A DNA stretch of 64,000 nt from NCBI GenBank assembly GCA_036274575.1, contig DASUFJ010000131.1, positions 4,262-68,261 of the forward strand, given 5' to 3'. The DNA is from Candidatus Limnocylindria bacterium. GTDB taxonomy: Bacteria; Chloroflexota; Limnocylindria; QHBO01. A program made the translations under genes and the position numbers. Below, in pieces: positions 1 to 64,000 of the stretch; positions within the stretch are counted from its first letter, which is position 1, and each line of letters opens with the position of its first letter. Below the pieces are notes generated by a model. The model saw nothing but the letters and a program-made list of their open reading frames with translations, did not search any database and was not told the DNA's origin.

Positions 1-1
1 G

Positions 2-448
2 ATCTGGGCCTTCGTCACCCCCGGGCTGACGCGCGGCGAGCGGCGGCTGGTGTGGCCGCTCCTCGGTGCCGCGGTCGTCCTCTTCGCCGCGGGGCTCCTC
101 CTCGGCTACCTCCTCATCCCGGTCGCGATCAACTTCCTCCTCGACTTCTCGCTCCCCGGGGTCGAGCCGCTCCTCGGCCTTGGCGACTACGTCGGCTTCA
201 TCACGACGTTCCTGCTCGCGTTCGGCATCGCCCTCGAGTTCCCTGTCGTCATGTACCTCCTCGCGCGGCTCGGGATCCTGTCGTACGAGTTCCTGTCGCG
301 CCGCCGCCGGTTCGCCATCCTGGTCATCGCCCTGTTCGCCATCGTCATCACCCCCGGTGACATCGTCATCGGCTCCGCGACCCTCGCGATCATCATGTAC
401 GGCCTCTTCGAGGCGACGCTGCAGCTCATCCGGATCCTCGGGCGCTGA
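2..448 (+). CDS. tatC: Twin-arginine translocase subunit TatC, C-terminal part (5' end outside the window)
   Basis: The frame is open from nt 2 (IWAFVTPGLTRGERR...) and continues through listed ORF 50..448. It is a polytopic hydrophobic protein with TatC-like FVxPGLxxxER and LDFSLPG...LGDYVGF segments. Confidence 0.8.
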   Translation: MWAFVTPGLTRGERRLVWPLLGAAVVLFAAGLLLGYLLIPVAINFLLDFSLPGVEPLLGLGDYVGFITTFLLAFGIALEFPVVMYLLARLGILSYEFLSRRRRFAILVIALFAIVITPGDIVIGSATLAIIMYGLFEATLQLIRILGR

Positions 449-456
449 CCTATCAG

Positions 457-1410
457 GTGGCTGCCCCCGTCATGCTCCTCACCGATGCCGGCATGGATGC
501 GCACGTCGCAGCTGGCCATCCGGAACGCCCGCAACGCCGCGAGGCGGCAGCGGCTGGCGTGCGCGACGCGGCCCGGAATCGGCTGGTCGAGAGGCGGGTT
601 GGGCCCGCGTCCGACGATGCGCTGAGCCGAATCCACGATCCGCGCTACCTCGCCGCGCTGGACGAGGCGGAGGACGAGGGCGGCGGCTGGCTCGATGCGG
701 ACACCTACCTCGTTCCGGGATCGATGGCCGCCGCGCGCCTGGCCGCCGGGGCGACACTCCAGGCGGCACGGGCAGCCATGGCCGGGGAGGCCGAGGTCGC
801 GTTCGCAGCCGTCCGACCGCCTGGCCACCATGCCGCGGCGGCACGGGGCAGCGGGTTCTGCCTGCTCAACAACATCGCCGTCGCCGTCGCGGCGCTGCGC
901 GCCGACGGCGTGGCCGGGAGGGTGGCGATCGTCGACTGGGACGTGCACCATGGCGACGGCACCCAGGCGATCTTCGAGAACGATCCGAACGTGCTCTATG
1001 CCTCGACCCACCAGGCGCCGTTCTATCCCGGCACCGGCCATCCGGAGGAGCGTGGGATCGGCGGTGCCGTCGGCACGATGCTCAACCGCCCGCTATCCGC
1101 GGGTGAGGGTGACGTTGCGTTCGTGGAGGCCTGGACCGGCGAGCTGCTGCCCGCGATCGAAACGTTCGCCCCCGAGGCGATTCTCGTCTCCGCCGGGTAT
1201 GACGCGCACCGCGACGATCCCCTGGCCGGCCTCCGCGTGACCGAGGCCGGCTACCTGGAGGTGGCGCTCGCCCTCGGACGGGCCTCGGCGAGGCTGGCGC
1301 TGCCCGGCGTCGCCCTCACCCTCGAGGGCGGCTACGACCTCGACGCGCTGCGTGCGGCGACCGGCGCGACGGTGCGCGGCATCCTGGCGGGCCGGGCGGA
1401 AAGCGCCTGA
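457..1410 (+). CDS. Histone deacetylase-family (acetoin utilization/acetylpolyamine amidohydrolase-like) protein
   Basis: ORF 457..1410 carries VRPPGHHA and IVDWDVHHGDGTQAIF...YASTHQAPFYPGTG, the classical HDAC/AcuC active-site blocks. Confidence 0.8.
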   Translation: MAAPVMLLTDAGMDAHVAAGHPERPQRREAAAAGVRDAARNRLVERRVGPASDDALSRIHDPRYLAALDEAEDEGGGWLDADTYLVPGSMAAARLAAGATLQAARAAMAGEAEVAFAAVRPPGHHAAAARGSGFCLLNNIAVAVAALRADGVAGRVAIVDWDVHHGDGTQAIFENDPNVLYASTHQAPFYPGTGHPEERGIGGAVGTMLNRPLSAGEGDVAFVEAWTGELLPAIETFAPEAILVSAGYDAHRDDPLAGLRVTEAGYLEVALALGRASARLALPGVALTLEGGYDLDALRAATGATVRGILAGRAESA

Positions 1411-1418
1411 TGCTTGGC

Positions 1419-1424
1419 TATACT
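1419..1424 (+). promoter_or_regulatory. Candidate -10 hexamer TATACT (within GGCTATACT) upstream of rapZ
   Basis: One of six same-strand copies of the AT-rich 8-mer GCTATACT in this GC-rich window. It sits just after the HDAC stop codon (1408-1410). Confidence 0.4.
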
Positions 1425-1454
1425 CGACCCCGCTCCGAGCACACTGAGGGGGTC

Positions 1455-2402
1455 GTGGTACAACCGCAGCCGATCAGCAGCGCGTCCCAGGGGGAGGTGA
1501 GCGCGGCTGCGCCAGCGCCCGACGCGCTCGATCGGCCGGCTGAGCATCTCCTGGTCATCAGCGGCCTCTCCGGCGCGGGGAAGAGCCAGGCGAGCAAGCT
1601 CTTCGAGGACCTCGGCTACTCCGTGGTCGACAACCTCCCGCCGGATCTGCTCGACTCGTACCTCGACCTGCGCCGCCAGGAGCCGGAGCGCTACCACCGT
1701 GCGGCGCTCGTGCTCGACATTCGCGCCGGCGACCCGGCGCCCGCGATCGAACGCGCACGAGAGGCCCTCGCCGCCGATGGCTCGGAGCTCGAGCTCGTCT
1801 ACCTCGAGGCCAGCGACCCGACGATCGTGAGCAGATTCAGCGAGACGAGGCACCGCCACCCGCTGCAGGAGACGCGGAGCGGCATCCAGGCGAGCATCGC
1901 CGAGGAGCGCCGGCGGCTGGCGAGGACCCGCGAGCTCGCCAACCACGTCATCGACACGAGCGGCTTCTCGATCGCGCAGCTGAAGGACCGCATCTTCGCG
2001 ATCCTGCCGCGCGACGTCGTCGACGACCGCCTCGTCATCGACATCGTGACCTTCGGATTCAAGTACGGCATCCCCCTCGAGGCGGACATCGTCCTCGACG
2101 TGCGGTTCCTCACGAACCCGTACTGGAACCCCGACCTGAAGCCGCTCTCTGGCCTCGAGGAGCCGGTGCGCGACTTCGTCCTGGCGCAGCCCGCCGCGAA
2201 CCGCTTCCTGGATCTCGTCACCGAGCTCCTTCAGCTCACGGCGCCGGCCTACGTGGCCGAGGGACGCCAGCAGCTGCGCCTCGCGCTCGGCTGCACCGGT
2301 GGCTACCACCGTTCGATCGCCCTCGCCGAGGAGCTGGCGCGGCGGCTCGATGCCGTGCCGAACGCGTCGATCAATGTCTTCCACCGGGAGCTCGGCCGAT
2401 GA
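1455..2402 (+). CDS. rapZ: RNase adapter / nucleotide-binding protein RapZ (YvcJ family)
   Basis: P-loop ISGLSGAGKSQASKLFEDLGY and C-terminal LGCTGGYHRSIALAEEL, plus the conserved rapZ-yvcK-whiA order. The start is uncertain. GTG 1455 follows GAGGGGG and the candidate promoter, while ATG 1410 (TGATG overlap with the upstream stop) is the alternative. Confidence 0.85.
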   Translation: MVQPQPISSASQGEVSAAAPAPDALDRPAEHLLVISGLSGAGKSQASKLFEDLGYSVVDNLPPDLLDSYLDLRRQEPERYHRAALVLDIRAGDPAPAIERAREALAADGSELELVYLEASDPTIVSRFSETRHRHPLQETRSGIQASIAEERRRLARTRELANHVIDTSGFSIAQLKDRIFAILPRDVVDDRLVIDIVTFGFKYGIPLEADIVLDVRFLTNPYWNPDLKPLSGLEEPVRDFVLAQPAANRFLDLVTELLQLTAPAYVAEGRQQLRLALGCTGGYHRSIALAEELARRLDAVPNASINVFHRELGR

Positions 2403-3721
2403 GGATGCGACGCGTCCCGCGCTGGATGTACCCGGGGATGCACCTCAAGCGGTGGCTCGCGCTGCTGCTGCTCGGGATCGTCATCGTCGGCCTCGGGGCG
2501 GCGATCTTCATCCGTGACCTCTACCGCGCGACCGATGCGGACACGATCCCGGTCGTCTACTGGCTCACCGGCGCGTGGCTGGAGCCGCAGGTGCGGGCGA
2601 CGCTCGTCGCGATCCTGGGCCTGACGCTGACCGGGATCGGCATGTGGGGCCTCATGCGCTCGGTCATCTCGCCCTTCGTGGGGCGCGGGAACAGCGTCAT
2701 GGAGGTGCTCTACACCAAGCGCTACCTGGCGCGCGGGCCGCGGATCGTGGCGATCGGCGGCGGCACCGGGCTCTCGACGCTGCTGCGCGGCATCAAGGGC
2801 TACAGCGCGAACATCACGGCCGTCGTGGCCGTCGCCGATGACGGTGGGAGCAGCGGCCAGCTCCGCCAGCAGCTGGGCATCATTCCGCCCGGCGACATCC
2901 GGAACTGCATCGCCGCCCTGGCCGATGCGGAGCCGCTCATGACCCAGCTCATGCAGTACCGCTTCCCGCCGGGATCCGGCCTCGACAACCACGCCTTCGG
3001 CAACCTGTTCATCGCCGCCATGACGGCCGTGACCGGCGACTTCGAGGAGGCCGTTCGCGAGTCGAACCGGGTCCTCGCGGTGAGGGGCCAGGTCCTGCCG
3101 GCCACGAGCGTCCCGCTCAACCTCTCCGCGCAGCTCTCCAACGGGCGCCAGCTCTACGGGCAGGCCGCGATCACGACCGCCCAGGAGCCCATCGAGCGCG
3201 TCTTCATCGAGCCGGCCGACGTGCGAGCGAACGGCGAGGCGCTCGAGCGGATCCTCGAGGCGGAGATGATCGTCATCGGCCCTGGCAGCCTCTTCAGCAG
3301 CATCCTCCCGAACCTCCTCATCACCGACGTGCGCGACGCACTGGCCGCGGCGCCCGGACTGATCGTCTATGTCTGCAACGTTGCCACCCAGCCGGGCGAG
3401 ACCGAGGAGCTGAGCGCCTCCGAGCACCTGCGAGCGCTGTTCGACCATGTCGGGGACGGGCTCGTCGACTACGTCATCGTCAACCGCAACACCGATGCGC
3501 GCCGCCCCGAGGGCTGGCGCGCCCATCCGGTCGAGGTCGACGTCCGACGCCTCGAGGAGCTTTCGGTCGTGATCGTCGAGGAAGACGTCGTCGATCCGTC
3601 CAACGCCCATCGCCACGACCCGGCGAAGCTCGCCGCGGCCCTCATGCGCCTCCAGCAGGAGGACCGCGTCGAGCGGCCGCGCCAGCGTCATCTGGGCCGG
3701 CCGACGGCGAACGTCTCCTGA
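2399..3721 (+). CDS. yvcK: Gluconeogenesis factor YvcK/CuvA family (UPF0052, CofD-like)
   Basis: IVAIGGGTGLSTLLRGIKGYSANITAVVAVADDGGSSGQLR is the hallmark N-terminal block. There is an N-terminal TM extension and an ATGA overlap with rapZ. Confidence 0.85.
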   Translation: MRMRRVPRWMYPGMHLKRWLALLLLGIVIVGLGAAIFIRDLYRATDADTIPVVYWLTGAWLEPQVRATLVAILGLTLTGIGMWGLMRSVISPFVGRGNSVMEVLYTKRYLARGPRIVAIGGGTGLSTLLRGIKGYSANITAVVAVADDGGSSGQLRQQLGIIPPGDIRNCIAALADAEPLMTQLMQYRFPPGSGLDNHAFGNLFIAAMTAVTGDFEEAVRESNRVLAVRGQVLPATSVPLNLSAQLSNGRQLYGQAAITTAQEPIERVFIEPADVRANGEALERILEAEMIVIGPGSLFSSILPNLLITDVRDALAAAPGLIVYVCNVATQPGETEELSASEHLRALFDHVGDGLVDYVIVNRNTDARRPEGWRAHPVEVDVRRLEELSVVIVEEDVVDPSNAHRHDPAKLAAALMRLQQEDRVERPRQRHLGRPTANVS

Positions 3722-3729
3722 CGTCATCG

Positions 3730-4577
3730 GTGCTCCTCGCGGGCGAGGTCAAGGGCGAGCTGGCGCGGATCCAGCCCGCCCGAGCGTGCGATCGGCGAGC
3801 GGAGCTCATCGGTCTCCTCCAGGGGGCGCGTGGGGGAACCTTCCGCACGCTTGACCACGCGGTCGCCCGCACCGCGGTCCACCTGGCCACCGCGCTCGGG
3901 ATCGCGGTCGAGACGGCCCGGGCCGCCGCGCCGGATCGAGCACACGCCGGGGGGCGGCACCATCTCGCGGTCGAGGTCGACCGCGAGGCCCTCGGCCGAT
4001 GGGCGTGGGACACGGCGCCCGCCTGCGATCGCCGGGCCTTCCTGCGCGGCGTCCTCCTCGGCAGCGGATCGATCTCGTTCAGCGCCTCCGGCCCGCATGT
4101 CGAGATCTCGCTCGCCGATGCCGACGCCGCCGCCGGTCTCCAGCGCGCGCTGGGGTCGCTGGACGTCCGCGCTCTGCGCACGGAGCGCCGGGGCCGTCAC
4201 GTCGTCTATCTCAAGGGGCAGGAGGAGATCGTCGCCCTCCTCCGCCTGGCCGGGGCGAATCGCGGGGTGCTCGAGCTCGAGACGCACCGCGTCGGACGCG
4301 ACGTGCGCTCGCGCCTGAACCGTCTGCTCAACGCAGAGGAGGCGAACCTCGGGCGCACGGTCCGTGCCGCCGACCGGCAGCTCTCGGCGATCTCACGCCT
4401 CGAGGCCGATGGACGCCTGGCCGGCCTCTCGACCGCGCTGCGCGAGACCGCGGCGGTCCGACGGCACATGCCGGAGGCCGATCTGGATACCCTTGCCGCG
4501 GCCATGGGAGTGAGCCGCTCGGCCGCCAACCATCGGCTGCGACGTCTCGTCGAGCTCGCCCGCGACGAGGAGGAGTG

Positions 4578-4578
<1 letters not shown>
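3730..4578 (+). CDS. whiA: DNA-binding protein WhiA
   Basis: Position after rapZ-yvcK, a C-terminal HTH-like LDTLAAAMGVSRSAANHRLRRLVELA, and an internal LRGVLLGSGSIS block typical of the degenerate LAGLIDADG domain. Confidence 0.8.
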
Positions 4579-5341
<763 letters not shown>

Positions 5342-5345
<4 letters not shown>

Positions 5346-6871
5346 CCGTCGTCCTCGTCGTCCTCGACGGATTCGGCATCGGTGACGACGCGTCACGCGA
5401 CGTGCTGCAGGCGGCGCCGATGTGGAACTGGCACCGCCTCCTCGCCGAGTTCCCGCACTGCCGGATCCAGGCGTCGGGCGAGGCGGTCGGGCTGCCGGCC
5501 GGCCAGATGGGTAACAGCGAGGTCGGGCACCTCAACCTCGGCGCCGGGTTCCCGGTCCTCCAGGACCTGCCGCGCATCAGCGCCGCCATCGCCGACGGCA
5601 GCTTCTTCACCAACGACGCGCTCACCGCCGCCTGCGCGCGCGCCCGAGACGGAGGCGGCCGGCTCCATCTCATGGGACTCGTGGGGCCGGGCGGCATCCA
5701 TGCCGTCGACGAGCATCTCGTGGCCATGGTCGAGCTCGCTCATCAGTCCGGGTTGTCGGCGGATCGAGTCCTGTTCCATGCCTTCACCGATGGACGCGAC
5801 ACGCCGCCGCGATCCGCCGACACGTTCCTCCCGGCGCTGGAGGAGCGGTTCGCCCGCCGCGCGCGCGTCGCGAGCGTGAGCGGTCGCTTCTACGCGATGG
5901 ACCGCGACCAGCGCTGGGAACGCACCCGGCGGGCATACGACGCGATCGTCCATGGCTTGGGCCCCAGCGCTGCCACCGCCGCCGACGCGGTGACCGGGGC
6001 GTACGCGCGGGACGAGGGCGACGAGTTCATCCAGCCGACCGTCATCGGTGACGCCGTGCCGGTCGAGGCGCGCGACGCGCTGGTCCACCTCAACTTCCGG
6101 GCCGATCGCGCGCGGCAGCTCAGCCAGGCGCTGACGCTGGACGAGTTCGACGCCTTCGATCGCGGGACGAGTCCGGGGCCGCTCGACCTGACGACGCTGA
6201 CCGAGTACCAGTCGCCGCTCGAGATGCCGGTCCACGTCGCCTTCCCGCCGATCGAGATCGACTCGCTGGCGGCGCACCTCGCGCGGCGCGGCATGCGGCA
6301 GCTCCATGTCGCCGAGACCGAGAAGTACGCCCACGTGACCTACTTCTTCAACGGCGGCGTCGAGGCGCCGTTCCCCGGGGAGGAGCGCGTCATGATTCCA
6401 TCGCGGCGCGACGTTCCGACCTACGACCTCGCGCCGGAGATGAGCGCCGAGCCGATCACCGATCGCGTGGTTCGCGCGCTCGAGGAGGGCAAGTACGACT
6501 TCATCGTCGCCAACTACGCGAACCCGGACATGGTCGGCCACACCGGCGTCTGGTCCGCGGCCGTCCAGGCGGCGGAGGTCATCGATGCCTGCCTCGGCCG
6601 GCTCGTCCGCAGCGCGACCGGGACGGAAAGCCCGCTCGTCATCACCGCCGACCACGGGAACATCGAGCAGATGCGCGATGCCGATGGCAATCCGCAGACG
6701 GCGCACACGACCTCGCCGGTGCCGTTCGTCCTGGTGGACCTCGCGCGCCAGGGTGCCACGCTGCGCGATGGCATCCTCGCCGACGTCGCGCCGACCCTGT
6801 GCGAGCTGATGGGCATCGCGCCTGGACCGGAGATGACGGGCAGGAGCCTCATCGGGCGTCCGGACTGCTGA
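5342..6871 (+). CDS. gpmI: 2,3-bisphosphoglycerate-independent phosphoglycerate mutase
   Basis: VVLDGFGIG, MGNSEVGHLNLGAG and ITADHGN motifs. GTG 5342 forms a GTGA overlap with the tpiA stop. Confidence 0.9.
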
Positions 6872-6876
6872 TCGGC

Positions 6877-6882
6877 TAGACT
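6877..6882 (+). promoter_or_regulatory. Candidate -10 hexamer TAGACT, 9 nt before the secG ATG (near-leaderless)
   Basis: A TAnnnT hexamer in GC-rich context with no Shine-Dalgarno between it and ATG 6892. Confidence 0.4.
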
Positions 6883-6891
6883 GCGCCCGCC

Positions 6892-7110
6892 ATGGAGACC
6901 CCCCTCCTCATCGCGCAGATGATCCTCGCCATCGCGCTCATCGCCGCCATCCTGCTGCAGCAGCGCGGGACCGGCCTGGGCGGAGCGTTCGGCGGCGAGG
7001 TGACGGCCTATCGCAGCCGACGCGGGATCGAGCGCACGCTGTTCCGGCTGACGATCGTCCTCGCCATCCTCTTCGTCGCGTTCAGCCTCCTCAACCTGCT
7101 CCCGCAGTAG
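6892..7110 (+). CDS. secG: Preprotein translocase subunit SecG
   Basis: A 72-aa two-TM protein with LLQQRGTGLGGAFGG. The tpiA-(gpmI)-secG neighbourhood is typical. Confidence 0.8.
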   Translation: METPLLIAQMILAIALIAAILLQQRGTGLGGAFGGEVTAYRSRRGIERTLFRLTIVLAILFVAFSLLNLLPQ

Positions 7111-7136
7111 CGACCGGGGGCCGTGCTATCATCGGC

Positions 7137-7142
7137 TCGCGC
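7137..7142 (+). promoter_or_regulatory. Candidate -10 hexamer TATCAT (TGCTATCAT) upstream of the tRNA-Leu pair
   Basis: An extended -10-like TGnTAnnnT lying 27 nt before tRNA-Leu(CAG). Confidence 0.35.
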
Positions 7143-7168
7143 ACTCGGATCCGTCCGGGTGCGTGCGT

Positions 7169-7255
7169 GCCGAGGTGGCGGAATAGGCAGACGCGCTAGG
7201 TTCAGGACCTAGTGACCGCAAGGTCGTGTGGGTTCAAGTCCCTCCCTCGGTACCA
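7169..7255 (+). tRNA. tRNA-Leu (anticodon CAG)
   Basis: Hand-folded cloverleaf: acceptor GCCGAGG/CCTCGGT, anticodon stem CTAGG/CCTAG with loop TTCAGGA, long variable arm, TTCAAGT T-loop, encoded CCA. There is one T-T mismatch in the T-stem. Confidence 0.85.
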
Positions 7256-7274
7256 CCCCGGCAATCGTTTCGGG

Positions 7275-7359
7275 GCCCAGGTGGCGGAATTGGTATACGC
7301 GTACGTTTGAGGGGCGTATGGGGAAACCCATCCGGGTTCAAGTCCCGGCCTGGGCACCA
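7275..7359 (+). tRNA. tRNA-Leu (anticodon GAG)
   Basis: Acceptor GCCCAGG/CCTGGGC, anticodon stem TACGT/GCGTA with loop TTGAGGG, long variable arm, T-arm CCGGG-TTCAAGT-CCCGG, encoded CCA. Confidence 0.9.
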
Positions 7360-7382
7360 CTTCATCAGAGACGGACCGATGT

Positions 7383-7412
7383 GCCGCCCGCCTGACCGCG
7401 GGCGGCGTTTTC
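7383..7412 (+). terminator. Intrinsic terminator after the tRNA-Leu pair
   Basis: A 9-bp GC stem GCCGCCCGC/GCGGGCGGC with loop CTGACC, followed by GTTTTC. Confidence 0.75.
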
Positions 7413-7457
7413 GCATCCGGCCGTAACGGCCGATGGGCCGACTCGCTGGACCGCGGC

Positions 7458-7466
7458 TGATACCCT
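7458..7466 (+). promoter_or_regulatory. Candidate extended -10 TGATACCCT upstream of the AT3-ANL fusion gene
   Basis: A TGnTAnnnT pattern 16 nt before GTG 7483. The identical 9-mer recurs at 10565-10573 before tRNA-Val. Confidence 0.3.
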
Positions 7467-7482
7467 CGCGCACGAGGGCATC

Positions 7483-10400
7483 GTGGAGTCGTTCCGAGCG
7501 CGTTCCACCGCGACGACGCCATCCGCGCCATACGCGGGTGGAGGCGCCGAGCGCCTCATCTGGATCGACTGGCTGAAGGTCATCGTCGTCAGCGGCGTCT
7601 TCGTATTCCACGCCGCCGCGCCGTTCCTGATCATCGACTGGGTCGTCTCGAATGACGAGCGAAGCATGGGCCTGAGCGCGGTGGCTGGCTTCGGCTTCCT
7701 GTTCGGCATGCCGCTCATGTTTCTCCTGACCGGCGCCACCACATGGCTGTCGCTGGGACGGCGATCCCTGTCTGCCTACGGCCTCGTTCGCGTCCGCCGC
7801 CTGCTGCTGCCGCTGATCGCCGGCATCGCGATCCTCACGCCGCTGCAGTGGTGGCTGGCCGCTGCAATCGCGCGCGGGGGCGAGAACCCGCTGACCACGA
7901 TCGCGTGGTTCTTCGGCGGGATGCGCTTCGAGCCAACGTCCCGCTGGTTCGGTGACTACGGCCTGCATCTCTGGTTCATCGCATTCCTGTTGGCGTACTC
8001 CCTGCTCTGCCTCCCCCTCTTGGGCGTGCTGCGCCGTCCCGCCGGAGCACGCGCGCTCGACTGGCTTGCCGGTCTGCCCACCGCGGCGCTGCTGCTTGTC
8101 CTGTTCGTCCCGATGCTCGTCAGCCAGTGGCTGCTCCGGATCCCTTCGCCGCAATACCGGGACTGGGCCGACTTCGTGCTGTGGCTGGGCTTCTTCGCGG
8201 CTGGTGTGTTCCTGCTCGCCGATCGGCGGCTGCTCGACGCCGTCGTCCGCAGCGGGCCGCGCCTCATGCTGATCGGGATCGCGCTCGTTGTCGTGGGACT
8301 GATCGGCCACGGCCTGGCAGTCTCGTCGGGACTCATCCCGGGCGATCTGTGGAGCGGGGTCATCCGCCTCGAGAGCGCACCGGCGCTGGACGCGCCGACC
8401 GTTGCCTACATCACGCTCCGCACGGCAGCCTGTGCCGCGCTCACCGCCGGATGTCTCTGGATCGGAGTCCACCGCTTCCGGTCGCATCCGTCATGGCTGC
8501 CACGAGCCAGTCGAGCCATCCTGCCGTTCTACGTGCTCCACCATCCGGTTGTCGTGGCGGTGGCAGCACTCGTGGTGCAGTGGCCAGCGGGGCCGTGGAC
8601 GAAGCTCGTCGTCGTCCTGGTCGCCGCACTGGCCGGAAGCGTGATGCTGACGGCGCTCGTGATGCGCAGCTCCGTCGGGCGCTCTGTGTTCGGGATTCCA
8701 CCGGAGCCGGAGGAGCTCAGCCGTTACGGAGCAACGCCAGCATCGACGGCACAATCCGACCCCTTCGCGGTCCACATCGGGGAGCCGCTGAGCCTGGACG
8801 CGGCCGATCGACACACCAGCGTCGTCGGTGCTCTGGAGCAGACCGTGCGCCGGCTGCCGGATGCGGAGGCAATCCGGTGGAAGGAGGCGGGCAGCTGGCG
8901 CCGGATGAGTTACTCCCAGCTCTGGAGCCGCATTCGCGCCGCTTCGCTCGGCCTGCAGCTTCGCGGCATCGGCCACGGCGAGCACGTGGTGATCGTCAGC
9001 CGTTCGCGGCCTGAGTGGGTTGTGGCCGACTTTGCCGCCCTCGCCCTCGGGGCGGTGGTCTGCCCGATTGACCCTGGCGAATCCGATGCACGCATCGAGC
9101 AGGTCGTCCGTGGCCTCCGTCCGCGGCTGACATTCGTCGAGGACGAACGGCAACTGATGCGCCTGGGCGACATCGCGCCGACGGTCATTCTCGGCGGCGT
9201 CGCCCAGCCGAGAAGCCACCTGGTGACGCTTCACGACCTCGAGCGACTCGGCGGCGGGCTTGGGACATCGATGAGCGAGAGATGGGAGGCCGCCGTCGAC
9301 CGGCTGGACCGGTCCCAGGCGGCGACGATCGTTCAGACGATCGACGATGCCGGCACCTCACGCGGCGCAATCCTCACTCACGGCAACGTCCTCCACAACG
9401 TCGAGGCGGCACGCCGCGAGCTCGCGCTTCGGCCCGGCGACGTTGCGCTCTCCATCCTCCCACTGAGCCACATGTTCGAGCGTGCCGCGCAGCTCGTCGC
9501 CTTCACGAACGGCGCGACGATCGCGTTCGCCGAGCCCCGCATCGACAGGTGGTCCGACAACATGCGCGAGGTCCGCCCCCATGCCATGGCCGTGGTGCCG
9601 CTGTTCCTGACCCATCTCGTGGAGGGCATGCGCCGCGGCTCGGTCGGCCGGCCGGGCCAGATCGGTCGGCTGGCGCGCTGGAGCATCGCCACCGGGGCGT
9701 CGGTCAGGGGACAGTCCGGACGCGCCGGTCGCCGGCGGTCATGGTTGCGATTCGCGCTCGCGGACCTGCTGGTCCTGAGATCGCTGCGCGCGGCCACCGG
9801 GGGCCGGCTTCGCTACGTGTGCTGCGGCGGCGCGCCACTCCCGGTCGATGTCGCCGAATTTCTGTCGGCCGCCGGGATCCCCATCATCGAGGGTTACGGG
9901 ATGACCGAAGCATCGCCGCTACTCGCCATGAACCGCCTCGGCCGTCAGAGGCTCGGCACGGTCGGACCGCCGGTCGCCGGCACGGAGCTCCGCATCGATC
10001 ACCAGACAGGGGAGATCCTGGCTCGTGGGCCGCAGGTGATGCGGGGGTACCACGATCTTCCGCGCCAGACCGGCGCCGCGCTGCTTCCCGACGGCTGGTT
10101 GCGCACCGGCGATCTCGGGGCGTGGGATGCCGATGGAAACCTGCAGATCACTGGCGTTCGCAAGGACCTGCTCGTGCTTGCCAGCGGCAAGAAGGTCAGT
10201 CCACGTCCCATCGAGCTCGAGCTGGAGTCGTCAGAGCTCATCGCCCGGGCGGCCATCGTCGACCTCGGCGCCGAGGGGATTGGAGTCCTCCTCTGGCCGG
10301 AAGGGGACATCGTCCGATCGCGCGCCGCCATCGACGGGGCAGACGTCCAGGATCCGCTGATCGCCGAGGTGAGGCGGCAGCTTGGCACGCGGGCGTCGTA

Positions 10401-10605
10401 CGAGCGGCCCCGGCGGCTCGGCATCCTGCCGCGCGACCTCACCGCGGAGGCCGGAGAGCTCGACTCCGCCGGCCGGCCCGTCCGCGCCTCCGTCGTCGCG
10501 CACTGGGCATCCGTCGCCACCATTCCGCTCACGTGGCGCTCGCGAGAGCTTGCGCGGGTCCCCGTGATACCCTCCCGCGTCGGGGCGGTTAGCTCAGCTG
10601 GTTAG
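7483..10605 (+). CDS. Fusion protein: N-terminal membrane acyltransferase (acyltransferase-3/OpgC-like) plus C-terminal AMP-dependent synthetase/ligase (long-chain acyl-CoA synthetase-like)
   Basis: The N-terminal ~390 aa is polytopic and starts [24 protein letters not shown] (AT3 signature). The C-terminal ~640 aa carries GYGMTEASP and [36 protein letters not shown] (ANL core motifs). It is a single uninterrupted ORF. Confidence 0.75.
   Translation: [1040 protein letters not shown]
10565..10573 (+). promoter_or_regulatory. Candidate extended -10 TGATACCCT upstream of tRNA-Val (inside the 3' end of the fusion CDS)
   Basis: Same 9-mer as at 7458-7466. It ends 9 nt before the tRNA-Val 5' end. 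Confidence 0.3.
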
Positions 10606-10659
10606 AGCGCCTCGCTTACACCGAGGAGGTCGGGGGTTCGAGCCCCTCACCGCCCACCA
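10583..10659 (+). tRNA. tRNA-Val (anticodon TAC)
   Basis: Acceptor GGGCGGT/ACCGCCC, D-arm GCTCAGCTGGTTAGAGC, anticodon stem CCTCG/CGAGG with loop CTTACAC, TTCGAGC T-loop, encoded CCA. Confidence 0.9.
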
Positions 10660-10674
10660 TACGCGGAGGCAACG

Positions 10675-10794
10675 ATGGAGATCGTGATCCTGCTGGTCAC
10701 GGCGTTGGTGCCCTTCGTCGCGATGCTCCTGGCGATCTACCTCGTCGTGCGGCTCGCCATCCGCCACGAGCATCGCAACCACCCCGACCGCTGA
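10675..10794 (+). CDS. Small (39 aa) single-TM membrane peptide, hypothetical
   Basis: ATG 10675 follows GGAGG at 5-nt spacing. The product is MEIVILLVTALVPFVAMLLAIYLVVRLAIRHEHRNHPDR with strongly GC3-biased codons like the surrounding genes. It is below the ORF-track length cutoff. Confidence 0.4.
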   Translation: MEIVILLVTALVPFVAMLLAIYLVVRLAIRHEHRNHPDR

Positions 10795-10813
10795 GCGGGT
10801 CCGACGCCGGGCG

Positions 10814-11149
10814 ATGCTCTTCGACGAGGTCCCTTCCGTAGAGATTGAGTTCCGCGGCGAGCTCATTCACTGGCGAGGTCCGTCGCCCTATCACTTCGTG
10901 GATATCCCGGAGGATGCGTGCCACGAGATCGAGGGCATCGCGCCCCTGGTCAGCTACGGCTGGGGCGTCGTGCCCGTCGGCGCACGCATCGGCGAGACCG
11001 AGTGGAGCACGTCACTGTTTCCCCGCGAGGGCCGCTATCTGCTGCCGGTGCGCGACAGCGTCCGCCACGCGGAGGCGCTCGAGCTTGGCGACGTGGTGAG
11101 CGTTCGCCTCGTGATTCAGCTCGAGCGGCCGCTCGGAGCCGCTGGTTGA
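10814..11149 (+). CDS. DUF1905 (YdeI/OmpD-associated) domain protein
   Basis: A 111-aa ORF whose pattern EIEFRGELIHWRGPSPYHFVDIP...YGWGVVPVGARIGETEWSTSLFP...YLLPV matches my recollection of DUF1905. Confidence 0.55.
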   Translation: MLFDEVPSVEIEFRGELIHWRGPSPYHFVDIPEDACHEIEGIAPLVSYGWGVVPVGARIGETEWSTSLFPREGRYLLPVRDSVRHAEALELGDVVSVRLVIQLERPLGAAG

Positions 11150-11160
11150 GCGCCGCCTGC

Positions 11161-11166
11161 TAGCAT
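11161..11166 (+). promoter_or_regulatory. Candidate -10 hexamer TAGCAT (TGCTAGCAT) upstream of lemA
   Basis: Extended -10-like. It is followed by GAGAGGAG and ATG 11206. Confidence 0.3.
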
Positions 11167-11205
11167 CGTTCCTGTCAACGCCCGACTGAGAGGAGCACCC
11201 CACCG

Positions 11206-11784
11206 ATGCCACTCTGGGGCTGGATCGTCATCGCGGCGATCGTCCTGATCGCGATCTTCCTGATCTTCACGTACAACGGCCTCGTCCGGTTGCGGAACAT
11301 GGTCGACGAGGCGTGGAACCAGATCAGCGTGCAGCTGAAGCGGCGGCACGACCTCATCCCGAACCTCGTCAACGCGGTGAAGGGCTACATGGACTTCGAG
11401 CAGGAGACCCTGACGCGGGTCATCGAGGCTCGAAACCAGGCCATCAGCGCGCAGCAGGGCGGGCCACAGAACGCGGCCCAGGCCGGGCAGGCGGAGAACT
11501 TCCTGACCGGCGCGCTGCGCCAGCTCTTCGCCCTCGTCGAGAGCTACCCGGACCTGAAGGCGAACCAGAACGTCATGCAGCTCCAGGAGGAGCTGACGAC
11601 GACGGAGAACCAGATCGGCTTCAGCCGGCAGCACTTCAACAGCACGGTCCGCGAGTTCAACACGTCGATCCAGACGTTCCCGAACGTCCTCATCGCCAGT
11701 GTCCTCGGCTTCCGCGAGCGCGACTACTTCCAGATCGCCGAGACCGACACGGCCGTCCCCGAGGTGAACCTGCGGACGAGCTGA
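11206..11784 (+). CDS. lemA: LemA family protein
   Basis: N-terminal TM helix, then YNGLVRLRNMVDEAWNQISVQLKRRHDLIPNLV and YPDLKANQNVMQLQEEL, the typical LemA blocks. Confidence 0.85.
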   Translation: MPLWGWIVIAAIVLIAIFLIFTYNGLVRLRNMVDEAWNQISVQLKRRHDLIPNLVNAVKGYMDFEQETLTRVIEARNQAISAQQGGPQNAAQAGQAENFLTGALRQLFALVESYPDLKANQNVMQLQEELTTTENQIGFSRQHFNSTVREFNTSIQTFPNVLIASVLGFRERDYFQIAETDTAVPEVNLRTS

Positions 11785-11794
11785 TCGCAAGCCG

Positions 11795-12772
11795 ATGAGC
11801 TCGGAGACGCGCCGGGCGCCGACGACCTTCTACCGGGAGATCGACCGCAACCGCCGCAGGAGCTGGCTGCTCATCGCGGTCGTCATCCTCGTGCTCGGGT
11901 CGCTGGGCGGGGCCATCGGCTACGCCACCGGATTCGGCTGGTGGGGGGTCGTCTTCGCCGTGGCCCTCGCATCGGCCATGAGCGTCGGTTCGTACTTCGC
12001 CGGCGACTCGCTGGTCATGGCCACGAGCGGCGCGCGCGAGCTGGACGCGGCCGCTCCACCGGAGCGCTACAAGCAGTTCCTCAACGTGGTGGAGGAGATG
12101 CGCCTCGCCGGCGGTCTGCCGCGGCCGCGGATCTGGATCATCGACGACTCGGCGCCCAACGCCTTCGCCACCGGTCGCGATCCGCAGCACGCGAGCGTCG
12201 CCGCCACGACGGGGCTCATCGACAAGCTCGACCGCGAGGAGCTCCAGGGCGTCATCGGCCACGAGATGAGCCACATCGGCAACCTCGACATCCGCTTCGC
12301 GCTCCTCGTCGGCGTGCTCGTCGGGAGCATCGCGCTGCTGGCTGACTGGTTCCTGCGCTTCACCTTCTGGGGTGGCGCGCGTCGCAGCCGGAGTGACTCC
12401 GATCGGGGTGGTGGTGGCATCCAGGCCGTGATCTTCATCGTCGCCATCATCCTCGCCATCCTCGCCCCGCTCATCGGACGCATGATCCAGGCGGCCGTGA
12501 GTCGCAGCCGCGAGTCGCTTGCCGATGCGAGCGCCGTCGAGCTCACCCGCAACCCGCTGGGCCTGGCCCGGGCGCTGCGCGCGATTTCCGACGACCAGGA
12601 GGTGCTCGAGGTCGCGAACCGCGCGACACAGCACCTCTACATCGTCAACCCGATCAAGAGCTTCGAGGAGCGCTCGAAGTCGTTGTGGGACACCCATCCG
12701 CCGATCGGCGAGCGGATCCGCGCGCTCGAGAACATCGCCGGCCAGATGGGCGCGACCGCGGCCACTCGTTGA
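11795..12772 (+). CDS. htpX: M48-family zinc metalloprotease (HtpX-like)
   Basis: HEMSHIGNLD (HExxH), TM segments, and the common lemA-M48 pairing. Confidence 0.85.
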   Translation: MSSETRRAPTTFYREIDRNRRRSWLLIAVVILVLGSLGGAIGYATGFGWWGVVFAVALASAMSVGSYFAGDSLVMATSGARELDAAAPPERYKQFLNVVEEMRLAGGLPRPRIWIIDDSAPNAFATGRDPQHASVAATTGLIDKLDREELQGVIGHEMSHIGNLDIRFALLVGVLVGSIALLADWFLRFTFWGGARRSRSDSDRGGGGIQAVIFIVAIILAILAPLIGRMIQAAVSRSRESLADASAVELTRNPLGLARALRAISDDQEVLEVANRATQHLYIVNPIKSFEERSKSLWDTHPPIGERIRALENIAGQMGATAATR

Positions 12773-12774
12773 CG

Positions 12775-13257
12775 ATGAAGATCGTCGCATCGGGCGACGT
12801 CGACCCGGAGCGCCTGCACGAGCATCTTCTGAGCGTCTGGCACGCCGACTTCGTCGTGGCGCACGATGAGCCGATGCGTCCCGCCGATCTGCCCGGCTTC
12901 GTCGCTCTCGACGACGACGTCATCGTGGGTCACGCCGCGTACCGCATTTCGGACGATGGCTGCGAGCTCGTCGCCATCGCGGCCGAGCCGCCACGCAAGG
13001 GAACGGGATCGGCGCTGCTCGAGCGCGTGGTCGGGGAGGCGCGCGCCGCGGGCTGCGAGCGGGTGTGGCTGACGACGACGAACGACAACGTCGACGCACT
13101 GCGCTTCTACCAGCGGCGCGGCTTCCGGCTTGTCACGCTCAGGGTGGGCTCGGTCGTCGAGGCGCGCAAACGCTGGAAGCCCGACCTGCCGGCGACCGGC
13201 TCGTACGGCATCCCGATGCGCGACGAGCTCGACCTGGAGCTTTCACTGGGCAGCTGA
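12775..13257 (+). CDS. GNAT-family N-acetyltransferase
   Basis: Starts at MKIVASGD. The acetyl-CoA loop RKGTGSALLERVV and NDNVDALRFYQRRGF are present. The listed ORF 12685..13257 is a 5' extension overlapping htpX. Confidence 0.75.
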   Translation: MKIVASGDVDPERLHEHLLSVWHADFVVAHDEPMRPADLPGFVALDDDVIVGHAAYRISDDGCELVAIAAEPPRKGTGSALLERVVGEARAAGCERVWLTTTNDNVDALRFYQRRGFRLVTLRVGSVVEARKRWKPDLPATGSYGIPMRDELDLELSLGS

Positions 13258-13357
13258 GGGCCGGATCGGTTGCGACCGCATGACCGCATCGGTATCCTTT
13301 CGACCGCCTGATGCGGTACCCCGTACGGGAGCTGAGGAAGCCTCAGCGACGATCGGC

Positions 13358-13433
13358 GCCGAGGTAGCTCAGTTGGTAGAGCACGGGACTGAAAATCCCG
13401 GTGTCGCCAGTTCGATCCTGGCCCTCGGCACCA
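13358..13433 (+). tRNA. tRNA-Phe (anticodon GAA)
   Basis: Acceptor GCCGAGG/CCTCGGC, anticodon stem CGGGA/TCCCG with loop CTGAAAA, T-arm GCCAG-TTCGATC-CTGGC, encoded CCA. Confidence 0.9.
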
Positions 13434-13464
13434 CGCACGCGGTATCATCGAAGGCGACGAGCGG

Positions 13465-13540
13465 GCGGAAGTGGCTCAGTTGGTAGAGCATCACCTTGCC
13501 AAGGTGAGGGTCGCGGGTTCGAGTCCCGTCTTCCGCTCCA
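13465..13540 (+). tRNA. tRNA-Gly (anticodon GCC)
   Basis: Acceptor GCGGAAG/CTTCCGC, anticodon stem TCACC/GGTGA with loop TTGCCAA, TTCGAGT T-loop, encoded CCA. A TATCAT hexamer lies at 13443-13448 upstream. Confidence 0.9.
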
Positions 13541-13596
13541 TTTTCTTGTCCGGCTGGCCTCGACCGATGCTGGCCTGCCACAATTGACGAGCCGGA

Positions 13597-13670
13597 TGCC
13601 CCGTCGTCTAGTGGTAGGACAGCGGACTTTGGATCCGTGAACCGAGGTTCGAATCCTCGCGGGGCAGCCA
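13597..13670 (+). tRNA. tRNA-Gln (anticodon TTG)
   Basis: Acceptor TGCCCCG/CGGGGCA (U1-A72), anticodon loop CTTTGGA, TTCGAAT T-loop, encoded CCA. Confidence 0.9.
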
Positions 13671-13683
13671 ATTGACGATGAGT

Positions 13684-13757
13684 GGCGACGTGCCCGAGTG
13701 GTTAGGGAGCGGTCTGCAAAACCGCGTACACGGGTTCGATTCCCGTCGTCGCCTCCA
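13684..13757 (+). tRNA. tRNA-Cys (anticodon GCA)
   Basis: Acceptor GGCGACG/CGTCGCC, anticodon stem GCGGT/ACCGC with loop CTGCAAA, T-arm ACGGG-TTCGATT-CCCGT, encoded CCA. Confidence 0.9.
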
Positions 13758-14751
13758 CCTTCTGAGCGTGAATCGCCGCGCCGTCGCCGCGGACATCACG
13801 ATTCTCACGTGCCGTCCGCTCTTTCATGATCGAAGCTTGTGCCTTGCAGTCGCCCAGCGGACGGCCGAGGCGATCGGGGGCCTCCGTGTATCGCTGCCGC
13901 GGACGATGACTTCGACCGCGTCCAGGAACTGCATGTCTGGGGACGCCGGTAGCTCGAACCCCGGAAGGCGAGGCTGCCCTCTGGCCCAGCTGAAGCTCGA
14001 CGGTCAGGAAAGAGTTGGCAGAGACGTTAGGTGCCCTGGCCGGAGGCTACTGGGCAGGAGCTCACCGGCCAGCGCACGCTAGTACCGAATGGTCCGACAT
14101 CTCTCGCCGTGGCGAGAGTCATCCGACTGGGCACGTGGCGCGTCTAAGCAACCGGCGTGCCACGCGGACTATCGGGTCTGCGACGCCCTGTGCCGTCGAC
14201 GGAGCTTGGCGATTGCGGCAGGGAGGGCCCGATAGGCCCGCGTGCGATCAACGACGAACGCCGCCAGCACGATAACGATGACCGGCGGCACGAGCATTTC
14301 CATGTGGATGGCCGTGCAATGGCCGTGCCATGAGCATGTTGTACCCCGACGGCAAGCCCGAGCACTCCCGCCGGGGTACGGGGCCGACACGTCCGCAAGG
14401 ACCATGCCCCGGCTGGCACGCACGCCTGCATTCGCGAGGGACGGGCAGGGGCAGCACTCGAGCTGTGGGGGCCAGGAACGGGAACGAAGGTGTCGAGAAG
14501 GTGCCGCGCTGCACCGAGTTTGCTTCCCGCCTTGACCTCGGCCTCGACCTCGGGCCGCACGGGGAGCACAATCCTCAGACATCTGGCTAGCGCCTCCGCC
14601 TCGGCCTTGACCGAGCCGTGCCCCGGAGCGTCGGTGGAAGGGGGTGATGCCTTGCGCCGCGTCGGACCGCGCACGCTGATGGTCATGCCCACCGGCTAGA
14701 GCCGATTCGCCCCACCGAGTGTGGACCTGCCAAGGTCCTAGGAGGCAGAAG

Positions 14752-15660
14752 GTGCCACCCCTTGAGGAATGGACAGTTGAGCGCCAGATCGCGGAGAACG
14801 AACTCACCGCCGGGAATACTTATGAGCTGAAGAACATGGAGGTAGACCGATACGTCATCTACGGTGAACGGGAGTACGGCATCAATCTCGTGTGGAGCCA
14901 GGACTCCAACCGGGACATGTTCTTCGCGCACGGCATCGGCGAATTGCAGGGCACGCCCGTCCTGTACGGCGAGCGCATCGCCATCGGCATCGCCGACGGA
15001 GGCTACCTTCGGTATCAGGTCCGAGACTACGGCATCAACCTCGGCTGGACGAACGACAGAGTGCTCGAGTGGGAGGTCCGTGGCGGAACCTCCGGTCAGC
15101 CCATCCCATTTGCGGCTAACCGGTTCAGCCTCTACAACCGCGTTGCCGGCGACTACGTCGTGTACTGCGAGCGGCCGTATGGCATCAACCTGCGGTGGTC
15201 TCGAGACTGCAGCCGGTTCGATGAACCGGCTCTGGCCGCCACCCTGCCGATGGGGTATCGCATTCCACTTGGCGGTGGCGGCACGGAGACCTCGTTCGGG
15301 ACGGTCGAATTCTCCGGCCAACGGACCTCACCCGCTGGCGGAGGCAATGGGGCCGAGATCTCGTTCACCCGAAGCGACCAATGGGAAGCACCGCCGGGCG
15401 CGGACTTCGGCTTGGCTACCGTAACTGTCGGGAACCTCGCGACTGGCACCTGGAGGGTGACGGCGCGCGCTGCGCTATGGGCCGCGTCGTGCGACGTGGA
15501 GTTGAATTCTGGAATCAACGCATCGGTGAATTTTGAGGAGCGGTCCAATGGCTGTGGACGCGGCTTCGAGTTCCCGCTCCTTCGTGACCGCGATCTCGTA
15601 GCCGTGCGTCGAGTCGAGCGTTTTGCCTCGGATAGAGCCGAGTCGGGCGCGGATCGCTGA
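14752..15660 (+). CDS. Hypothetical protein with three internal ~50-aa repeats (beta-trefoil-like periodicity) plus a beta-rich C-terminal domain
   Basis: GTG 14752 lies 6 nt after AGGAGG (14740-14745). The repeats are RYVIYGEREYGINLVWSQD, GYLRYQVRDYGINLGWTND and DYVVYCERPYGINLRWSRD. I recognise no family. Hand counts on two 60-nt lines give clearly lower GC (about 52-57%). Confidence 0.6.
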   Translation: MPPLEEWTVERQIAENELTAGNTYELKNMEVDRYVIYGEREYGINLVWSQDSNRDMFFAHGIGELQGTPVLYGERIAIGIADGGYLRYQVRDYGINLGWTNDRVLEWEVRGGTSGQPIPFAANRFSLYNRVAGDYVVYCERPYGINLRWSRDCSRFDEPALAATLPMGYRIPLGGGGTETSFGTVEFSGQRTSPAGGGNGAEISFTRSDQWEAPPGADFGLATVTVGNLATGTWRVTARAALWAASCDVELNSGINASVNFEERSNGCGRGFEFPLLRDRDLVAVRRVERFASDRAESGADR

Positions 15661-16009
15661 TGCGCTGGGAAGCGCGCCCAAAGAACTAACGAAGAGCGTT
15701 CGACCGGAGCCGCCGCGAAGCCCACGCGGGAATAGGGCGAGCCGCCTGCCCGGCAAGTAGTGCGCCCCTCGCCAGCGGGTGGGAAGGTGCGTCGGGATAG
15801 CGGCGGCTTCCGTACAGGTGATCCGGATTGCTACTCGGGCGGCCTAGGTGGGCACGACTTCGTCCGGGAATGGGATCGGGAGCATTCGGCTCCGTAGGCC
15901 GATGCGCGCCAGGCCTGAGGCTGACCGTGGCGAGGCCGAGCAGAGAACTCACCTTCGTCGAAGTTCGGTCACGTATGCTGGACCGACGACCGCTTGGACC
16001 CCGCGATTC

Positions 16010-17050
16010 ATGAACGCTGCCTTCCGTCGCGGCCTCCGCGTCTCAGTAAGCCTCGTCATCGTCTTCACGGGCACACTCCTCTCCCATCCGGGGAGCGCCG
16101 CCGGCGTCACGACGCTGGCCCCCAACCTGCGGATGCACCGCATCGAGCACATCACGATCCAGGTCGTCAACGGTCGTCGGCTGCTCCGATTCGACAGCCT
16201 CATGCCGAACGTCGGCGACGGTCCGTTCGAGATCGTCGGCAGCCGCGCGAACGCTGCATCGCCCATGAGGGTCAGCCAGTTCCTCTACAACAGCGCCGGC
16301 CAGAAGTACGCGTATCCGACGGGCGCGAGGCTCCAGTGGGCCGGCGACGGTCACAACCACTGGCATACGGTCAACGGCATCACGTACGAGGTCTACCCGA
16401 CCAGCGGCACGCTCACCGTTCGGCGCGGGGCGAAGATCGGGTTCTGCTTCGTCGACTCCAACGCGTACGCACTGGGGCTGGAGAACGCGCCGCGCTCACC
16501 GGTGTACACGAGTGGTTGCGGGAATTTCAGCGCGCTCCGGGTCCGCGAGGGGGTGAGCGTCGGGTGGGCCGACCTCTATCCGTGGAACTTCGCCTACCAG
16601 TGGATCGACATCACGGGATTGGCCGGTGGCACCTACCGGCTGCGCGCGACGGCCGACCAGCCGAACTACTTCTACGAGACGAACAGCCTCGACAACTGCG
16701 TGTACGCCACGATCGTCATCCCGTCGACGGGGTCGAACGTCCAGGTCCTCGGGCGCGGCGACACGTGCGGAAAAGCGTCGATTACGCCGGTCAGGACGTT
16801 CCCCGGTGGGACGGCAATCAACCCGTCACGCCGGGTGATCTTCACTCCCGGGACGTACGTCGGGTACCGCTTCAACTCCATCGGCACCACGCTCGTCACG
16901 AAGTCCATGACTCTGGCCACGAAGTCCGGGGCGAACACAAGCTACCGCGCCATCCCGTTCGGGCAGCCCTCGAACTGGCTGTACATCACGAATGGCGGCC
17001 TTGCCGGCTACTGGGTGAAGGACACCGCCTCGGTCAACTTCGCGCCGTAG
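16010..17050 (+). CDS. Secreted lysyl oxidase-like (LOX-family copper amine oxidase) protein with an extra C-terminal domain
   Basis: Signal-peptide-like start MNAAFRRGLRVSVSLVIVFTGTLLSHPGSAAG. GHNHWH resembles the LOX HxHxH copper site. AKIGFCFVDS resembles HKASFCLEDT. GVSVGWADLYPWNFAYQWIDITGLAGGTYRLRATADQPNYFYETNSLDNCVYA resembles human LOX [53 protein letters not shown] (recalled from memory). Confidence 0.75.
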   Translation: MNAAFRRGLRVSVSLVIVFTGTLLSHPGSAAGVTTLAPNLRMHRIEHITIQVVNGRRLLRFDSLMPNVGDGPFEIVGSRANAASPMRVSQFLYNSAGQKYAYPTGARLQWAGDGHNHWHTVNGITYEVYPTSGTLTVRRGAKIGFCFVDSNAYALGLENAPRSPVYTSGCGNFSALRVREGVSVGWADLYPWNFAYQWIDITGLAGGTYRLRATADQPNYFYETNSLDNCVYATIVIPSTGSNVQVLGRGDTCGKASITPVRTFPGGTAINPSRRVIFTPGTYVGYRFNSIGTTLVTKSMTLATKSGANTSYRAIPFGQPSNWLYITNGGLAGYWVKDTASVNFAP

Positions 17051-17062
17051 CTCCCTCGGCCG

Positions 17063-17287
17063 TCAGATTCGGTCCATGAGGCGAATGCGCATGAGCGCGC
17101 GGTTGCCGGCGGCCTGCGTCGCCTCGATGTCGCGCAGGCGAAGACGCTCGACCCCACGGCGCTTGATCATCTCGGCGTACTCGATCGTGGCAGCCAGCAG
17201 GGCAGCCATGGCCAGGAGACGAGCGAGCACCTGAATGTCGTCAGGCACGGACCGATGCTGCGCCCTTCCCCGTCGGCGCTGAATCAC
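17063..17287 (-). CDS. Hypothetical small helical protein (weak call)
   Basis: A 74-aa ORF convergent with the LOX-like gene. I recognise no motif, and the coding status is uncertain. Confidence 0.25.
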   Translation of the reverse strand: MIQRRRGRAQHRSVPDDIQVLARLLAMAALLAATIEYAEMIKRRGVERLRLRDIEATQAAGNRALMRIRLMDRI

Positions 17288-17333
17288 CCATTCGTCCCAT
17301 CCGCGCCGGTTCCTGGCGTACGCTGCACCCGTC

Positions 17334-17418
17334 GCCGGAGTGGCGGAATGGCAGACGCAGCCGGCTTAAACCCGGCGGCCCGCAAGGCGTGGGGGTTCGA
17401 ATCCCTCCTCCGGCACCA
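17334..17418 (+). tRNA. tRNA-Leu (anticodon TAA)
   Basis: Acceptor GCCGGAG/CTCCGGC, anticodon stem GCCGG/CCGGC with loop CTTAAAC, long variable arm, TTCGAAT T-loop, encoded CCA. Confidence 0.9.
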
Positions 17419-17420
17419 GC

Positions 17421-18653
17421 TCAGCGGCGGCTGAAGATCCTGCGCCGCTCCTGCTTCCCAGCCACGGTCGGCTGCTCGATGCCGATGACGACCTGCGCGA
17501 TGCGTCGCATCGCGGCCGTGGTGGGGGACTGCGGCCGCCCCACCACGAGCGGAACGCCCTCGTTCACCGACCGGATCATGTCGACCTCGGTGTAGGGAAT
17601 CTCCGCGGCCGGCTTCGCCCTCAGCAGGTTCTCGACGTCGCGTGTCTTCAGCAGCTCCTTGGGGAAGACGTGGTTGATGACGATGTGTGTCCGAGCCTTG
17701 AGCGGGGTCGTGTCGGCCAGGAACGCCATGAGCAGGCTCATCGAGCGCAGGGCGGCAATCTCCGGGAAGAGGATGAAGACGTGCGCGTCGGCCTGCTCCA
17801 GGAGCCAGAGGCTTCGCGGGTCGAGGCGGCTGCCGAGGTCGACCAGGATGTGGTCGAACGACGGGCGCACGATCTCGACGATGCGCTGGAGGTGCTCGAG
17901 GGTGACCCGGAAGTCGGCCTCCGGCCGGGTCGGGGCGGCGAGGACGACGAGGCCCGACGAGTGGGTGGTCAGGTACGACCGGGCCAGCTCGGGATCGGCG
18001 AGCGCCTGGTCGTCGGTCGCCAGGCCGGCGACGTCATAGCGCGGCGAGAGGTTGAGATGCGTCGCGACCTGGCCGAACTGAAGGTCGAGGTCGATGAGCA
18101 GCACGCGCGACGCTGGCAGTGCGCCATTGCCGCCGGGGACGCTGCCCGGGGCGGGGCGAGGGCCGCCGCCTCCCGCCAGCAGGACGGCGGTGTTGACCGC
18201 CAGCGTCGTGGTCCCGACGCCGCCCTTCGGGCTGAAGAAGGCGACGATCTCGGCGATCCCGGTGCTCGACGCATCTGGGCGCACCTTGCCGGCGCGAATG
18301 AGGATCGCCATGACCCGACCCTCGAGCTCGTTGTGCGCGAACCCACCGGCGATGACGTCGTCGGCGCCGGCCTCCAGGAACGCGATGCGCGCCTCGACAT
18401 CGTGGGCCGGCGCCACGACCAGGATCGGCGTGACGTGGCCCTCGGAGGCGGTGCGCAACGAGGCGATCGCACCGGACGCGGCGAGGCCCTCGGCGACGAT
18501 GAGGTCGACGGCCTTTCCGCGCATTGAGGCAACGGCGTCGGCCGGAGTGGTGACCGACGTGGTGCGGTGGCCGGCCTCGGCCAGGGCCGCCTCGAGCTCG
18601 GAGCGGAGCTCCTCGCCGCGGGCGCAGATCAGGATTGAGGTCGCAGGAGGCAT
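17421..18653 (-). CDS. CpaE/TadZ-like ATPase: N-terminal pseudo-receiver domain plus MinD/ParA-type P-loop domain
   Basis: Deviant Walker A FFSPKGGVGTTTLAVNTA. The N-terminal CheY-like fold (ILICARGEE...VDLIVAEG...PILVVAP...GADDVIAGG) lacks the acidic pair and the conserved Lys. I prefer the start at MPPATSILI (18653). The ORF-track start at 18719 is the alternative. Confidence 0.7.
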   Translation of the reverse strand: MPPATSILICARGEELRSELEAALAEAGHRTTSVTTPADAVASMRGKAVDLIVAEGLAASGAIASLRTASEGHVTPILVVAPAHDVEARIAFLEAGADDVIAGGFAHNELEGRVMAILIRAGKVRPDASSTGIAEIVAFFSPKGGVGTTTLAVNTAVLLAGGGGPRPAPGSVPGGNGALPASRVLLIDLDLQFGQVATHLNLSPRYDVAGLATDDQALADPELARSYLTTHSSGLVVLAAPTRPEADFRVTLEHLQRIVEIVRPSFDHILVDLGSRLDPRSLWLLEQADAHVFILFPEIAALRSMSLLMAFLADTTPLKARTHIVINHVFPKELLKTRDVENLLRAKPAAEIPYTEVDMIRSVNEGVPLVVGRPQSPTTAAMRRIAQVVIGIEQPTVAGKQERRRIFSRR

Positions 18654-18733
18654 CGGTATTGGCAGCAATCGTTGGAGGATGGTGGAACCGGGGGAGTATA
18701 CGGCCAGCGTTGGCGGCATCGGTTCATGAGGGC

Positions 18734-18739
18734 TATACT
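18734..18739 (+). promoter_or_regulatory. Candidate -10 hexamer TATACT (GGCTATACT) for the rpsF-ssb-rpsR operon
   Basis: A copy of GCTATACT about 130 nt upstream of the rpsF ATG. Confidence 0.45.
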
Positions 18740-18746
18740 GCCGCTG

Positions 18747-18770
18747 ACGCCTCCCACCGTCGGGAGGCGT
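18747..18770 (+). promoter_or_regulatory. 5'-UTR hairpin of rpsF (candidate autoregulatory leader element)
   Basis: A 9-bp stem ACGCCTCCC/GGGAGGCGT with loop ACCGTC, immediately after the predicted transcription start. S6:S18-binding rpsF leaders are known in many bacteria, but I cannot verify the motif by eye. Confidence 0.3.
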
Positions 18771-18870
18771 GGTTCATGTCCCGTGTTCACTGGAATGGGC
18801 CCCTTTCTGCCGCGTCCGAGGCGCCTGCCGACGACGTCGCAACCCCAGAGAGAGGAGGACGACGCCCCGC

Positions 18871-19437
18871 ATGCGTCGCTACGAACTCATGCTCCTGCTC
18901 AGGCCGGACCTGGAGGACGACAAGCTCCAGGCGGCGGTCGAGAAGGTCACCCGCGCCATCGTCAACGGCGGTGGCAGCCTCAGCAAGGTCTCGCCGTGGG
19001 GCAAGCGCCGGCTGGCGTACGACATCGGCACCCACCGCGAGGCGAGCTACTTCCTCATCCACTTCGACATCGAGCCCTCGCAGGTCCGTGAGATCGAGCG
19101 CGGCATGCTCATCAGCGAGGAGATCCTGCGTCACCTCGTCACCGTGCTCGAGGAGCGCGGTCCGGCCGAGGACCTGCCTCCGGCCGCCGCACCGCGAACC
19201 GCCGAGGGGTCGGCCATGGCGTCGTCACAGGCCGAGGGGGCCGAAGATGGCTCGACGCCGTCCGATGGCGAGGCCGTTGCCGAAGCCGTTGACGAAGCCG
19301 TTGCCGAAGCCGTTGCCGAGGAGGTCCCCGCCGAGGAGACGGCCGATGCAGCCGACAGCGAGGCGGAGCCCACCGAAGAGACCGCAGCAGCCGTGGCCGG
19401 CGGTGAGCCGGTCGACGAGGAGCGCGCCGAGGGCTGA
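18871..19437 (+). CDS. rpsF: 30S ribosomal protein S6 with a long acidic C-terminal tail
   Basis: MRRYELMLLLRPDLEDDKLQAAVEKV...WGKRRLAYDI. ATG 18871 follows AGAGGAGGA. The listed ORF 18769.. is a 5' extension. Confidence 0.9.
   Translation: MRRYELMLLLRPDLEDDKLQAAVEKVTRAIVNGGGSLSKVSPWGKRRLAYDIGTHREASYFLIHFDIEPSQVREIERGMLISEEILRHLVTVLEERGPAEDLPPAAAPRTAEGSAMASSQAEGAEDGSTPSDGEAVAEAVDEAVAEAVAEEVPAEETADAADSEAEPTEETAAAVAGGEPVDEERAEG
19270..19317 (+). repeat. In-frame 12-nt tandem repeat x4 (GAR GCC GTT GMC, encoding EAVA/EAVD) inside the rpsF tail
   Basis: Read directly: gaggccgttgcc gaagccgttgac gaagccgttgcc gaagccgttgcc. Confidence 0.9.
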
Positions 19438-19464
19438 TTGCCGCCCGGCACAGGAGGAGCCGAC

Positions 19465-19935
19465 ATGACACTCAACAAGATGATGATCATCGGCAATCTC
19501 GGCGCGGACCCGGAGTTGCGCTACACGCCGAGCGGCAAGGCCGTGACCGACCTGCGCGTCGCCGTCAACAACAATCAGCGCGGTTCCGATGGCGAGTGGG
19601 TCGAGGAGACCCTCTGGTTCCGTGTCAGCGTCTGGGAGCAGGCGGCGGAACGGCTTGCCGAGCAGCTGCGCAAGGGAAACAAGGTCTTCGCCGAGGGACA
19701 GCTCCGCGTCCGCGAGTTCGAGGGTCGCGACGGCGAGAAGCGCCAGTCGCTCGAGCTCGCGTTCGCGCGGGTCGTCAACCTCGAGCGCCGTCCGCGCGAC
19801 GAGGACGGCGGCAGTGGCGGCGGTGGGGGAGGCGCGACCTACGACGACGCACCCCCGGCCGTCAAACCTCGCGGCGCCCCGCAGCGCTCCTCCGCCCCCG
19901 GCGAGGAGATGGACGTCGACGACATTCCCTTCTAG
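19465..19935 (+). CDS. ssb: Single-stranded DNA-binding protein
   Basis: MTLNKMMIIGNLGADPELRYTPSGKAVTDLRVAVNN, a Gly-rich linker and a C-terminal DDIPF tip. AGGAGG lies upstream. Confidence 0.9.
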   Translation: MTLNKMMIIGNLGADPELRYTPSGKAVTDLRVAVNNNQRGSDGEWVEETLWFRVSVWEQAAERLAEQLRKGNKVFAEGQLRVREFEGRDGEKRQSLELAFARVVNLERRPRDEDGGSGGGGGGATYDDAPPAVKPRGAPQRSSAPGEEMDVDDIPF

Positions 19936-19965
19936 CAACAACGATTTCGAGGAACCAACGCACCG

Positions 19966-20235
19966 ATGGCAAGCCCGCGATCCCGCCGCGAGTCGGCGGA
20001 CTACTACCGCGACCGGCGCCGGCGCAAGGTCTGCAACTTCTGCGTCGACAAGGCCGAGAGCATCGACTACAAGGAGGTCAACCGCCTCCGGCGCTACCTG
20101 AGCGAGCGAGCGAAGATCGAGCCGCGTCGCAAGACCGGCACCTGCGCCCGTCACCAGCGCATGCTGACGACCGCGCTGAAGCGCGCGCGCCACGTCGCGC
20201 TCCTGCCCTACGCTCCCCAGCACCTCCGGCCGTAG
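19966..20235 (+). CDS. rpsR: 30S ribosomal protein S18
   Basis: [60 protein letters not shown]. Confidence 0.9.
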
Positions 20236-20269
20236 TCCGGCCCCCACGCCTGGCAGCCGGAGGGGCTAG

Positions 20270-21076
20270 GTGCCGACCGACCTCCTCCTGCTGCTGAGCG
20301 GCGTGGCCGCGGGCGCCTTCGGCGCCCTGCTGGGCCTGGGCGGCGGGATCCTCATCGTCCCGATCCTGACGCTCGGGTTCGGGCTGCCGCTCAGCGCGGC
20401 GGTCGGCACCAGCCTCGTGTCAGTCATCGCCACCTCGACCGGAGCGGCGGCCCTCAACGTGCGCGCCGGCCGCGCCGATGTCCGGCTGGGCATCACCCTG
20501 GGCGTCGGTACGGTGGTCGGCGCTCTGACCGGCGGTCTCGTTGCCGGCCTCCTGCCGGAGCGCGTCCTCGCCGGCCTCTTCGCCGCCCTCCTCGTCTATA
20601 CCGGTTTCACCATGCTCCGCGGGCTGCGGAGAGGGATGGACGAGAGCGCCACGGAAACCGTGGATCCTGCCGCGCCGGACGGGCCGGAGGCCCCCGCCTA
20701 CCGGAGCCGGCGACTGCCATTGGCCGTCGGGGGATCCTTCCTGGCGGGCAACGTCTCGGGGCTGCTGGGCGTCGGCGGCGGGGTCGTCACCGTGCCGCTG
20801 GTCCATCTCGTCATGGGGGCGCCGATGCGGGTCGCCGTGACCACCTCGAACTACATGATCGGCATCACCGCCGCGGCCGGCGCCTACACGTACCTCTTCC
20901 GAGGCGACCTCGATCCGCGGCAGGCGGCGCCGATGGTCCTCGGCGTCGCAGGCGGCGCCGCGCTCGGCGCCCTTGCCGGGACCCGCTTCAGGACGAGCTG
21001 GCTCATCGTCCTGTTCGTGATCGTCCTGGGCTACGTCGCCTTCGAGATGGCGATGCGAGCGTTGGCGCCGGCATGA
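20270..21076 (+). CDS. TauE/SafE (DUF81) family anion exporter membrane protein
   Basis: Polytopic, with the duplicated LLGLGGGILIVPIL and LLGVGGGVVTVPLV signatures of DUF81. Confidence 0.75.
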   Translation: MPTDLLLLLSGVAAGAFGALLGLGGGILIVPILTLGFGLPLSAAVGTSLVSVIATSTGAAALNVRAGRADVRLGITLGVGTVVGALTGGLVAGLLPERVLAGLFAALLVYTGFTMLRGLRRGMDESATETVDPAAPDGPEAPAYRSRRLPLAVGGSFLAGNVSGLLGVGGGVVTVPLVHLVMGAPMRVAVTTSNYMIGITAAAGAYTYLFRGDLDPRQAAPMVLGVAGGAALGALAGTRFRTSWLIVLFVIVLGYVAFEMAMRALAPA

Positions 21077-21420
21077 CCCGCAGCCGCGATCTTCGCGACA
21101 TCGGGCCGCCGATCGCCCGCACCCTGCGCATCGGGACCCTGCTGGCCGTCGCCTGCATAGGCGCCGGCTACGTCCTCGAGGCGCTCACCGGCCAGTCGGC
21201 GACCGGTTCGATCATCGAGCTCATCGCCAATGGGGGAGTCGGCGCGCTCATCGGCCTTGGGTTCCTCACCCTCACTTTCACCCCCCTTGTGGCAGTGGCC
21301 GTCGCCGCGGTGCTCCTCGCGCAGCGAAGGGAGCGCGGTCGGGCCCTGGCCGCATCCCTGGCCTTCGGGCTGCTCCTCGCCAGCCTGTTCGCCGCGGCCC
21401 TGCTGGGCAGGTCGAGTTGA
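21073..21420 (+). CDS. Small membrane protein, DUF1634-like (usual partner of DUF81)
   Basis: 115 aa with 3-4 TM helices and an ATGA overlap with the TauE gene. The family assignment rests on context and topology only. Confidence 0.5.
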   Translation: MTRSRDLRDIGPPIARTLRIGTLLAVACIGAGYVLEALTGQSATGSIIELIANGGVGALIGLGFLTLTFTPLVAVAVAAVLLAQRRERGRALAASLAFGLLLASLFAAALLGRSS

Positions 21421-21454
21421 CCGGCCCGGGCAGGGTCGGCGACACTCGGCCGGC

Positions 21455-21555
21455 CCGAAGGGGAGTATCCCCTGCAGTTGCCATCGTCAGGACGGCGGGT
21501 CCAATCCGCCCGGTGGCACCGGCCGCGCGCTGCGTCGGTCGGGAGAGACCTTCGG
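21455..21555 (+). promoter_or_regulatory. Candidate yybP-ykoY (Mn2+) riboswitch aptamer
   Basis: About 100 nt closed by a 7-bp P1 stem, CCGAAGG (21455-21461) with CCTTCGG (21549-21555). GGGGAGTA follows the 5' strand and GGGAGAGACC precedes the 3' strand. These are the two most conserved yybP-ykoY blocks as I recall them (compare the L. lactis aptamer AAAGGGGAGUAGC...AGCAAGACCUUUCC). Internal helices TGCCATC/GGTGGCA and GGCGG/CCGCC are present. Confidence 0.65.
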
Positions 21556-21619
21556 ACACGCCTGTGATCGCGCCGATCGGCGCGGTCGAGGCCGTCAACC
21601 GAGGTTAGGCACCCTTCCT

Positions 21620-22741
21620 GTGGATATCGTCCTGCTCATCGGCTCGCTCGCGGTCATCCTGGTGGCGGCGGAGCTGTTCACCAACGGCATCGAGTGGGTC
21701 GGGCGCAAGCTCAACCTGGCCGAGGGAGCGGTCGGCAGCGTGCTCGCCGCCGTCGCGACGGCGATGCCGGAGACCCTCATTCCGATCATCGCGATCCTCG
21801 GTCCGCTTGTCCTCGGCGGCGAGGCCAACCCGAACGCGCAGGCGGTCGGCGTCGGCGCCATCCTGGGCGCCCCGTTCATGCTCTCGACGCTCGCGATGTT
21901 CGTGACCGGCACCGCAATCGTGATCTACACGTGGCGCGGCCGACGCGGGACGGCGATGCGCGTCAATCCCACGATCCTGGGACGCGACGTCGGGTTCTTC
22001 ATCCTCGGGTACGGGATCGCCATCGGCACCGCCTTCCTGCCGGCGGACCTGGACTGGCTGAAATGGGTCGCCGCGGTCGTGCTGATCGGGCTGTACGCGG
22101 TCTACGTCTGGTTCCACTTCCGCGACGATCCGGAGTCGGAGGGTGAGTCGGAGGAGCTCGCCCGGCTGCACCTCACACGGGTCCCCGGGCTCGACACCAG
22201 CCGCACGCTCGAGCTCGACGTGTTCCCCGGCGAGCACTCGTTCGTCGGCCCGGAGCCGAAGATGCCAATCGTCGTGGCCCAGGTCGCCCTGGCCCTGGCG
22301 CTCATCGTGGTCGGCGCCCAGGTCTTCGTCGGAGCCGTCGACCACCTCTCGACGGTCATCGGGCTGGATCCGACGATCCTGGCCCTGATCATCGCTCCGA
22401 TCGCCACCGAGCTACCCGAGAAGTTCAACAGCGTCCTCTGGGTCCGCAACGGCAAGGACACCTTGGCCATGGGCAACATCACCGGTGCGATGGTGTTTCA
22501 GAGCGCCGTGCCCACCGTCCTCGGGCTGCTCTTCACGCCGTGGGCCTTCAGCCAGGACACGCTCATCTATTTCGCCTCGGCGGGCGTCGCCTTCGCGTCG
22601 ACCATCCTCATCTTCGGCGGCATGCTGCTCCGTGGCCGGCTATCTGCATGGACGCTCCTCATCGGTGGGCCGTTCTACCTCGTTTATGTCTATCTGGCGC
22701 TCTTCACGCCGCTCGGCCTGGCTGCCCCGCCGGCCCATTGA
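21620..22741 (+). CDS. CaCA-family cation antiporter (YrbG-like Na+/Ca2+ exchanger family)
   Basis: Two alpha-repeat signatures, GSVLAAVATAMPETLIPIIA and IAPIATELPEKFNSVLW, in about 10 TM segments. I chose GTG 21620 as the start. The listed ORF 21230.. runs through the riboswitch and is too long. Confidence 0.75.
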   Translation: MDIVLLIGSLAVILVAAELFTNGIEWVGRKLNLAEGAVGSVLAAVATAMPETLIPIIAILGPLVLGGEANPNAQAVGVGAILGAPFMLSTLAMFVTGTAIVIYTWRGRRGTAMRVNPTILGRDVGFFILGYGIAIGTAFLPADLDWLKWVAAVVLIGLYAVYVWFHFRDDPESEGESEELARLHLTRVPGLDTSRTLELDVFPGEHSFVGPEPKMPIVVAQVALALALIVVGAQVFVGAVDHLSTVIGLDPTILALIIAPIATELPEKFNSVLWVRNGKDTLAMGNITGAMVFQSAVPTVLGLLFTPWAFSQDTLIYFASAGVAFASTILIFGGMLLRGRLSAWTLLIGGPFYLVYVYLALFTPLGLAAPPAH

Positions 22742-22802
22742 ATGCGTCCCACTGATTCCGCAACCGAATCACCCAATCGGGCGTCAGGTAGTGCCGGAGC
22801 CG

Positions 22803-22808
22803 TATACT
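22803..22808 (+). promoter_or_regulatory. Candidate -10 hexamer TATACT upstream of ilvE
   Basis: An AT-rich hexamer 45 nt before GTG 22854. AGGAGG lies at 22843-22848. Confidence 0.4.
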
Positions 22809-22853
22809 TCGGCCGGCGCCACACGTGCCATGGCGATCGCTTAGGAGGCCAAC

Positions 22854-23816
22854 GTGCTGAAGCAGGAGAGTCGACCGCAAACAGCGCCGGTGGAGACCAC
22901 CACCGACCTGTGGGCGTTCTTCCGGGGGGAGTTCGTTCCGCTCCGCGAGGCGAACATCAACGTCATGACGCACGGCTTCAACTACGGGACGGCCGTCTTC
23001 GAGGGGATCCGGGCCTACTGGAACGCCGACGAGGAGCAGCTCTTCGGCCTCGAGCTCGTACCCCACTTCGAGCGGATTCACCGCTCAGCCCGCCTCCTCA
23101 TGATGGAGGTCCGCCAGTCACCCCAGGAGCTCGCCGAGATCACCGTCGAGCTCCTTCGTCGTGATGGGCTGCGCGAGGACGCCTACATCCGACCGATCGT
23201 CTACAAGAGCTCGGAGACGATCGGAGTCCGCCTCCACAACCTGGATGCCGACATCACGATCTTCGCGGTCCCGTTCGGCCAGTACATCGACACCGAGGGC
23301 GGGGTGCGGGCCCAGGTCAGCAGCTGGCGCCGGACCGATGACAACGCCATCCCGGCGCGCGGCAAGATCACGGGCGCCTACGTGAACGGCGCGCTGGCGA
23401 AGACGGAGGCGCAGCTCAACGGCTACGACGAGGGGATCGTGCTCACTGCCGACGGCCACGTCAGCGAGGGCAGCGCGGAGAACCTGTTCCTCGTGAAGGA
23501 CGGCATCCTCCTCACGCCACCCATCACCGACAACATCCTCGAGGGCATCACGCGTGGCCGGCTCATGGCCATGGCGCGCGAGGAGTTCGGCGTCGAAGTC
23601 GTCGTCCGCTCGATCGATCGCACGGAGCTCTACACTGCGGATGAGGTATTCCTCTGCGGCACCGGAGCGCAGCTCAGCCCGGTGATCGAGATCGACCACC
23701 GGACCATCGGGAACGGTCGTCCGGGGCCGATCTCCCGGGACCTCGCGCGCACCTACTTCGAAGCGGTACGGGGCAAGCTTCCGGCGTACCGCGACTGGCT
23801 GACCCCCGTCTACTGA
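22854..23816 (+). CDS. ilvE: Branched-chain amino acid aminotransferase
   Basis: FNYGTAVFEGIRAY, EGSAENLFLV and the overall class IV aminotransferase pattern. Confidence 0.9.
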   Translation: MLKQESRPQTAPVETTTDLWAFFRGEFVPLREANINVMTHGFNYGTAVFEGIRAYWNADEEQLFGLELVPHFERIHRSARLLMMEVRQSPQELAEITVELLRRDGLREDAYIRPIVYKSSETIGVRLHNLDADITIFAVPFGQYIDTEGGVRAQVSSWRRTDDNAIPARGKITGAYVNGALAKTEAQLNGYDEGIVLTADGHVSEGSAENLFLVKDGILLTPPITDNILEGITRGRLMAMAREEFGVEVVVRSIDRTELYTADEVFLCGTGAQLSPVIEIDHRTIGNGRPGPISRDLARTYFEAVRGKLPAYRDWLTPVY

Positions 23817-23875
23817 TCGGGGGGCGCGGCGGATCGGCATCGTCGCCACCGGCCGCGGGGCCGGACAGGCGAACG

Positions 23876-25537
23876 ATGACGACGACAGACAACCGCGAAC
23901 GCTATCGATGGCTCGGGCGAACGCTCGAGATGGTGCCGGGCATCATCTCCTGGGCCATCCTCATCCTGCCCCTGTGGCTGAGCTTCAGCTATCCGCAGCT
24001 CGTCGCCTACTTCGTCCTCAGCTTCAACTTCTACTGGCTGTGCCGCGCTCTCTGGTTCGCCGTTGCGGTGATCGTCGCCTATCGGCGCATCCGTCGCGTC
24101 CAGCGAGTCGATTGGACCGATCGGCTGGCCGGGCTGGCCGATCCCGCGGCGCGGCGCGCCCTCCTCGAGTCGCGGATCCCGCGCGGCGGTGATGTCCCTC
24201 GCGGGGCGCTGGGCATCGCGGCGGGGGTCGCCCGCCCGGCCGGTGACCGTCGGGCGCTTGTCGAGGAGATCGCGGCGCTGCGCGCGGTCGAGGCCATGGA
24301 CGAGCCGCCTCCGCGGGTCGAGGACCTGATCCACCTGGCGCTCATCCCGACCTACACCGAGCCGCTCGAGAAGCTGTGGCACACGGTCAAGGCGCTGGCC
24401 GATGCCGACTGGCCGAAGGAGCGGAAGATCTGCGCGATCATCACCCGCGAGACCGATGCCGGCGGCATCCAGAACGTGGCGACGCTGCGCCAGGAGTTCG
24501 GTGAGGCCTTTGCCGAGTTCATCCACATCCTCGACCCACTCGAGCCGGGGATCGTCGTCGGCAAGAGCAGCGCCATGGCGTGGGGAGGCAAGCACCTGTA
24601 TCGCTATCTCGTGCGCGAGAAGGGGATGGACCCGCGCCGCATCATCGTCACCGACCTCGACTCCGACTTCCGGGTGCACCCGTCGTACTTCGCCTACCTG
24701 TCGTGGGTGCATCTGACCGATGCGAACCGCGAGACTCAGCTCTACCAGCCGATCCCGTACCTCCACAACAACATCTGGCAGGCGCCGGTGCTGCAGCGGC
24801 TGTTCGCTGCCGTCCTCACTCAGCTCCAGATGTGGCGCAGCGTCCTGCCGGAGAAGCTCGTGAGCTTCAGCTCGTACTCGACGACGCTGAACATGATCCA
24901 CGAGGTGGGCTACTGGGCCACGGATGCGATCCCCGAGGACAGCCGTTTCTACTGGAAGAGCTACTTCCGCTACGGCGAGAGGTTCCGTGCCGTCCCGCTG
25001 TTCATCCCGATCTACGGCGACGCCGTCCGCGCCCGCACCTACTGGCGCACCATGGCCGAGCAGTACCTCCAGGCGCGACGCTGGGCCTGGGGCGTGACCG
25101 ACATCCCCTTCGTCATCGAGAACGCGATCGTTCACACCGAGATCCCGTTCTGGTCCCGGGCCTGGCGGATCCTCAACCTCTTCGGGGAGCACATCAACTG
25201 GGCCATCGCGCCCTTCGTCCTCACCTTCGGCGCCGCGGTGCCGCTGCTCATCAACCCGGCATTCGCGGAGACGACGCTGGGTCAGAACCTCCCGCTCTAC
25301 GCCAGCGTGATGCTGACGATGGGCATCGTCAGCCTCATGGTGCTGGTCGTGGTCGAGCACCTCATCGTCCCGCCGCGACCCCGTGAGTGGGGGCCGATCC
25401 AGCGCGCCATCAGCTACGCGCAGTGGCTCGCCCTCCCCTTCGTGGGCATCATCTTCAGCTGCCTTCCCGCGCTCGACGCCCAGACCCGCCTGCTCACCGG
25501 GCGCTACCTCGAGTACCGCGTCACCGAGAAGGCCTGA
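23876..25537 (+). CDS. Membrane-embedded family-2 glycosyltransferase with processive-synthase motifs
   Basis: N-terminal TM helices, then LIPTYTEP, TDLDSDF (DxD), IPEDSRFYWK (TED-like) and QARRWAWG (QxxRW), followed by several C-terminal TM helices. Confidence 0.7.
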   Translation: MTTTDNRERYRWLGRTLEMVPGIISWAILILPLWLSFSYPQLVAYFVLSFNFYWLCRALWFAVAVIVAYRRIRRVQRVDWTDRLAGLADPAARRALLESRIPRGGDVPRGALGIAAGVARPAGDRRALVEEIAALRAVEAMDEPPPRVEDLIHLALIPTYTEPLEKLWHTVKALADADWPKERKICAIITRETDAGGIQNVATLRQEFGEAFAEFIHILDPLEPGIVVGKSSAMAWGGKHLYRYLVREKGMDPRRIIVTDLDSDFRVHPSYFAYLSWVHLTDANRETQLYQPIPYLHNNIWQAPVLQRLFAAVLTQLQMWRSVLPEKLVSFSSYSTTLNMIHEVGYWATDAIPEDSRFYWKSYFRYGERFRAVPLFIPIYGDAVRARTYWRTMAEQYLQARRWAWGVTDIPFVIENAIVHTEIPFWSRAWRILNLFGEHINWAIAPFVLTFGAAVPLLINPAFAETTLGQNLPLYASVMLTMGIVSLMVLVVVEHLIVPPRPREWGPIQRAISYAQWLALPFVGIIFSCLPALDAQTRLLTGRYLEYRVTEKA

Positions 25538-25540
25538 CCC

Positions 25541-26659
25541 ATGGCAGATCGCGTGCCCCCGATCGCCCGCATCCACCTCGCGCGTTCCGTGCCGCGGCTG
25601 CTGCTGGCGCCTCTCCTCGTCGGCCTGGCCGGGGGAGCGGCGATGGCGTTCGGCCTGCTGGCCGCCGCCGGCCCGGCGGGGATCGCGCTGGCCGTGATCG
25701 GCGGCGTCCTCCTGGTCGGCGCTCTCGTCGGAGCGCTCGTCCTGCTCAGCGTGCACGTCGACGTCGAGGAGTCGGCGGTGGTCGTCACGCGGATCGGCGG
25801 CGTCCGTCGCCACCTCCTCACCCCCGGGCCGGTGACGCGCGTGCGCGTCCGCGGGCCGAACGCGGCGCGGCTCCGTGTTCGCTCCGGTGCGCTCGGATGG
25901 GGCATCGGCCGCGCCAGGCTGCGAGACGAGGAGGAGATCGCGCTGGTCAGGCTGGCCCCGACGCCAACCGTGATTCTCATCCCGACCGAGCATGGGCGCC
26001 TGGCCCTGGCGCCGGCCAGCGACGAGGAGCTCCTCGACGCGCTGTCCCGCGCCGCTCAGGCACGCCAGCGGACCGAGGAGGTGACCTCGGCCATGCCGGC
26101 TCCTCAGGCGGAGCCCGAGGTGCCCGCGGCTACGGCCCTGCCCGAGCCACCCGCACAGCCTGAGCCGCCGCCGGTGCCGATGACCGGCATCGAGCGGGCG
26201 CTGCTCGAGGAACGGCTGGCGCGCGAGCACGCCGACGAGGAGCGCACCCGGGAGGAGGTGGCCGCCGCCATGGCGGCGTCCGCCGCAGCTGCCGAGGCGG
26301 CCGGGGCCGCGGCCGAAGCCGAGCCGGTGGCCCAGATCGTCGTCCATCCGGCCGTCGAGGCGGCTGGGCAGCCGGTACCGCTCGGCCGCGCGCGGAGATG
26401 GGTTGCCGCCACCTCCTTCGTCCTGCTGCCGACGGCCGCCGCGGCCATCGTCCTCGCCCTGGGTGTGACGATGGGCGAGATCCCGGCGGCTGGGAGCGAC
26501 GTGGCGCGCATCACCGCGCTCGCCCTCGTCCTCGCGGGCCCGGCGACGTCCATCGGTGCCGTCATGGCGCTTGCCTGGTGGCCGCGGATCGTGGGCATCG
26601 TGGTCGCCGGTGGCCTGGCCGCCGCGGTGTTCATCGGGCGCTCGCTCATCGGCGGCTGA
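25541..26659 (+). CDS. Hypothetical membrane protein (N-terminal TM hairpin plus PH-like soluble module, Ala/Glu/Pro-rich linker, C-terminal TM bundle)
   Basis: Starts 4 nt after the GT2 stop. Topology was read from the sequence. I recognise no catalytic motif. Confidence 0.5.
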   Translation: MADRVPPIARIHLARSVPRLLLAPLLVGLAGGAAMAFGLLAAAGPAGIALAVIGGVLLVGALVGALVLLSVHVDVEESAVVVTRIGGVRRHLLTPGPVTRVRVRGPNAARLRVRSGALGWGIGRARLRDEEEIALVRLAPTPTVILIPTEHGRLALAPASDEELLDALSRAAQARQRTEEVTSAMPAPQAEPEVPAATALPEPPAQPEPPPVPMTGIERALLEERLAREHADEERTREEVAAAMAASAAAAEAAGAAAEAEPVAQIVVHPAVEAAGQPVPLGRARRWVAATSFVLLPTAAAAIVLALGVTMGEIPAAGSDVARITALALVLAGPATSIGAVMALAWWPRIVGIVVAGGLAAAVFIGRSLIGG

Positions 26660-26689
26660 ATTGACACATCCCCGGATTCACTGCGACCA

Positions 26690-26972
26690 TCGCCCGGAAT
26701 CGAAGACGGCGACGACGGAGCCACGGCGGCGTCGGCACCGAGCCCAAGAGCGAGCCCGGACAGTGCGAGCGGGCGGCATCGGCGACGCGCGTCATCCCTC
26801 CTGAGCCGGTGGCGCCAAGCGGAGTGAGGCCGTGCTAACGCCGCCCGGGACCGCCCCCCGCTAGCGAGGGCGACCAAGTGGGCCGATGCCCGGACGAGGC
26901 GTCCGCATCGGTCAAGCGCGGGTGGTACCGCGGGAGCCGATCCCGTCCCGGAGTTGCCGGGGCGGGTCTTTT
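26690..26972 (+). promoter_or_regulatory. T-box riboswitch leader of ileS
   Basis: The canonical T-box sequence GGGTGGTACCGCG lies at 26920-26932, directly upstream of a terminator hairpin and U-tract and about 70 nt before the ileS start. The 5' boundary is approximate. Confidence 0.75.
26942..26972 (+). terminator. Terminator helix of the ileS T-box
   Basis: A 10-bp stem CCCGTCCCGG/CCGGGGCGGG (one G-U pair) with loop AGTTG, followed by TCTTTT. Confidence 0.7.
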
Positions 26973-26998
26973 CATGTGATGGGAGCTGCGAGACAAGC

Positions 26999-29900
26999 GT
27001 GTTCAAGGCGGTCGACAGCAAGCTGGATGTGCCGGCCCTCGAACGGGAGGTGATCGAGCGCTGGCGCGCGAACGACACGATGGGGCGATACCTGGGCCGC
27101 AATGCGGCCTCCGAGCGTCGCTACAGCTTCATCGACGGGCCGATCACGGCGAACAACCCGATGGGCGTCCACCACGCCTGGGGGCGGACGTACAAGGACC
27201 TCTACCAGCGGTATCACACCATGCTCGGCGAGCGGCAGCGCTACCAGAACGGGTTCGACTGCCAGGGGTTGTGGATCGAGGTCGAGGTCGAGCGCGAGCT
27301 CGGCTTCAACAACAAGCGCCAGATCGAGGAGTTCGGCATCGACCGCTTCGTCGAGCTGTGCAAGGCGCGCGTCGACCGGTTCGCGGGAATCCAGACGGAG
27401 CAGTCCAAGCGCCTCGGCTACTGGATGGACTGGGAGCACAGCTACTACACGAACTCGGACGAGAACAACTACACGATCTGGTCCTTCCTGGCCGAGTGCC
27501 ACCGCCGCGGACTGCTATATCGCGGCCACGACGTCATGCCGTGGTGTCCGCGCTGTGCGACCGGCATCAGCAACATGGAGGCGGCGGAGGGCTACCGGGA
27601 CGTCACCCACATGTCCGTCGTCCTCCGCCTCCCGCTCACCAGCCGGGGCCACGAAGGCGAGGACCTGCTGGTCTGGACGACGACCCCATGGACGCTGTCG
27701 TCCAACGTCGCCGCGGCGGTGCACCCGAAGCTCACCTACGAGCTGGTCGAAGGCCGGGACGGGCGTCGGTGGTGGGTGTCGTCCGGCTCGCGCGAGCGCG
27801 TCGCGCCCGGCGCCGAGGTCGTCGGCAGCGCGCGCGGCGACGAGCTCATCGGTCTGACCTACCGCGGCCCATACGACCACCTGCCGGCCGCCGAGGGCGT
27901 CGAGCATCGCGTGATCCCGTGGGACGAGGTCTCCGACGCGGAGGGCACCGGCATCGTCCACATCGCACCTGGATGCGGCCAGGAGGACTTCGCGCTCAGC
28001 AAGGTCCACGGGCTGGCCGTCATCGACCCCATCGACCAGTTCGGGATCTTCGGCACCGGATTCGGCTGGCAGACCGGCCGCGCGGCGTGGACGGGAGCCG
28101 ACGGCGCCAAGGATGTTGCCGGCGACGTGGTGGCCGATCTCGAGGAGCGGGGGTTGCTCGTCTCGAAGGAGGGCTACACGCATTCGTATCCGCACTGCTG
28201 GCGATGCGGGACGCAGCTGATCTTCCGGCTCGTCGACGAGTGGTTCATCGCGATGGACCCGCTGCGCGACCCGATCAGCGCCTCGACGCGGGCTGTGCGC
28301 TGGATCCCCGAGGGCATCGGCCTCGAGGAGCGCGAGCTCGACTGGCTGCGAAACATGGGCGACTGGATGATCAGCAAGAAGCGGTATTACGGGCTGGCGC
28401 TGCCGATCTGGGAGTGCGCCGAGTGCGAGGGCTGGGAGGTCATCGGCTCGAAGGAGGAGCTGCGCGGCCGGGCGGTCGAGGGCTGGGACGCCTTCGACGG
28501 CCACACGCCGCATCGGCCATGGATCGACGCCGTCGAGATCGCATGCTCCAGCTGCGGCGGTCGGGCGCGCCGGACGACGGATGTCGGCAACCCGTGGCTC
28601 GACGCCGGGATCGTCGCCCTCTCGACCCTGAAGTGGAACACGGACCGCGACTACTGGAGGGAGTGGTATCCGGCGGACTGGATCAGCGAGTCGTTCCCCG
28701 GCCAGTTCCGCAACTGGTTCTACGCGCTCCTCACCGAGTCGACGGTCATGACCGGCGAGGCACCGGCCCGCGCGCTCTTCGCCTATGCCCTGCTCCTCGA
28801 CGAGCACGGGGAGGAGATGCACAAGAGCAAGGGCAACTCGATCCCGTTCGACGAGGCCGCGGAACGCATCGGCGCCGACGTCATGCGCTGGATGTACGCG
28901 GCCGCCAACCCGGCCGCCAACCTGCGGTTCGGCTACGGCCCCGGTCACGAGGTCGTGCGGCGCTTCTTCCTGCCGCTGTGGAACAGTTACGGCTTCTTCG
29001 TGACCTACGCCCGCCTGGACGGCTGGACCCCGGACCGGGCCGATGCGGGCGACGTCTCCGCCCGGACGCTGCTCGACCGATGGATCCTGTCGCGCCTCGA
29101 CGGGCTGGTCGGCGAGGTCCGACAGGCGCTGGACGGCTACGACGCGCAGCGCGCCACGCGGGCGATCGAGGCCTTCGTCGACGACCTCTCGAACTGGTAC
29201 GTGCGTCGCAACCGCCGGCGATTCTGGAAGGGCGACCTCGACGCGGACAAGCGCGCCGCATACGCGACCCTGTACGAGGTGCTCACGACCCTGACGCGTC
29301 TCATGGCACCCGTCACTCCGCACCTCGCCGATGCGATGTGGGACAACCTCGTCGCCTCGGTGGACCCGGGACGGCCCGACAGCGTCCACCTCACCGACGT
29401 ACCGGAGCGCGTCCCCGGACGCTCGGATCCCGACGTCGACCGTTCCGTCGACCTCACCCGCCGCCTGGTGGCGCTCGGCCGGGCGGCACGCTCGGCGTCC
29501 GGTGTCCGGACCCGCCAGCCGCTGCGCACCGTCAGCGTCAAGCTGCCGGCCGCGGCGGACGGCCGACTGAGCGTGGACACTGCCGTCGACGCCGCGCTCC
29601 GCGCCGAGGTGCTCGACGAGCTCAACGTGCGGACGCTCGAGCTCATCCCGGACGAGTCGGACATGGTCGAGCGGACGCTCTACCCGCTGCTGCCGGTGGT
29701 CGGCCCGCGGCATGGAGGGGCGGTCGGCGCGATCATGGCCGGCGCGCGCTCGGGAACCTGGGAGCTGGCGACGGATGGGACCGTGGCCGTCGGTGGCGTC
29801 ACCCTCCAGCCCGACGAGTTCCAGCTGACGGCACGCGCCCGCCCGGGCCATGAGGTCGCCGAAGACGGCGACCTGCTCGTCGCCCTCGACACGACCCTGG

Positions 29901-30181
29901 ACGACGAGCTCGAGGCCGAGGGCCTGGCCCGCGAGGTCGCCCACCGCCTGCAGGCCATGCGCCGCGCCGCCGGCTACGAGATCAGCGATCGGGTGCGGGT
30001 TGCGGTCGCCGGCGACGCGGCGACGGTCAGGCGCCTCACTCCGCATCGCGACTGGCTGGCGAGGGAGCTGCTCGCCACGGACCTCGTGATCGCGGAGGGC
30101 GCCGCGCTCGACGACGCCGATCAGCGGGAGGGCGCGGCGCTCGACGGGGCGACGCTCGAGCTGGCCGTGGCCCGGGCGTGA
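26999..30181 (+). CDS. ileS: Isoleucine--tRNA ligase (type 2)
   Basis: VFKAVDSKLDVPALEREVIERW N-terminus, PITANNPMGVHHAWGRT (HIGH region) and EMHKSKGN (KMSKS). GTG 26999 is in frame. The listed TTG 26954 start would lie inside the terminator. Confidence 0.9.
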   Translation: MFKAVDSKLDVPALEREVIERWRANDTMGRYLGRNAASERRYSFIDGPITANNPMGVHHAWGRTYKDLYQRYHTMLGERQRYQNGFDCQGLWIEVEVERELGFNNKRQIEEFGIDRFVELCKARVDRFAGIQTEQSKRLGYWMDWEHSYYTNSDENNYTIWSFLAECHRRGLLYRGHDVMPWCPRCATGISNMEAAEGYRDVTHMSVVLRLPLTSRGHEGEDLLVWTTTPWTLSSNVAAAVHPKLTYELVEGRDGRRWWVSSGSRERVAPGAEVVGSARGDELIGLTYRGPYDHLPAAEGVEHRVIPWDEVSDAEGTGIVHIAPGCGQEDFALSKVHGLAVIDPIDQFGIFGTGFGWQTGRAAWTGADGAKDVAGDVVADLEERGLLVSKEGYTHSYPHCWRCGTQLIFRLVDEWFIAMDPLRDPISASTRAVRWIPEGIGLEERELDWLRNMGDWMISKKRYYGLALPIWECAECEGWEVIGSKEELRGRAVEGWDAFDGHTPHRPWIDAVEIACSSCGGRARRTTDVGNPWLDAGIVALSTLKWNTDRDYWREWYPADWISESFPGQFRNWFYALLTESTVMTGEAPARALFAYALLLDEHGEEMHKSKGNSIPFDEAAERIGADVMRWMYAAANPAANLRFGYGPGHEVVRRFFLPLWNSYGFFVTYARLDGWTPDRADAGDVSARTLLDRWILSRLDGLVGEVRQALDGYDAQRATRAIEAFVDDLSNWYVRRNRRRFWKGDLDADKRAAYATLYEVLTTLTRLMAPVTPHLADAMWDNLVASVDPGRPDSVHLTDVPERVPGRSDPDVDRSVDLTRRLVALGRAARSASGVRTRQPLRTVSVKLPAAADGRLSVDTAVDAALRAEVLDELNVRTLELIPDESDMVERTLYPLLPVVGPRHGGAVGAIMAGARSGTWELATDGTVAVGGVTLQPDEFQLTARARPGHEVAEDGDLLVALDTTLDDELEAEGLAREVAHRLQAMRRAAGYEISDRVRVAVAGDAATVRRLTPHRDWLARELLATDLVIAEGAALDDADQREGAALDGATLELAVARA

Positions 30182-30189
30182 CGGGTTGG

Positions 30190-30195
30190 TAGAGT
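30190..30195 (+). promoter_or_regulatory. Candidate -10 hexamer TAGAGT, 6 nt before the lspA ATG (leaderless)
   Basis: A TAnnnT hexamer, no SD, ATG at 30202. Confidence 0.4.
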
Positions 30196-30201
30196 GAGCC
30201 G

Positions 30202-30717
30202 ATGGAGGCCAGGAGCGCGCAGGCCGCGTCGATGAGGTCGACCCTCGTGCTCGTCTCGACGGCGGCCGTCGTTTACGCCCTCGACCAGCTGAGCAAGGCG
30301 CTCGTCGTCTCGAGCCTTGGCCTCGGCGAGAGCGTCGACGTCGTGGGCGATCTCCTTCGCATCTGGCACGCGCGCAACACTGGCGCGGCGTTCAGCCTCC
30401 TCCCCGGAGCGTTCTGGCTGTTCGTGCCAGTCACCGTCCTCGCACTGGTGATGATCGCCTACTTCCATCGCGCGTTCCGCGACCGCGGACCATGGATCCA
30501 CGTCGTCCTCGGTCTCATCCTCGGCGGCAGCCTCGGCAACCTGACCGATCGGCTGCGCCTCGGTTACGTGGTCGACTTCGTCAGCGTCGGCATCGGTGAC
30601 CGTCGGTTCCCGACCTTCAACGTCGCGGACTCCGCCGTCGTGGTCGGCATCGGCCTCCTCGTCCTGTACCTCACGTTGGCCGACCGGCGCGGGTCGTCGG
30701 GCGACGCGGAAGCGTGA
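30202..30717 (+). CDS. lspA: Lipoprotein signal peptidase (signal peptidase II)
   Basis: NTGAAFS and FPTFNVADS motifs, 4 TM helices, and the ileS-lspA-rluD order. Confidence 0.85.
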   Translation: MEARSAQAASMRSTLVLVSTAAVVYALDQLSKALVVSSLGLGESVDVVGDLLRIWHARNTGAAFSLLPGAFWLFVPVTVLALVMIAYFHRAFRDRGPWIHVVLGLILGGSLGNLTDRLRLGYVVDFVSVGIGDRRFPTFNVADSAVVVGIGLLVLYLTLADRRGSSGDAEA

Positions 30718-31685
30718 CCGAGGCCGCGGAGCGCACGATCGAGGGCATCGCCAGCGCCGGCCGCGTCGACGTCGCGGTCGCTGCCGCGGCCGGGATCAGC
30801 AGGGCCCACGCCCAGCGGCTCATCGGTGACGGTCGGGCCCTGGTGGATGGGCGTCGGCGGCGCTCGAGCGATAGGCTCGCGGGCGGCGAACGACTCACCG
30901 TCGAGCTCAGCGCACCGCCGGACCCGACGCTGGAACCGGAGTCGATCCCGCTGCGCATCGCGTACGAAGACGAGGCGATGCTCATCGTCGACAAACCTGC
31001 CGGGCTGGTCGTCCATCCCTCCGCGGGCCACGGCGCCGGCACGCTCGTCAACGCGCTGCTCGGCCGGGCACGCGACCTCGGCCAGCCGCTCGGCTCGATC
31101 GCCGGCGTCGGGCGACCCGGGATCGTCCACCGGCTGGACAAGGAGACGAGCGGCCTCATCGTCGTCGCCAAGACCGATGGCGCCCAGGCGTCGCTCATGC
31201 GTCAGTTCGGCGATCGGACGGTCGAGAAGGCGTACCTCGCCCTCGTGCGGGGCGCTCCACCCTCGACGCGGGGCCGGATCGAGGCGCCGGTCGGTCGCGA
31301 CCCGCGCGATCGGCAGCGGATGGCGGTCGTCGCCGGCGGCCGTGACGCGACGACCGAGTACGAGGCGCTCGCCGCAGGCGGCGGGTACACCCTGCTCGAG
31401 CTCCATCCGCTCACCGGACGCACTCACCAGATCCGAGCCCATCTCGCCTACCTCGACCTGCCGATCGCCGGCGACCTCCGCTACGGAGGAGGCGAGGGGC
31501 CGGCCGGCCTGCGCCGGCAGTTCCTCCACGCCGCGCGGCTGGGCCTCGAACGTCCCGGCGACGGAGCGCGCCTCCGCGCGTGGAGCGAGCTGCCGCCCGA
31601 GCTGGCTCAATCCCTGGAGGCCGCGGGAATCGACGTGCGGGAAGGACGTCTGCCGTCCGGCGTCGGCGCGGAGGTGACAGCGTGA
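30714..31685 (+). CDS. rluD: RluA-family 23S rRNA pseudouridine synthase (RluD-like) with an S4 domain
   Basis: HRLDKETSGLIVVAKT catalytic block and GRTHQIRAHL. GTGA overlap with lspA. Confidence 0.85.
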   Translation: MTEAAERTIEGIASAGRVDVAVAAAAGISRAHAQRLIGDGRALVDGRRRRSSDRLAGGERLTVELSAPPDPTLEPESIPLRIAYEDEAMLIVDKPAGLVVHPSAGHGAGTLVNALLGRARDLGQPLGSIAGVGRPGIVHRLDKETSGLIVVAKTDGAQASLMRQFGDRTVEKAYLALVRGAPPSTRGRIEAPVGRDPRDRQRMAVVAGGRDATTEYEALAAGGGYTLLELHPLTGRTHQIRAHLAYLDLPIAGDLRYGGGEGPAGLRRQFLHAARLGLERPGDGARLRAWSELPPELAQSLEAAGIDVREGRLPSGVGAEVTA

Positions 31686-31696
31686 CCGGCAAGCGG

Positions 31697-32296
31697 ATGA
31701 CGTTCCCGAACCCGATGCTCGTCGTGGTCAGCGGGCCGTCCGGCGTCGGGAAGAGCACGATCGTCGCCGAGCTGGCCCGGCGCCGCCCGCAGGTGGTTCC
31801 CATCGTCACGGCCACGACCAGGGGGCGGCGACCGAAGGAGATCGATGGCGTCCACTATCACTTCCTGACCAAGGAAGCGTTCGAGGAGCTCATCGCCCGC
31901 GACGGCCTGCTCGAGCACGCGAACAACCATGGGCACTGGTACGGCACACCGGTGGACCAGGTGCGCGGGATCCTCGCCGCCGGCCGCGATGCCATCCTCA
32001 CCATCAGCCCGGAGGGCGCGCGAAACGTTCGGCGTCTCGTGCCCGATGCGCTCCTCATCTTCGTCATGCCGCCGTCGATGGAGGACCTCGCCAGGCGCCT
32101 CCGCGGCCGCGGCTCGGAGTCGGAGGCGAGCTTCGAGCGACGACGGGAGGACGCCGAGCGCTGGATGGCGGAGGCGGGGGATTTCGACTACGTCGTCGTC
32201 AACGAGACCGGCCATCCGGAGGAGGCCGCCGAGCGCATCTGGGAGATCATCCAGGCCGAGGCGCGACGCGATCCGCCTCGCCGGCCGCGCGTCTGA
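31697..32296 (+). CDS. gmk: Guanylate kinase
   Basis: VVSGPSGVGKSTI P-loop and TTRGRRPKEIDGVHYHF. GTG 31682 (GTGA overlap with rluD) is an alternative start. Confidence 0.85.
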   Translation: MTFPNPMLVVVSGPSGVGKSTIVAELARRRPQVVPIVTATTRGRRPKEIDGVHYHFLTKEAFEELIARDGLLEHANNHGHWYGTPVDQVRGILAAGRDAILTISPEGARNVRRLVPDALLIFVMPPSMEDLARRLRGRGSESEASFERRREDAERWMAEAGDFDYVVVNETGHPEEAAERIWEIIQAEARRDPPRRPRV

Positions 32297-32301
32297 AGGC
32301 C

Positions 32302-34656
32302 GTGACCGGCTCCGCCAGCAGCCTGGTGCGGGTCGCCGTCGACGCCCTCGCCGACCGGCCGGAGCGCACCTTCACCTACCGGTTGCCGCCGAGCCTCGGC
32401 GACCCACTCCCCGGTTCCCTCCTCCTCGTGCCGTACGGACGGCGGCTGGCGCTCGGATACCTGCTGGCCGGTGCGCCGGAAGCGACCGAGACCACGAAGG
32501 ACGTCGAGGCGGTCGTCTCCGGGCCGATGCTGACTCCGGACCTGCTGGCGCTGGCCGAGGAGATGGCTGTCTACTACCGCGCGCCGATCGGCACGACCCT
32601 GGCGGCGATGCTGCCGCCGGGCCTCGAATCGCGCCTCATCCGCCGCTGGCGCGTCGTCGATGCATCCGCGCTGCCAACGGAGCTCGACGGGCTTGCTGAT
32701 GCCGACGGGCTGATCGCGGACGCGGCCTTGCTGCGTCGTGCGCCACCGACGCGCCGCACCGCCTGGGTCGAGCGGGTCCGGCGCTCCGGAGCCGTCGTCG
32801 CCGAGTGGTCGATGCGCCCGCCGGACGTCGCCGCGCGCCGGGTTCGCGTCGTCCGGCCGCTCGCGGTCGAGGGTGAGGCACCGCGACGCGCACCGCTGCA
32901 GCGGGCGATCCTGGAGGTGCTCGACGGCGCGGAGCAGACGATCCCGGAGCTTGCCGAGGCCCTGGGCGTCGAGGCCGCCCGGCTCCTGGGGCCGGCGCGA
33001 CGTCTCGAGGCCACGGGCCGTGTCGAGCTCGCGTGGCGGACCCTCGAACGAGACCCGCTGGCGCATCGCGAGGCCGGGCCGGGGCTGCGCCACGCCCTCG
33101 CCGACGAGCAGCGCGTCGCGCTCGACGCCGTCCTGGGGCTGTCCGCGGGCGGCGAGCTCCTCCTCGAGGGCGTGGCGGCATCTGGCAAGTCCGACGTCTA
33201 CCTCGCGGCCGTACAGGAGACGCTGGCCGCCGGCCGGGGCGCGATCGTCCTCGTTCCGGAGCTCAGCCTGGTCCCGCAGCTCGGGGACCGTCTGCGCGCG
33301 GTCGTCGGCAATCAGCTGGCCGTGCTCCATTCCGGCCTCTCCGCCGGGGAACGCCACGACGAGTGGTGGCGCATCATGCGCGGCGAGGCGCGGGTCGTCA
33401 TCGGCACGCGAACCGCGGCATTCGCGCCCCTCGACGCCGGCCTCATCGTCGTCGACGAGGAGCACGACGGCGGCTACAAGTCGGACCGCACCCCTCGCTA
33501 CGACGCGCGCTGGGTCGCACGCCGGCGGGCGACGTTGCTCGGCGCGCGGCTTGTCCTGGGCAGCGCGACGCCCGATCTCGTGACCCTGGCCCGCGCCCGA
33601 GGCGGCCACGCCGAGCGCGCCCGGCTCGTCGAGCGGCGGGTCGGCGGCGTGCCCGACATCGCGCTCGTGGACCTTCGTGCCGAGCTCGCCGGGGGCAACC
33701 GATCGATCTTCTCGGCGGCGCTCGAGGATGCTCTGGCATCTGTGAAGCGGGGCAGCGAGCAGGCCGTGCTGCTCATCAACCGGCGCGGCGCGGCGACGTT
33801 CATCCTCTGCCGCGACTGCGGCGAGAGCGTCCGCTGCCCCGACTGCGACCTTCCCTTCGTCTTCCACCTCAGTGGCGGCACCCTGCGCTGCCACCACTGC
33901 GGCCGGAGCGCCGCCCCGCCGGAACGCTGTCCCGCCTGCGGCAGCGGACGTATCCGCTACTTCGGCGCGGGGACGCAGCGCGTCGAGGCCGAGCTGCGGG
34001 CGCGCCTCCCGGAGCTGCGCGTGGCGCGCCTCGACTCCGACGCGATCGGGACCCGGCGTGGGTTCGAATCGGTCTACGACGACTTCCGCGACGGACGCGT
34101 CGATGTCCTCGTCGGCACGCAGCTGGCGGCGAAGGGGCTCGACCTGCCGAGCGTGACGCTCGCTGCCGTCATCGCCGCCGACGTGACGCTCAACCTGCCC
34201 GACTACCGGGCCGCGGAACGCACGTTCCAGCTCCTGGCCCAGGTCGCCGGCCGAGCGGGCCGCGGGCCGGCGCCAGGCGAGGTCGTCATCCAGACGTACG
34301 CGCCGGCGCATTACGCCATCCGCGCGGCGGCGGCGCTCGATTCGGACGCGTTTGCCGACGAGGAGCTGCTCCGCCGTCGGCTGCTCGGCTATCCGCCGTT
34401 CAGCGTCCTGGCGCGCCTCCTGATCTCGGATCCCGACCGCGACCGTGCCGAACGTCGGGGCCACCAGGCGGCAGAGGCCGTCGCGCAACCCGGCGTCGAG
34501 GTGCTCGGCCCGCTGCCGTCGTACATCGCCAGGCGGGCCGGGCGTCATCGGTTCCAGGTCGTCCTGCGCGCGCCGGATGCCGTCACCCGGGCCGCCGCCC
34601 TCGAGCGCGTGCCGCCCGGCGTGGCGATCGATGTCGACCCCGAGTCGCTCCTGTGA
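32302..34656 (+). CDS. priA: Primosomal protein N' (replication restart helicase PriA)
   Basis: LLEGVAASGKSDVY (Walker A), IVVDEEHD, and the Cys-rich zinc region CRDCGESVRCPDCDLPF...CHHCG...CPACGS. Confidence 0.85.
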   Translation: MTGSASSLVRVAVDALADRPERTFTYRLPPSLGDPLPGSLLLVPYGRRLALGYLLAGAPEATETTKDVEAVVSGPMLTPDLLALAEEMAVYYRAPIGTTLAAMLPPGLESRLIRRWRVVDASALPTELDGLADADGLIADAALLRRAPPTRRTAWVERVRRSGAVVAEWSMRPPDVAARRVRVVRPLAVEGEAPRRAPLQRAILEVLDGAEQTIPELAEALGVEAARLLGPARRLEATGRVELAWRTLERDPLAHREAGPGLRHALADEQRVALDAVLGLSAGGELLLEGVAASGKSDVYLAAVQETLAAGRGAIVLVPELSLVPQLGDRLRAVVGNQLAVLHSGLSAGERHDEWWRIMRGEARVVIGTRTAAFAPLDAGLIVVDEEHDGGYKSDRTPRYDARWVARRRATLLGARLVLGSATPDLVTLARARGGHAERARLVERRVGGVPDIALVDLRAELAGGNRSIFSAALEDALASVKRGSEQAVLLINRRGAATFILCRDCGESVRCPDCDLPFVFHLSGGTLRCHHCGRSAAPPERCPACGSGRIRYFGAGTQRVEAELRARLPELRVARLDSDAIGTRRGFESVYDDFRDGRVDVLVGTQLAAKGLDLPSVTLAAVIAADVTLNLPDYRAAERTFQLLAQVAGRAGRGPAPGEVVIQTYAPAHYAIRAAAALDSDAFADEELLRRRLLGYPPFSVLARLLISDPDRDRAERRGHQAAEAVAQPGVEVLGPLPSYIARRAGRHRFQVVLRAPDAVTRAAALERVPPGVAIDVDPESLL

Positions 34657-34663
34657 CTCTCGG

Positions 34664-34669
34664 TACAAT
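34664..34669 (+). promoter_or_regulatory. Candidate -10 hexamer TACAAT, 10 nt before def ATG 34680
   Basis: A TAnnnT hexamer. It overlaps the alternative ATG at 34668, which argues for the downstream start. Confidence 0.3.
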
Positions 34670-34679
34670 GCCGAGCGCT

Positions 34680-35189
34680 ATGCCGGCCATCCGTCCCATC
34701 CTCACCCTGGAAGAGCCGACCCTGCGAGAGCGCACGAAGAGGGTCTCGACCTTCGACGCCAGCCTGCATCGGCTCCTGGACGACATGCTCGTCACGATGC
34801 GGGACGCGCCCGGGGTGGGCCTTGCCGCGAACCAGATCGGTGTGCCGCTGCAGGTCGCGGTCATCGAGATCGAGGGTGTGATCACCGAGCTCGTGAACCC
34901 GCAGATCGTCAAGTCGTCCGGAGAGCAGCTCGACTGGGAGGGCTGCCTCTCGATTCCGGGCTATGTCGCCGAGGTGACCCGCGCCGCCAAAGTCACCGTA
35001 AAGGCCCGCGACCGGCATGGCCGCGAGTTCCGGGTCAAGGGCCAGGAGCTCTTCGCGCGCGCGCTCCAGCACGAGATCGACCACCTGAACGGCTCCCTCT
35101 ACATCGACTTGCTCGACTCGCTGGACGAGCTCGTTCGCGTCAACGAGGCGCACGAGGAGGTCACCGAAGAGACGGCCGCCGGCATATAG
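34680..35189 (+). CDS. def: Peptide deformylase
   Basis: MPAIRPIL start, with GVGLAANQIGV, EGCLSIPG and QHEIDHLNG motifs. ATG 34668 is an in-frame alternative. Confidence 0.85.
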   Translation: MPAIRPILTLEEPTLRERTKRVSTFDASLHRLLDDMLVTMRDAPGVGLAANQIGVPLQVAVIEIEGVITELVNPQIVKSSGEQLDWEGCLSIPGYVAEVTRAAKVTVKARDRHGREFRVKGQELFARALQHEIDHLNGSLYIDLLDSLDELVRVNEAHEEVTEETAAGI

Positions 35190-36148
35190 TGGGCGGCATC
35201 GGGCGCATTGCGTTTCTCGGCACGGGCGCGTTCGGCGTCCCGCTGCTCGCGCGCGTGGCCGGGCTGGCCGACGAGATGCTCGTCATCAGCCAGCCCGACC
35301 GTCCGGCCGGCCGCCGCCTCCAGCTCCGCGCGACGCCGATCAGCACCCGGGCGCGGGAGGCGGGGCTGCGGGTCCTGACGCCGGCACGCCTCCGCTCGGA
35401 CGAGGCCCGTGAGGCGATCGCCGACTTCCGACCGGACGGCCTCGTCCTGGTGGCCTACGGGCAGATCGTGCCGGCCGACCTGCTGGGGCTGGCGGAGCGG
35501 CCGCCGCTCAACGTCCATCCATCGCTCCTGCCTCGCCACCGCGGAGCCGCGCCGGTGGCGGGGACGATCCTGGCGGGGGACCAGGATGGCGGCGTCTCGC
35601 TCATGATCATGACCACGGAGCTCGACGCGGGACCGGTCGTCGAACGCTGGAAGGTGCCGCTGAGCGGCCGGGAGACCACGCCGGAGCTCGAGGCACGGCT
35701 CGCCGACCTCGCCGCCGAGGTCGTCCCGCCGGAGATCGAGCGCTGGGCGGCGGGTGAGACGACCGGGGAGCCGCAGGACGAGCGCGCGGCCACCTACGTG
35801 CATCCATTCACCCGCGCGGACGGCTGGATCGACTGGCGCCGACCGGCGGTCGAGATCGACCGTCAGGTCCGTGCCCTCCAGCCATGGCCGGGAGCGTGGA
35901 CGACGATCGACGGCCGCCGCCTGCACGTCCGCCGCGCGCGTCCCGTCGCCGGCGTGGACGACGTGCCAATCGGTGCGCTCATGCCGGGCGAAGCCCCGTG
36001 GGTGGCGTGCGGCGTCGGTGCTCTGTCGCTCGAGATCGTGCAGCCCGAGGGCCGGCCGACGATGCCGGCCGAGGCATGGCGACGCGGCCTGCCTCGGGAG
36101 CACATCCTGGTCGGCGCCGGCGGGAAGCCGGAAGAGGCTGCCCGCTAG
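35189..36148 (+). CDS. fmt: Methionyl-tRNA formyltransferase
   Basis: IAFLGTGAFGVP and HPSLLPRHRGAAPV. GTG 35189 overlaps the def stop (TAGTG). Confidence 0.85.
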   Translation: MGGIGRIAFLGTGAFGVPLLARVAGLADEMLVISQPDRPAGRRLQLRATPISTRAREAGLRVLTPARLRSDEAREAIADFRPDGLVLVAYGQIVPADLLGLAERPPLNVHPSLLPRHRGAAPVAGTILAGDQDGGVSLMIMTTELDAGPVVERWKVPLSGRETTPELEARLADLAAEVVPPEIERWAAGETTGEPQDERAATYVHPFTRADGWIDWRRPAVEIDRQVRALQPWPGAWTTIDGRRLHVRRARPVAGVDDVPIGALMPGEAPWVACGVGALSLEIVQPEGRPTMPAEAWRRGLPREHILVGAGGKPEEAAR

Positions 36149-36675
36149 GGGGAGGTCACAGCCTCCGGCGACTCGCCCGGCAGGTGGAGCAGGTTGTGGA
36201 CGCTCCACACGCCGTCGATTGCCGCGCCCTCGCGGGCCAGTCGGTTCCGCATCCGCGCGTTCGGCACCTCGCCTCGGAGCACGAGGATCCCTCGCTCGAC
36301 GCTCAGGTTGATGGTGCCCTTCGGGACCTTGGGGTCGCGAAAGAGCTCGGTCTCGGCGCGGTCGCGAAGCGTGACGTCATCGACCGGCGCGACCCGCTGG
36401 CCGCCCTCGGTGAGCGCCTCGAGCTTGCCCTCGGCGGTCGAGCCGATGGCACGCACGGTCCGCTCGATGCGGTGCCACCCGTGGCGTGCGAGTGCGCTGC
36501 CCTGGTCGACGAGGCGCGCGCGACGTGCGCGACCGCGTGCCGGATCGGTGAGAAAGGCGATGGCCGCGCCGGCGGCTGCGGCGCCGCCGGCGACGAGCAG
36601 CGAGCTCGCCCACGGACGCCGGTCCCGCCCCGTGGCGCGATCTCTCGCGCGTTCCGCTCGTTCGGTGATTCTCAT
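36145..36675 (-). CDS. BON domain-containing protein with an N-terminal TM/YtxH-like segment
   Basis: MRITERAERARD... start, with C-terminal VTLRDRAETELFRDPKVPKGTINLSVERGILVLRGEVPN (BON-like). Its stop overlaps the fmt stop in a CTAG. Confidence 0.6.
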   Translation of the reverse strand: MRITERAERARDRATGRDRRPWASSLLVAGGAAAAGAAIAFLTDPARGRARRARLVDQGSALARHGWHRIERTVRAIGSTAEGKLEALTEGGQRVAPVDDVTLRDRAETELFRDPKVPKGTINLSVERGILVLRGEVPNARMRNRLAREGAAIDGVWSVHNLLHLPGESPEAVTSP

Positions 36676-36791
36676 GACTGTTGCGTCCTCGTGCTGTGTG
36701 GTTCCCTGTCGTCCCTGTGGCAGGTCGCGTGCCGCGCCGCTTTGGGGGCCCCGATGAGAGCCCGCCTGCGAGACCAGAACGGGCGTTCGGA

Positions 36792-36797
36792 TATACT
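36792..36797 (+). promoter_or_regulatory. Candidate -10 hexamer TATACT upstream of the YugP-like peptidase gene
   Basis: GGATATACT lies 35 nt before ATG 36832, with GGAGGTGGGG between them. Confidence 0.4.
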
Positions 36798-36831
36798 CCG
36801 AGCGACCCCCTTGGAGGTGGGGAACGCGAAC

Positions 36832-37557
36832 ATGTTCTTCTTCGATCCGCTCTACATCGTTCTGCTGGTGGTGACCCTGGGGATCACCGGTTGGGCGTCG
36901 TGGCGGGTGCGCTCGACCTACGGCAAGTGGTCGAAGGTCGACTCGGGCATCAACCTCGATGCCTTCGACTTCGCCCGGCGGTTGCTCGACCGTCAGGGCC
37001 TGCAGGCCGTCCGCATCGAGCCGACCCCCGGGCAGCTCACTGACCACTACGACCCGCGCGGGAAGGTCCTGCGCGTCAGCACCCAGGTGGCCGACGCCTC
37101 GGCCCTGACGACGTCGGGCGTCATCAGCAGCGGTCCGCGATTGAGCGTCGCCGCCGCGGCGGTCATCGCCCACGAGGTCGGGCACGCGCTCCAGGACGCA
37201 TCGGGTGACGCGGCCATGAAGCTGCGCCAGGCGATCGTGCCCGCGGCGCAGCTCGGTTCCGGGATCGCTCCGTGGCTCATCATCGCCGGCTTCTTCTTCC
37301 GCCTGGATGGGCTGGCCATCATCGGCCTCATCCTCTTCGCCGGTGCCGTGGCCTTTACGATTGCCACCCTCCCGGTCGAGATCGGGGCGTCGGGGAAGGC
37401 CCTGGCCTTCGTCGGCAGCCTCGGGATGGTCGGAGAGAAGCAGACCGGTGCGCGTGACGTCCTCAAGGCCGCGGCCTGGACCTACGTCGCCGGTGCACTG
37501 GTCGCGATCCTGACGTTCCTGTACTACGTCTTCCTGATCTTCGGGCGGCGTGACTGA
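36832..37557 (+). CDS. YugP-like putative neutral zinc metallopeptidase (membrane)
   Basis: MFFFDPLYIVLLV..., HEVGHALQ (HExxH) and C-terminal TM helices. The listed ORF 35884.. is a spurious extension. Confidence 0.75.
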   Translation: MFFFDPLYIVLLVVTLGITGWASWRVRSTYGKWSKVDSGINLDAFDFARRLLDRQGLQAVRIEPTPGQLTDHYDPRGKVLRVSTQVADASALTTSGVISSGPRLSVAAAAVIAHEVGHALQDASGDAAMKLRQAIVPAAQLGSGIAPWLIIAGFFFRLDGLAIIGLILFAGAVAFTIATLPVEIGASGKALAFVGSLGMVGEKQTGARDVLKAAAWTYVAGALVAILTFLYYVFLIFGRRD

Positions 37558-38677
37558 CGGACCGCTCGCCGGGCCGCTCCCGGCGATCAGCGAGACCGAT
37601 CACTCCGTGCTCGCCGCGTGGCTCGAGGCCCGCGGCGAGCCCGCGTATCGGGCCGGGCAGATCCTTGACGGCGCGCATCGGTCCGAGACGGCGAGCTTCC
37701 CCGACCTGAGCGATGTGCCCGCCGGTCTGCGCGAGGCGCTGGGCACCGCCTTCCGCTTCAGCACCATCGAGGCGAGCCACGTCATCGGTGCCGACGGCGG
37801 CCTGACCGCCAAGGCGGTCCACGAGCTGCATGACGGCCAGCGGATCGAATCGGTCCTCATGCGCTACGAGGCGCACGGACGGTCGGCGGCGCGGACGACC
37901 GTCTGTATCTCGTCCCAGGCCGGTTGCGCGGTGAACTGCCCGTTCTGCGCGACCGGGCAGGCCGGCTTCGGCCGGCAGCTCACCCCGGGCGAGATCGTCG
38001 ACCAGGTCCTGCATTGGCATCGGCCCCCGTGGCGTGCCCTGGCCGCGGGCCCCTCCGGGCACTACAACATCGTCTTCATGGGGATGGGGGAGCCGCTCAA
38101 CAACGCCGATCGCGTGTTCGAGGCCGTGCATCTTCTCAACGACCCGGCTCGCCTCGGAATCGGGGCGCGCCACATCACCGTCTCGACATCGGGCGTCGTG
38201 CCCGGCATGGACCGCATGATCACCGAGCTGCCGCAGGTCAACCTCGCCATCAGCCTCCATGCCGCGACCGATGCGCTGCGCGACGAGCTCGTGCCGATCA
38301 ATCGAAAGTGGCCGATCGACGAGGTGGTCGGCGCCGGGCGGCGATTCGCCGCGCGAACGGGCCGCAGGGTGAGCCTCGAGTACGTGATGATCGATGGCAT
38401 GAACGACGACGTCGTCCAGGCCGATGGCCTCGCGCGGCTGGCCCGCGGCTGGCGCTCGCACGTCAACCTCATCCCGCTCAACCCGACACCCGGATCCGCG
38501 TGGAGCGGCACGCCACGGGCGGGCGTCGAGCGCTTCGCCACCGCGCTTCGAGCAGCCGGCGTGAGCGTGACGGTCCGGGATACCCGCGGGCGCGAGATCG
38601 AGGCGGCATGCGGGCAGCTCCACGCCCAGCTGGCCGGTCGCTCCCTGCGGCAGGCGGCCGCCGTCACGCCGGCATGA
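37550..38677 (+). CDS. rlmN: 23S rRNA/tRNA adenine-C2 methyltransferase RlmN (radical SAM)
   Basis: CISSQAGCAVNCPFCATGQ (CxxxCxxC), MGMGEPL and a C-terminal conserved Cys (EAACGQL). Confidence 0.9.
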   Translation: MTDGPLAGPLPAISETDHSVLAAWLEARGEPAYRAGQILDGAHRSETASFPDLSDVPAGLREALGTAFRFSTIEASHVIGADGGLTAKAVHELHDGQRIESVLMRYEAHGRSAARTTVCISSQAGCAVNCPFCATGQAGFGRQLTPGEIVDQVLHWHRPPWRALAAGPSGHYNIVFMGMGEPLNNADRVFEAVHLLNDPARLGIGARHITVSTSGVVPGMDRMITELPQVNLAISLHAATDALRDELVPINRKWPIDEVVGAGRRFAARTGRRVSLEYVMIDGMNDDVVQADGLARLARGWRSHVNLIPLNPTPGSAWSGTPRAGVERFATALRAAGVSVTVRDTRGREIEAACGQLHAQLAGRSLRQAAAVTPA

Positions 38678-39375
38678 GCGAGCTCGCGCAGATCAGCGCC
38701 AGCATTCTCAACGCCGACTTCAGCCGCCTCGGTGAGGAGGTGGAGCGAGCGGCGGACGGCGGCGTCGACTCGATCCACCTCGACGTCATGGACGGCCACT
38801 TCGTCGACAACCTGACGATGGGCCCGGTCGTCGTCGGGGCGATCCGTCCGAGGACCACCCTCCCGTTCCACAGCCACCTCATGATCCGCAATCCGCTGCG
38901 TCATGCCGACCGATTCGCCGAGGCCGGGAGCGACCTCATCGTCTTCCACGTCGAGGCCGACGACGATCCGCGCGCCGTGATCGCTGCCATCGAGTCCGCC
39001 GGGCGCAGGCCGGGCATCGCGCTCAACCCGGAGACGCCCGCCGAGGCGGTGCTGCCATGGCTGGATCGGGTCGACCTCCTCCTGGTCATGACCGTGCATC
39101 CCGGCTGGGGCGGGCAGGCGTTCATCCCAGAGGTCCTGCCAAAGATGGCCACGCTGGCGCGGGAGATCGCCAACCGCGGGCTCGACCTCCCGATCGGCGT
39201 CGACGGCGGAGTGAAGCTCGACACCATCGGCTCCGCTCACGCTGCCGGCGGGACCGTCCTCGTGGTCGGCAGCGGCCTGTACAGTACCGATGGCGACCTG
39301 GCGCCCACCGTCGCCGCCCTGCGAGCCGCCGCCCGGGCACGCGACGCCGCCGACACCTACGCCGAGAGGACCTGA
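38674..39375 (+). CDS. rpe: Ribulose-phosphate 3-epimerase
   Basis: ISASILNADF, HLDVMDGHFV and VHPGWGGQAF. ATGA overlap with rlmN. Confidence 0.9.
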   Translation: MSELAQISASILNADFSRLGEEVERAADGGVDSIHLDVMDGHFVDNLTMGPVVVGAIRPRTTLPFHSHLMIRNPLRHADRFAEAGSDLIVFHVEADDDPRAVIAAIESAGRRPGIALNPETPAEAVLPWLDRVDLLLVMTVHPGWGGQAFIPEVLPKMATLAREIANRGLDLPIGVDGGVKLDTIGSAHAAGGTVLVVGSGLYSTDGDLAPTVAALRAAARARDAADTYAERT

Positions 39376-40991
39376 ACCTGCCGTCCCGCCGCCTCGCAGC
39401 CGTCGCCCCGGTCCTCCTCATCGTCGCCGCCGCCGTGTCTGCCTGCTCCGAAGGCGTCCCCTTCATCCCGACACCGGCGCCGACGCCGGAGCAGCCTCGC
39501 GCGGTGACGATCCAGGCCACGCTCTATCCGAACGCCGCCCCATTGGCCGGCGTGACCGTCGCCTCGGGCGACCAGACGGCCGTCACCGATGCCGAGGGTG
39601 CGGCGACGCTCACGCTCCTCACCGGCGACGAGGTCACGGGCCAGCTCGGCGGACACGACAGCGCCCGCGGCCAGGTGCCCGCCGAGGGCCCGTTGCGCCT
39701 CGAGCTGCGGGACAACGTCGCGCGCGGCACGGTGACGGACCCGGACGGAGCGCCCATCGCGGGGGTCCGCGTCTTCATCGACGGTGGCGAAACCATGGCC
39801 GAGACCGACGAGAACGGTGCGTACGAGCTGCCCGGCGTCCCGGAGGCGGCGACGGTCGTCTACAAGATGCCCGGCTATCGGCTCAACGAGGTGCAGACGG
39901 GTACCTCGCTCGCCATCGACGTGACGATGGAGCCGTTCGTCGCCCGCGCCCTGTACGCGCCGGCGGCCGTATTCGAGACGGCGGGGCGGCTCGACGCGCT
40001 GCTCGCCATCATCGACCGGACCGAGGCGAACGCCATGGTCATCGACGTGAAGGAGACCGATGGCCGCCTCTACTACGCCACCGATCTGGAGACCGCCGCC
40101 GAGGTCGGCGCCGTCCGCGAGACACCGGTGTTCGACCTCGGGGAGCTGCTGCCGGCGCTCAAGGAGCGCGGCATCTACACCATCGCCCGCATGGTGTCGA
40201 TGAAGGACAACACGTCCGCGGCCGCCCGCCCGGAGCTCGCGGTCCGCAACAGCGCGACCGGGGAGCCGTGGCGGGACAACATCGGCGGTGCCTGGCTCGA
40301 TCCCTCGGCGCCGGGGGTGGCAGAGTACCTCGCCTCCATCGCCGGCGACCTCGCGGACAAGGGCTTCGACGAGGTCCAGCTCGACTACATCCGCTTCTTC
40401 AGTGACGGCCCCTACGACGTGGCCGACACCAACCTGCCGAACACGCAGTCGTTCCGGCTGCCGGCCATCCAGCGCGTCCTGCGCGTCGTGAGCGCGCGGC
40501 TCGACAGGACGAAGACGTTCCTCGCCGCCGACGTCTTCCCGATCAGCTTCATCGTTCCCGACGACCAGGGCATCGGTCAGCGGCCGGAGGTGATCATGCC
40601 GTACGTCGACTACTTCTGCCCCATGGTCTATCCCTCGCATTACGGGCCGGGCGTCTTCGGCTTCCCCGTGCCGAACGACCATCCGTACGAGGTGATCGAC
40701 GAGTCGCTCCAGATCATGAACGAGGAGAAGGAGGGGCTGCCGGTCGTGATCCGGCCCTGGATCCAGGACTTCGGCTACGGCCCGTTCGCGCCGTACACGG
40801 CCGATCAGATCCGGGCGGAGTTTCAGGCCGCGTCGGACAACGGCGCGAAGGGCTGGATGGTCTGGAACGCGCGGGCGATCTTCACCGAGTCGGCGCTGGG
40901 GGCGCCGGTCGAGGGAGAGGACGCCGGCCCGACGACCTCGATCGGTCCGGAGGCATCGCCAGCGCCGTCGGCGCCGTCGGCGTCGCCGTAG
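39372..40991 (+). CDS. Lipoprotein with carboxypeptidase-regulatory-like beta-sandwich repeats and a putative glycoside-hydrolase-like (DUF4015/GHL-type) TIM-barrel domain
   Basis: Signal/lipobox PSRRLAAVAPVLLIVAAAVSAC, GTVTDPDGAPIAGVRVFIDGGETMAETDENGAYEL, then ANAMVIDVKETDGRLYY...EVQLDYIRF. There is no in-frame ATG/GTG/TTG upstream of the signal peptide. The start is inferred as CTG 39372 (CTGA overlap with rpe) or CTG 39378. Confidence 0.6.
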   Translation: MNLPSRRLAAVAPVLLIVAAAVSACSEGVPFIPTPAPTPEQPRAVTIQATLYPNAAPLAGVTVASGDQTAVTDAEGAATLTLLTGDEVTGQLGGHDSARGQVPAEGPLRLELRDNVARGTVTDPDGAPIAGVRVFIDGGETMAETDENGAYELPGVPEAATVVYKMPGYRLNEVQTGTSLAIDVTMEPFVARALYAPAAVFETAGRLDALLAIIDRTEANAMVIDVKETDGRLYYATDLETAAEVGAVRETPVFDLGELLPALKERGIYTIARMVSMKDNTSAAARPELAVRNSATGEPWRDNIGGAWLDPSAPGVAEYLASIAGDLADKGFDEVQLDYIRFFSDGPYDVADTNLPNTQSFRLPAIQRVLRVVSARLDRTKTFLAADVFPISFIVPDDQGIGQRPEVIMPYVDYFCPMVYPSHYGPGVFGFPVPNDHPYEVIDESLQIMNEEKEGLPVVIRPWIQDFGYGPFAPYTADQIRAEFQAASDNGAKGWMVWNARAIFTESALGAPVEGEDAGPTTSIGPEASPAPSAPSASP

Positions 40992-40995
40992 CCCG

Positions 40996-41451
40996 GTGCG
41001 GCTCGTCGTCCAGCGCGTCTCGCGCGCATCGGTCCGGGTCGAAGGTGAGCTGCTGGGTGAGATCGGGACCGGCGCTGCCGTCCTGGCCGGCATCGCGGCC
41101 GGCGACACCCCCGAGCTCGTCGACCGCATGGCCGACAAGCTGGTGGGGCTGCGCTACTTCGCCGATGCGGACGGGCGTACGAACCTGGCGATCGCCGACG
41201 TCGGGGGCGCGTTCCTGGTCGTCAGCCAGTTCACGCTCCACGCGGACGTGCGGCGAGGACGCCGTCCGGGCTTCTCCGATGCGGCGGCGCCGGAGCTGGC
41301 GGTTCCGCTCCTCGACCGCTTCGTCGGCCGGGTGCGGACTGCCTCCGGGGTGCGGGTCGAGACCGGGCGCTTCGGTGCGACGATGGCCGTCGAGCTCGTC
41401 AACGATGGCCCGTTCACCCTGATGCTTGACTCCGACCGGGATCTCGCCTGA
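40996..41451 (+). CDS. dtd: D-aminoacyl-tRNA deacylase
   Basis: MRLVVQRVSRASV, LVVSQFTL and the overall Dtd pattern at 151 aa. Confidence 0.85.
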   Translation: MRLVVQRVSRASVRVEGELLGEIGTGAAVLAGIAAGDTPELVDRMADKLVGLRYFADADGRTNLAIADVGGAFLVVSQFTLHADVRRGRRPGFSDAAAPELAVPLLDRFVGRVRTASGVRVETGRFGATMAVELVNDGPFTLMLDSDRDLA

Positions 41452-41530
41452 GGAGCAGAGTTGGCGGGTCCGCGCCAGCCACTGGCTCCGCAGACGGCGC
41501 TGGGCGGCTCCTTTCGCCTAATGCTCGTCA

Positions 41531-41603
41531 GGGCACCAGTTATCCAAGTCGCGGAGCCTCGACTTGAACCATGTGCCGGATTCGGAGCACTGCACGGCCG
41601 ATG
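41531..41603. repeat. Copy 1 of an imperfect 73-nt direct repeat (dtd-rpmB intergenic region)
   Basis: Hand alignment to 41675-41747 gives about 59/73 identical positions. It contains the hairpin CAAGTCG/CGACTTG. Confidence 0.8.
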
Positions 41604-41674
41604 CGGCCCACTCGGACCGCTTCCACGCTCAGCTGACTGCGCCTCGGCGTACTTCTTCCAGACAGTGCTCGCCA

Positions 41675-41747
41675 AGGCGCACGTTGTTCAAGACGCGGAG
41701 TCCCGGCTTGAACGATGTGCCGCATTCGGAGCATTGCACGGCCGATG
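41675..41747. repeat. Copy 2 of the 73-nt direct repeat (144 nt downstream of copy 1)
   Basis: Shares ...GTT.T.CAAG.CGCGGAG.C.CG.CTTGAAC.ATGTGCCG.ATTCGGAGCA.TGCACGGCCGATG with copy 1. It contains the hairpin GTTCAAG/CTTGAAC. Confidence 0.8.
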
Positions 41748-41775
41748 AGCCGATCACGGCCGATCTGGACAGCGC

Positions 41776-41802
41776 GACGCCCGCGTCGGAGGACGCGGGC
41801 GT
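41776..41802 (-). terminator. Candidate stem-loop terminator downstream of rpmB
   Basis: An 11-bp GC-rich stem ACGCCCGCGTC/GACGCGGGCGT with a 4-nt loop, about 25 nt after the rpmB stop. There is no clear U-tract. Confidence 0.35.
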
Positions 41803-41824
41803 ATCGGTCGCGGAGAAAGGAAGG

Positions 41825-42016
41825 TCAGACCTTCTGGGCGGTGCGGCGGCAGCGGCTGCAGGCGTTCACCTTGAGCGTGCGACCGTCGCGGACGATCGTC
41901 ATCGGCTGTAGGTTCGGCAGCCATCGGCGCAGGGCGCGCTTGCGGTTCATCCCGACGGACTGGGGGTTCCAGCCGGTGATCGGGCGCTTGCCGCAGATGT
42001 CGCAGACGCGGGCCAT
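41825..42016 (-). CDS. rpmB: 50S ribosomal protein L28
   Basis: MARVCDICGKRPITGWNPQSVGMNRKRALRRWLPNLQ... The ORF-track start (42037) adds 7 non-conserved residues. Confidence 0.9.
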   Translation of the reverse strand: MARVCDICGKRPITGWNPQSVGMNRKRALRRWLPNLQPMTIVRDGRTLKVNACSRCRRTAQKV

Positions 42017-42070
42017 GGTCGAAGGATCTCCAGTCACGAAAATGCCGGCGCCGTGCGCCGGACCGATCGA

Positions 42071-42090
42071 GATCGTAGCACGCTACGATC
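42071..42090. promoter_or_regulatory. 20-bp palindrome GATCGTAGC-AC-GCTACGATC carrying divergent TACGAT -10-like hexamers (rpmB / recG)
   Basis: Perfect 9-bp arms read directly. The plus-strand TACGAT (42084-42089) ends 6 nt before the recG ATG (leaderless). The minus-strand TACGAT lies about 55 nt upstream of rpmB. Confidence 0.4.
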
Positions 42091-42095
42091 GGCCC

Positions 42096-44177
42096 ATGCA
42101 ATCGAGCCGGGCCCTCGCTCCCGAGGATCTCAACCGGCCGATCCGCAGCGTGCTCCCGAACCTGGCACGCGGCACGGCGGCGCTCGGCCGCGTGGGGATC
42201 ACGACGCCGCGAGAGGCGCTCTGGTACCTGCCGTTCCGCTACGACGACTTCAGCTCGCTCCAGTCCGTCCGCGACCTCGTGCCCGACGAGAAACAGTCGG
42301 CGCGCGTCCGGGTCGACACCGTCCGCACCGAACCGGGGTTCGGGAAGCGCCCGCAGCGCGTGATTGCGCAGCTCAGTGACGAGACGGGCAGCGCCGAGGC
42401 GATCTGGTTCGGGCGCCGCTACGTCGAGCGCCGGCTCAGCGCCGGCGACGAGATCATCGTCTCGGGCAAGGTCGTCCAACGGGGCTGGCGGCCGCAGTTC
42501 ACCTCGCCGGAGTTCAGCCCGGTGGGGCGGGACTCGGTCCACACCGCCCGCGTCGTCCCGGTCTACCACCTCAGCACCGGCATCACCCAGCGCCGGCTCC
42601 GGGAGCTGCTGGCGCGGATCCTGGAGGCGGCGCTCCCGGCGGTGGAGGATCCGCTGACCGATGCGGAGCGCAAGGGCCTTCGACCGCTGGCCGAGGCCCT
42701 CCAGGTCGCGCACTTCCCCGAGGAGCTTGTCGACGTCAGTGATGCACTCGACCGCCTCGCGTTTGACGAGCTGCTCGCGCTCCAGCTGACGCTCGTCGAG
42801 GCGCGGAACGCGCGCGAGGGCCTGGCCGCGCCGCGCATCCACGTAACGGACGCCGACCGCGCGGAGATCGTCGCCGCCCTCCCGTTCACCCTCACTGCGT
42901 CACAGGCAACCGCAACCGACGAGATCCTCGCAGACCTCGATGCCGAGCGCCCGATGCGGCGCATGCTTCAGGGCGACGTCGGCAGCGGGAAGACCGCGGT
43001 GGCGGCGATCGCGCTCGCCGCGGCCGTGCGATGCGGCTGGCAGGCCGCGCTGATGGCCCCGACGGAGATCCTGGCGCGCCAGCACCATGCCGGACTGGCG
43101 CCGCTGCTCGATGGGCTGGGAGTCCGTGCCGTCTTCCTGTCCGGATCCCTGCCGGTTGCTCAGAAAAGGGCGATTCACGACGCCATCGCGGACGGTGCCG
43201 CGGAGGTCGTGATCGGCACGCACGCGGTCATCAGCGATGCGGTCACGTTTCCGCGGCTCGCCCTCGCCATCGTCGACGAGCAGCATCGCTTCGGGGTCGG
43301 GCAGCGCGCCGCGCTCCAGGCGAAGGGTGCAGGAGGCGAGCCGCACCTCCTGGCGCTGACGGCGACGCCCATCCCGCGCACGCTGGCGCTGACCGTCTAT
43401 GGCGACCTCTCGATCAGCACGCTGCGCGAGCTGCCACCGGGGCGTCAGCCGATCCGCACCGAGGTCCGCGACCGGCGCGCGCTGCCGAAGATCGAGGCCT
43501 TCATGGCCCAGGAATCCGCGGCCGGCCGGCAGACCTTCGTCGTCGTCCCGCTCATCCTCGAGTCCGACGCGCTCCAGGCGGCGAGCGCCGAGGCGGAGGC
43601 CGAGCGCCTGCGCGCGGCGCTGCCGAAGCTCCGCATCGGCCTGGTCCACGGACAGCAGCGCGCCGACGAACGCGACGCCACGATGGCCGCCTTCGCCGCC
43701 GGAGAGATGGACGTCCTGGTCGCGACCACGGTCGTCGAGGTCGGGATCGACGTGCCCAACGCCTCGGTCATGCTCATCGAGGATGCGGAGCGATTCGGGC
43801 TGGCACAGCTCCATCAGCTCCGCGGGAGGGTGGGCCGTGGTCCGCATCGGTCGTACTGCATCCTCCTGTCGGACGCCACCGACGAGCTGTCGGCCGAGCG
43901 GCTCGAGGTCGTGCGCGGCTCGCGTGACGGGTTCGAGATCGCCGAGCAGGACCTCCGACTGCGCGGCGCCGGCAACCTGGTGGGAACCCGCCAGTCGGGC
44001 CTGCCGCCACTCCGGGTCGCCTCGCTGTTCGAGCCACGCCACCTGAAGCTGGCCGAGCGAGCGCGAACGCTGGCCGAGCGCGTTCTCGCCGAGGATCCGA
44101 CGCTGGGACGTCGTCCGGCGCTCGCCCAGCTGCAGGCCGACTTCGCGGTGCCCGAGGCGGAGGGCGACGCGGCCTGA
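42096..44177 (+). CDS. recG: ATP-dependent DNA helicase RecG
   Basis: LQGDVGSGKTAVA, IVDEQHRFGV, LTATPIPRT and the wedge-domain N-terminus. The listed ORF 41715.. is a 5' extension across rpmB. Confidence 0.9.
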   Translation: MQSSRALAPEDLNRPIRSVLPNLARGTAALGRVGITTPREALWYLPFRYDDFSSLQSVRDLVPDEKQSARVRVDTVRTEPGFGKRPQRVIAQLSDETGSAEAIWFGRRYVERRLSAGDEIIVSGKVVQRGWRPQFTSPEFSPVGRDSVHTARVVPVYHLSTGITQRRLRELLARILEAALPAVEDPLTDAERKGLRPLAEALQVAHFPEELVDVSDALDRLAFDELLALQLTLVEARNAREGLAAPRIHVTDADRAEIVAALPFTLTASQATATDEILADLDAERPMRRMLQGDVGSGKTAVAAIALAAAVRCGWQAALMAPTEILARQHHAGLAPLLDGLGVRAVFLSGSLPVAQKRAIHDAIADGAAEVVIGTHAVISDAVTFPRLALAIVDEQHRFGVGQRAALQAKGAGGEPHLLALTATPIPRTLALTVYGDLSISTLRELPPGRQPIRTEVRDRRALPKIEAFMAQESAAGRQTFVVVPLILESDALQAASAEAEAERLRAALPKLRIGLVHGQQRADERDATMAAFAAGEMDVLVATTVVEVGIDVPNASVMLIEDAERFGLAQLHQLRGRVGRGPHRSYCILLSDATDELSAERLEVVRGSRDGFEIAEQDLRLRGAGNLVGTRQSGLPPLRVASLFEPRHLKLAERARTLAERVLAEDPTLGRRPALAQLQADFAVPEAEGDAA

Positions 44178-44719
44178 TGCGCGTCATCGCCGGATCGGCG
44201 CGCGGGGTCACGCTGACGGCGCCTCCAGGCAAGGGCACGCGCCCGATCACGGACCGGGTGAAGGAGGCGCTGTTCGGCATCCTCGGCGGGCGGGTGCCGG
44301 ACGCCCGCGTGGTCGATCTCTACGCCGGGAGCGGCGCGATCGGGATCGAGGCTCTCTCGCGAGGCGCAGGCGCAGCCACCTTCGTCGAGGCCGACGGGCG
44401 AGCCGTGGCGACGCTCCGCGACAACCTCCGACGCACGGGCCTCGCCGAGGATGCGACCGTCGTCGGGATGCAGGTGGAGGCGTTCCTCGGCGGCACCGAG
44501 CTCGGACCATGGGACCTTGCGGTCCTCGATCCGCCGTACGAGACGCGTGCTATCGTGGCGCCGCTTCGCGCCCTCGTGCCGCACCTGGCTCCGGGCGCAT
44601 CGGTCGTGATCAAGCATTTCTGGCGCACCGAGCCTCCGGAGGTGGAGGGCCTGGCGGTCGTTCGGCAGCGTCGGTTCGGCGAGACGATGCTCACCTTCAT
44701 CGAGCTGGAGACGGCATGA
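44177..44719 (+). CDS. rsmD: 16S rRNA (guanine966-N2)-methyltransferase RsmD
   Basis: RPITDRVKEALFGIL, DLYAGSGAIGIEALSRGA and VLDPPY. Confidence 0.8.
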   Translation: MRVIAGSARGVTLTAPPGKGTRPITDRVKEALFGILGGRVPDARVVDLYAGSGAIGIEALSRGAGAATFVEADGRAVATLRDNLRRTGLAEDATVVGMQVEAFLGGTELGPWDLAVLDPPYETRAIVAPLRALVPHLAPGASVVIKHFWRTEPPEVEGLAVVRQRRFGETMLTFIELETA

Positions 44720-45213
44720 CGCGGATCGCGGTCTTCCCGGGGTCGTTCGACCCGATGACGAACGCCCATCTCGACGTCGCTCGCCGAGCGTCCGGCCTGT
44801 TCGATCGCCTCGTCATCGGCGTGCTCAACAACCCGAAGAAGAAGCCAATGTTCGATATCGACGAGCGGGTCGACCTCATCCGGCGCTGCGTCGCCGATCT
44901 CGGCGAGCACGTCAACGTCGCCGCCTTCGACGGCCTCACCGTCGAGTTCGCCCGCGCTCAGGGGGCGGGCTTCATCGTCCGTGGCCTCCGCGCGGTGAGC
45001 GACTTCGAGGCCGAGCTGCAGATGGCGCTGACGAACCGAAAGCTGGCCCCGGAGGTGGACACGACGTTCCTCATGACGGCGCTCGAGTTCGGCTACGTGA
45101 GCAGCTCGCTGGCGAAGGAGGTCGCCCAGTTCGGCGGCGACGTGACGCCGATGCTCCCCGGGCCGGTTGCCGAGGCCCTGACCCAGCGGCTGGCCGCAGG
45201 TTCACGCGCGTAG
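44716..45213 (+). CDS. coaD: Phosphopantetheine adenylyltransferase
   Basis: IAVFPGSFDPMTNAHLD and ISSSL-like YVSSSLAKEV. ATGA overlap with rsmD. Confidence 0.9.
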   Translation: MTRIAVFPGSFDPMTNAHLDVARRASGLFDRLVIGVLNNPKKKPMFDIDERVDLIRRCVADLGEHVNVAAFDGLTVEFARAQGAGFIVRGLRAVSDFEAELQMALTNRKLAPEVDTTFLMTALEFGYVSSSLAKEVAQFGGDVTPMLPGPVAEALTQRLAAGSRA

Positions 45214-45221
45214 GCCGCGCG

Positions 45222-45227
45222 TATAAT
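45222..45227 (+). promoter_or_regulatory. Candidate -10 hexamer TATAAT after coaD
   Basis: A perfect consensus hexamer in GC-rich context, followed by AAGGAGG (45236-45242). Confidence 0.45.
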
Positions 45228-45250
45228 CCGCAGCCAAGGAGGGCGCGGCC

Positions 45251-45781
45251 ACGGACATCATCTTCCTCGTCGAGCGGCTGGAGTCGTTGGTCGCCGCGGG
45301 CAAGAAGCTGCCCCTGACCAACAACGTCGTGCTCGACCAGGCTACGGTCCTGGAGCTGATCGATCAGCTGCGCACCTCCGTTCCCGAGGAGGTCCGCCAG
45401 GCGCGCCGCATCACCGAGGACGCCGGGCGGATCACCGACCGCGCCAAGGAGGAGGGGGAGACGATCGTCGCGCGCGCCCAGGAGCAGGCGGCCCAGATGC
45501 TCGAGGAGCGGGAGCTGGTGCGCGCCTCCCAGCAGCGCGCGGCAGAGATCCTGGACCAGGCGCAGGACGAGGCACGCGAGGTCCGGCGCGGTGCCGACGA
45601 GTATGCCGCCGGCGTCCTCATCCGCCTCGAAGGCGAGTGCATCAAGGCGCTGACGAGCATCAAGCGCGGCATCGACATGCTCGACGAGCGTCATCGGACC
45701 GCGTCGGACGACGGGGTGACGCCGGTCACGGAGGCGGGCGTCGCCGATTCGGAGGAGCAGGCCCAGACCGCTCCCCGCTGA
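45251..45781 (+). CDS. Conserved coiled-coil protein (ATPase-subunit-b/G-like helical protein found near coaD/yceD); start codon unresolved
   Basis: The frame is open from 45227. (T)DIIFLVERLESLVAAGKKLPLTNNVVLDQATVLELIDQLRTSVPEEV matches the N-terminal pattern MDI..L.D.LE.L...GK.[IV]P.T....VD I recall for this family. The only canonical start is TTG 45287, which would truncate that block. ACG 45251 lies 8 nt after AAGGAGG. Confidence 0.55.
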   Translation, partial: TDIIFLVERLESLVAAGKKLPLTNNVVLDQATVLELIDQLRTSVPEEVRQARRITEDAGRITDRAKEEGETIVARAQEQAAQMLEERELVRASQQRAAEILDQAQDEAREVRRGADEYAAGVLIRLEGECIKALTSIKRGIDMLDERHRTASDDGVTPVTEAGVADSEEQAQTAPR

Positions 45782-46329
45782 TGACCGCGTTCAACGTCGC
45801 GGGGCTCCTCCACGAGCCACCCGGTGCCGTCCGTGAAGCGCGCCTGCGCGATCACTACGTCACCCTCGGACCCGACGTCCAGCTGGCCGGCCCGCTCGAC
45901 GCCGATCTCCGCCTCCAGCGCACGAACCGCGGGATCCTCGTCCGGGGCGAGCTTCGCGCGCCGCTGCGCCGCACCTGCGCCCGCTGCACCGATGCGTACG
46001 TCGAGGAAGTCACCGTCCCGATCTCCGAGGAGTTCGTCCCCAGCGTCGACCCGCTGAGCGGCGTGCCGGTGTCGATCGGGGAGGGGGAGGAGGAGGCGGT
46101 GCAGCGCATCGACGAGCATCACGAGATCGACCTGGCGCCGACGTTCCACGACGAGCTGTCGCTCACCGAGCCGATGCACCCGCTGTGCCGTCCCGACTGT
46201 CCGGGCCTGTGCTCGACATGCGGCGAGAAGCTCGACCGGGGCGATCACGATCACGGCGATGAGGAGATCGACCCGCGGCTGGCCGGGCTCGCGGCACTGC
46301 TGGGCAACGGGGAGGATGGTCACCGCTGA
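45781..46329 (+). CDS. yceD: YceD/DUF177 family protein
   Basis: Located immediately upstream of rpmF, with Cys pairs CARC...CRPDCPGLCSTCG and an acidic C-terminus. TGATG junction with the upstream gene. Confidence 0.75.
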   Translation: MTAFNVAGLLHEPPGAVREARLRDHYVTLGPDVQLAGPLDADLRLQRTNRGILVRGELRAPLRRTCARCTDAYVEEVTVPISEEFVPSVDPLSGVPVSIGEGEEEAVQRIDEHHEIDLAPTFHDELSLTEPMHPLCRPDCPGLCSTCGEKLDRGDHDHGDEEIDPRLAGLAALLGNGEDGHR

Positions 46330-46364
46330 CCGGCGGCCGACTCGCCGACCACGGGCGCTCCGGC

Positions 46365-46370
46365 TATACT
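46365..46370 (+). promoter_or_regulatory. Candidate -10 hexamer TATACT (GGCTATACT) upstream of rpmF
   Basis: A copy of GCTATACT 37 nt before GTG 46408, with AAGGAG between them. Confidence 0.45.
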
Positions 46371-46407
46371 GCGGCGTCCCAGTTTTCATCGGTCAAGGAG
46401 TTTCCGC

Positions 46408-46611
46408 GTGGGCGTTCCCAAGCGAAAGGTTTCCAAGGCACGCCAGGGCGAGCGCCGCGCGCATCTCGCGATCAGCGCACCACCGCTCGTCGAGTGCGAG
46501 CATTGTCACGAGCTTCACCGCGCGCACCACGCGTGTCCCACCTGTGGCTGGTACAACGGTCGTGAGGCGGTCGCGATCGAGCCGGTCGCCCCAGCCGAAG
46601 GCCAGCGCTAG
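46408..46611 (+). CDS. rpmF: 50S ribosomal protein L32
   Basis: GVPKRKVSKARQGERRAH and the zinc ribbon CEHC...CPTCG. Confidence 0.9.
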   Translation: MGVPKRKVSKARQGERRAHLAISAPPLVECEHCHELHRAHHACPTCGWYNGREAVAIEPVAPAEGQR

Positions 46612-46618
46612 CTGACCG

Positions 46619-47689
46619 ATGCGCATCGCGGTCGACGCGATGGGTGGCGACCATGCCCCCCGCGAGATCGTCCGCGGCGCGATCCAGTACGCCACGTCCA
46701 CCGCGGCCGACGAGGTCATCCTCGTCGGTGACGTCCCGCGCCTCGAGCGTGAGGTCGCCGCGTCGGACATGCCGCGGCCTCTCAACCTGCGGTTCGTCGA
46801 CGCGCCGGAGGTCGTCGAGATGGGGGAGCATCCGGCCACCGCGCTCCGCACGAAGCGGCGCGCCTCGATCGTGGTCGCCACCGACCTCGTCCGGGACGGT
46901 GATGCCGACGCGGTCGTGAGTGCCGGCTCGACCGGTGCGACGATGGCGGCGGCGGTCTTCCGGCTTGGCCGGATCGAGGGGATCGATCGCCCGGCGCTTC
47001 CGGCGCACCTCGTGACGGCCACCGGGCCGATCATGCTCCTCGACGTCGGCGCCAACGTCGATTCTGACCCGGAGAACCTCGTCCAGTTCGCGGCGATGGG
47101 CGCGATCTTCGCCGAGCACGTGCTCAAGGTCGCGGCGCCGCGCATCGGCCTGCTGAACATCGGCGAGGAGCCGGAAAAGGGCGACGAGCTCGCGCGGGAG
47201 GCGCATGCCAAGCTTGCCGCGCTCGACATGCGCTTCGTGGGCAACGTCGAGGCGCACGACATGATCGCGCACCGCGCCGACGTGGTCGTGTGCGACGGCT
47301 TCGTGGGCAACGTGGTCATCAAGTTCTTCGAGGGCATCACGAGCTTCATCTTCCGCGCGCTGCGCGAGGACCTCCAGCAGGGCCCGGTGGCGCCGCTCGC
47401 ACTCCTGGCGCTCAAGCCCGGCTTTGACCGCATGAAGGCGCGCTTCGACTACGAGCGCTACGGCGGCGCCCCGCTCCTCGGCGTCCGGGGCGTGAGCATC
47501 GTCACGCATGGGCGGGCGAAGGCGACGATGATCGAGAACGCCATCCGCGTTGGCTCGGAGGCCGCCGCCGCCAGGGTCCCCGAGCTCATCGAGGAGTGGA
47601 CGCGCGAGCATCCGGCGCTGGCGCACCGTGGCGTCCGGTCGAGGATCGCCGCACGGCTCCATCGCGAGCGGCCGGCGAGCGCCTCGTGA
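46619..47689 (+). CDS. plsX: Phosphate acyltransferase PlsX
   Basis: MRIAVDAMGGDHAPREIV, NIGEEPEKG and VCDGFVGNVVIK. Confidence 0.9.
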   Translation: MRIAVDAMGGDHAPREIVRGAIQYATSTAADEVILVGDVPRLEREVAASDMPRPLNLRFVDAPEVVEMGEHPATALRTKRRASIVVATDLVRDGDADAVVSAGSTGATMAAAVFRLGRIEGIDRPALPAHLVTATGPIMLLDVGANVDSDPENLVQFAAMGAIFAEHVLKVAAPRIGLLNIGEEPEKGDELAREAHAKLAALDMRFVGNVEAHDMIAHRADVVVCDGFVGNVVIKFFEGITSFIFRALREDLQQGPVAPLALLALKPGFDRMKARFDYERYGGAPLLGVRGVSIVTHGRAKATMIENAIRVGSEAAAARVPELIEEWTREHPALAHRGVRSRIAARLHRERPASAS

Positions 47690-48138
47690 CGTCGACCTCG
47701 CGTCACGCTCGACCGCGCTCGTCTCCGGGCCTCCTGGCCCGTCGGCTCGCCCTCCTGGCCCTGTTCGAGGCCGAGTTCCGGCCGGGCAGCGCCCGGACGG
47801 CGCTCGACCGGATCGCGGCCGAACGCGACGTGCCTCCGGAGGTCGCCGCCCATGCCGCGGACATCGTCGAAGGGGTGGACGCGCATCGTCCGGAGCTGGA
47901 CGCCAGGATCGCCTCTGAGGCGCCGCTCATCCCCGTTCCTGAGCTCGGCAGAGTGGAACGTACGATCCTCCGGAGCGCCCTGTATGAGGTGCTATACTCC
48001 GCCGCGACCCCGAGCGGGGAACCGATGCGCGACGCGGTATCTCTCGCCCGGATCTACGCCGGCGACGCGGCTCGCCGCCTCGTGAATGGCGTCCTAGGAA
48101 GCGTTTCCAGATCGGGTGGAGGAGCCAGAAATCCGTGA
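47686..48138 (+). CDS. nusB: Transcription antitermination factor NusB
   Basis: [14 protein letters not shown]..., [15 protein letters not shown] and [12 protein letters not shown] fit the NusB helical pattern. GTGA overlaps at both ends. Confidence 0.7.
47993..47998 (+). promoter_or_regulatory. Candidate internal -10 TATACT (TGCTATACT) inside nusB, upstream of acpP
   Basis: A copy of GCTATACT encoded with the rare Leu codon CTA, about 135 nt before the acpP start. Confidence 0.3.
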
Positions 48139-48377
48139 CTGACGGAACCACGTTCGACCGGCTCAAGAAGATCATCGTCGAACAGCTGGGGGTGGACGAG
48201 GAGGAGGTCACTCCACAGGCGTCCTTCGTCGAGGATCTCAACGCCGACTCGCTCGATCTCGTCGAGTTGATCATGAGCCTCGAAGAGGAGTTCGGGATGG
48301 AGATCTCGGACGAGGACGCGGAACGCATCCAGAAGGTCTCGGACGCCGTCGAGTACATCGAGGAGCACCAGCAGTAG
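48135..48377 (+). CDS. acpP: Acyl carrier protein
   Basis: [21 protein letters not shown], with the phosphopantetheine Ser in DSLD. Confidence 0.9.
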
Positions 48378-48387
48378 CCGGCCGCCC

Positions 48388-49104
48388 GTGGAAGCGCCGC
48401 CCCTCCACGAGCTCTCCGAACGGCTCGGCATCGTCCCGCGTGACCCGGAGCTGGTCCGTCAGGCGTTCGTCCACAGCTCCTACTTCAACGAGAACCCTGA
48501 CGCCGTTCCCGGCCACAACGAGCGCCTCGAGTTCTACGGCGACGCGGTCATCGGCCTCACCGTAAGCCGCCTTCTCTACGACCAGTACCCCGACGAGGAC
48601 GAGGGCTTCCTGACCGCGCGGCGTGCCGCGCTGGTCAACCGGGACGCCCTCGCCGCCATGGCGCTCGATCTCGGCTTCGACCGCTACCTCCTGCTGGGCC
48701 GTGGTGAGGCCGATGCCGGTGGAGCCACCCGTCCCTCCGTCCTGGCCGCCTGCTTCGAGGCCCTGGCCGGTGCGCTGTCCCTGAGCGAGGGCACCGAGCC
48801 GACCGAGCGCGTCCTCGAGCGCCTCTTCGAGCCGCGGCTCGAGGCCCTGGCCGAGCTCGATGGGCCACCCAAGTCGGCGAAGTCGCGCCTCCAGGAATGG
48901 ACGCAGCGCCACCATGGAATGAAGCCGATGTACCACCTCATCAGCACGAGCGGACCGCCGCATGCCCAGCACTTCAGCGTCAGCGTCCTGCTCGACGGCC
49001 GGACTCTGGCCGACGGGTCGGGATCCAGCCGCCAGCGCGCCGAGGAGCAGGCCGCCGACGCGGCGCTGACGAGGCTCGAGGCCGAATCGGGCGCCGCCTC
49101 GTGA
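48388..49104 (+). CDS. rnc: Ribonuclease III
   Basis: NERLEFYGDAV signature and a C-terminal dsRBD (GSGSSRQRAEEQAA). Confidence 0.9.
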   Translation: MEAPPLHELSERLGIVPRDPELVRQAFVHSSYFNENPDAVPGHNERLEFYGDAVIGLTVSRLLYDQYPDEDEGFLTARRAALVNRDALAAMALDLGFDRYLLLGRGEADAGGATRPSVLAACFEALAGALSLSEGTEPTERVLERLFEPRLEALAELDGPPKSAKSRLQEWTQRHHGMKPMYHLISTSGPPHAQHFSVSVLLDGRTLADGSGSSRQRAEEQAADAALTRLEAESGAAS

Positions 49105-52100
49105 GCCGGTTGCGCGAGCTTCGGCTCCACGGGTTCAAGTCGTTTGCCGACCCCACGCGCTTCGTCTTCGAGCCGGGCGTCAATGCCGTCATCGGGCCGA
49201 ACGGTTCGGGAAAGAGCAATATGGCCGATGCCGTGCGCTGGGTGCTCGGCGAGCAATCGAACCGATCCCTCCGGACCCGGCGGGCGGACGACGTCATCTT
49301 TGCCGGCTCGGAGCAGCGCAAGGCGCAGGGGATGGCCGAAGCCATCCTCACCCTCGACAATGCCGACGGGTGGCTGCCGATCGACTTCGCCGAGGTCTCG
49401 ATTGGCCGTCGCGCCTATCGGTCCGGCGACAGCGAGTACCTCATCAACGGCGCTCGTGCCCGCCTGCGCGACGTCGTCGAGCTCCTCGGCGAGGGGCGGC
49501 TCGGCGCGAACGAGCTCGTCGTCGTGGGCCAGGGGACCGTCGACGCCGCGCTCTCGCTGCGACCCGAGGAGCGTCGTCAGCTGTTCGAGGAGGCGGCGGG
49601 CGTCAAGGGACTGCAGGTCAAGCGCAACGAGGCGTCGGTGCGGCTCGCCAGGGCCCTCGACAACCTGACCAGGGTGAGCGACCTGATCGGGGAGCTCAAG
49701 CCGCAGGCCCGGCGCCTCGAGCTCCAGGCGCAGCACCAGCAGGAGCACGACGGCCTCGTCGCTCGCGCCCGCGGGCTGGTGGAGGTGTCGCATCGTCGTC
49801 GTGAGAGCGCGGCGCGAGCGGCCCTCGGCGAGGCACGCCGCGCCTCGGCCGCGGCCGAGAGCGCGGTCGCGGCGCACCGCGAGGCGGACGCCACTCGCAG
49901 AGAGGCGCTGGCCGCGGCCGAGGAGCGGTACTGGCGGGCCGAGGACGCGGCCCGCGCGGCGGCCCGGGCGCGCGAGGAGACCCGCGAGGCCGTCATCCGT
50001 GCCGAGAGCCGGCTCGAGAACGTCGCGGCCCGGGTCGCGGAGCTGACGGCCGACATCACGCGCGACGAGGCGGCCTTGGCGGACGGGGAGCGGTCGCTGG
50101 GCCAGACCGATGCGGAGGCCGTGGCGGACGTCTCCCCGGCGCTCGCCGCGGCAGCCGAGGCCGAGGAAGCGTGGCGTCATGCCGTGGCCGACCTCGCCGT
50201 CGCGGACGAGGAGCTGCTCAACGCAGAGGAGGCGCTGGCCGCGGTGCGCGCGCGGGAGAGCGAGCGCATCGCCGCCGTGGCACGCGCCTCCGAAGAGGCG
50301 GCGCGTCGAGACGCCCGCCGCGACGAGGCCGAGCGAGAGGCCGGCGAGGTGGATGCCGCACTGACGTCACTGGCCGCGTCGATCGATGCGAGTCGCCAGG
50401 AGGAAGAGGCCGGCGCCGCCGCCCTCACCGAGGCCGTTGCCGTCCTCGCCACGGCATCGCAGGAGCGTGACGCCGCGCAGGCGGCCGCCGATGCGGCCCG
50501 CCAGGAGGCCCTGGAGATCGCCGAGCGGCTTCGCGCGGCCCGCGCGGAGCTCGAGGCGCTGGAGGAGCCGCTCGGCGCGGAAGCGAGGCTCGGCCGTCGG
50601 CTCGTCGCGGCGGGCTGGTCGTCGCTGCTGGATGCGATCGAGGCGCCGGAGGATGCGTGGCCGGCGGTCGAGGCCGTCGTCGGCGGCGGGCTCGACTCCG
50701 CGCTGGTGTGGGCCGACGGCGACCCCCGTTCGGCGATGGGGGACGCCCGCGGCGCCGCGCGACTGCTGGCGCTCAGTGGTCCCGACGGCGACGGGCGCGA
50801 GATGGCGTTGTCGGCGGTCGACGGCTCGCGAACCCTGGCCGACTGGGTCGGCGGAGCCGCCGCGCCGGTGGCCTTTCACCACACCGCGGTCGCCCGTGAC
50901 ATCGATGCGCTGATCGACGGATGGCGACGGCTGCCCGAAGGATGGTCGGCCGTGACGGCGGAGGGTGACTTCGCAGACGCGCGGGGCATCGTCGTGCTGC
51001 GCGGGCGTGCCGACCCACCCGGCGGATCCGCGGTCCGGAGCCATGCCCGACGACGTGAGCTCACCGCCGCTGTCGCGTCGATGGAGACAGCGGCGGCAGC
51101 CGCGCAACGACGCTCCCACGACGCGTCGGAGCGGCTCCGCGCCGCGCGTGACGCCCACATCCGCGCACGCGAGGCACACGAGGCTGCCGAGGCTCGCGTG
51201 CGACTGGCGCGGCGGGAGTCATCGGCGGCCGCCTCGGAGGCCGAGCGGCTCGAGCGCCGCCGCGACGAGCTGCGGTCGATGCTCGCGACCCTCCGGGAGG
51301 GCGACGCCACCGAGGCGGCCGCGACGGCACCGTCGGAGCTCGCGGATCTCCAGGCACGCGCTGATGCGGCGCGCACCCGACGAGACGAGCTCGCGGCGGC
51401 ACGCGATGGTGCGCGGGAGCGATGGTCGGCCACCAGACAGGAGGCTCAGGCGCTCGAGACGGCAACCGCCGGCCGCCGCCACGACCGAGCCACGAACGAG
51501 GCACGGGTCGCACAGCTCCGCGCCGCGCTCCCGGCGAAGGCGATCGCCCGCGATGCGCTGGAGGTCGAGCGGGCCGATCTCGAGGTCAGGGCCGGAGCGG
51601 CACGCGACGCCGATGCCGCGGCGGCGGCCTCGCTCGACGCGGGGGAGAAGCAGCGGGCGGAACTGCGCACAGCACTCCTCGAGCTCGAACGGGGCGAGGG
51701 CGACGAGGGCGTCCGCGCAGGTGAGCTGGAGCGCGCGGCACAGGCGACGGCCATCGAGGCATCGCGCCGTGAGGAGGCCGTCGCAGCGCTCGCGCGGGAG
51801 CGCGAGCTCGCACTCGACGGGCTGCCCGACACGGATCTCGCGCCGCCACTCGAGGAGATCGACGCGCTCGACGACGAGACGGTTGAGACCGAGCTGCGCC
51901 GCGTGCGCCGCACCCTGGCGCAGATCGGCTCGGTGAACCCGTTTGCCGTGGAGGAGCACGCCGAGGTCGCGGGCCGGCTCGAGGAGATGACGACCCAGGA
52001 CACCGACCTGCGGGCGGCGATCACTTCGACCGAGGAGCTCATCGGCCGCCTCGACGACGACATCGCCGAGCGCTTCGATGCCGCGTTCCGCGCCATCGGC

Positions 52101-52547
52101 GAGAGGTTCGACGAGTACTGCCGCCTGCTGTTCGCCGGCGGGTCGGCGTCGCTGCAGATGGCCGACGAGGCCGAGGGCGATGCGCCCGGCGGCATCGAGA
52201 TCGTCGTCCGCCCGCCCGGGAAGCGCCTCCAGCGGCTGGCGATGCTGTCCGGCGGGGAGCGAGCGCTCACCGGCGTCGCGCTCCTGTTCGCCATGCTCAC
52301 CGTCAACCCGGTCCCGTTCTGCATCCTCGACGAGGTGGACGCGGCGCTCGACGAGGCGAATATCGGGCGCTTCGCGGAGGCGCTGCGCAGGCTGGCCGAC
52401 TCGATCGACTTCGTCGTGATCACCCACAACCGGGCGACGATCGAGGTCGCCGACACGATCTACGGCGTGACGATGACCGATGCCGCCGTCAGCCGCGTCC
52501 TCTCCCTGCGCCTCGCGGACGTCCCCGTCGAGGCGGGAGCGTCCTGA
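49101..52547 (+). CDS. smc: Chromosome partition protein Smc
   Basis: [22 protein letters not shown], a long Ala/Glu/Arg coiled coil, a hinge, and LSGGERALT...[13 protein letters not shown] 49101 forms a GTGA overlap with rnc. Confidence 0.9.
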
Positions 52548-53543
52548 GTGTTCCGCCGTCGCCGCGAGCCACCTCCAGCGCCCGAGTCGGCGCCTGAGCC
52601 CTCAGCGTCGCCACCGGCGACCGTGGCGCGTCCAACGCGCGAGCCCGGCGGGATGGGGCTGCGCAGCCGGCCGTCGGGCCTCGGCGCAAAGCTGCGGGCC
52701 ATCCTGGGCGCCGGCGCACCGGCCAACGAGCAGACCTGGGACGAGGTCGAGGAAGTCCTCATCGCCGCGGATGTCGGCGCGGAGACGACGATCCAGCTCG
52801 TGGAGGCCGCGCGCGCGCGGTTCTCCGCAGATGGCGGCCGAAGCGGAGACGATGCGCGGCGAGCGCTCACCACCGAGATTCGCGACCGGCTCGATCGCGT
52901 CGGATCGGGCCGCTTCGAGCTCGGCCCCGCGCCGGCGGTCATCCTCTTCGTCGGCGTCAACGGCACCGGGAAGACGACGACCATCGCGAAGCTCACGCAT
53001 CGCCTGCTGGGCGAGGGGCGCACGGTGGCGCTGGCGGCGGCGGACACGTTCCGTGCCGCCGCGATCGAGCAGCTCCGCATCTGGGGCGACCAGCTCGGCG
53101 TCGCCGTCATTGCCCAGCGTTCCGGCGCCGATCCCGGCGCCGTCGCATTCGACGCGATCGCCGCGGCCGAGGCACGCGGCCTTGACGCGGTGCTCGTTGA
53201 CACCGCCGGCCGCCTTCAGAACAAGCAGCAGCTCATGGACGAGCTGGCCAAGATCCGTCGCGTCATCGAGCGCCGCCTGCCGGACCAGCCGCGTCACGTC
53301 CTCCTCGTTCTGGACGCCACGACCGGCCAGAACGGCCTGCTCCAGGCCGAGGCCTTCAGCCGTGAGGCGGGCGTGACCGGGATCGTGCTGACGAAGCTCG
53401 ACGGGAGCGCCAAGGGCGGCGTCGCCCTCGGCGTCGCGGACCGGCTCGGCGTGCCCATCGTGTTCGCCGGGGTCGGCGAGGATGTGGACGCGCTCGCGCC
53501 GTTCGACCCTGATGCCTACGTGGAGTGGCTGTTCGCCGAGTAG
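52548..53543 (+). CDS. ftsY: Signal recognition particle receptor FtsY
   Basis: [23 protein letters not shown] and [10 protein letters not shown]. Confidence 0.9.
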
Positions 53544-53571
53544 GCTCGTTGCCCGCGGGGCGGCCCGCCCC

Positions 53572-53577
53572 TAGAAT
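53572..53577 (+). promoter_or_regulatory. Candidate -10 hexamer TAGAAT upstream of ffh
   Basis: An AT-rich hexamer 56 nt before ATG 53634. The leader holds the hairpin GCCGGCT/AGCCGGC. Confidence 0.4.
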
Positions 53578-53633
53578 GGGCAGCCCTTTGCCGGCTCGAC
53601 GAGCCGGCGTGCTCATCCCGCATCGGTCCATTC

Positions 53634-54971
53634 ATGTTCGACTCCCTCTCTGCGCGCCTGCAGGGCATCGCCTCCCGCCTGCGTGCCAAGGCCCGGATCA
53701 CCGAGGACGACCTCGACGTCGCGCTGCGCGAGATCCGGCTCGCCCTCCTCGAAGCGGATGTCAACTTCAAGGTCGTCAAGGACTTCGTGGCTCGCGTCCG
53801 CGAGCGGGCGCTCGGCGCCGATGTCCTCACCGGGCTCAACCCCGGCCAGCAGATCGTCAAGATCGTCCACGACGAGCTCGTCGCGATCCTGGGAGGCGAG
53901 CGTCATGAGCTGAGCCTCGACGGGCGGCCCGCCGTGCTCATGATGGTCGGCCTCCAGGGCTCGGGAAAGACGACGACGGCCGCGAAGCTCGCGGTCCGCC
54001 TCCGCAAGGACGGGCGCAAGCCGCTCCTCGTCGCCGCCGACGTCTACCGTCCGGCGGCCGTCGACCAGCTCGTGCAGCTCGGCGACCAGGTCGGCGTCGA
54101 GGTCCACACCCGCCCGGTCGGGACGCCGGCTCTCGAAGTCGCGCGCTCCGGGCTCGAGGTGGCCCGGCAGCGGAATCTCGACGTCGTCATCCTCGACACC
54201 GCGGGCCGCCTCCACGTCGATGAGCCGATGATGGACGAGCTCGTGCGCATCACGGGTGCCGTCACCCCGTCGGAGACGCTCCTCGTCGTCGACGCCATGA
54301 CCGGCCAGGAGTCGGTCAAGGTGGCCGAGGCGTTCCACGCCCGACTCCCGGTCACCGGCCTCGTGCTGACGAAGATGGACGGCGACGCCAGGGGCGGGGC
54401 TGCGCTCAGCATCCGGGCCGCGACCGGACTCCCGGTCGCCTTCCTGGGGACCGGGGAGCGCACCGACGGGCTGGAGCCGTTCCATCCCGACCGCCTCGCC
54501 CAGCGCATCCTCGGCATGGGCGACATCCTCAGCTTCGTCGAGCGCGTCCAGGAGAACGTCGACCAGGACGAGGCCGAGCGCACTGCCGAGCGCCTCATGG
54601 CGAACCGCTTCACGCTCGAGGACTTCCGCGACCAGATCAACCAGATCAAGAGGATGGGACCGATCGGCCAGCTCGTTGGCATGATCCCGGGGGCCGGGCA
54701 GATGGCCGGCGCCGCCCAGGAGGCGGTCGACTCTGGCCAGATGAAGCGCATCGAGGCGATCATCGACTCGATGACGCCGGAGGAGCGCCGCAAGCCGGAG
54801 CTCATCAAGGCCAGCCGGCGGCGGCGCATCGCGCTCGGCAGTGGCACCTCGACCGCCGAGGTGAATCGGCTCCTGAAGCAGTTCGCCGAGATGCAGAAGG
54901 TGATGCGCATGATGGCCGGCGGCAAGATGCCGCGGCTGGGTGGCGGCCTCGGCGCGCTGCTGGGTCGCTGA
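53634..54971 (+). CDS. ffh: Signal recognition particle protein Ffh
   Basis: MFDSLSARL, GLQGSGKTTTAAKL, DTAGRLH, TKMDGDARGG and a Met-rich M domain. Confidence 0.9.
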   Translation: MFDSLSARLQGIASRLRAKARITEDDLDVALREIRLALLEADVNFKVVKDFVARVRERALGADVLTGLNPGQQIVKIVHDELVAILGGERHELSLDGRPAVLMMVGLQGSGKTTTAAKLAVRLRKDGRKPLLVAADVYRPAAVDQLVQLGDQVGVEVHTRPVGTPALEVARSGLEVARQRNLDVVILDTAGRLHVDEPMMDELVRITGAVTPSETLLVVDAMTGQESVKVAEAFHARLPVTGLVLTKMDGDARGGAALSIRAATGLPVAFLGTGERTDGLEPFHPDRLAQRILGMGDILSFVERVQENVDQDEAERTAERLMANRFTLEDFRDQINQIKRMGPIGQLVGMIPGAGQMAGAAQEAVDSGQMKRIEAIIDSMTPEERRKPELIKASRRRRIALGSGTSTAEVNRLLKQFAEMQKVMRMMAGGKMPRLGGGLGALLGR

Positions 54972-54974
54972 CCG

Positions 54975-56549
54975 ATGCAGCGCCTCGTCGTGGCCCTCGT
55001 CGCGCTGATCGGGCTGACCGGTGTCGCCGTCGTCGCGGCCTATCTCTTCATCTTCTCCATCGCCACCGACCGCGCCGCAGCTCTCGCGCCGGCGAGCTCG
55101 GCGGTGTACGTCAACGTCTATCTCCAGCCGTCGACCGGGCAGCAGATGAACCTCGCCGGGCTCATCGGCCGCCTTCCCGGGTTCGCCGACGAAGCGTCGC
55201 TCGACGAGAAGGTGAACCAGATCGTCGAGAACCTGCTGAGCGAGACGGGGATCGACTACCGGACGCAGGTGAAGCCGTGGCTCGGCGACCAGATCGCCCT
55301 GGCCGGGTGGGCCAGGGCCGATGACCCTGAGCAGCTGGAGACCGTCGTGATCGTCGCCGTCAGCGATCGCGAGCAGGCCGAATCCTCCGTCGCCGGGCTT
55401 GTCGACCAGGCGGGCACCACCACCGAGAGCGAGACCTACGAGGGAGTCGAGCTCCACGTGGCCGATGGCGGCTCGTACGCGTTCGTCAGCGACATGCTGG
55501 TGGTTGGCAGCAACGCCGAGAGCCTTCGCGCCGTCGTCGATGTCGCCGGAGGGGCCGCGTCGCTCGCCGGCCGCCAGGACTTTGTCGACGCCATGGAGCG
55601 CATCCCGTCGGACCACCTCGCATCGGCCTTTGCGGACCTCGCCGCGGTGGGGGCGGCGACCGGCGTCGAGCAGCCGCTGGGGCAGTACACGACGGCCAGC
55701 GCCGCGCTCGTCGCCGAGGAGGAGGGTCTTCGTCTCAGCGGCAGCGCTCCCTTCGACGCCGCGTCGGCGGCGCCGTCGGCGCGCGACCGCTTCGCACTCG
55801 GCACGGAGCCGAGCAGCCTGCCCGACTGGATGCCGGAGGACACGATCGCGGAGGCGGTGCTGTTCGGCCTGCGACAGACGTTCGAGGACGCGGAGGACGC
55901 CCTCGGCGCGGCGCCCGAGGCCGAGGACGTGACCAGCGCGCTCGACACGATCCGCGCCATCGCCGCCTTCGGCCTCGGACTCGACCTGGATGCCGACGTG
56001 CTGCCGCTGTTCGACCGCGAGGTCGGCATCGCCATCACCGGCTTCGACGGCGACCTGCCGAGCGGTCAGCTCCTCCTCCGACCCGACGACCCCGAGGCGG
56101 CGGCCGACACGGTCGGCCGCATCGCCGACCGCCTCGCAGCACTGGGCGGCAGCCGCAGCACCGAGAATCACGACGGCGTCGAGATCACCGTCCTCGGCAT
56201 CCCGGACACCGGCGAGTTCGCCTACGCGGTGGCCGAGGGCATCCTCATCGTCGGCTTCTCGCCCGGTGATGTGGCCGCCGCGCTCGACGCCCACGACGGC
56301 GGTACTTCGCTGTCCGACACCGATGCCTACCGGCGTGCCTTCGAGGTTGCCGGGACCCGGGCGGGCGCGGAGGCCTTCGTCAACGTCCCGGCCGTCGTCG
56401 AGCTTGCGGGGGACCAGCCCGACCTTCCGGCCGACGCGCGCGATATCCTTGGTCAGGTCGACGCCTTCGCGCTCACCCTCCCGTCGCGGGAGGATCAGAT
56501 CGAATTCCACGCGGTGCTCACCATCGACGATGCGGCGAGCCCGAATTGA
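54975..56549 (+). CDS. Hypothetical membrane-anchored extracytoplasmic protein (DUF3352-like)
   Basis: N-terminal TM helix (LVVALVALIGLTGVAVVAAYLF), then about 490 aa of an acidic soluble region. The family guess is from memory of size and architecture only. Confidence 0.45.
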   Translation: MQRLVVALVALIGLTGVAVVAAYLFIFSIATDRAAALAPASSAVYVNVYLQPSTGQQMNLAGLIGRLPGFADEASLDEKVNQIVENLLSETGIDYRTQVKPWLGDQIALAGWARADDPEQLETVVIVAVSDREQAESSVAGLVDQAGTTTESETYEGVELHVADGGSYAFVSDMLVVGSNAESLRAVVDVAGGAASLAGRQDFVDAMERIPSDHLASAFADLAAVGAATGVEQPLGQYTTASAALVAEEEGLRLSGSAPFDAASAAPSARDRFALGTEPSSLPDWMPEDTIAEAVLFGLRQTFEDAEDALGAAPEAEDVTSALDTIRAIAAFGLGLDLDADVLPLFDREVGIAITGFDGDLPSGQLLLRPDDPEAAADTVGRIADRLAALGGSRSTENHDGVEITVLGIPDTGEFAYAVAEGILIVGFSPGDVAAALDAHDGGTSLSDTDAYRRAFEVAGTRAGAEAFVNVPAVVELAGDQPDLPADARDILGQVDAFALTLPSREDQIEFHAVLTIDDAASPN

Positions 56550-56583
56550 TCCAGATCATCACCACACCTGAGGTACGACTCAC

Positions 56584-57138
56584 TTGGCAGTAGCAATCCG
56601 GTTGACGCGCGTCGGGGCCACCAAGCGCCCCGCCTACCGCGTGATCGCCATCGACAAGCGTCGCTCGCGGGACGGCCGCGCCATCGAGATCCTGGGCTAC
56701 TACGACCCCCTCACCGATCCGGCGACCGTCCAGCTCGACACCGACAAGATCAAGGCCTGGATTGGCAACGGCGCGCAGCCGTCCGACATGGTCGTGCGGC
56801 TCATGCGCCAGGTCGAGCGGGCCGCGCAGGGCGAGGAGAAGCCACGCAGCGCGCCGAAGCGGAAGCCTTCGAAGAAGGCGCAGGCCAAGGCGGCCGAGGC
56901 GAAGGCGGCCCCTGCGGCTGCCCCCGAGCAGGCCGACTCCGCCGCGGAACCGGTGGCCGAAGCCGTCGAGGAGGCTCCCGAGGCGACGGTCGAGGCCGAG
57001 GCCGCAGCGGAGCCGCAGGCGCCCGAGCCCGAGGAGCCCGAGCCCGCCTCCGCGGATGAGGCACCGGCGACGAAAGAGGCTCCGGCGACGGAGGGGGCAC
57101 CGGATGCCACCGACGACGCCGAGAAGGCCGAGGCATGA
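56584..57138 (+). CDS. rpsP: 30S ribosomal protein S16 with an Ala/Glu/Pro-rich C-terminal extension
   Basis: AVAIRLTRVGATKRPAYRVIAIDKRRSRDGRAIEILGYYDP, with a TTG start. Confidence 0.9.
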   Translation: MAVAIRLTRVGATKRPAYRVIAIDKRRSRDGRAIEILGYYDPLTDPATVQLDTDKIKAWIGNGAQPSDMVVRLMRQVERAAQGEEKPRSAPKRKPSKKAQAKAAEAKAAPAAAPEQADSAAEPVAEAVEEAPEATVEAEAAAEPQAPEPEEPEPASADEAPATKEAPATEGAPDATDDAEKAEA

Positions 57139-57374
57139 AGGAGTTCCTCGAGTACGTCGCCAGGTCCCTCGTCGACAAGCCGGACGCCGTCTGGGTCAAG
57201 GAAGAGGACGAGGGCGACGAGAAGATCCTCACCCTCGGCGTCGACCAGGAGGACATGGGTCGCGTGATCGGCCGGGACGGCAGGATCGCGAACGCGATCC
57301 GCAGCCTGCTCCGCGTCATGGCCACCCGGGACGGGCGTCACGTCGAGCTCGAGATCGTCGACGAAGCCGAGTGA
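57135..57374 (+). CDS. KH-domain RNA-binding protein (YlqC family)
   Basis: LVDKPDAVWV...GRVIGRDGRIANAIRSLLRV, in the position between rpsP and rimM. Confidence 0.8.
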   Translation: MKEFLEYVARSLVDKPDAVWVKEEDEGDEKILTLGVDQEDMGRVIGRDGRIANAIRSLLRVMATRDGRHVELEIVDEAE

Positions 57375-57864
57375 GCGCCGCCGGGCGGTAGCCCGCGTCC
57401 TCGGCCCGAAGGGCCTGCGTGGCGGCGTCCGCGTCGAGCTCGTCACCGACTGGCCGGAGCGCCTGACCCCCGGAACGGAGGTCTGGCTCGACGACGAACC
57501 CCTCGCCCGCACGATCGATGCGGCCGAGACCGGCGGCAAGGTGCCGGTTCTCTACCTCTCCGGCATCTCCACTCGCGAGGCCGCCCAACAGCTCGCCGGG
57601 CGGTACCTCGAGGCATCGGCCCACGTGCTCGCGGCAGACGAGTACTTCTGGGACGACCTCGTCGGCCTCCGCGCGGAGTCACCGGACGGGACGCCCATCG
57701 GTGAGCTGGTCGAGGTCTTTCGAGCCGGCGGCAATGAGGTCTACCGCGTCGTCGGGCCGGACGGCGAGCGGCTGGTGCCCGCGCTGCGCAGCGCCGTCGA
57801 GCGCATCGACCTGGAGCGGCGGATCATCGTCATCACCGACGAAGACGCCGAGGAGGTTTCCTGA
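57371..57864 (+). CDS. rimM: 16S rRNA processing protein RimM, with an apparent 1-nt frame disruption (or non-canonical start) at its 5' end
   Basis: The RimM-like sequence [28 protein letters not shown]...YFWDDLVGL is read from 57382 in a frame with no ATG/GTG/TTG before 57541. GTG 57371 (GTGA overlap with the KH gene) is in the neighbouring frame and hits TAG after 6 codons. Confidence 0.7.
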
Positions 57865-58601
57865 TGCCGATGCGGATCGACGTCGTGACGCTCTTCCCGG
57901 AGCTGTTCGAGGTACCGCTGCGCACGTCGATCATCGGTCGCGCGGAGGAGCTCGGCGCCGTCGCGTTCGGCGTGCGCGACCTTCGTGAGCACGGCCTCGG
58001 CCGGCATCGGTCGGTCGACGACTATCCCTACGGCGGCGGTGCCGGGATGGTCATGCGCCCGGAGCCGCTGTTCGCGGCAGTCGAGCCGCTCAGGGCTGCG
58101 GGCGCCACCGTCATCCTCATGGATCCGGCCGGTGAGCGATTGACCGATGCGCTGGCCCGCGAGATCGCTCGCGAGCCGCACCTGGCGCTCGTCTGCGGCC
58201 GCTACGAGGGGATCGATGAGCGCGCGCGGACCCTCGCGCACCGCGAGGTGAGCATCGGCGACTACGTCCTGACCGGTGGTGAGCTGCCGGCGCTGGTGCT
58301 GATCGACACGGTCGTGCGCCTGCTGCCCGGCGTCATCCAGGAGGCGTCGCATGAGGGCGACTCGTTCGCCACCGGCCTGCTGGAGCATCCGCAGTACACC
58401 CGGCCGGATGAGTTCCGAGGGATGGAGGTCCCGGCCGTCCTGCGTTCCGGCCACCACGGCGAGGTCGAGCGCTGGCGCCGTCGTGAGGCGCTGCGCCGGA
58501 CGCTGGAGCGACGGCCCGATCTCCTCGAGGCCGCCGAGCTGACCGATGCGGACCGGGCCGTCCTCGAAGAGCTTCGGGCCACGGACTCGGATGGTGGCTG
58601 A
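57864..58601 (+). CDS. trmD: tRNA (guanine37-N1)-methyltransferase TrmD
   Basis: [26 protein letters not shown] and [10 protein letters not shown]. Confidence 0.9.
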
Positions 58602-58633
58602 CCGCCGCCTTGCCGGTCGTCGGAGAGCGCTGC

Positions 58634-58639
58634 TATACT
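58634..58639 (+). promoter_or_regulatory. Candidate extended -10 TGCTATACT upstream of rplS
   Basis: A copy of GCTATACT about 92 nt before ATG 58731. Confidence 0.45.
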
Positions 58640-58730
58640 CGCCGCCAGTCGCGGCCGCCGTGCGCGGTCGCGTTCGTGTGTCGCACCACTAGCTGCGGGC
58701 GTCGCCCGCGACAACGAGGTCACCCCTGAG

Positions 58731-59078
58731 ATGAACGCCATCAAGGAGCTCGAGCGCGAGCAGCTCCGCTCCGACCTGCCGGAGATCGCTCCCGGCGACA
58801 CGGTGCGCGTCTCCGTCAAGGTGGTGGAGGGCAGCCGCGAGCGGATCCAGGTCTTCGAGGGCACCGTGATGCGGATGCGCGGCGGTGGCCTCAACCGGCA
58901 GATCACGGTCCGGCGCATTGCGAGCGGCGTCGGCGTCGAGCGGACGTTCATGATCCACGCCCCGCGCATCGACAAGATTGAAGTCGTGCGCCACGGCGTC
59001 GCCCGCCGCGCGCAGCTCTACTTCCTCCGCGACCGCGTCGGCAAGTCGGCCACCCTGCGCGAGCGCCGCTCCACCTGA
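58731..59078 (+). CDS. rplS: 50S ribosomal protein L19
   Basis: [30 protein letters not shown]... Confidence 0.9.
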
Positions 59079-59130
59079 TCGTCGCGGCTGGCCGTGCCAC
59101 CTTCGCCACACGGCTCTGATCACGTCTCGA

Positions 59131-59136
59131 TAGACT
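59131..59136 (+). promoter_or_regulatory. Candidate -10 hexamer TAGACT, 6 nt before rnhB GTG 59143 (leaderless)
   Basis: A TAnnnT hexamer with no SD. Confidence 0.35.
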
Positions 59137-59142
59137 GGCCGC

Positions 59143-59859
59143 GTGACCGTGGCCAGGCGTTCCGAGCGCATCGTTCGTCCCTCCACGCGCGCTGAGCGTC
59201 GCCACTGGGATGCCGGCCTCACCATCGTCGTCGGGGCCGATGCCGTCGGCGTCGCCTGTCTCAGTGGCCCCGTCCTCGCCGCCGCGGTCGCCATGCCGCC
59301 CTACGGCCGTCGCGTCGTCGGCGTGCGCGACTCGAAGATGCTGTCGCGATCCCAGCGCGAGCGGCTCTATCCGCGGATCCTGCGCCGCGCCCTGGCCGTC
59401 GGCCTCGGAGCCGCGAGCGTGGCCGAGATCGATCGGCTGAACATCTACCACGCCACGAATCTCGCGATGCGCCGCGCCATCTGTCGCGTCAGGCAGCGGC
59501 AGCACGTCCTCATCGATGGCCTTCGGGTCCACGGCCTCGAAAAGCACGTCGGGCCGTACACCGCCATCGTCCACGGCGACGCGACCTCGTACTCCATCGC
59601 GGCTGCCTCCATCGTGGCCAAGGTGGTCCGGGACCGGCTCATGGACCGCCTCGGAGCGCGTCATCCGTATTACGGCTGGGAGCACAACGCCGGATACGCG
59701 ACGCTGGCCCACCGGCGGGGGATCGAGGAGCACGGCATCACCCCCTTCCATCGGCGTTCGTTCGCCCGCATCAAGGCCGTGGAGCTTGGCGAGCAGCTGG
59801 AGCTGGATCTCGCGGCGCTCGATCTTCCGGACGTGGAACGCCTCCTCGTCCCGGCCTGA
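59143..59859 (+). CDS. rnhB: Ribonuclease HII family protein with a divergent first catalytic motif
   Basis: DSKMLSRSQRERLY, LIDG, HGDATSYSIAAASIVAKVVRDRLM and YGWEHNAGYATLAHRRGIEEHGITPFHRRSF are typical. The usual G[VI]DEAGRGPLAGPV block reads GADAVGVACLSGPV. Confidence 0.8.
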   Translation: MTVARRSERIVRPSTRAERRHWDAGLTIVVGADAVGVACLSGPVLAAAVAMPPYGRRVVGVRDSKMLSRSQRERLYPRILRRALAVGLGAASVAEIDRLNIYHATNLAMRRAICRVRQRQHVLIDGLRVHGLEKHVGPYTAIVHGDATSYSIAAASIVAKVVRDRLMDRLGARHPYYGWEHNAGYATLAHRRGIEEHGITPFHRRSFARIKAVELGEQLELDLAALDLPDVERLLVPA

Positions 59860-59875
59860 ACCCCGTTGGGCGGCA

Positions 59876-59905
59876 GTAAGCGGCTGGTAAGCGGCCGATA
59901 AGCCC
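59876..59905 (+). repeat. Three tandem 9-mers GTAAGCGGC / GTAAGCGGC / GATAAGCCC spaced 11 and 10 nt, upstream of yraN
   Basis: Read directly in the 67-nt rnhB-yraN spacer. Confidence 0.6.
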
Positions 59906-59926
59906 ACGTGGTGCACGCTGTGGCCC

Positions 59927-60298
59927 GTGTCCGACCCCCGGCACCTGCTCGGCGAACGCGGTGAGGAGACGGCGGCCGCTTGGCTCGAGCGAGCCGGATG
60001 GCGGATCCTCGCCCGCCGGCATCGGTCCGTGCACGGTGGCGAGGTCGACCTCATCGCTCGTGATCCGCGGGGGACGCTCGTGGCGATCGAGGTGCGCGCG
60101 CGCCGATCCGTGCGGACCGGCGCGGCGGCGACGACTGTCGACGAGCGCCGGGTCGCCCGATTGGGACGAACGCTGGCGGCCTATGCCGGTGAGGCGTCGA
60201 TCGCGCATCGCGGGCTGCGCATCGACCTCGTTACCCTGGAGCCGCTGGCGACGGACCGACGGCGCTGGCGCCTGCGCCGCACGCCGGGAATCGGCTGA
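59927..60298 (+). CDS. yraN: YraN-family (UPF0102) endonuclease-like protein
   Basis: LGERGEETAAAWLERAGWRILARRHRSVHGGEVDLIARD...LVAIEVRARR. The rnhB-yraN order is conserved. Confidence 0.75.
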   Translation: MSDPRHLLGERGEETAAAWLERAGWRILARRHRSVHGGEVDLIARDPRGTLVAIEVRARRSVRTGAAATTVDERRVARLGRTLAAYAGEASIAHRGLRIDLVTLEPLATDRRRWRLRRTPGIG

Positions 60299-60309
60299 GG
60301 TGGGGCCGC

Positions 60310-61425
60310 TCAGCCGCCTAAGGCGCGGATGAGGGCCCTGACCGAGGCGATGTATGGCCGGGTCATCGGGTAGACGCCGTGCCGGTCGACCCCGCGCTGG
60401 CCCTGGTAGTAGGCGGCCAGCACCAGGTCGAGGTTGCCTCGGTAGCGGTCGACATAGTGGCGAAGGAGGCGCACCCCCGCCCGGATGTTGCTGCGGGCGT
60501 CGCGCAGGTCGACCGACGCTCCCAGCATCGCTTCGCCGACCCACTCCCCGGTGGCCGGCATGAGCTGCATGACGCCGACGGCGCCGGAATGGCTCACGAC
60601 GTCCTGCCGCCAGCCGGACTCCTGCCACGCGACGGCGAGGGCGAGCGACGGCGACACCCCGTAGCGCTTCGCTTCCGCGAGGATGATCCGTCGTGTCGCG
60701 TCGCGGGCTGCCATCGCGCTCGACATCGAGGCCGGGACCTTCGGCGCGCTCGGTCGCTTCGCCGTCGGGGCAGCGGCGCCGGGGATGACGAGCCGCTGAC
60801 CGGCGAAGATGCGGCTCGGGTCTGCGATCTTGTTGGCTGATGCGATGGCCGCGACCGTCACCCCGTAGCGACGGGCGATGAACGTCAGGTTCTCCCCACC
60901 GGCGACGAGATGTGTGCGCTGTGGGATGGGCGCGGCAGCAGGCGGCTTCGGCGTCGGCTTCGGCCTGGCGTTCGATGCGCTGGGGGCCGGGGCCGTGCCG
61001 GGGATGGCGATCCGCTGACCGGCGAAGATGCGGCTCGGGTCTGCGATCTTGTTGGCTGATGCGATGGCCGCCACCGTCACCCCGTAGCGACGGGCGATGA
61101 ACGTCAGGTTCTCGCCGCTCACGACAAGGTGCGATCGCCGGGTGGCGGCTGCCGGTGCGGCGGGCTTCGGCTTCGGGGCCGGCTTCGCCTCACCCGCGAG
61201 CACGAGCCGCTGACCGGCGTAGATGCGGCTCGGGTTGGCGATCCGGTTCAGCGCGACGAGCTGCTCGACGCTCACGCCGTGCCGGCGCGAGATGGCGATG
61301 AGCGTGTCGCCGGGCGCCACGACGATGGTGGGCTCGGCGGCTTCCGCCACGCCGGCCGGGGCCGGCACCGCGACGAGTGTCATCGCCACGGCCGAGATCC
61401 AGAGAGCGAGCCGACGACGCTGCAC
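60310..61425 (-). CDS. Secreted peptidoglycan hydrolase: three LysM domains plus a C-terminal SLT (lytic transglycosylase) domain
   Basis: Signal peptide, three G[DE][NT]L..IARR[HY]GV...L...N.I..P..I.AGQ.L..PG modules, and an SLT block [15 protein letters not shown]...GVMQLMP. Confidence 0.85.
60793..60894. repeat. LysM-3 coding repeat, 101/102 nt identical to 61012-61113
   Basis: Direct comparison shows a single mismatch (g/c at position 61 of the unit). The period is 219 nt (73 codons). Confidence 0.9.
61012..61113. repeat. LysM-2 coding repeat, near-identical to 60793-60894
   Basis: See the partner copy. The first LysM module (about 61200-61330) is much more diverged. Confidence 0.9.
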
Positions 61426-61599
61426 GAAAGGTCCTCCTCCAGCGTGCTGCGGCTCGCCACGGGGGCACGCCGCGGGCCGATGCTAGGAGGGGTCCCCCGA
61501 GGGTCAAGGTACGAGGGGGGCATGAGGGGAGGACTTCGGTACCGTTGGGTGCGCTGCGGATCGGTAAGCCGGCGGGCGGGGCCGAGCCAGAGGGTCTGC

Positions 61600-61605
61600 T
61601 ATACT
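61600..61605 (+). promoter_or_regulatory. Candidate extended -10 TGCTATACT upstream of rpsB-tsf
   Basis: A copy of GCTATACT about 154 nt before the rpsB ATG. Confidence 0.45.
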
Positions 61606-61758
61606 CGATCGACGCTCGTGCTTCCGCACGGGCGGTCTTTCCATCACGCACGCCCGACGGATCCCCGGTCGGCGGTGCCCTCGCGTGACGAGGGTCGACC
61701 TCGTGGGAGCGGATGTCGGGCGGAGGAACAACCGGAGGTACCCTTGGCTGCCACAAGC

Positions 61759-62703
61759 ATGAAGCAGCTGCTCGAGGCGGGCGTCCACTTCGGGCATCAG
61801 ACCCGGCGCTGGAATCCGAAGATGCGCGAGTACATCTTCGCGGAGCGCAATGGGATCCACATCATCGATCTCGCGCAGACGGTCTCGCGCCTCGACGAGG
61901 CGCTCGAGTTCGTGCGCGAGACAGTGCGCCGCGGCGACAGCATCCTCTTCGTCGGCACGAAGAAGCAGGCGCAGGAGGCCATCGCCGAATCCGCGCAGCG
62001 CGCCGGCCAGCACTACGTCAACACTCGTTGGCTCGGCGGGATGCTCACGAACTTCCAGACGATCAAGCGCCGCATCCAGCGTCTCGAGGCCCTCGAGGCG
62101 CGACGTGACGCCGGCGAGTTCGAGCGCCTCACCAAGAAAGAGGCCTCCAAGCTCACCGAGGAGATCAACAAGCTCGATGCCGCGCTCGGGGGCATCCGCA
62201 AGATGCGCCGCCTCCCCGGCGCCGTCTTCATCGTCGATCCCCATCGCGAGTCGATCGCCGTCGCCGAGGCTCGCCGCCTCGAGATCCCGATCGTGGCGAT
62301 GACCGACACGAACTGCGATCCGGACCTCATCGACTGGGTCATCCCGGCCAACGATGACGCGATCCGCTCGGTGCGCCTCATCTGCACCCTGGTCGCCGAT
62401 GCGGCCGCGAATGCATCGCAGGAGCGCCAGGCCCGCCTGGACGAGGAGTTCGAGCAGGCCGAGGCGATGCCGCCGGTCGACGAAGCGACGCTGACGAGCG
62501 AGGCGGACTACACCGCCGCGCTGGCCTCGGGCGAGGCGCTCGTCTTCGAGCCTGAGCCGGAGGACGACGAGGAGGAGGAGCGCAAGGCGCGAGCGCGCCG
62601 TGCCGCCCACCTGGACGAGGGCGAGCCGGAGCACGACCCCGACCGGGAGCACGAGCGCCAGATCGACGAGCACGCCAAGGAGCCGCGCCACACCCCCACG
62701 TGA
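61759..62703 (+). CDS. rpsB: 30S ribosomal protein S2 with an acidic C-terminal extension
   Basis: [27 protein letters not shown]. The listed ORF 61129.. is a 5' extension. Confidence 0.9.
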
Positions 62704-62724
62704 GGCGGCGGCGGGAAAGGACGC

Positions 62725-63363
62725 ATGACGAACACGGTGATCATCAAGCCAGACGACATCAAGAAGCTCCGTGAGCAGACCGGAGCGGGGATCATGGACT
62801 GCAAGCGCGCGCTGGAGGAGACCGGCGGCGACTTCGAGCGGGCCGTCCTCTGGCTGCGCGAGAAGGGACTCTCGACCGCCGCCAAGAAGGCCGGCCGCGC
62901 CGCGCGCGAGGGCGTGGTCACGAGCTACATCCACCATGGCTCGCGCCTGGGCGTGCTGCTCGAGCTCAACTGCGAGACCGACTTCGTGGCGCGCACCGAC
63001 GACTTCCAGGGCCTCGCCCGCGAGATCGCGATGCAGATTGCCGGCATGGCGCCGCTGTACGTGGCTCGCGAGGACGTGCCCACGGAGCTGATCGAGGAGC
63101 AGTCACGCCTCTTCACCATCGACGCGGAGCGCGACGGCCGACCGGCTGACCGTATTCCGACGATCGTCGAGGGCAAGCTCAACAAGTGGTTCGAGCAGGT
63201 CTGCCTGCTCGAGCAGCCGTACCGCGACACGGACCGCAAGGTGGGTGACCTCATCACCGAGAAGGTGGCCGTGCTGGGCGAGAACATCCGCGTCGCGCGA
63301 TTCGCGCGCATGGCGGTCGGCGAGACCGCCGAGGGCGAGACCGAGGGGACCGAGGCCGCCTGA
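62725..63363 (+). CDS. tsf: Translation elongation factor Ts (short form)
   Basis: [30 protein letters not shown] and [15 protein letters not shown]. Confidence 0.9.
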
Positions 63364-63367
63364 GCCG

Positions 63368-64000
63368 ATGAGCGACGCGGCCGCCCCTCGACGCGCGACC
63401 GACTCACGCCGGGTCCTCCTGAAGCTGTCCGGCGAGGCGCTCATGGGTGACCACGAGTACGGCATCGACCCGACCGTTGTGCGCCAGATCGCCGGACAGG
63501 TGGCGGAGGCGGCCGGCGAAGGCATCCAGACCTCGATCGTGGTGGGCGGGGGGAATATCTTCCGCGGCCTGGCTGCGAGCGCGCGCGGCATGGATCGGTC
63601 CACCGGCGACTACATGGGCATGCTCGCCACCGTGATGAACGGACTCGCGCTGCAGGATGCGCTGGAGCAGGGCGGCTGCCCGACGCGGGTCATGAGCGCG
63701 ATCGCGATGAACGAGATCTGCGAGCCGTACATCCGGCGCCGCGCCGTCCGGCACCTCGAGAAGGGCCGCGTCGTCGTCATGGTCGCCGGAACCGGCAACC
63801 CGTATTTCACGACCGACACCGCCGCGACGCTGCGTGCGGTCGAGGTCCACGCCCAGGTCATCCTCAAGGCGACCCGGGTGGACGGGGTGTACGATGCCGA
63901 TCCGGAGACGACGCCCGGCGCGCAGCGCTACAGCACCATCGGCTACACCGAGCTGCTGAGCAACCGGCTCCAGGCGCTCGACGCGACCGCCGTGAGCCTG
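63368..64000 (+). CDS. pyrH: Uridylate kinase, 5' part (3' end outside the window)
   Basis: My own translation from ATG 63368 gives [27 protein letters not shown]...[10 protein letters not shown]...[15 protein letters not shown]. It is not in the ORF track because it runs off the window. Confidence 0.85.

Follow-up and report, generated by a model that had tools for sequence, protein, structure and literature searches.

A probable integration hotspot downstream of tRNA-Cys in Limnocylindria and its filling in one genome

In Dehalococcoides (Chloroflexota), ssrA-specific tandem islands lie downstream of a small stable-RNA gene in high-plasticity regions that arise by repeated site-specific integration, are delimited by this gene and by direct repeats of its 3' end, and carry reverse-strand integration genes beside attL; the integration module is missing from many of these islands, and the module-less ones have been regarded as cis-mobilizable or as fixed remnants (McMurdie et al. 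2011, PMC3146451). More generally, tRNA-targeted integrative and cis-mobilizable accretion elements integrate at tRNA 3' ends with duplication of attL/attR (PMC5704250; PMC3146451), accumulate in tandem, and decay to immobile remnants (PMC5704250).

The locus described here, an interval between two tRNA genes of Limnocylindria, resembles both systems in all of these respects. It lies in the window, that is, the whole 64,000-nt stretch of DNA analyzed, which comes from a MAG of Candidatus Limnocylindria (Chloroflexota). Compared with the Dehalococcoides islands, the target is a tRNA-Cys gene in a tRNA array instead of ssrA, the integrases are tyrosine (Xer-like) instead of CcrB-type serine recombinases, the fillings are small (0.3–9 kb), and the filling of the window has neither integrase nor repeat, both of which would have been lost; in addition, the hotspot element (HE) and the riboswitch–ORF–HE arrays reported below have no described counterpart there. 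In contrast to tRNA-targeted integrative elements, no transfer or mobilization genes were seen in the window.

The interval between tRNA-Cys and tRNA-Leu(UAA)

The interval (13758–17333; 3,576 nt) begins 1 nt past tRNA-Cys, the last of the tRNA genes for Phe, Gly, Gln, and Cys (13358–13757), whose order is kept in almost every one of 60 related loci that were scanned. These tRNAs, the 3.6-kb segment, and the closing tRNA-Leu(taa) had been recognized in a preliminary description of this DNA and are borne out here (Table 1). The G+C content of the interval is 65.7%, compared with 70.8% for the rest of the window, and is matched or undercut by 1.5% of same-size windows, while its tetranucleotide usage (z = 3.8) lies in the top 0.8% of windows; both checks, which the preliminary description had proposed, show the interval to be atypical. 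The low G+C that had been counted by hand at 14761–14880 was accurate (54.2%), and this stretch includes the lowest 120-nt windows across the whole 64 kb. The foreign look ascribed to the segment holds for the composition of the interval but not for the codon usage of the oxidase gene, which is host-like (GC3 0.90). Short independent assemblies from two samples support the orders tRNA-Cys–spacer–repeat gene–HE and HE–oxidase–tRNA-Leu; for contiguity across HE, the MAG contig is the sole evidence, the overlap between the independent short contigs being just 28 nt and lying within HE.

Table 1 Features of the interval and its flanks (window coordinates)
Feature	Position	Strand	Remarks
tRNA-Phe(gaa), tRNA-Gly(gcc), tRNA-Gln(ttg)	13358..13670	+	ARAGORN, Rfam; left anchor of the locus, conserved
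tRNA-Cys(gca)	13684..13757	+	ARAGORN, Rfam; proposed integration target of the hotspot (attB / left junction)
Element-type junction motif TTCTGAGCGTGAATC	13760..13774	+	Directly 3' of tRNA-Cys
Spacer, no recognizable gene or RNA	13775..14751		~1 kb
Repeat-protein gene, 302 aa	14752..15660	+	GTG start, AGGAGG six bases upstream
Hotspot element (HE), structured ~90-nt repeat, three helices	15701..15816	+	Covariance model R1
Lysyl oxidase family protein gene, 346 aa	16010..17050	+	Pfam PF01186, E = 6.7e-13
Antisense ORF, 74 aa	17063..17287	-	Doubtful gene; GC3 0.79
tRNA-Leu(taa)	17334..17418	+	ARAGORN; right anchor, conserved
Receiver-domain + MinD/ParA-type ATPase gene	17421..18719	-	Pfam, NCBIfam; conserved right flank

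Within 13758–14751, all ORFs have poor codon-position G+C and only a weak, frame-shifting minus-strand signal is present, in agreement with the earlier remark that about 1 kb here contains no convincing ORF. No protein homologues of the three minus-strand frames of the spacer were found, no Rfam match at E ≤ 1 was obtained across 13650–17450 (spacer and HE included), and the spacer showed no similarity to 87 related loci or to HE-bearing contigs; it is probably decayed element DNA. At the other end, the weak antisense ORF noted earlier does exist and was called by the gene caller on two short independent contigs; it gave no significant family match (Pfam, NCBIfam, PHROG) and has no relative in any locus compared.

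The site was compared among 48 related species in which both tRNAs were seen, none of them the window's own species. It is hypervariable, and empty sites exist: the gap from tRNA-Cys to tRNA-Leu(UAA) measures 6–22 nt in nine species and 343–9,122 nt in 39, the genes of the filled sites being mostly unrelated between species. When 132 ORFs were compared, 129 of them from fillings and three from the window, 72 proved to be singletons, and the window's genes occur in none of the 39 filled sites, so that the segment is variably present across relatives, as had been anticipated. In four contigs, the contig itself breaks 0–9 nt past tRNA-Cys. The surrounding frame, LemA–HtpX–tRNAs ... tRNA-Leu(taa)–ATPase–S6, is kept in 46–78 related loci, with the receiver and MinD/ParA-type ATPase gene lying 5–290 nt past tRNA-Leu(taa) in 46. 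Two further statements of the preliminary description, that everything flanking the segment is conserved core and that the segment is the sole accessory block of the window, were not upheld, as blocks 7360–10582, 10814–11149, and 12685–13257 are likewise variably present.

Tyrosine integrase genes or fragments were found at tRNA-Cys in at least 11 relatives, adjoining it as intact genes in four loci (L070, L036, L046, and L019) and as fragments in seven (L071, L063, L023, L073, L052, L041, and L025); with genes and fragments counted together, the four loci are joined by eight others. The 3' half of tRNA-Cys is duplicated downstream in seven species (L066, L008, L087, L073, L011, L034, and L010), and partial tRNA-Cys copies are also present in five HE-bearing metagenome contigs. 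Moreover, with up to three mismatches allowed, the consensus TCTGAGCACGAATC is located just after tRNA-Cys in 22 of 55 filled loci and none of nine empty sites, and a motif of the same type trails the duplicated partial tRNA-Cys copies in relatives. Such element-derived (attL-type) sequence is present at the tRNA junction of the window (13760–13774). By contrast, no integrase, even as a fragment, was detected in the window interval by family, locus-similarity, and minus-strand-frame searches, and no second tRNA-Cys copy or attR was detected in the islet by a seed search, a fuzzy search, or an nhmmer profile; the direct repeat of the tRNA-Cys 3' half that had been suspected near 17.3 kb is absent there and throughout the islet. 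Site-specific arrival therefore rests on the 15-nt motif, one HE copy, and the analogy with relatives.

We consider it probable, at roughly 0.7, that 13758–17333 is the present filling of a lineage-wide integration hotspot and represents leftover mobile-DNA cargo, not a functional unit. The ancestral state in Limnocylindria would have been a five-tRNA array, Phe-Gly-Gln-Cys-Leu(UAA), in which tyrosine-recombinase mobile elements would insert into the 3' half of tRNA-Cys. Every integration would restore the tRNA, placing an element-derived junction (TCTGAGCACGAATC) beside it and an incomplete copy of tRNA-Cys at the opposite end, and rounds of integration and subsequent deletion would give rise to species-specific mosaics. 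Loss of the integrase and of the distal tRNA copy would have fixed the segment in this genome; it is read as a fixed remnant because it has neither. What is left comprises the junction motif, probably decayed DNA of about 1 kb, the beta-trefoil gene with one HE, the oxidase gene, and the doubtful small ORF. By analogy with the related loci, we infer that the content of the window arrived via integration at tRNA-Cys, and we likewise infer the order of the integration and deletion events. The oxidase gene could have originated by intragenomic rearrangement instead of from a mobile element, given its host-like GC3.

Further inter-gene gaps of the same region, Leu(gag)–Val and HtpX–tRNA-Phe, vary too, and together with the lack of an integrase and an att repeat in the window this would fit ordinary fast-evolving intergenic or accessory DNA between tRNAs, that arose through illegitimate recombination and deletion, site-specific integration having played no part in this filling. 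Such an origin is nevertheless very unlikely in view of the element-type junction motif, which is present in the window and in 0/9 empty sites, the restriction of HE to the hotspot, and the abundance of integrases and att copies in relatives at exactly this site.

The hotspot element and its ORF arrays

HE starts 41 nt past the stop codon of the repeat-protein gene, and the window copy, which has an insertion of ~30 nt, matches covariance model R1 with 60.5 bits (E = 4e-10). In the HE alignment, 90.6% of cells are paired and 116 cells are compensatory, compared with 33 in shuffles; HE is an imperfect palindrome with a structure held by compensatory changes. All 11 R1 matches in 1.36 Mb of related loci fall inside tRNA-Cys-downstream intervals, and HE belongs to this hotspot only, wherever its context is visible. 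Metagenomes yielded 93 HE copies in 55 contigs. HE matched no Rfam family in the window or in the HE-bearing contigs, whereas neighboring c-di-GMP-II-variant aptamers in the latter did match. HE is previously undescribed and is found almost only at this site.

Metagenome contigs and one related locus (L014) contain arrays of ORF–HE units in the same orientation, the window having a single unit. The metagenome arrays combine these units with orphan c-di-GMP-II-variant riboswitches. HE copies in arrays are spaced by 285–1,958 nt (median ~650 nt; one outlier of 8.1 kb), with the ORF stop mostly 7–109 nt ahead of HE and two ORFs overlapping it. Clustering of 38 cassette ORFs gave 30 unrelated clusters; when ten ORFs representing clusters were scanned, seven had no Pfam family, and many of the cassette ORFs begin with a signal-like sequence, as judged by inspection of translations. 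In two independent comparisons, the shared unit ended 6–7 nt before the HE 3' end, with unrelated DNA beyond. In L097 and L134, integrase fragments lie 79–262 nt from an HE and are divergently oriented.

These arrays resemble integron cassettes and attC sites in the same-orientation ORFs with an imperfect palindrome, the cassette-like sizes, the very diverse small ORFs, and the unit boundary, which lies at the palindrome's 3' end. All of these features, as well as the compensatory changes in HE, the divergent integrase fragments, and the stop-to-HE distance of 41 nt in the window, would suit an integron-like cassette composed of the repeat-protein gene and HE, in which HE serves in the role of attC as a recombination site and which was captured singly downstream of tRNA-Cys with an older oxidase-bearing segment behind it. 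We judge this quite unlikely, however, since the HE consensus end, GGAGCCGCCGC ... GCGGCGGCTTCC(GTATGC), has no attC R''/R' boxes (RYYYAAC ... GTTRRRY), the four tRNA-Cys integrases are not of the IntI type, scoring 24–45 bits on TIGR02249 with its cut-off of 265, and the loci with these intact integrases contain no HE. Homologues of the window's repeat protein elsewhere are also without HE (R1 model and blastn). In further contrast to integrons, a tRNA gene serves as the anchor of the arrays, and the units come with promoter-like sequences and riboswitches of their own; HE could therefore be a mere conserved 3' RNA element. Tentatively, and still on the doubtful side, HE might be the recombination site of a non-integron cassette-capture system, in which self-contained units composed of a promoter, an orphan riboswitch (c-di-GMP-II-GAG/GCG), a small secreted-protein gene, and HE would be inserted and shuffled after tRNA-Cys by Xer-like tyrosine recombinases, which would provide the whole Limnocylindria lineage with a platform for exchanging envelope or secreted proteins; 14752–15816 of the window would then be one cassette.

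The repeat protein and the lysyl oxidase

The triple-repeat protein gene reported earlier is present, with repeat units 150–153 nt apart in its DNA, and its product is 100% identical to P0121, annotated as a 'hypothetical protein'. An N-terminal beta-trefoil (residues 1–155, three YGINLxW repeats) is followed by a C-terminal beta-sandwich with two conserved cysteines. The protein gave no Pfam, NCBIfam, or PHROG match and hence none to the described trefoil families (MIR, Ricin_B, and others). The AlphaFold2 model has a pLDDT of 88 over its full length and of 91 in the N-domain, with 12 strands in the trefoil, and its top Foldseek matches are all beta-trefoils (TM 0.5–0.68), at E-values of just 0.05–0.3. 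Going by its three-fold repeat and the twelve modeled strands, the N-domain is a predicted beta-trefoil. It shares three ~50-aa repeats and twelve strands with the MIR and ricin-B trefoils (3MAL, SDF2-like; 9E7A, Pmt4 MIR domain; 4I4O, BEL lectin) but differs from them in the YGINLxW signature, which takes the place of QxW, in matching none of the trefoil families of Pfam or NCBIfam by sequence, and in the fusion to the cysteine-containing beta-sandwich. The family comprises ~700 clusters among 1.84 billion representatives, and one homologue, 68% identical, adjoins genes for an excisionase-like HTH_17 protein, a DUF6009 protein, and a primase-helicase. GC3 of the gene is 0.75, under the 0.85–0.95 typical of the window. 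No signal sequence was found at the N-terminus, the subfamily starting with MPPLEEW.

The other protein, 100% identical to P0001 ('lysyl oxidase family protein'), had been called lysyl-oxidase-like, rightly so: it scores 49.2 bits on PF01186, compared with a curated cut-off of 20.4, and in an alignment to human LOXL2 (5ZE3) its HNHWH stands opposite HRHYH (copper-binding His-x-His-x-His), the Lys of GAKIGFCFVD opposite GHKASFCLED, and the Tyr of ADLYPW (ADLY...QWIDIT) opposite DMYRHD. The aligned Lys and Tyr are presumably the LTQ cofactor pair, going by the roles established for these residues in LOX and LOXL2. Judged from this alignment, the predicted active site is intact, with all catalytic residues kept. 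The N-terminus, MNAAFRRGLRVSVSLVIVFTGTLLSHPGSAAG, is signal-peptide-like by inspection, and the enzyme is probably secreted and probably active; most likely, it would act on proteins of the envelope or outside the cell, oxidizing their lysine side chains to cross-linking aldehydes. Like other prokaryotic lysyl oxidases (PF01186), it contains just one LOX catalytic domain, in which the His triad and the Lys/Tyr pair are present, and has the same simple layout with a signal-like N-terminus as most of them (PMC4448552; Haloterrigena turkmenica enzyme, PMC6452851). It differs from them in an extra C-terminal domain of ~80 aa, of no recognized family, which is common to CWB2 cell-wall-binding proteins and shows 30–40% identity to a domain found in CWB2 proteins of ~850 aa, which occupy the same gap in other species. 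Chloroflexota are not included among the five bacterial clades with lysyl oxidase given by Grau-Bove et al. 2015 (PMC4448552). A public collection contained 590 homologues at E ≤ 0.001; among the matches listed (120 of 590), at least a few are named as Limnocylindria, and some are fused to SLH cell-surface domains. The closest relatives of the oxidase (54–59% identity) occupy another, conserved chromosomal neighborhood.

The preliminary description had raised the idea of an extracellular cross-linking module, for which the repeat protein and the oxidase would be a horizontally acquired gene pair, such as a lectin-like substrate or targeting partner and its enzyme. The two genes are indeed adjacent on the same strand, beta-trefoils often bind carbohydrates, and the oxidase looks secreted and active and has homologues fused to SLH domains. 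The module is nevertheless unsupported, because the two genes never co-occur elsewhere: the oxidase is found in none of five repeat-protein homologue loci and the repeat protein in none of ~8 oxidase loci. Moreover, the genes are separated by 349 nt with HE inside the gap, the repeat protein belongs to a subfamily without a signal sequence, and GC3 is unequal (0.75 for the repeat-protein gene, 0.90 for the oxidase gene). We therefore hold the module to be highly improbable. The functions of both proteins are presumptive, and the two are independent cargo.

Significance of the hotspot

Limnocylindria are abundant, uncultured Chloroflexota of soil and freshwater, and to our knowledge next to nothing is known of the mobile DNA they carry. 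The two proteins of the window rank below the hotspot and HE in importance; the oxidase is a bacterial enzyme, probably active, from a phylum outside the list of the 2015 survey, and the repeat protein founds an uncharacterized beta-trefoil family. The locus itself would constitute a precisely bounded, lineage-wide integration hotspot, and accessory genes might be amplified or mined from metagenomes with the help of its conserved anchors. We know of no ligand for the c-di-GMP-II-variant riboswitches in the arrays, and the HE arrays offer a genomic context for finding what these orphan riboswitches sense. Collectively, the HE repeat and its arrays are a candidate for a new cassette system.

The tRNA-Cys to tRNA-Leu(taa) interval

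The 3,576-nt interval between tRNA-Cys and tRNA-Leu(taa) had been proposed in the preliminary description to be a foreign, variably present islet, and this proposal is supported by both its composition and its distribution among related species. Thus, its G+C content was 65.7%, as against 70.8% in the rest of the window (equally low in only 1.5% of same-length windows), and its tetranucleotide usage (z = 3.8) was among the most deviant in the window. The low G+C counted by hand at 14761–14880 was accurate, this stretch having 54.2% G+C and containing the 120-nt windows that rank lowest in the entire 64 kb. The segments of the interval differed, with 67% G+C in the spacer behind tRNA-Cys, 63% in the gene for a triple-repeat protein (hereafter designated repeat protein), and 66% in the lysyl oxidase family gene (oxidase), and GC3 was host-like (0.90) in the oxidase gene versus 0.75 in the repeat-protein gene. 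Independent short contigs from two samples confirmed the order tRNA-Cys, spacer, repeat-protein gene, and a structured repeat (hereafter designated HE, hotspot element), as well as the order HE, oxidase, and tRNA-Leu; these contigs ended inside tRNA-Cys, HE, and tRNA-Leu, the pattern that repeated sequences would be expected to produce. The 74-aa ORF, which had no relatives in the related loci compared, is doubtful as a gene. Almost every confidently coding ORF of the window was on the plus strand, the few minus-strand exceptions including this ORF and the ATPase gene.

Features of the interval and of other parts of the window
Feature	Position	Strand	Remark
Acyl_transf_3 + AMP-binding fusion gene block	7360–10582		tRNA-Leu(gag) to tRNA-Val; 1040 aa
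DUF1905 gene	10814–11149		
GNAT acetyltransferase gene	12685–13257		
tRNA-Phe, -Gly, -Gln, -Cys	13358–13757		ARAGORN and Rfam
Spacer	13758–14751		no ORF with coding-type G+C pattern
Junction motif	13760–13774		
Repeat-protein gene	14752–15660		302 aa; GTG start six bases after AGGAGG
HE	15701–15816		structured repeat
Lysyl oxidase family gene	16010–17050		346 aa
74-aa ORF	17063–17287	minus	doubtful
tRNA-Leu(taa)	17334–17418		ARAGORN and Rfam
ATPase gene	17421–18719	minus	

With the HtpX-type protease encoded nearby as the query, 80 loci were fetched from other Limnocylindria species. Their frame was conserved: LemA-HtpX was kept in 78 loci, the tRNA order was the same in nearly all, and 46 had a receiver-domain/MinD-type ATPase gene 5–290 nt past tRNA-Leu(taa), with the S6 gene next. 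Among the 48 loci with both tRNAs, the gap between tRNA-Cys and tRNA-Leu(taa) was 6–22 nt in 9 (empty sites) and 343–9,122 nt in 39 (filled sites); it exceeded 9 kb in several further loci, and four contigs stopped 0–9 nt from tRNA-Cys. No DNA or genes were common to the window islet and any relative's filling, and a comparison of 132 ORFs (129 from fillings and 3 from the window) left 72 as singletons. The fillings included CWB2 cell-wall-binding proteins, adenylate-cyclase/STAND regulators, glyoxalases, RibD_C proteins, nitronate monooxygenase, an AcrB pump, a DNA methylase, a LuxR regulator, and an HtrA protease. The commonest occupant was a protein of 830–885 aa with three CWB2 repeats and a C5-epimerase-like domain, encoded on the minus strand of the gap in eight of the fetched loci (L010, L020, L029, L033, L038, L050, L055, and L072). 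Shared synteny of the islet genes was rejected, the flanks of their homologues being unlike the window.

The islet is not the only accessory block in the window, as had been supposed. The acyltransferase/AMP-ligase fusion gene of the 3.2-kb block between tRNA-Leu(gag) and tRNA-Val was found in just two of 64 relatives (loci L064 and L041), and the corresponding gap measured 24–353 nt in 57 of the 64, marking a second variable insertion. The DUF1905 and GNAT acetyltransferase genes, which adjoin tRNA arrays, were also variably present, in six and five related loci, respectively (neighbouring LemA, 78). In addition, insertions between tRNA-Gln and tRNA-Cys were seen in two relatives (5 kb in L047, 12196–17247; 2.9 kb in L030, 11562–14498), indicating that other tRNA-array junctions can be hit too.

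Traces of integration at tRNA-Cys

Tyrosine integrase genes were located directly 3′ of tRNA-Cys in four related loci (L070, L036, L046, and L019), and fragments of the same gene were found beside tRNA-Cys in seven further loci. Moreover, partial second copies of tRNA-Cys were detected downstream in L066, L008, L087, L073, L011, L034, and L010 with a profile built on its 3′ half; these copies delimit segments of roughly 1.2–4.4 kb. A junction motif, TCTGAGCACGAATC (15–17 nt after tRNA-Cys), was conserved in 22 of the 55 loci with a filled site, also followed the duplicated tRNA-Cys copies, and was present in none of the nine empty sites, a distribution that marks it as an element-derived, attL-type junction. 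The window carries this motif. No integrase remnant was found in the window, and the direct repeat of the tRNA-Cys 3′ half for which a search had been suggested was not detected there, nor was any second copy or att site, by seed repeats, fuzzy matches, or an nhmmer profile.

The spacer, correctly described before as about 1 kb without a convincing ORF, gave no Rfam match and no similarity to related loci or HE-bearing contigs by tblastx or blastn. A weak minus-strand G+C frame signal raised the possibility of a decayed integrase or pseudogene, which was rejected: tblastn of all proteins from 60 related fillings, integrases included, detected nothing in the spacer, and its three minus-strand frames had no homologue among 5.8 billion proteins.

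The simplest reading is that integration took place at tRNA-Cys in the past and that the window islet is what remains of it. This integration would have left the attL-type junction behind, and the integrase and the far boundary would have been lost later. The mechanism is of a known kind, namely a tRNA-targeted integration hotspot with a decayed remnant. Among described systems, it most closely resembles the tandemly arrayed ssrA-specific islands of Dehalococcoides; like the window islet, many of these islands are without integration modules (PMC3146451).

The repeat protein and the oxidase

The repeat protein had a 100%-identical database entry, a 'hypothetical protein' from a Candidatus Limnocylindria MAG, and no family match was found. 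Its AlphaFold2 model was confident (pLDDT 88; 91 in the N-domain) and consisted of three repeats making twelve strands, followed by a beta-sandwich. A fold search with this two-domain model returned insignificant matches only; with the N-domain alone, all leading structural matches were MIR- or lectin-type beta-trefoils (TM 0.5–0.68, with weak E-values), and the N-domain is thus predicted to be a beta-trefoil. An exhaustive profile search revealed about 700 clusters of the family, with signal peptides on distant members and none in the subfamily of the window protein. A 68%-identical homologue (L006, 1681–4584, and L007) adjoins an excisionase-like HTH_17 gene, a DUF6009 gene, and an NrS1-1-type primase/AAA_25 helicase gene, neighbours that typify small elements of an integrative or plasmid-like kind.

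The second gene product, earlier described as lysyl-oxidase-like, indeed matched PF01186 and was 100% identical to a database protein. In LOX and LOXL2, a Lys and a Tyr residue form the LTQ cofactor. Alignment to human LOXL2 (5ZE3) revealed that the oxidase keeps the Lys and Tyr aligned to this pair as well as the His-x-His-x-His copper site, and its N-terminus looks, by inspection, like a signal peptide. There were 590 homologues in the collection; among the matches listed, some were fused to SLH domains, and the closest relatives (54–59% identity) shared a different, conserved gene neighbourhood, EamA–amino-acid kinase–oxidase–glucose/sorbosone dehydrogenase. In about nine species, the CWB2 proteins that fill the corresponding gap also had the C-terminal domain of the oxidase (about 80 aa). 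Neither this domain nor that at the C-terminus of the repeat protein matched anything in Pfam at E ≤ 1. The idea that the two genes constitute a cross-linking module was rejected because they never co-occur at the other loci compared.

The hotspot element and its arrays

HE is a repeat of about 90 nt, and the window copy sits in the 349-nt gap separating the repeat-protein and oxidase genes. In the related loci, 9 of 10 matches to its core and all 19 to its three sub-motifs fell within tRNA-Cys-downstream intervals, which account for 12% of the 1.4 Mb searched. Seven full copies yielded a three-helix consensus with compensatory changes, and all 11 matches of the derived covariance model in 1.36 Mb were in such intervals. 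A pattern scan identified 55 metagenome contigs with HE, in which the model counted 93 copies. In their alignment, which was fitted to the model and hence favours the structure, 90.6% of cells were paired (slid controls, 30–55% at most), with 116 compensatory cells as against 33 in shuffles (reached in 0 of 500). Single-sequence folding energies were no better than those of shuffles (z from −1.6 to +1.2), so that the support for the structure comes solely from covariation. In all contigs also showing tRNAs, HE lay between tRNA-Cys and tRNA-Leu(taa). Copies were seen in the window, in L014 (11742–15687), and in the metagenome contigs (L095–L149), only in this hotspot wherever the context was visible. 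HE corresponded to no known RNA in Rfam, and no copy of HE was found in viral contigs.

HE copies were arrayed in one orientation, at a median spacing of about 650 nt. Each was usually preceded by a plus-strand ORF that stopped 7–109 nt 5′ of it (41 nt in the window); the 38 such ORFs fell into 30 unrelated clusters, no Pfam family was found in 7 of 10 representative cluster ORFs scanned, and inspection of the translations revealed a signal-like start in many. On the other side, a promoter-like TTGAC...TAnnAT often occurred 26–74 nt 3′ of HE, ahead of a c-di-GMP-II-GAG or -GCG variant aptamer that exceeded the Rfam gathering threshold (RF03169, RF03170). Sixteen aptamers were counted in all, 3′ of HE in L118 (1438–1525), L135 (813–907), and L130 (129–216), and also in L115 (1023–1111, 2387–2478, and 3255–3343), L143 (9137–9226), and others; the window had none. 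They stand upstream of small ORFs, mostly predicted to be secreted. So far as we know, no ligand has been established for these variants.

Two shared units stopped 6–7 nt short of the HE 3′ end, the DNA beyond being unrelated, and partial tRNA-Cys copies and integrase fragments were scattered through the arrays. HE as a canonical integron attC was rejected, as it is without the attC boxes, and the hotspot integrases are not IntI-type. HE may serve as a recombination site, as a conserved 3′ RNA element, or as an attachment-site arm of the elements, or it may be a small mobile repeat. The most interesting result, which lies slightly off the original claim, is this new hotspot-tied repeat together with the riboswitch-bearing ORF arrays.
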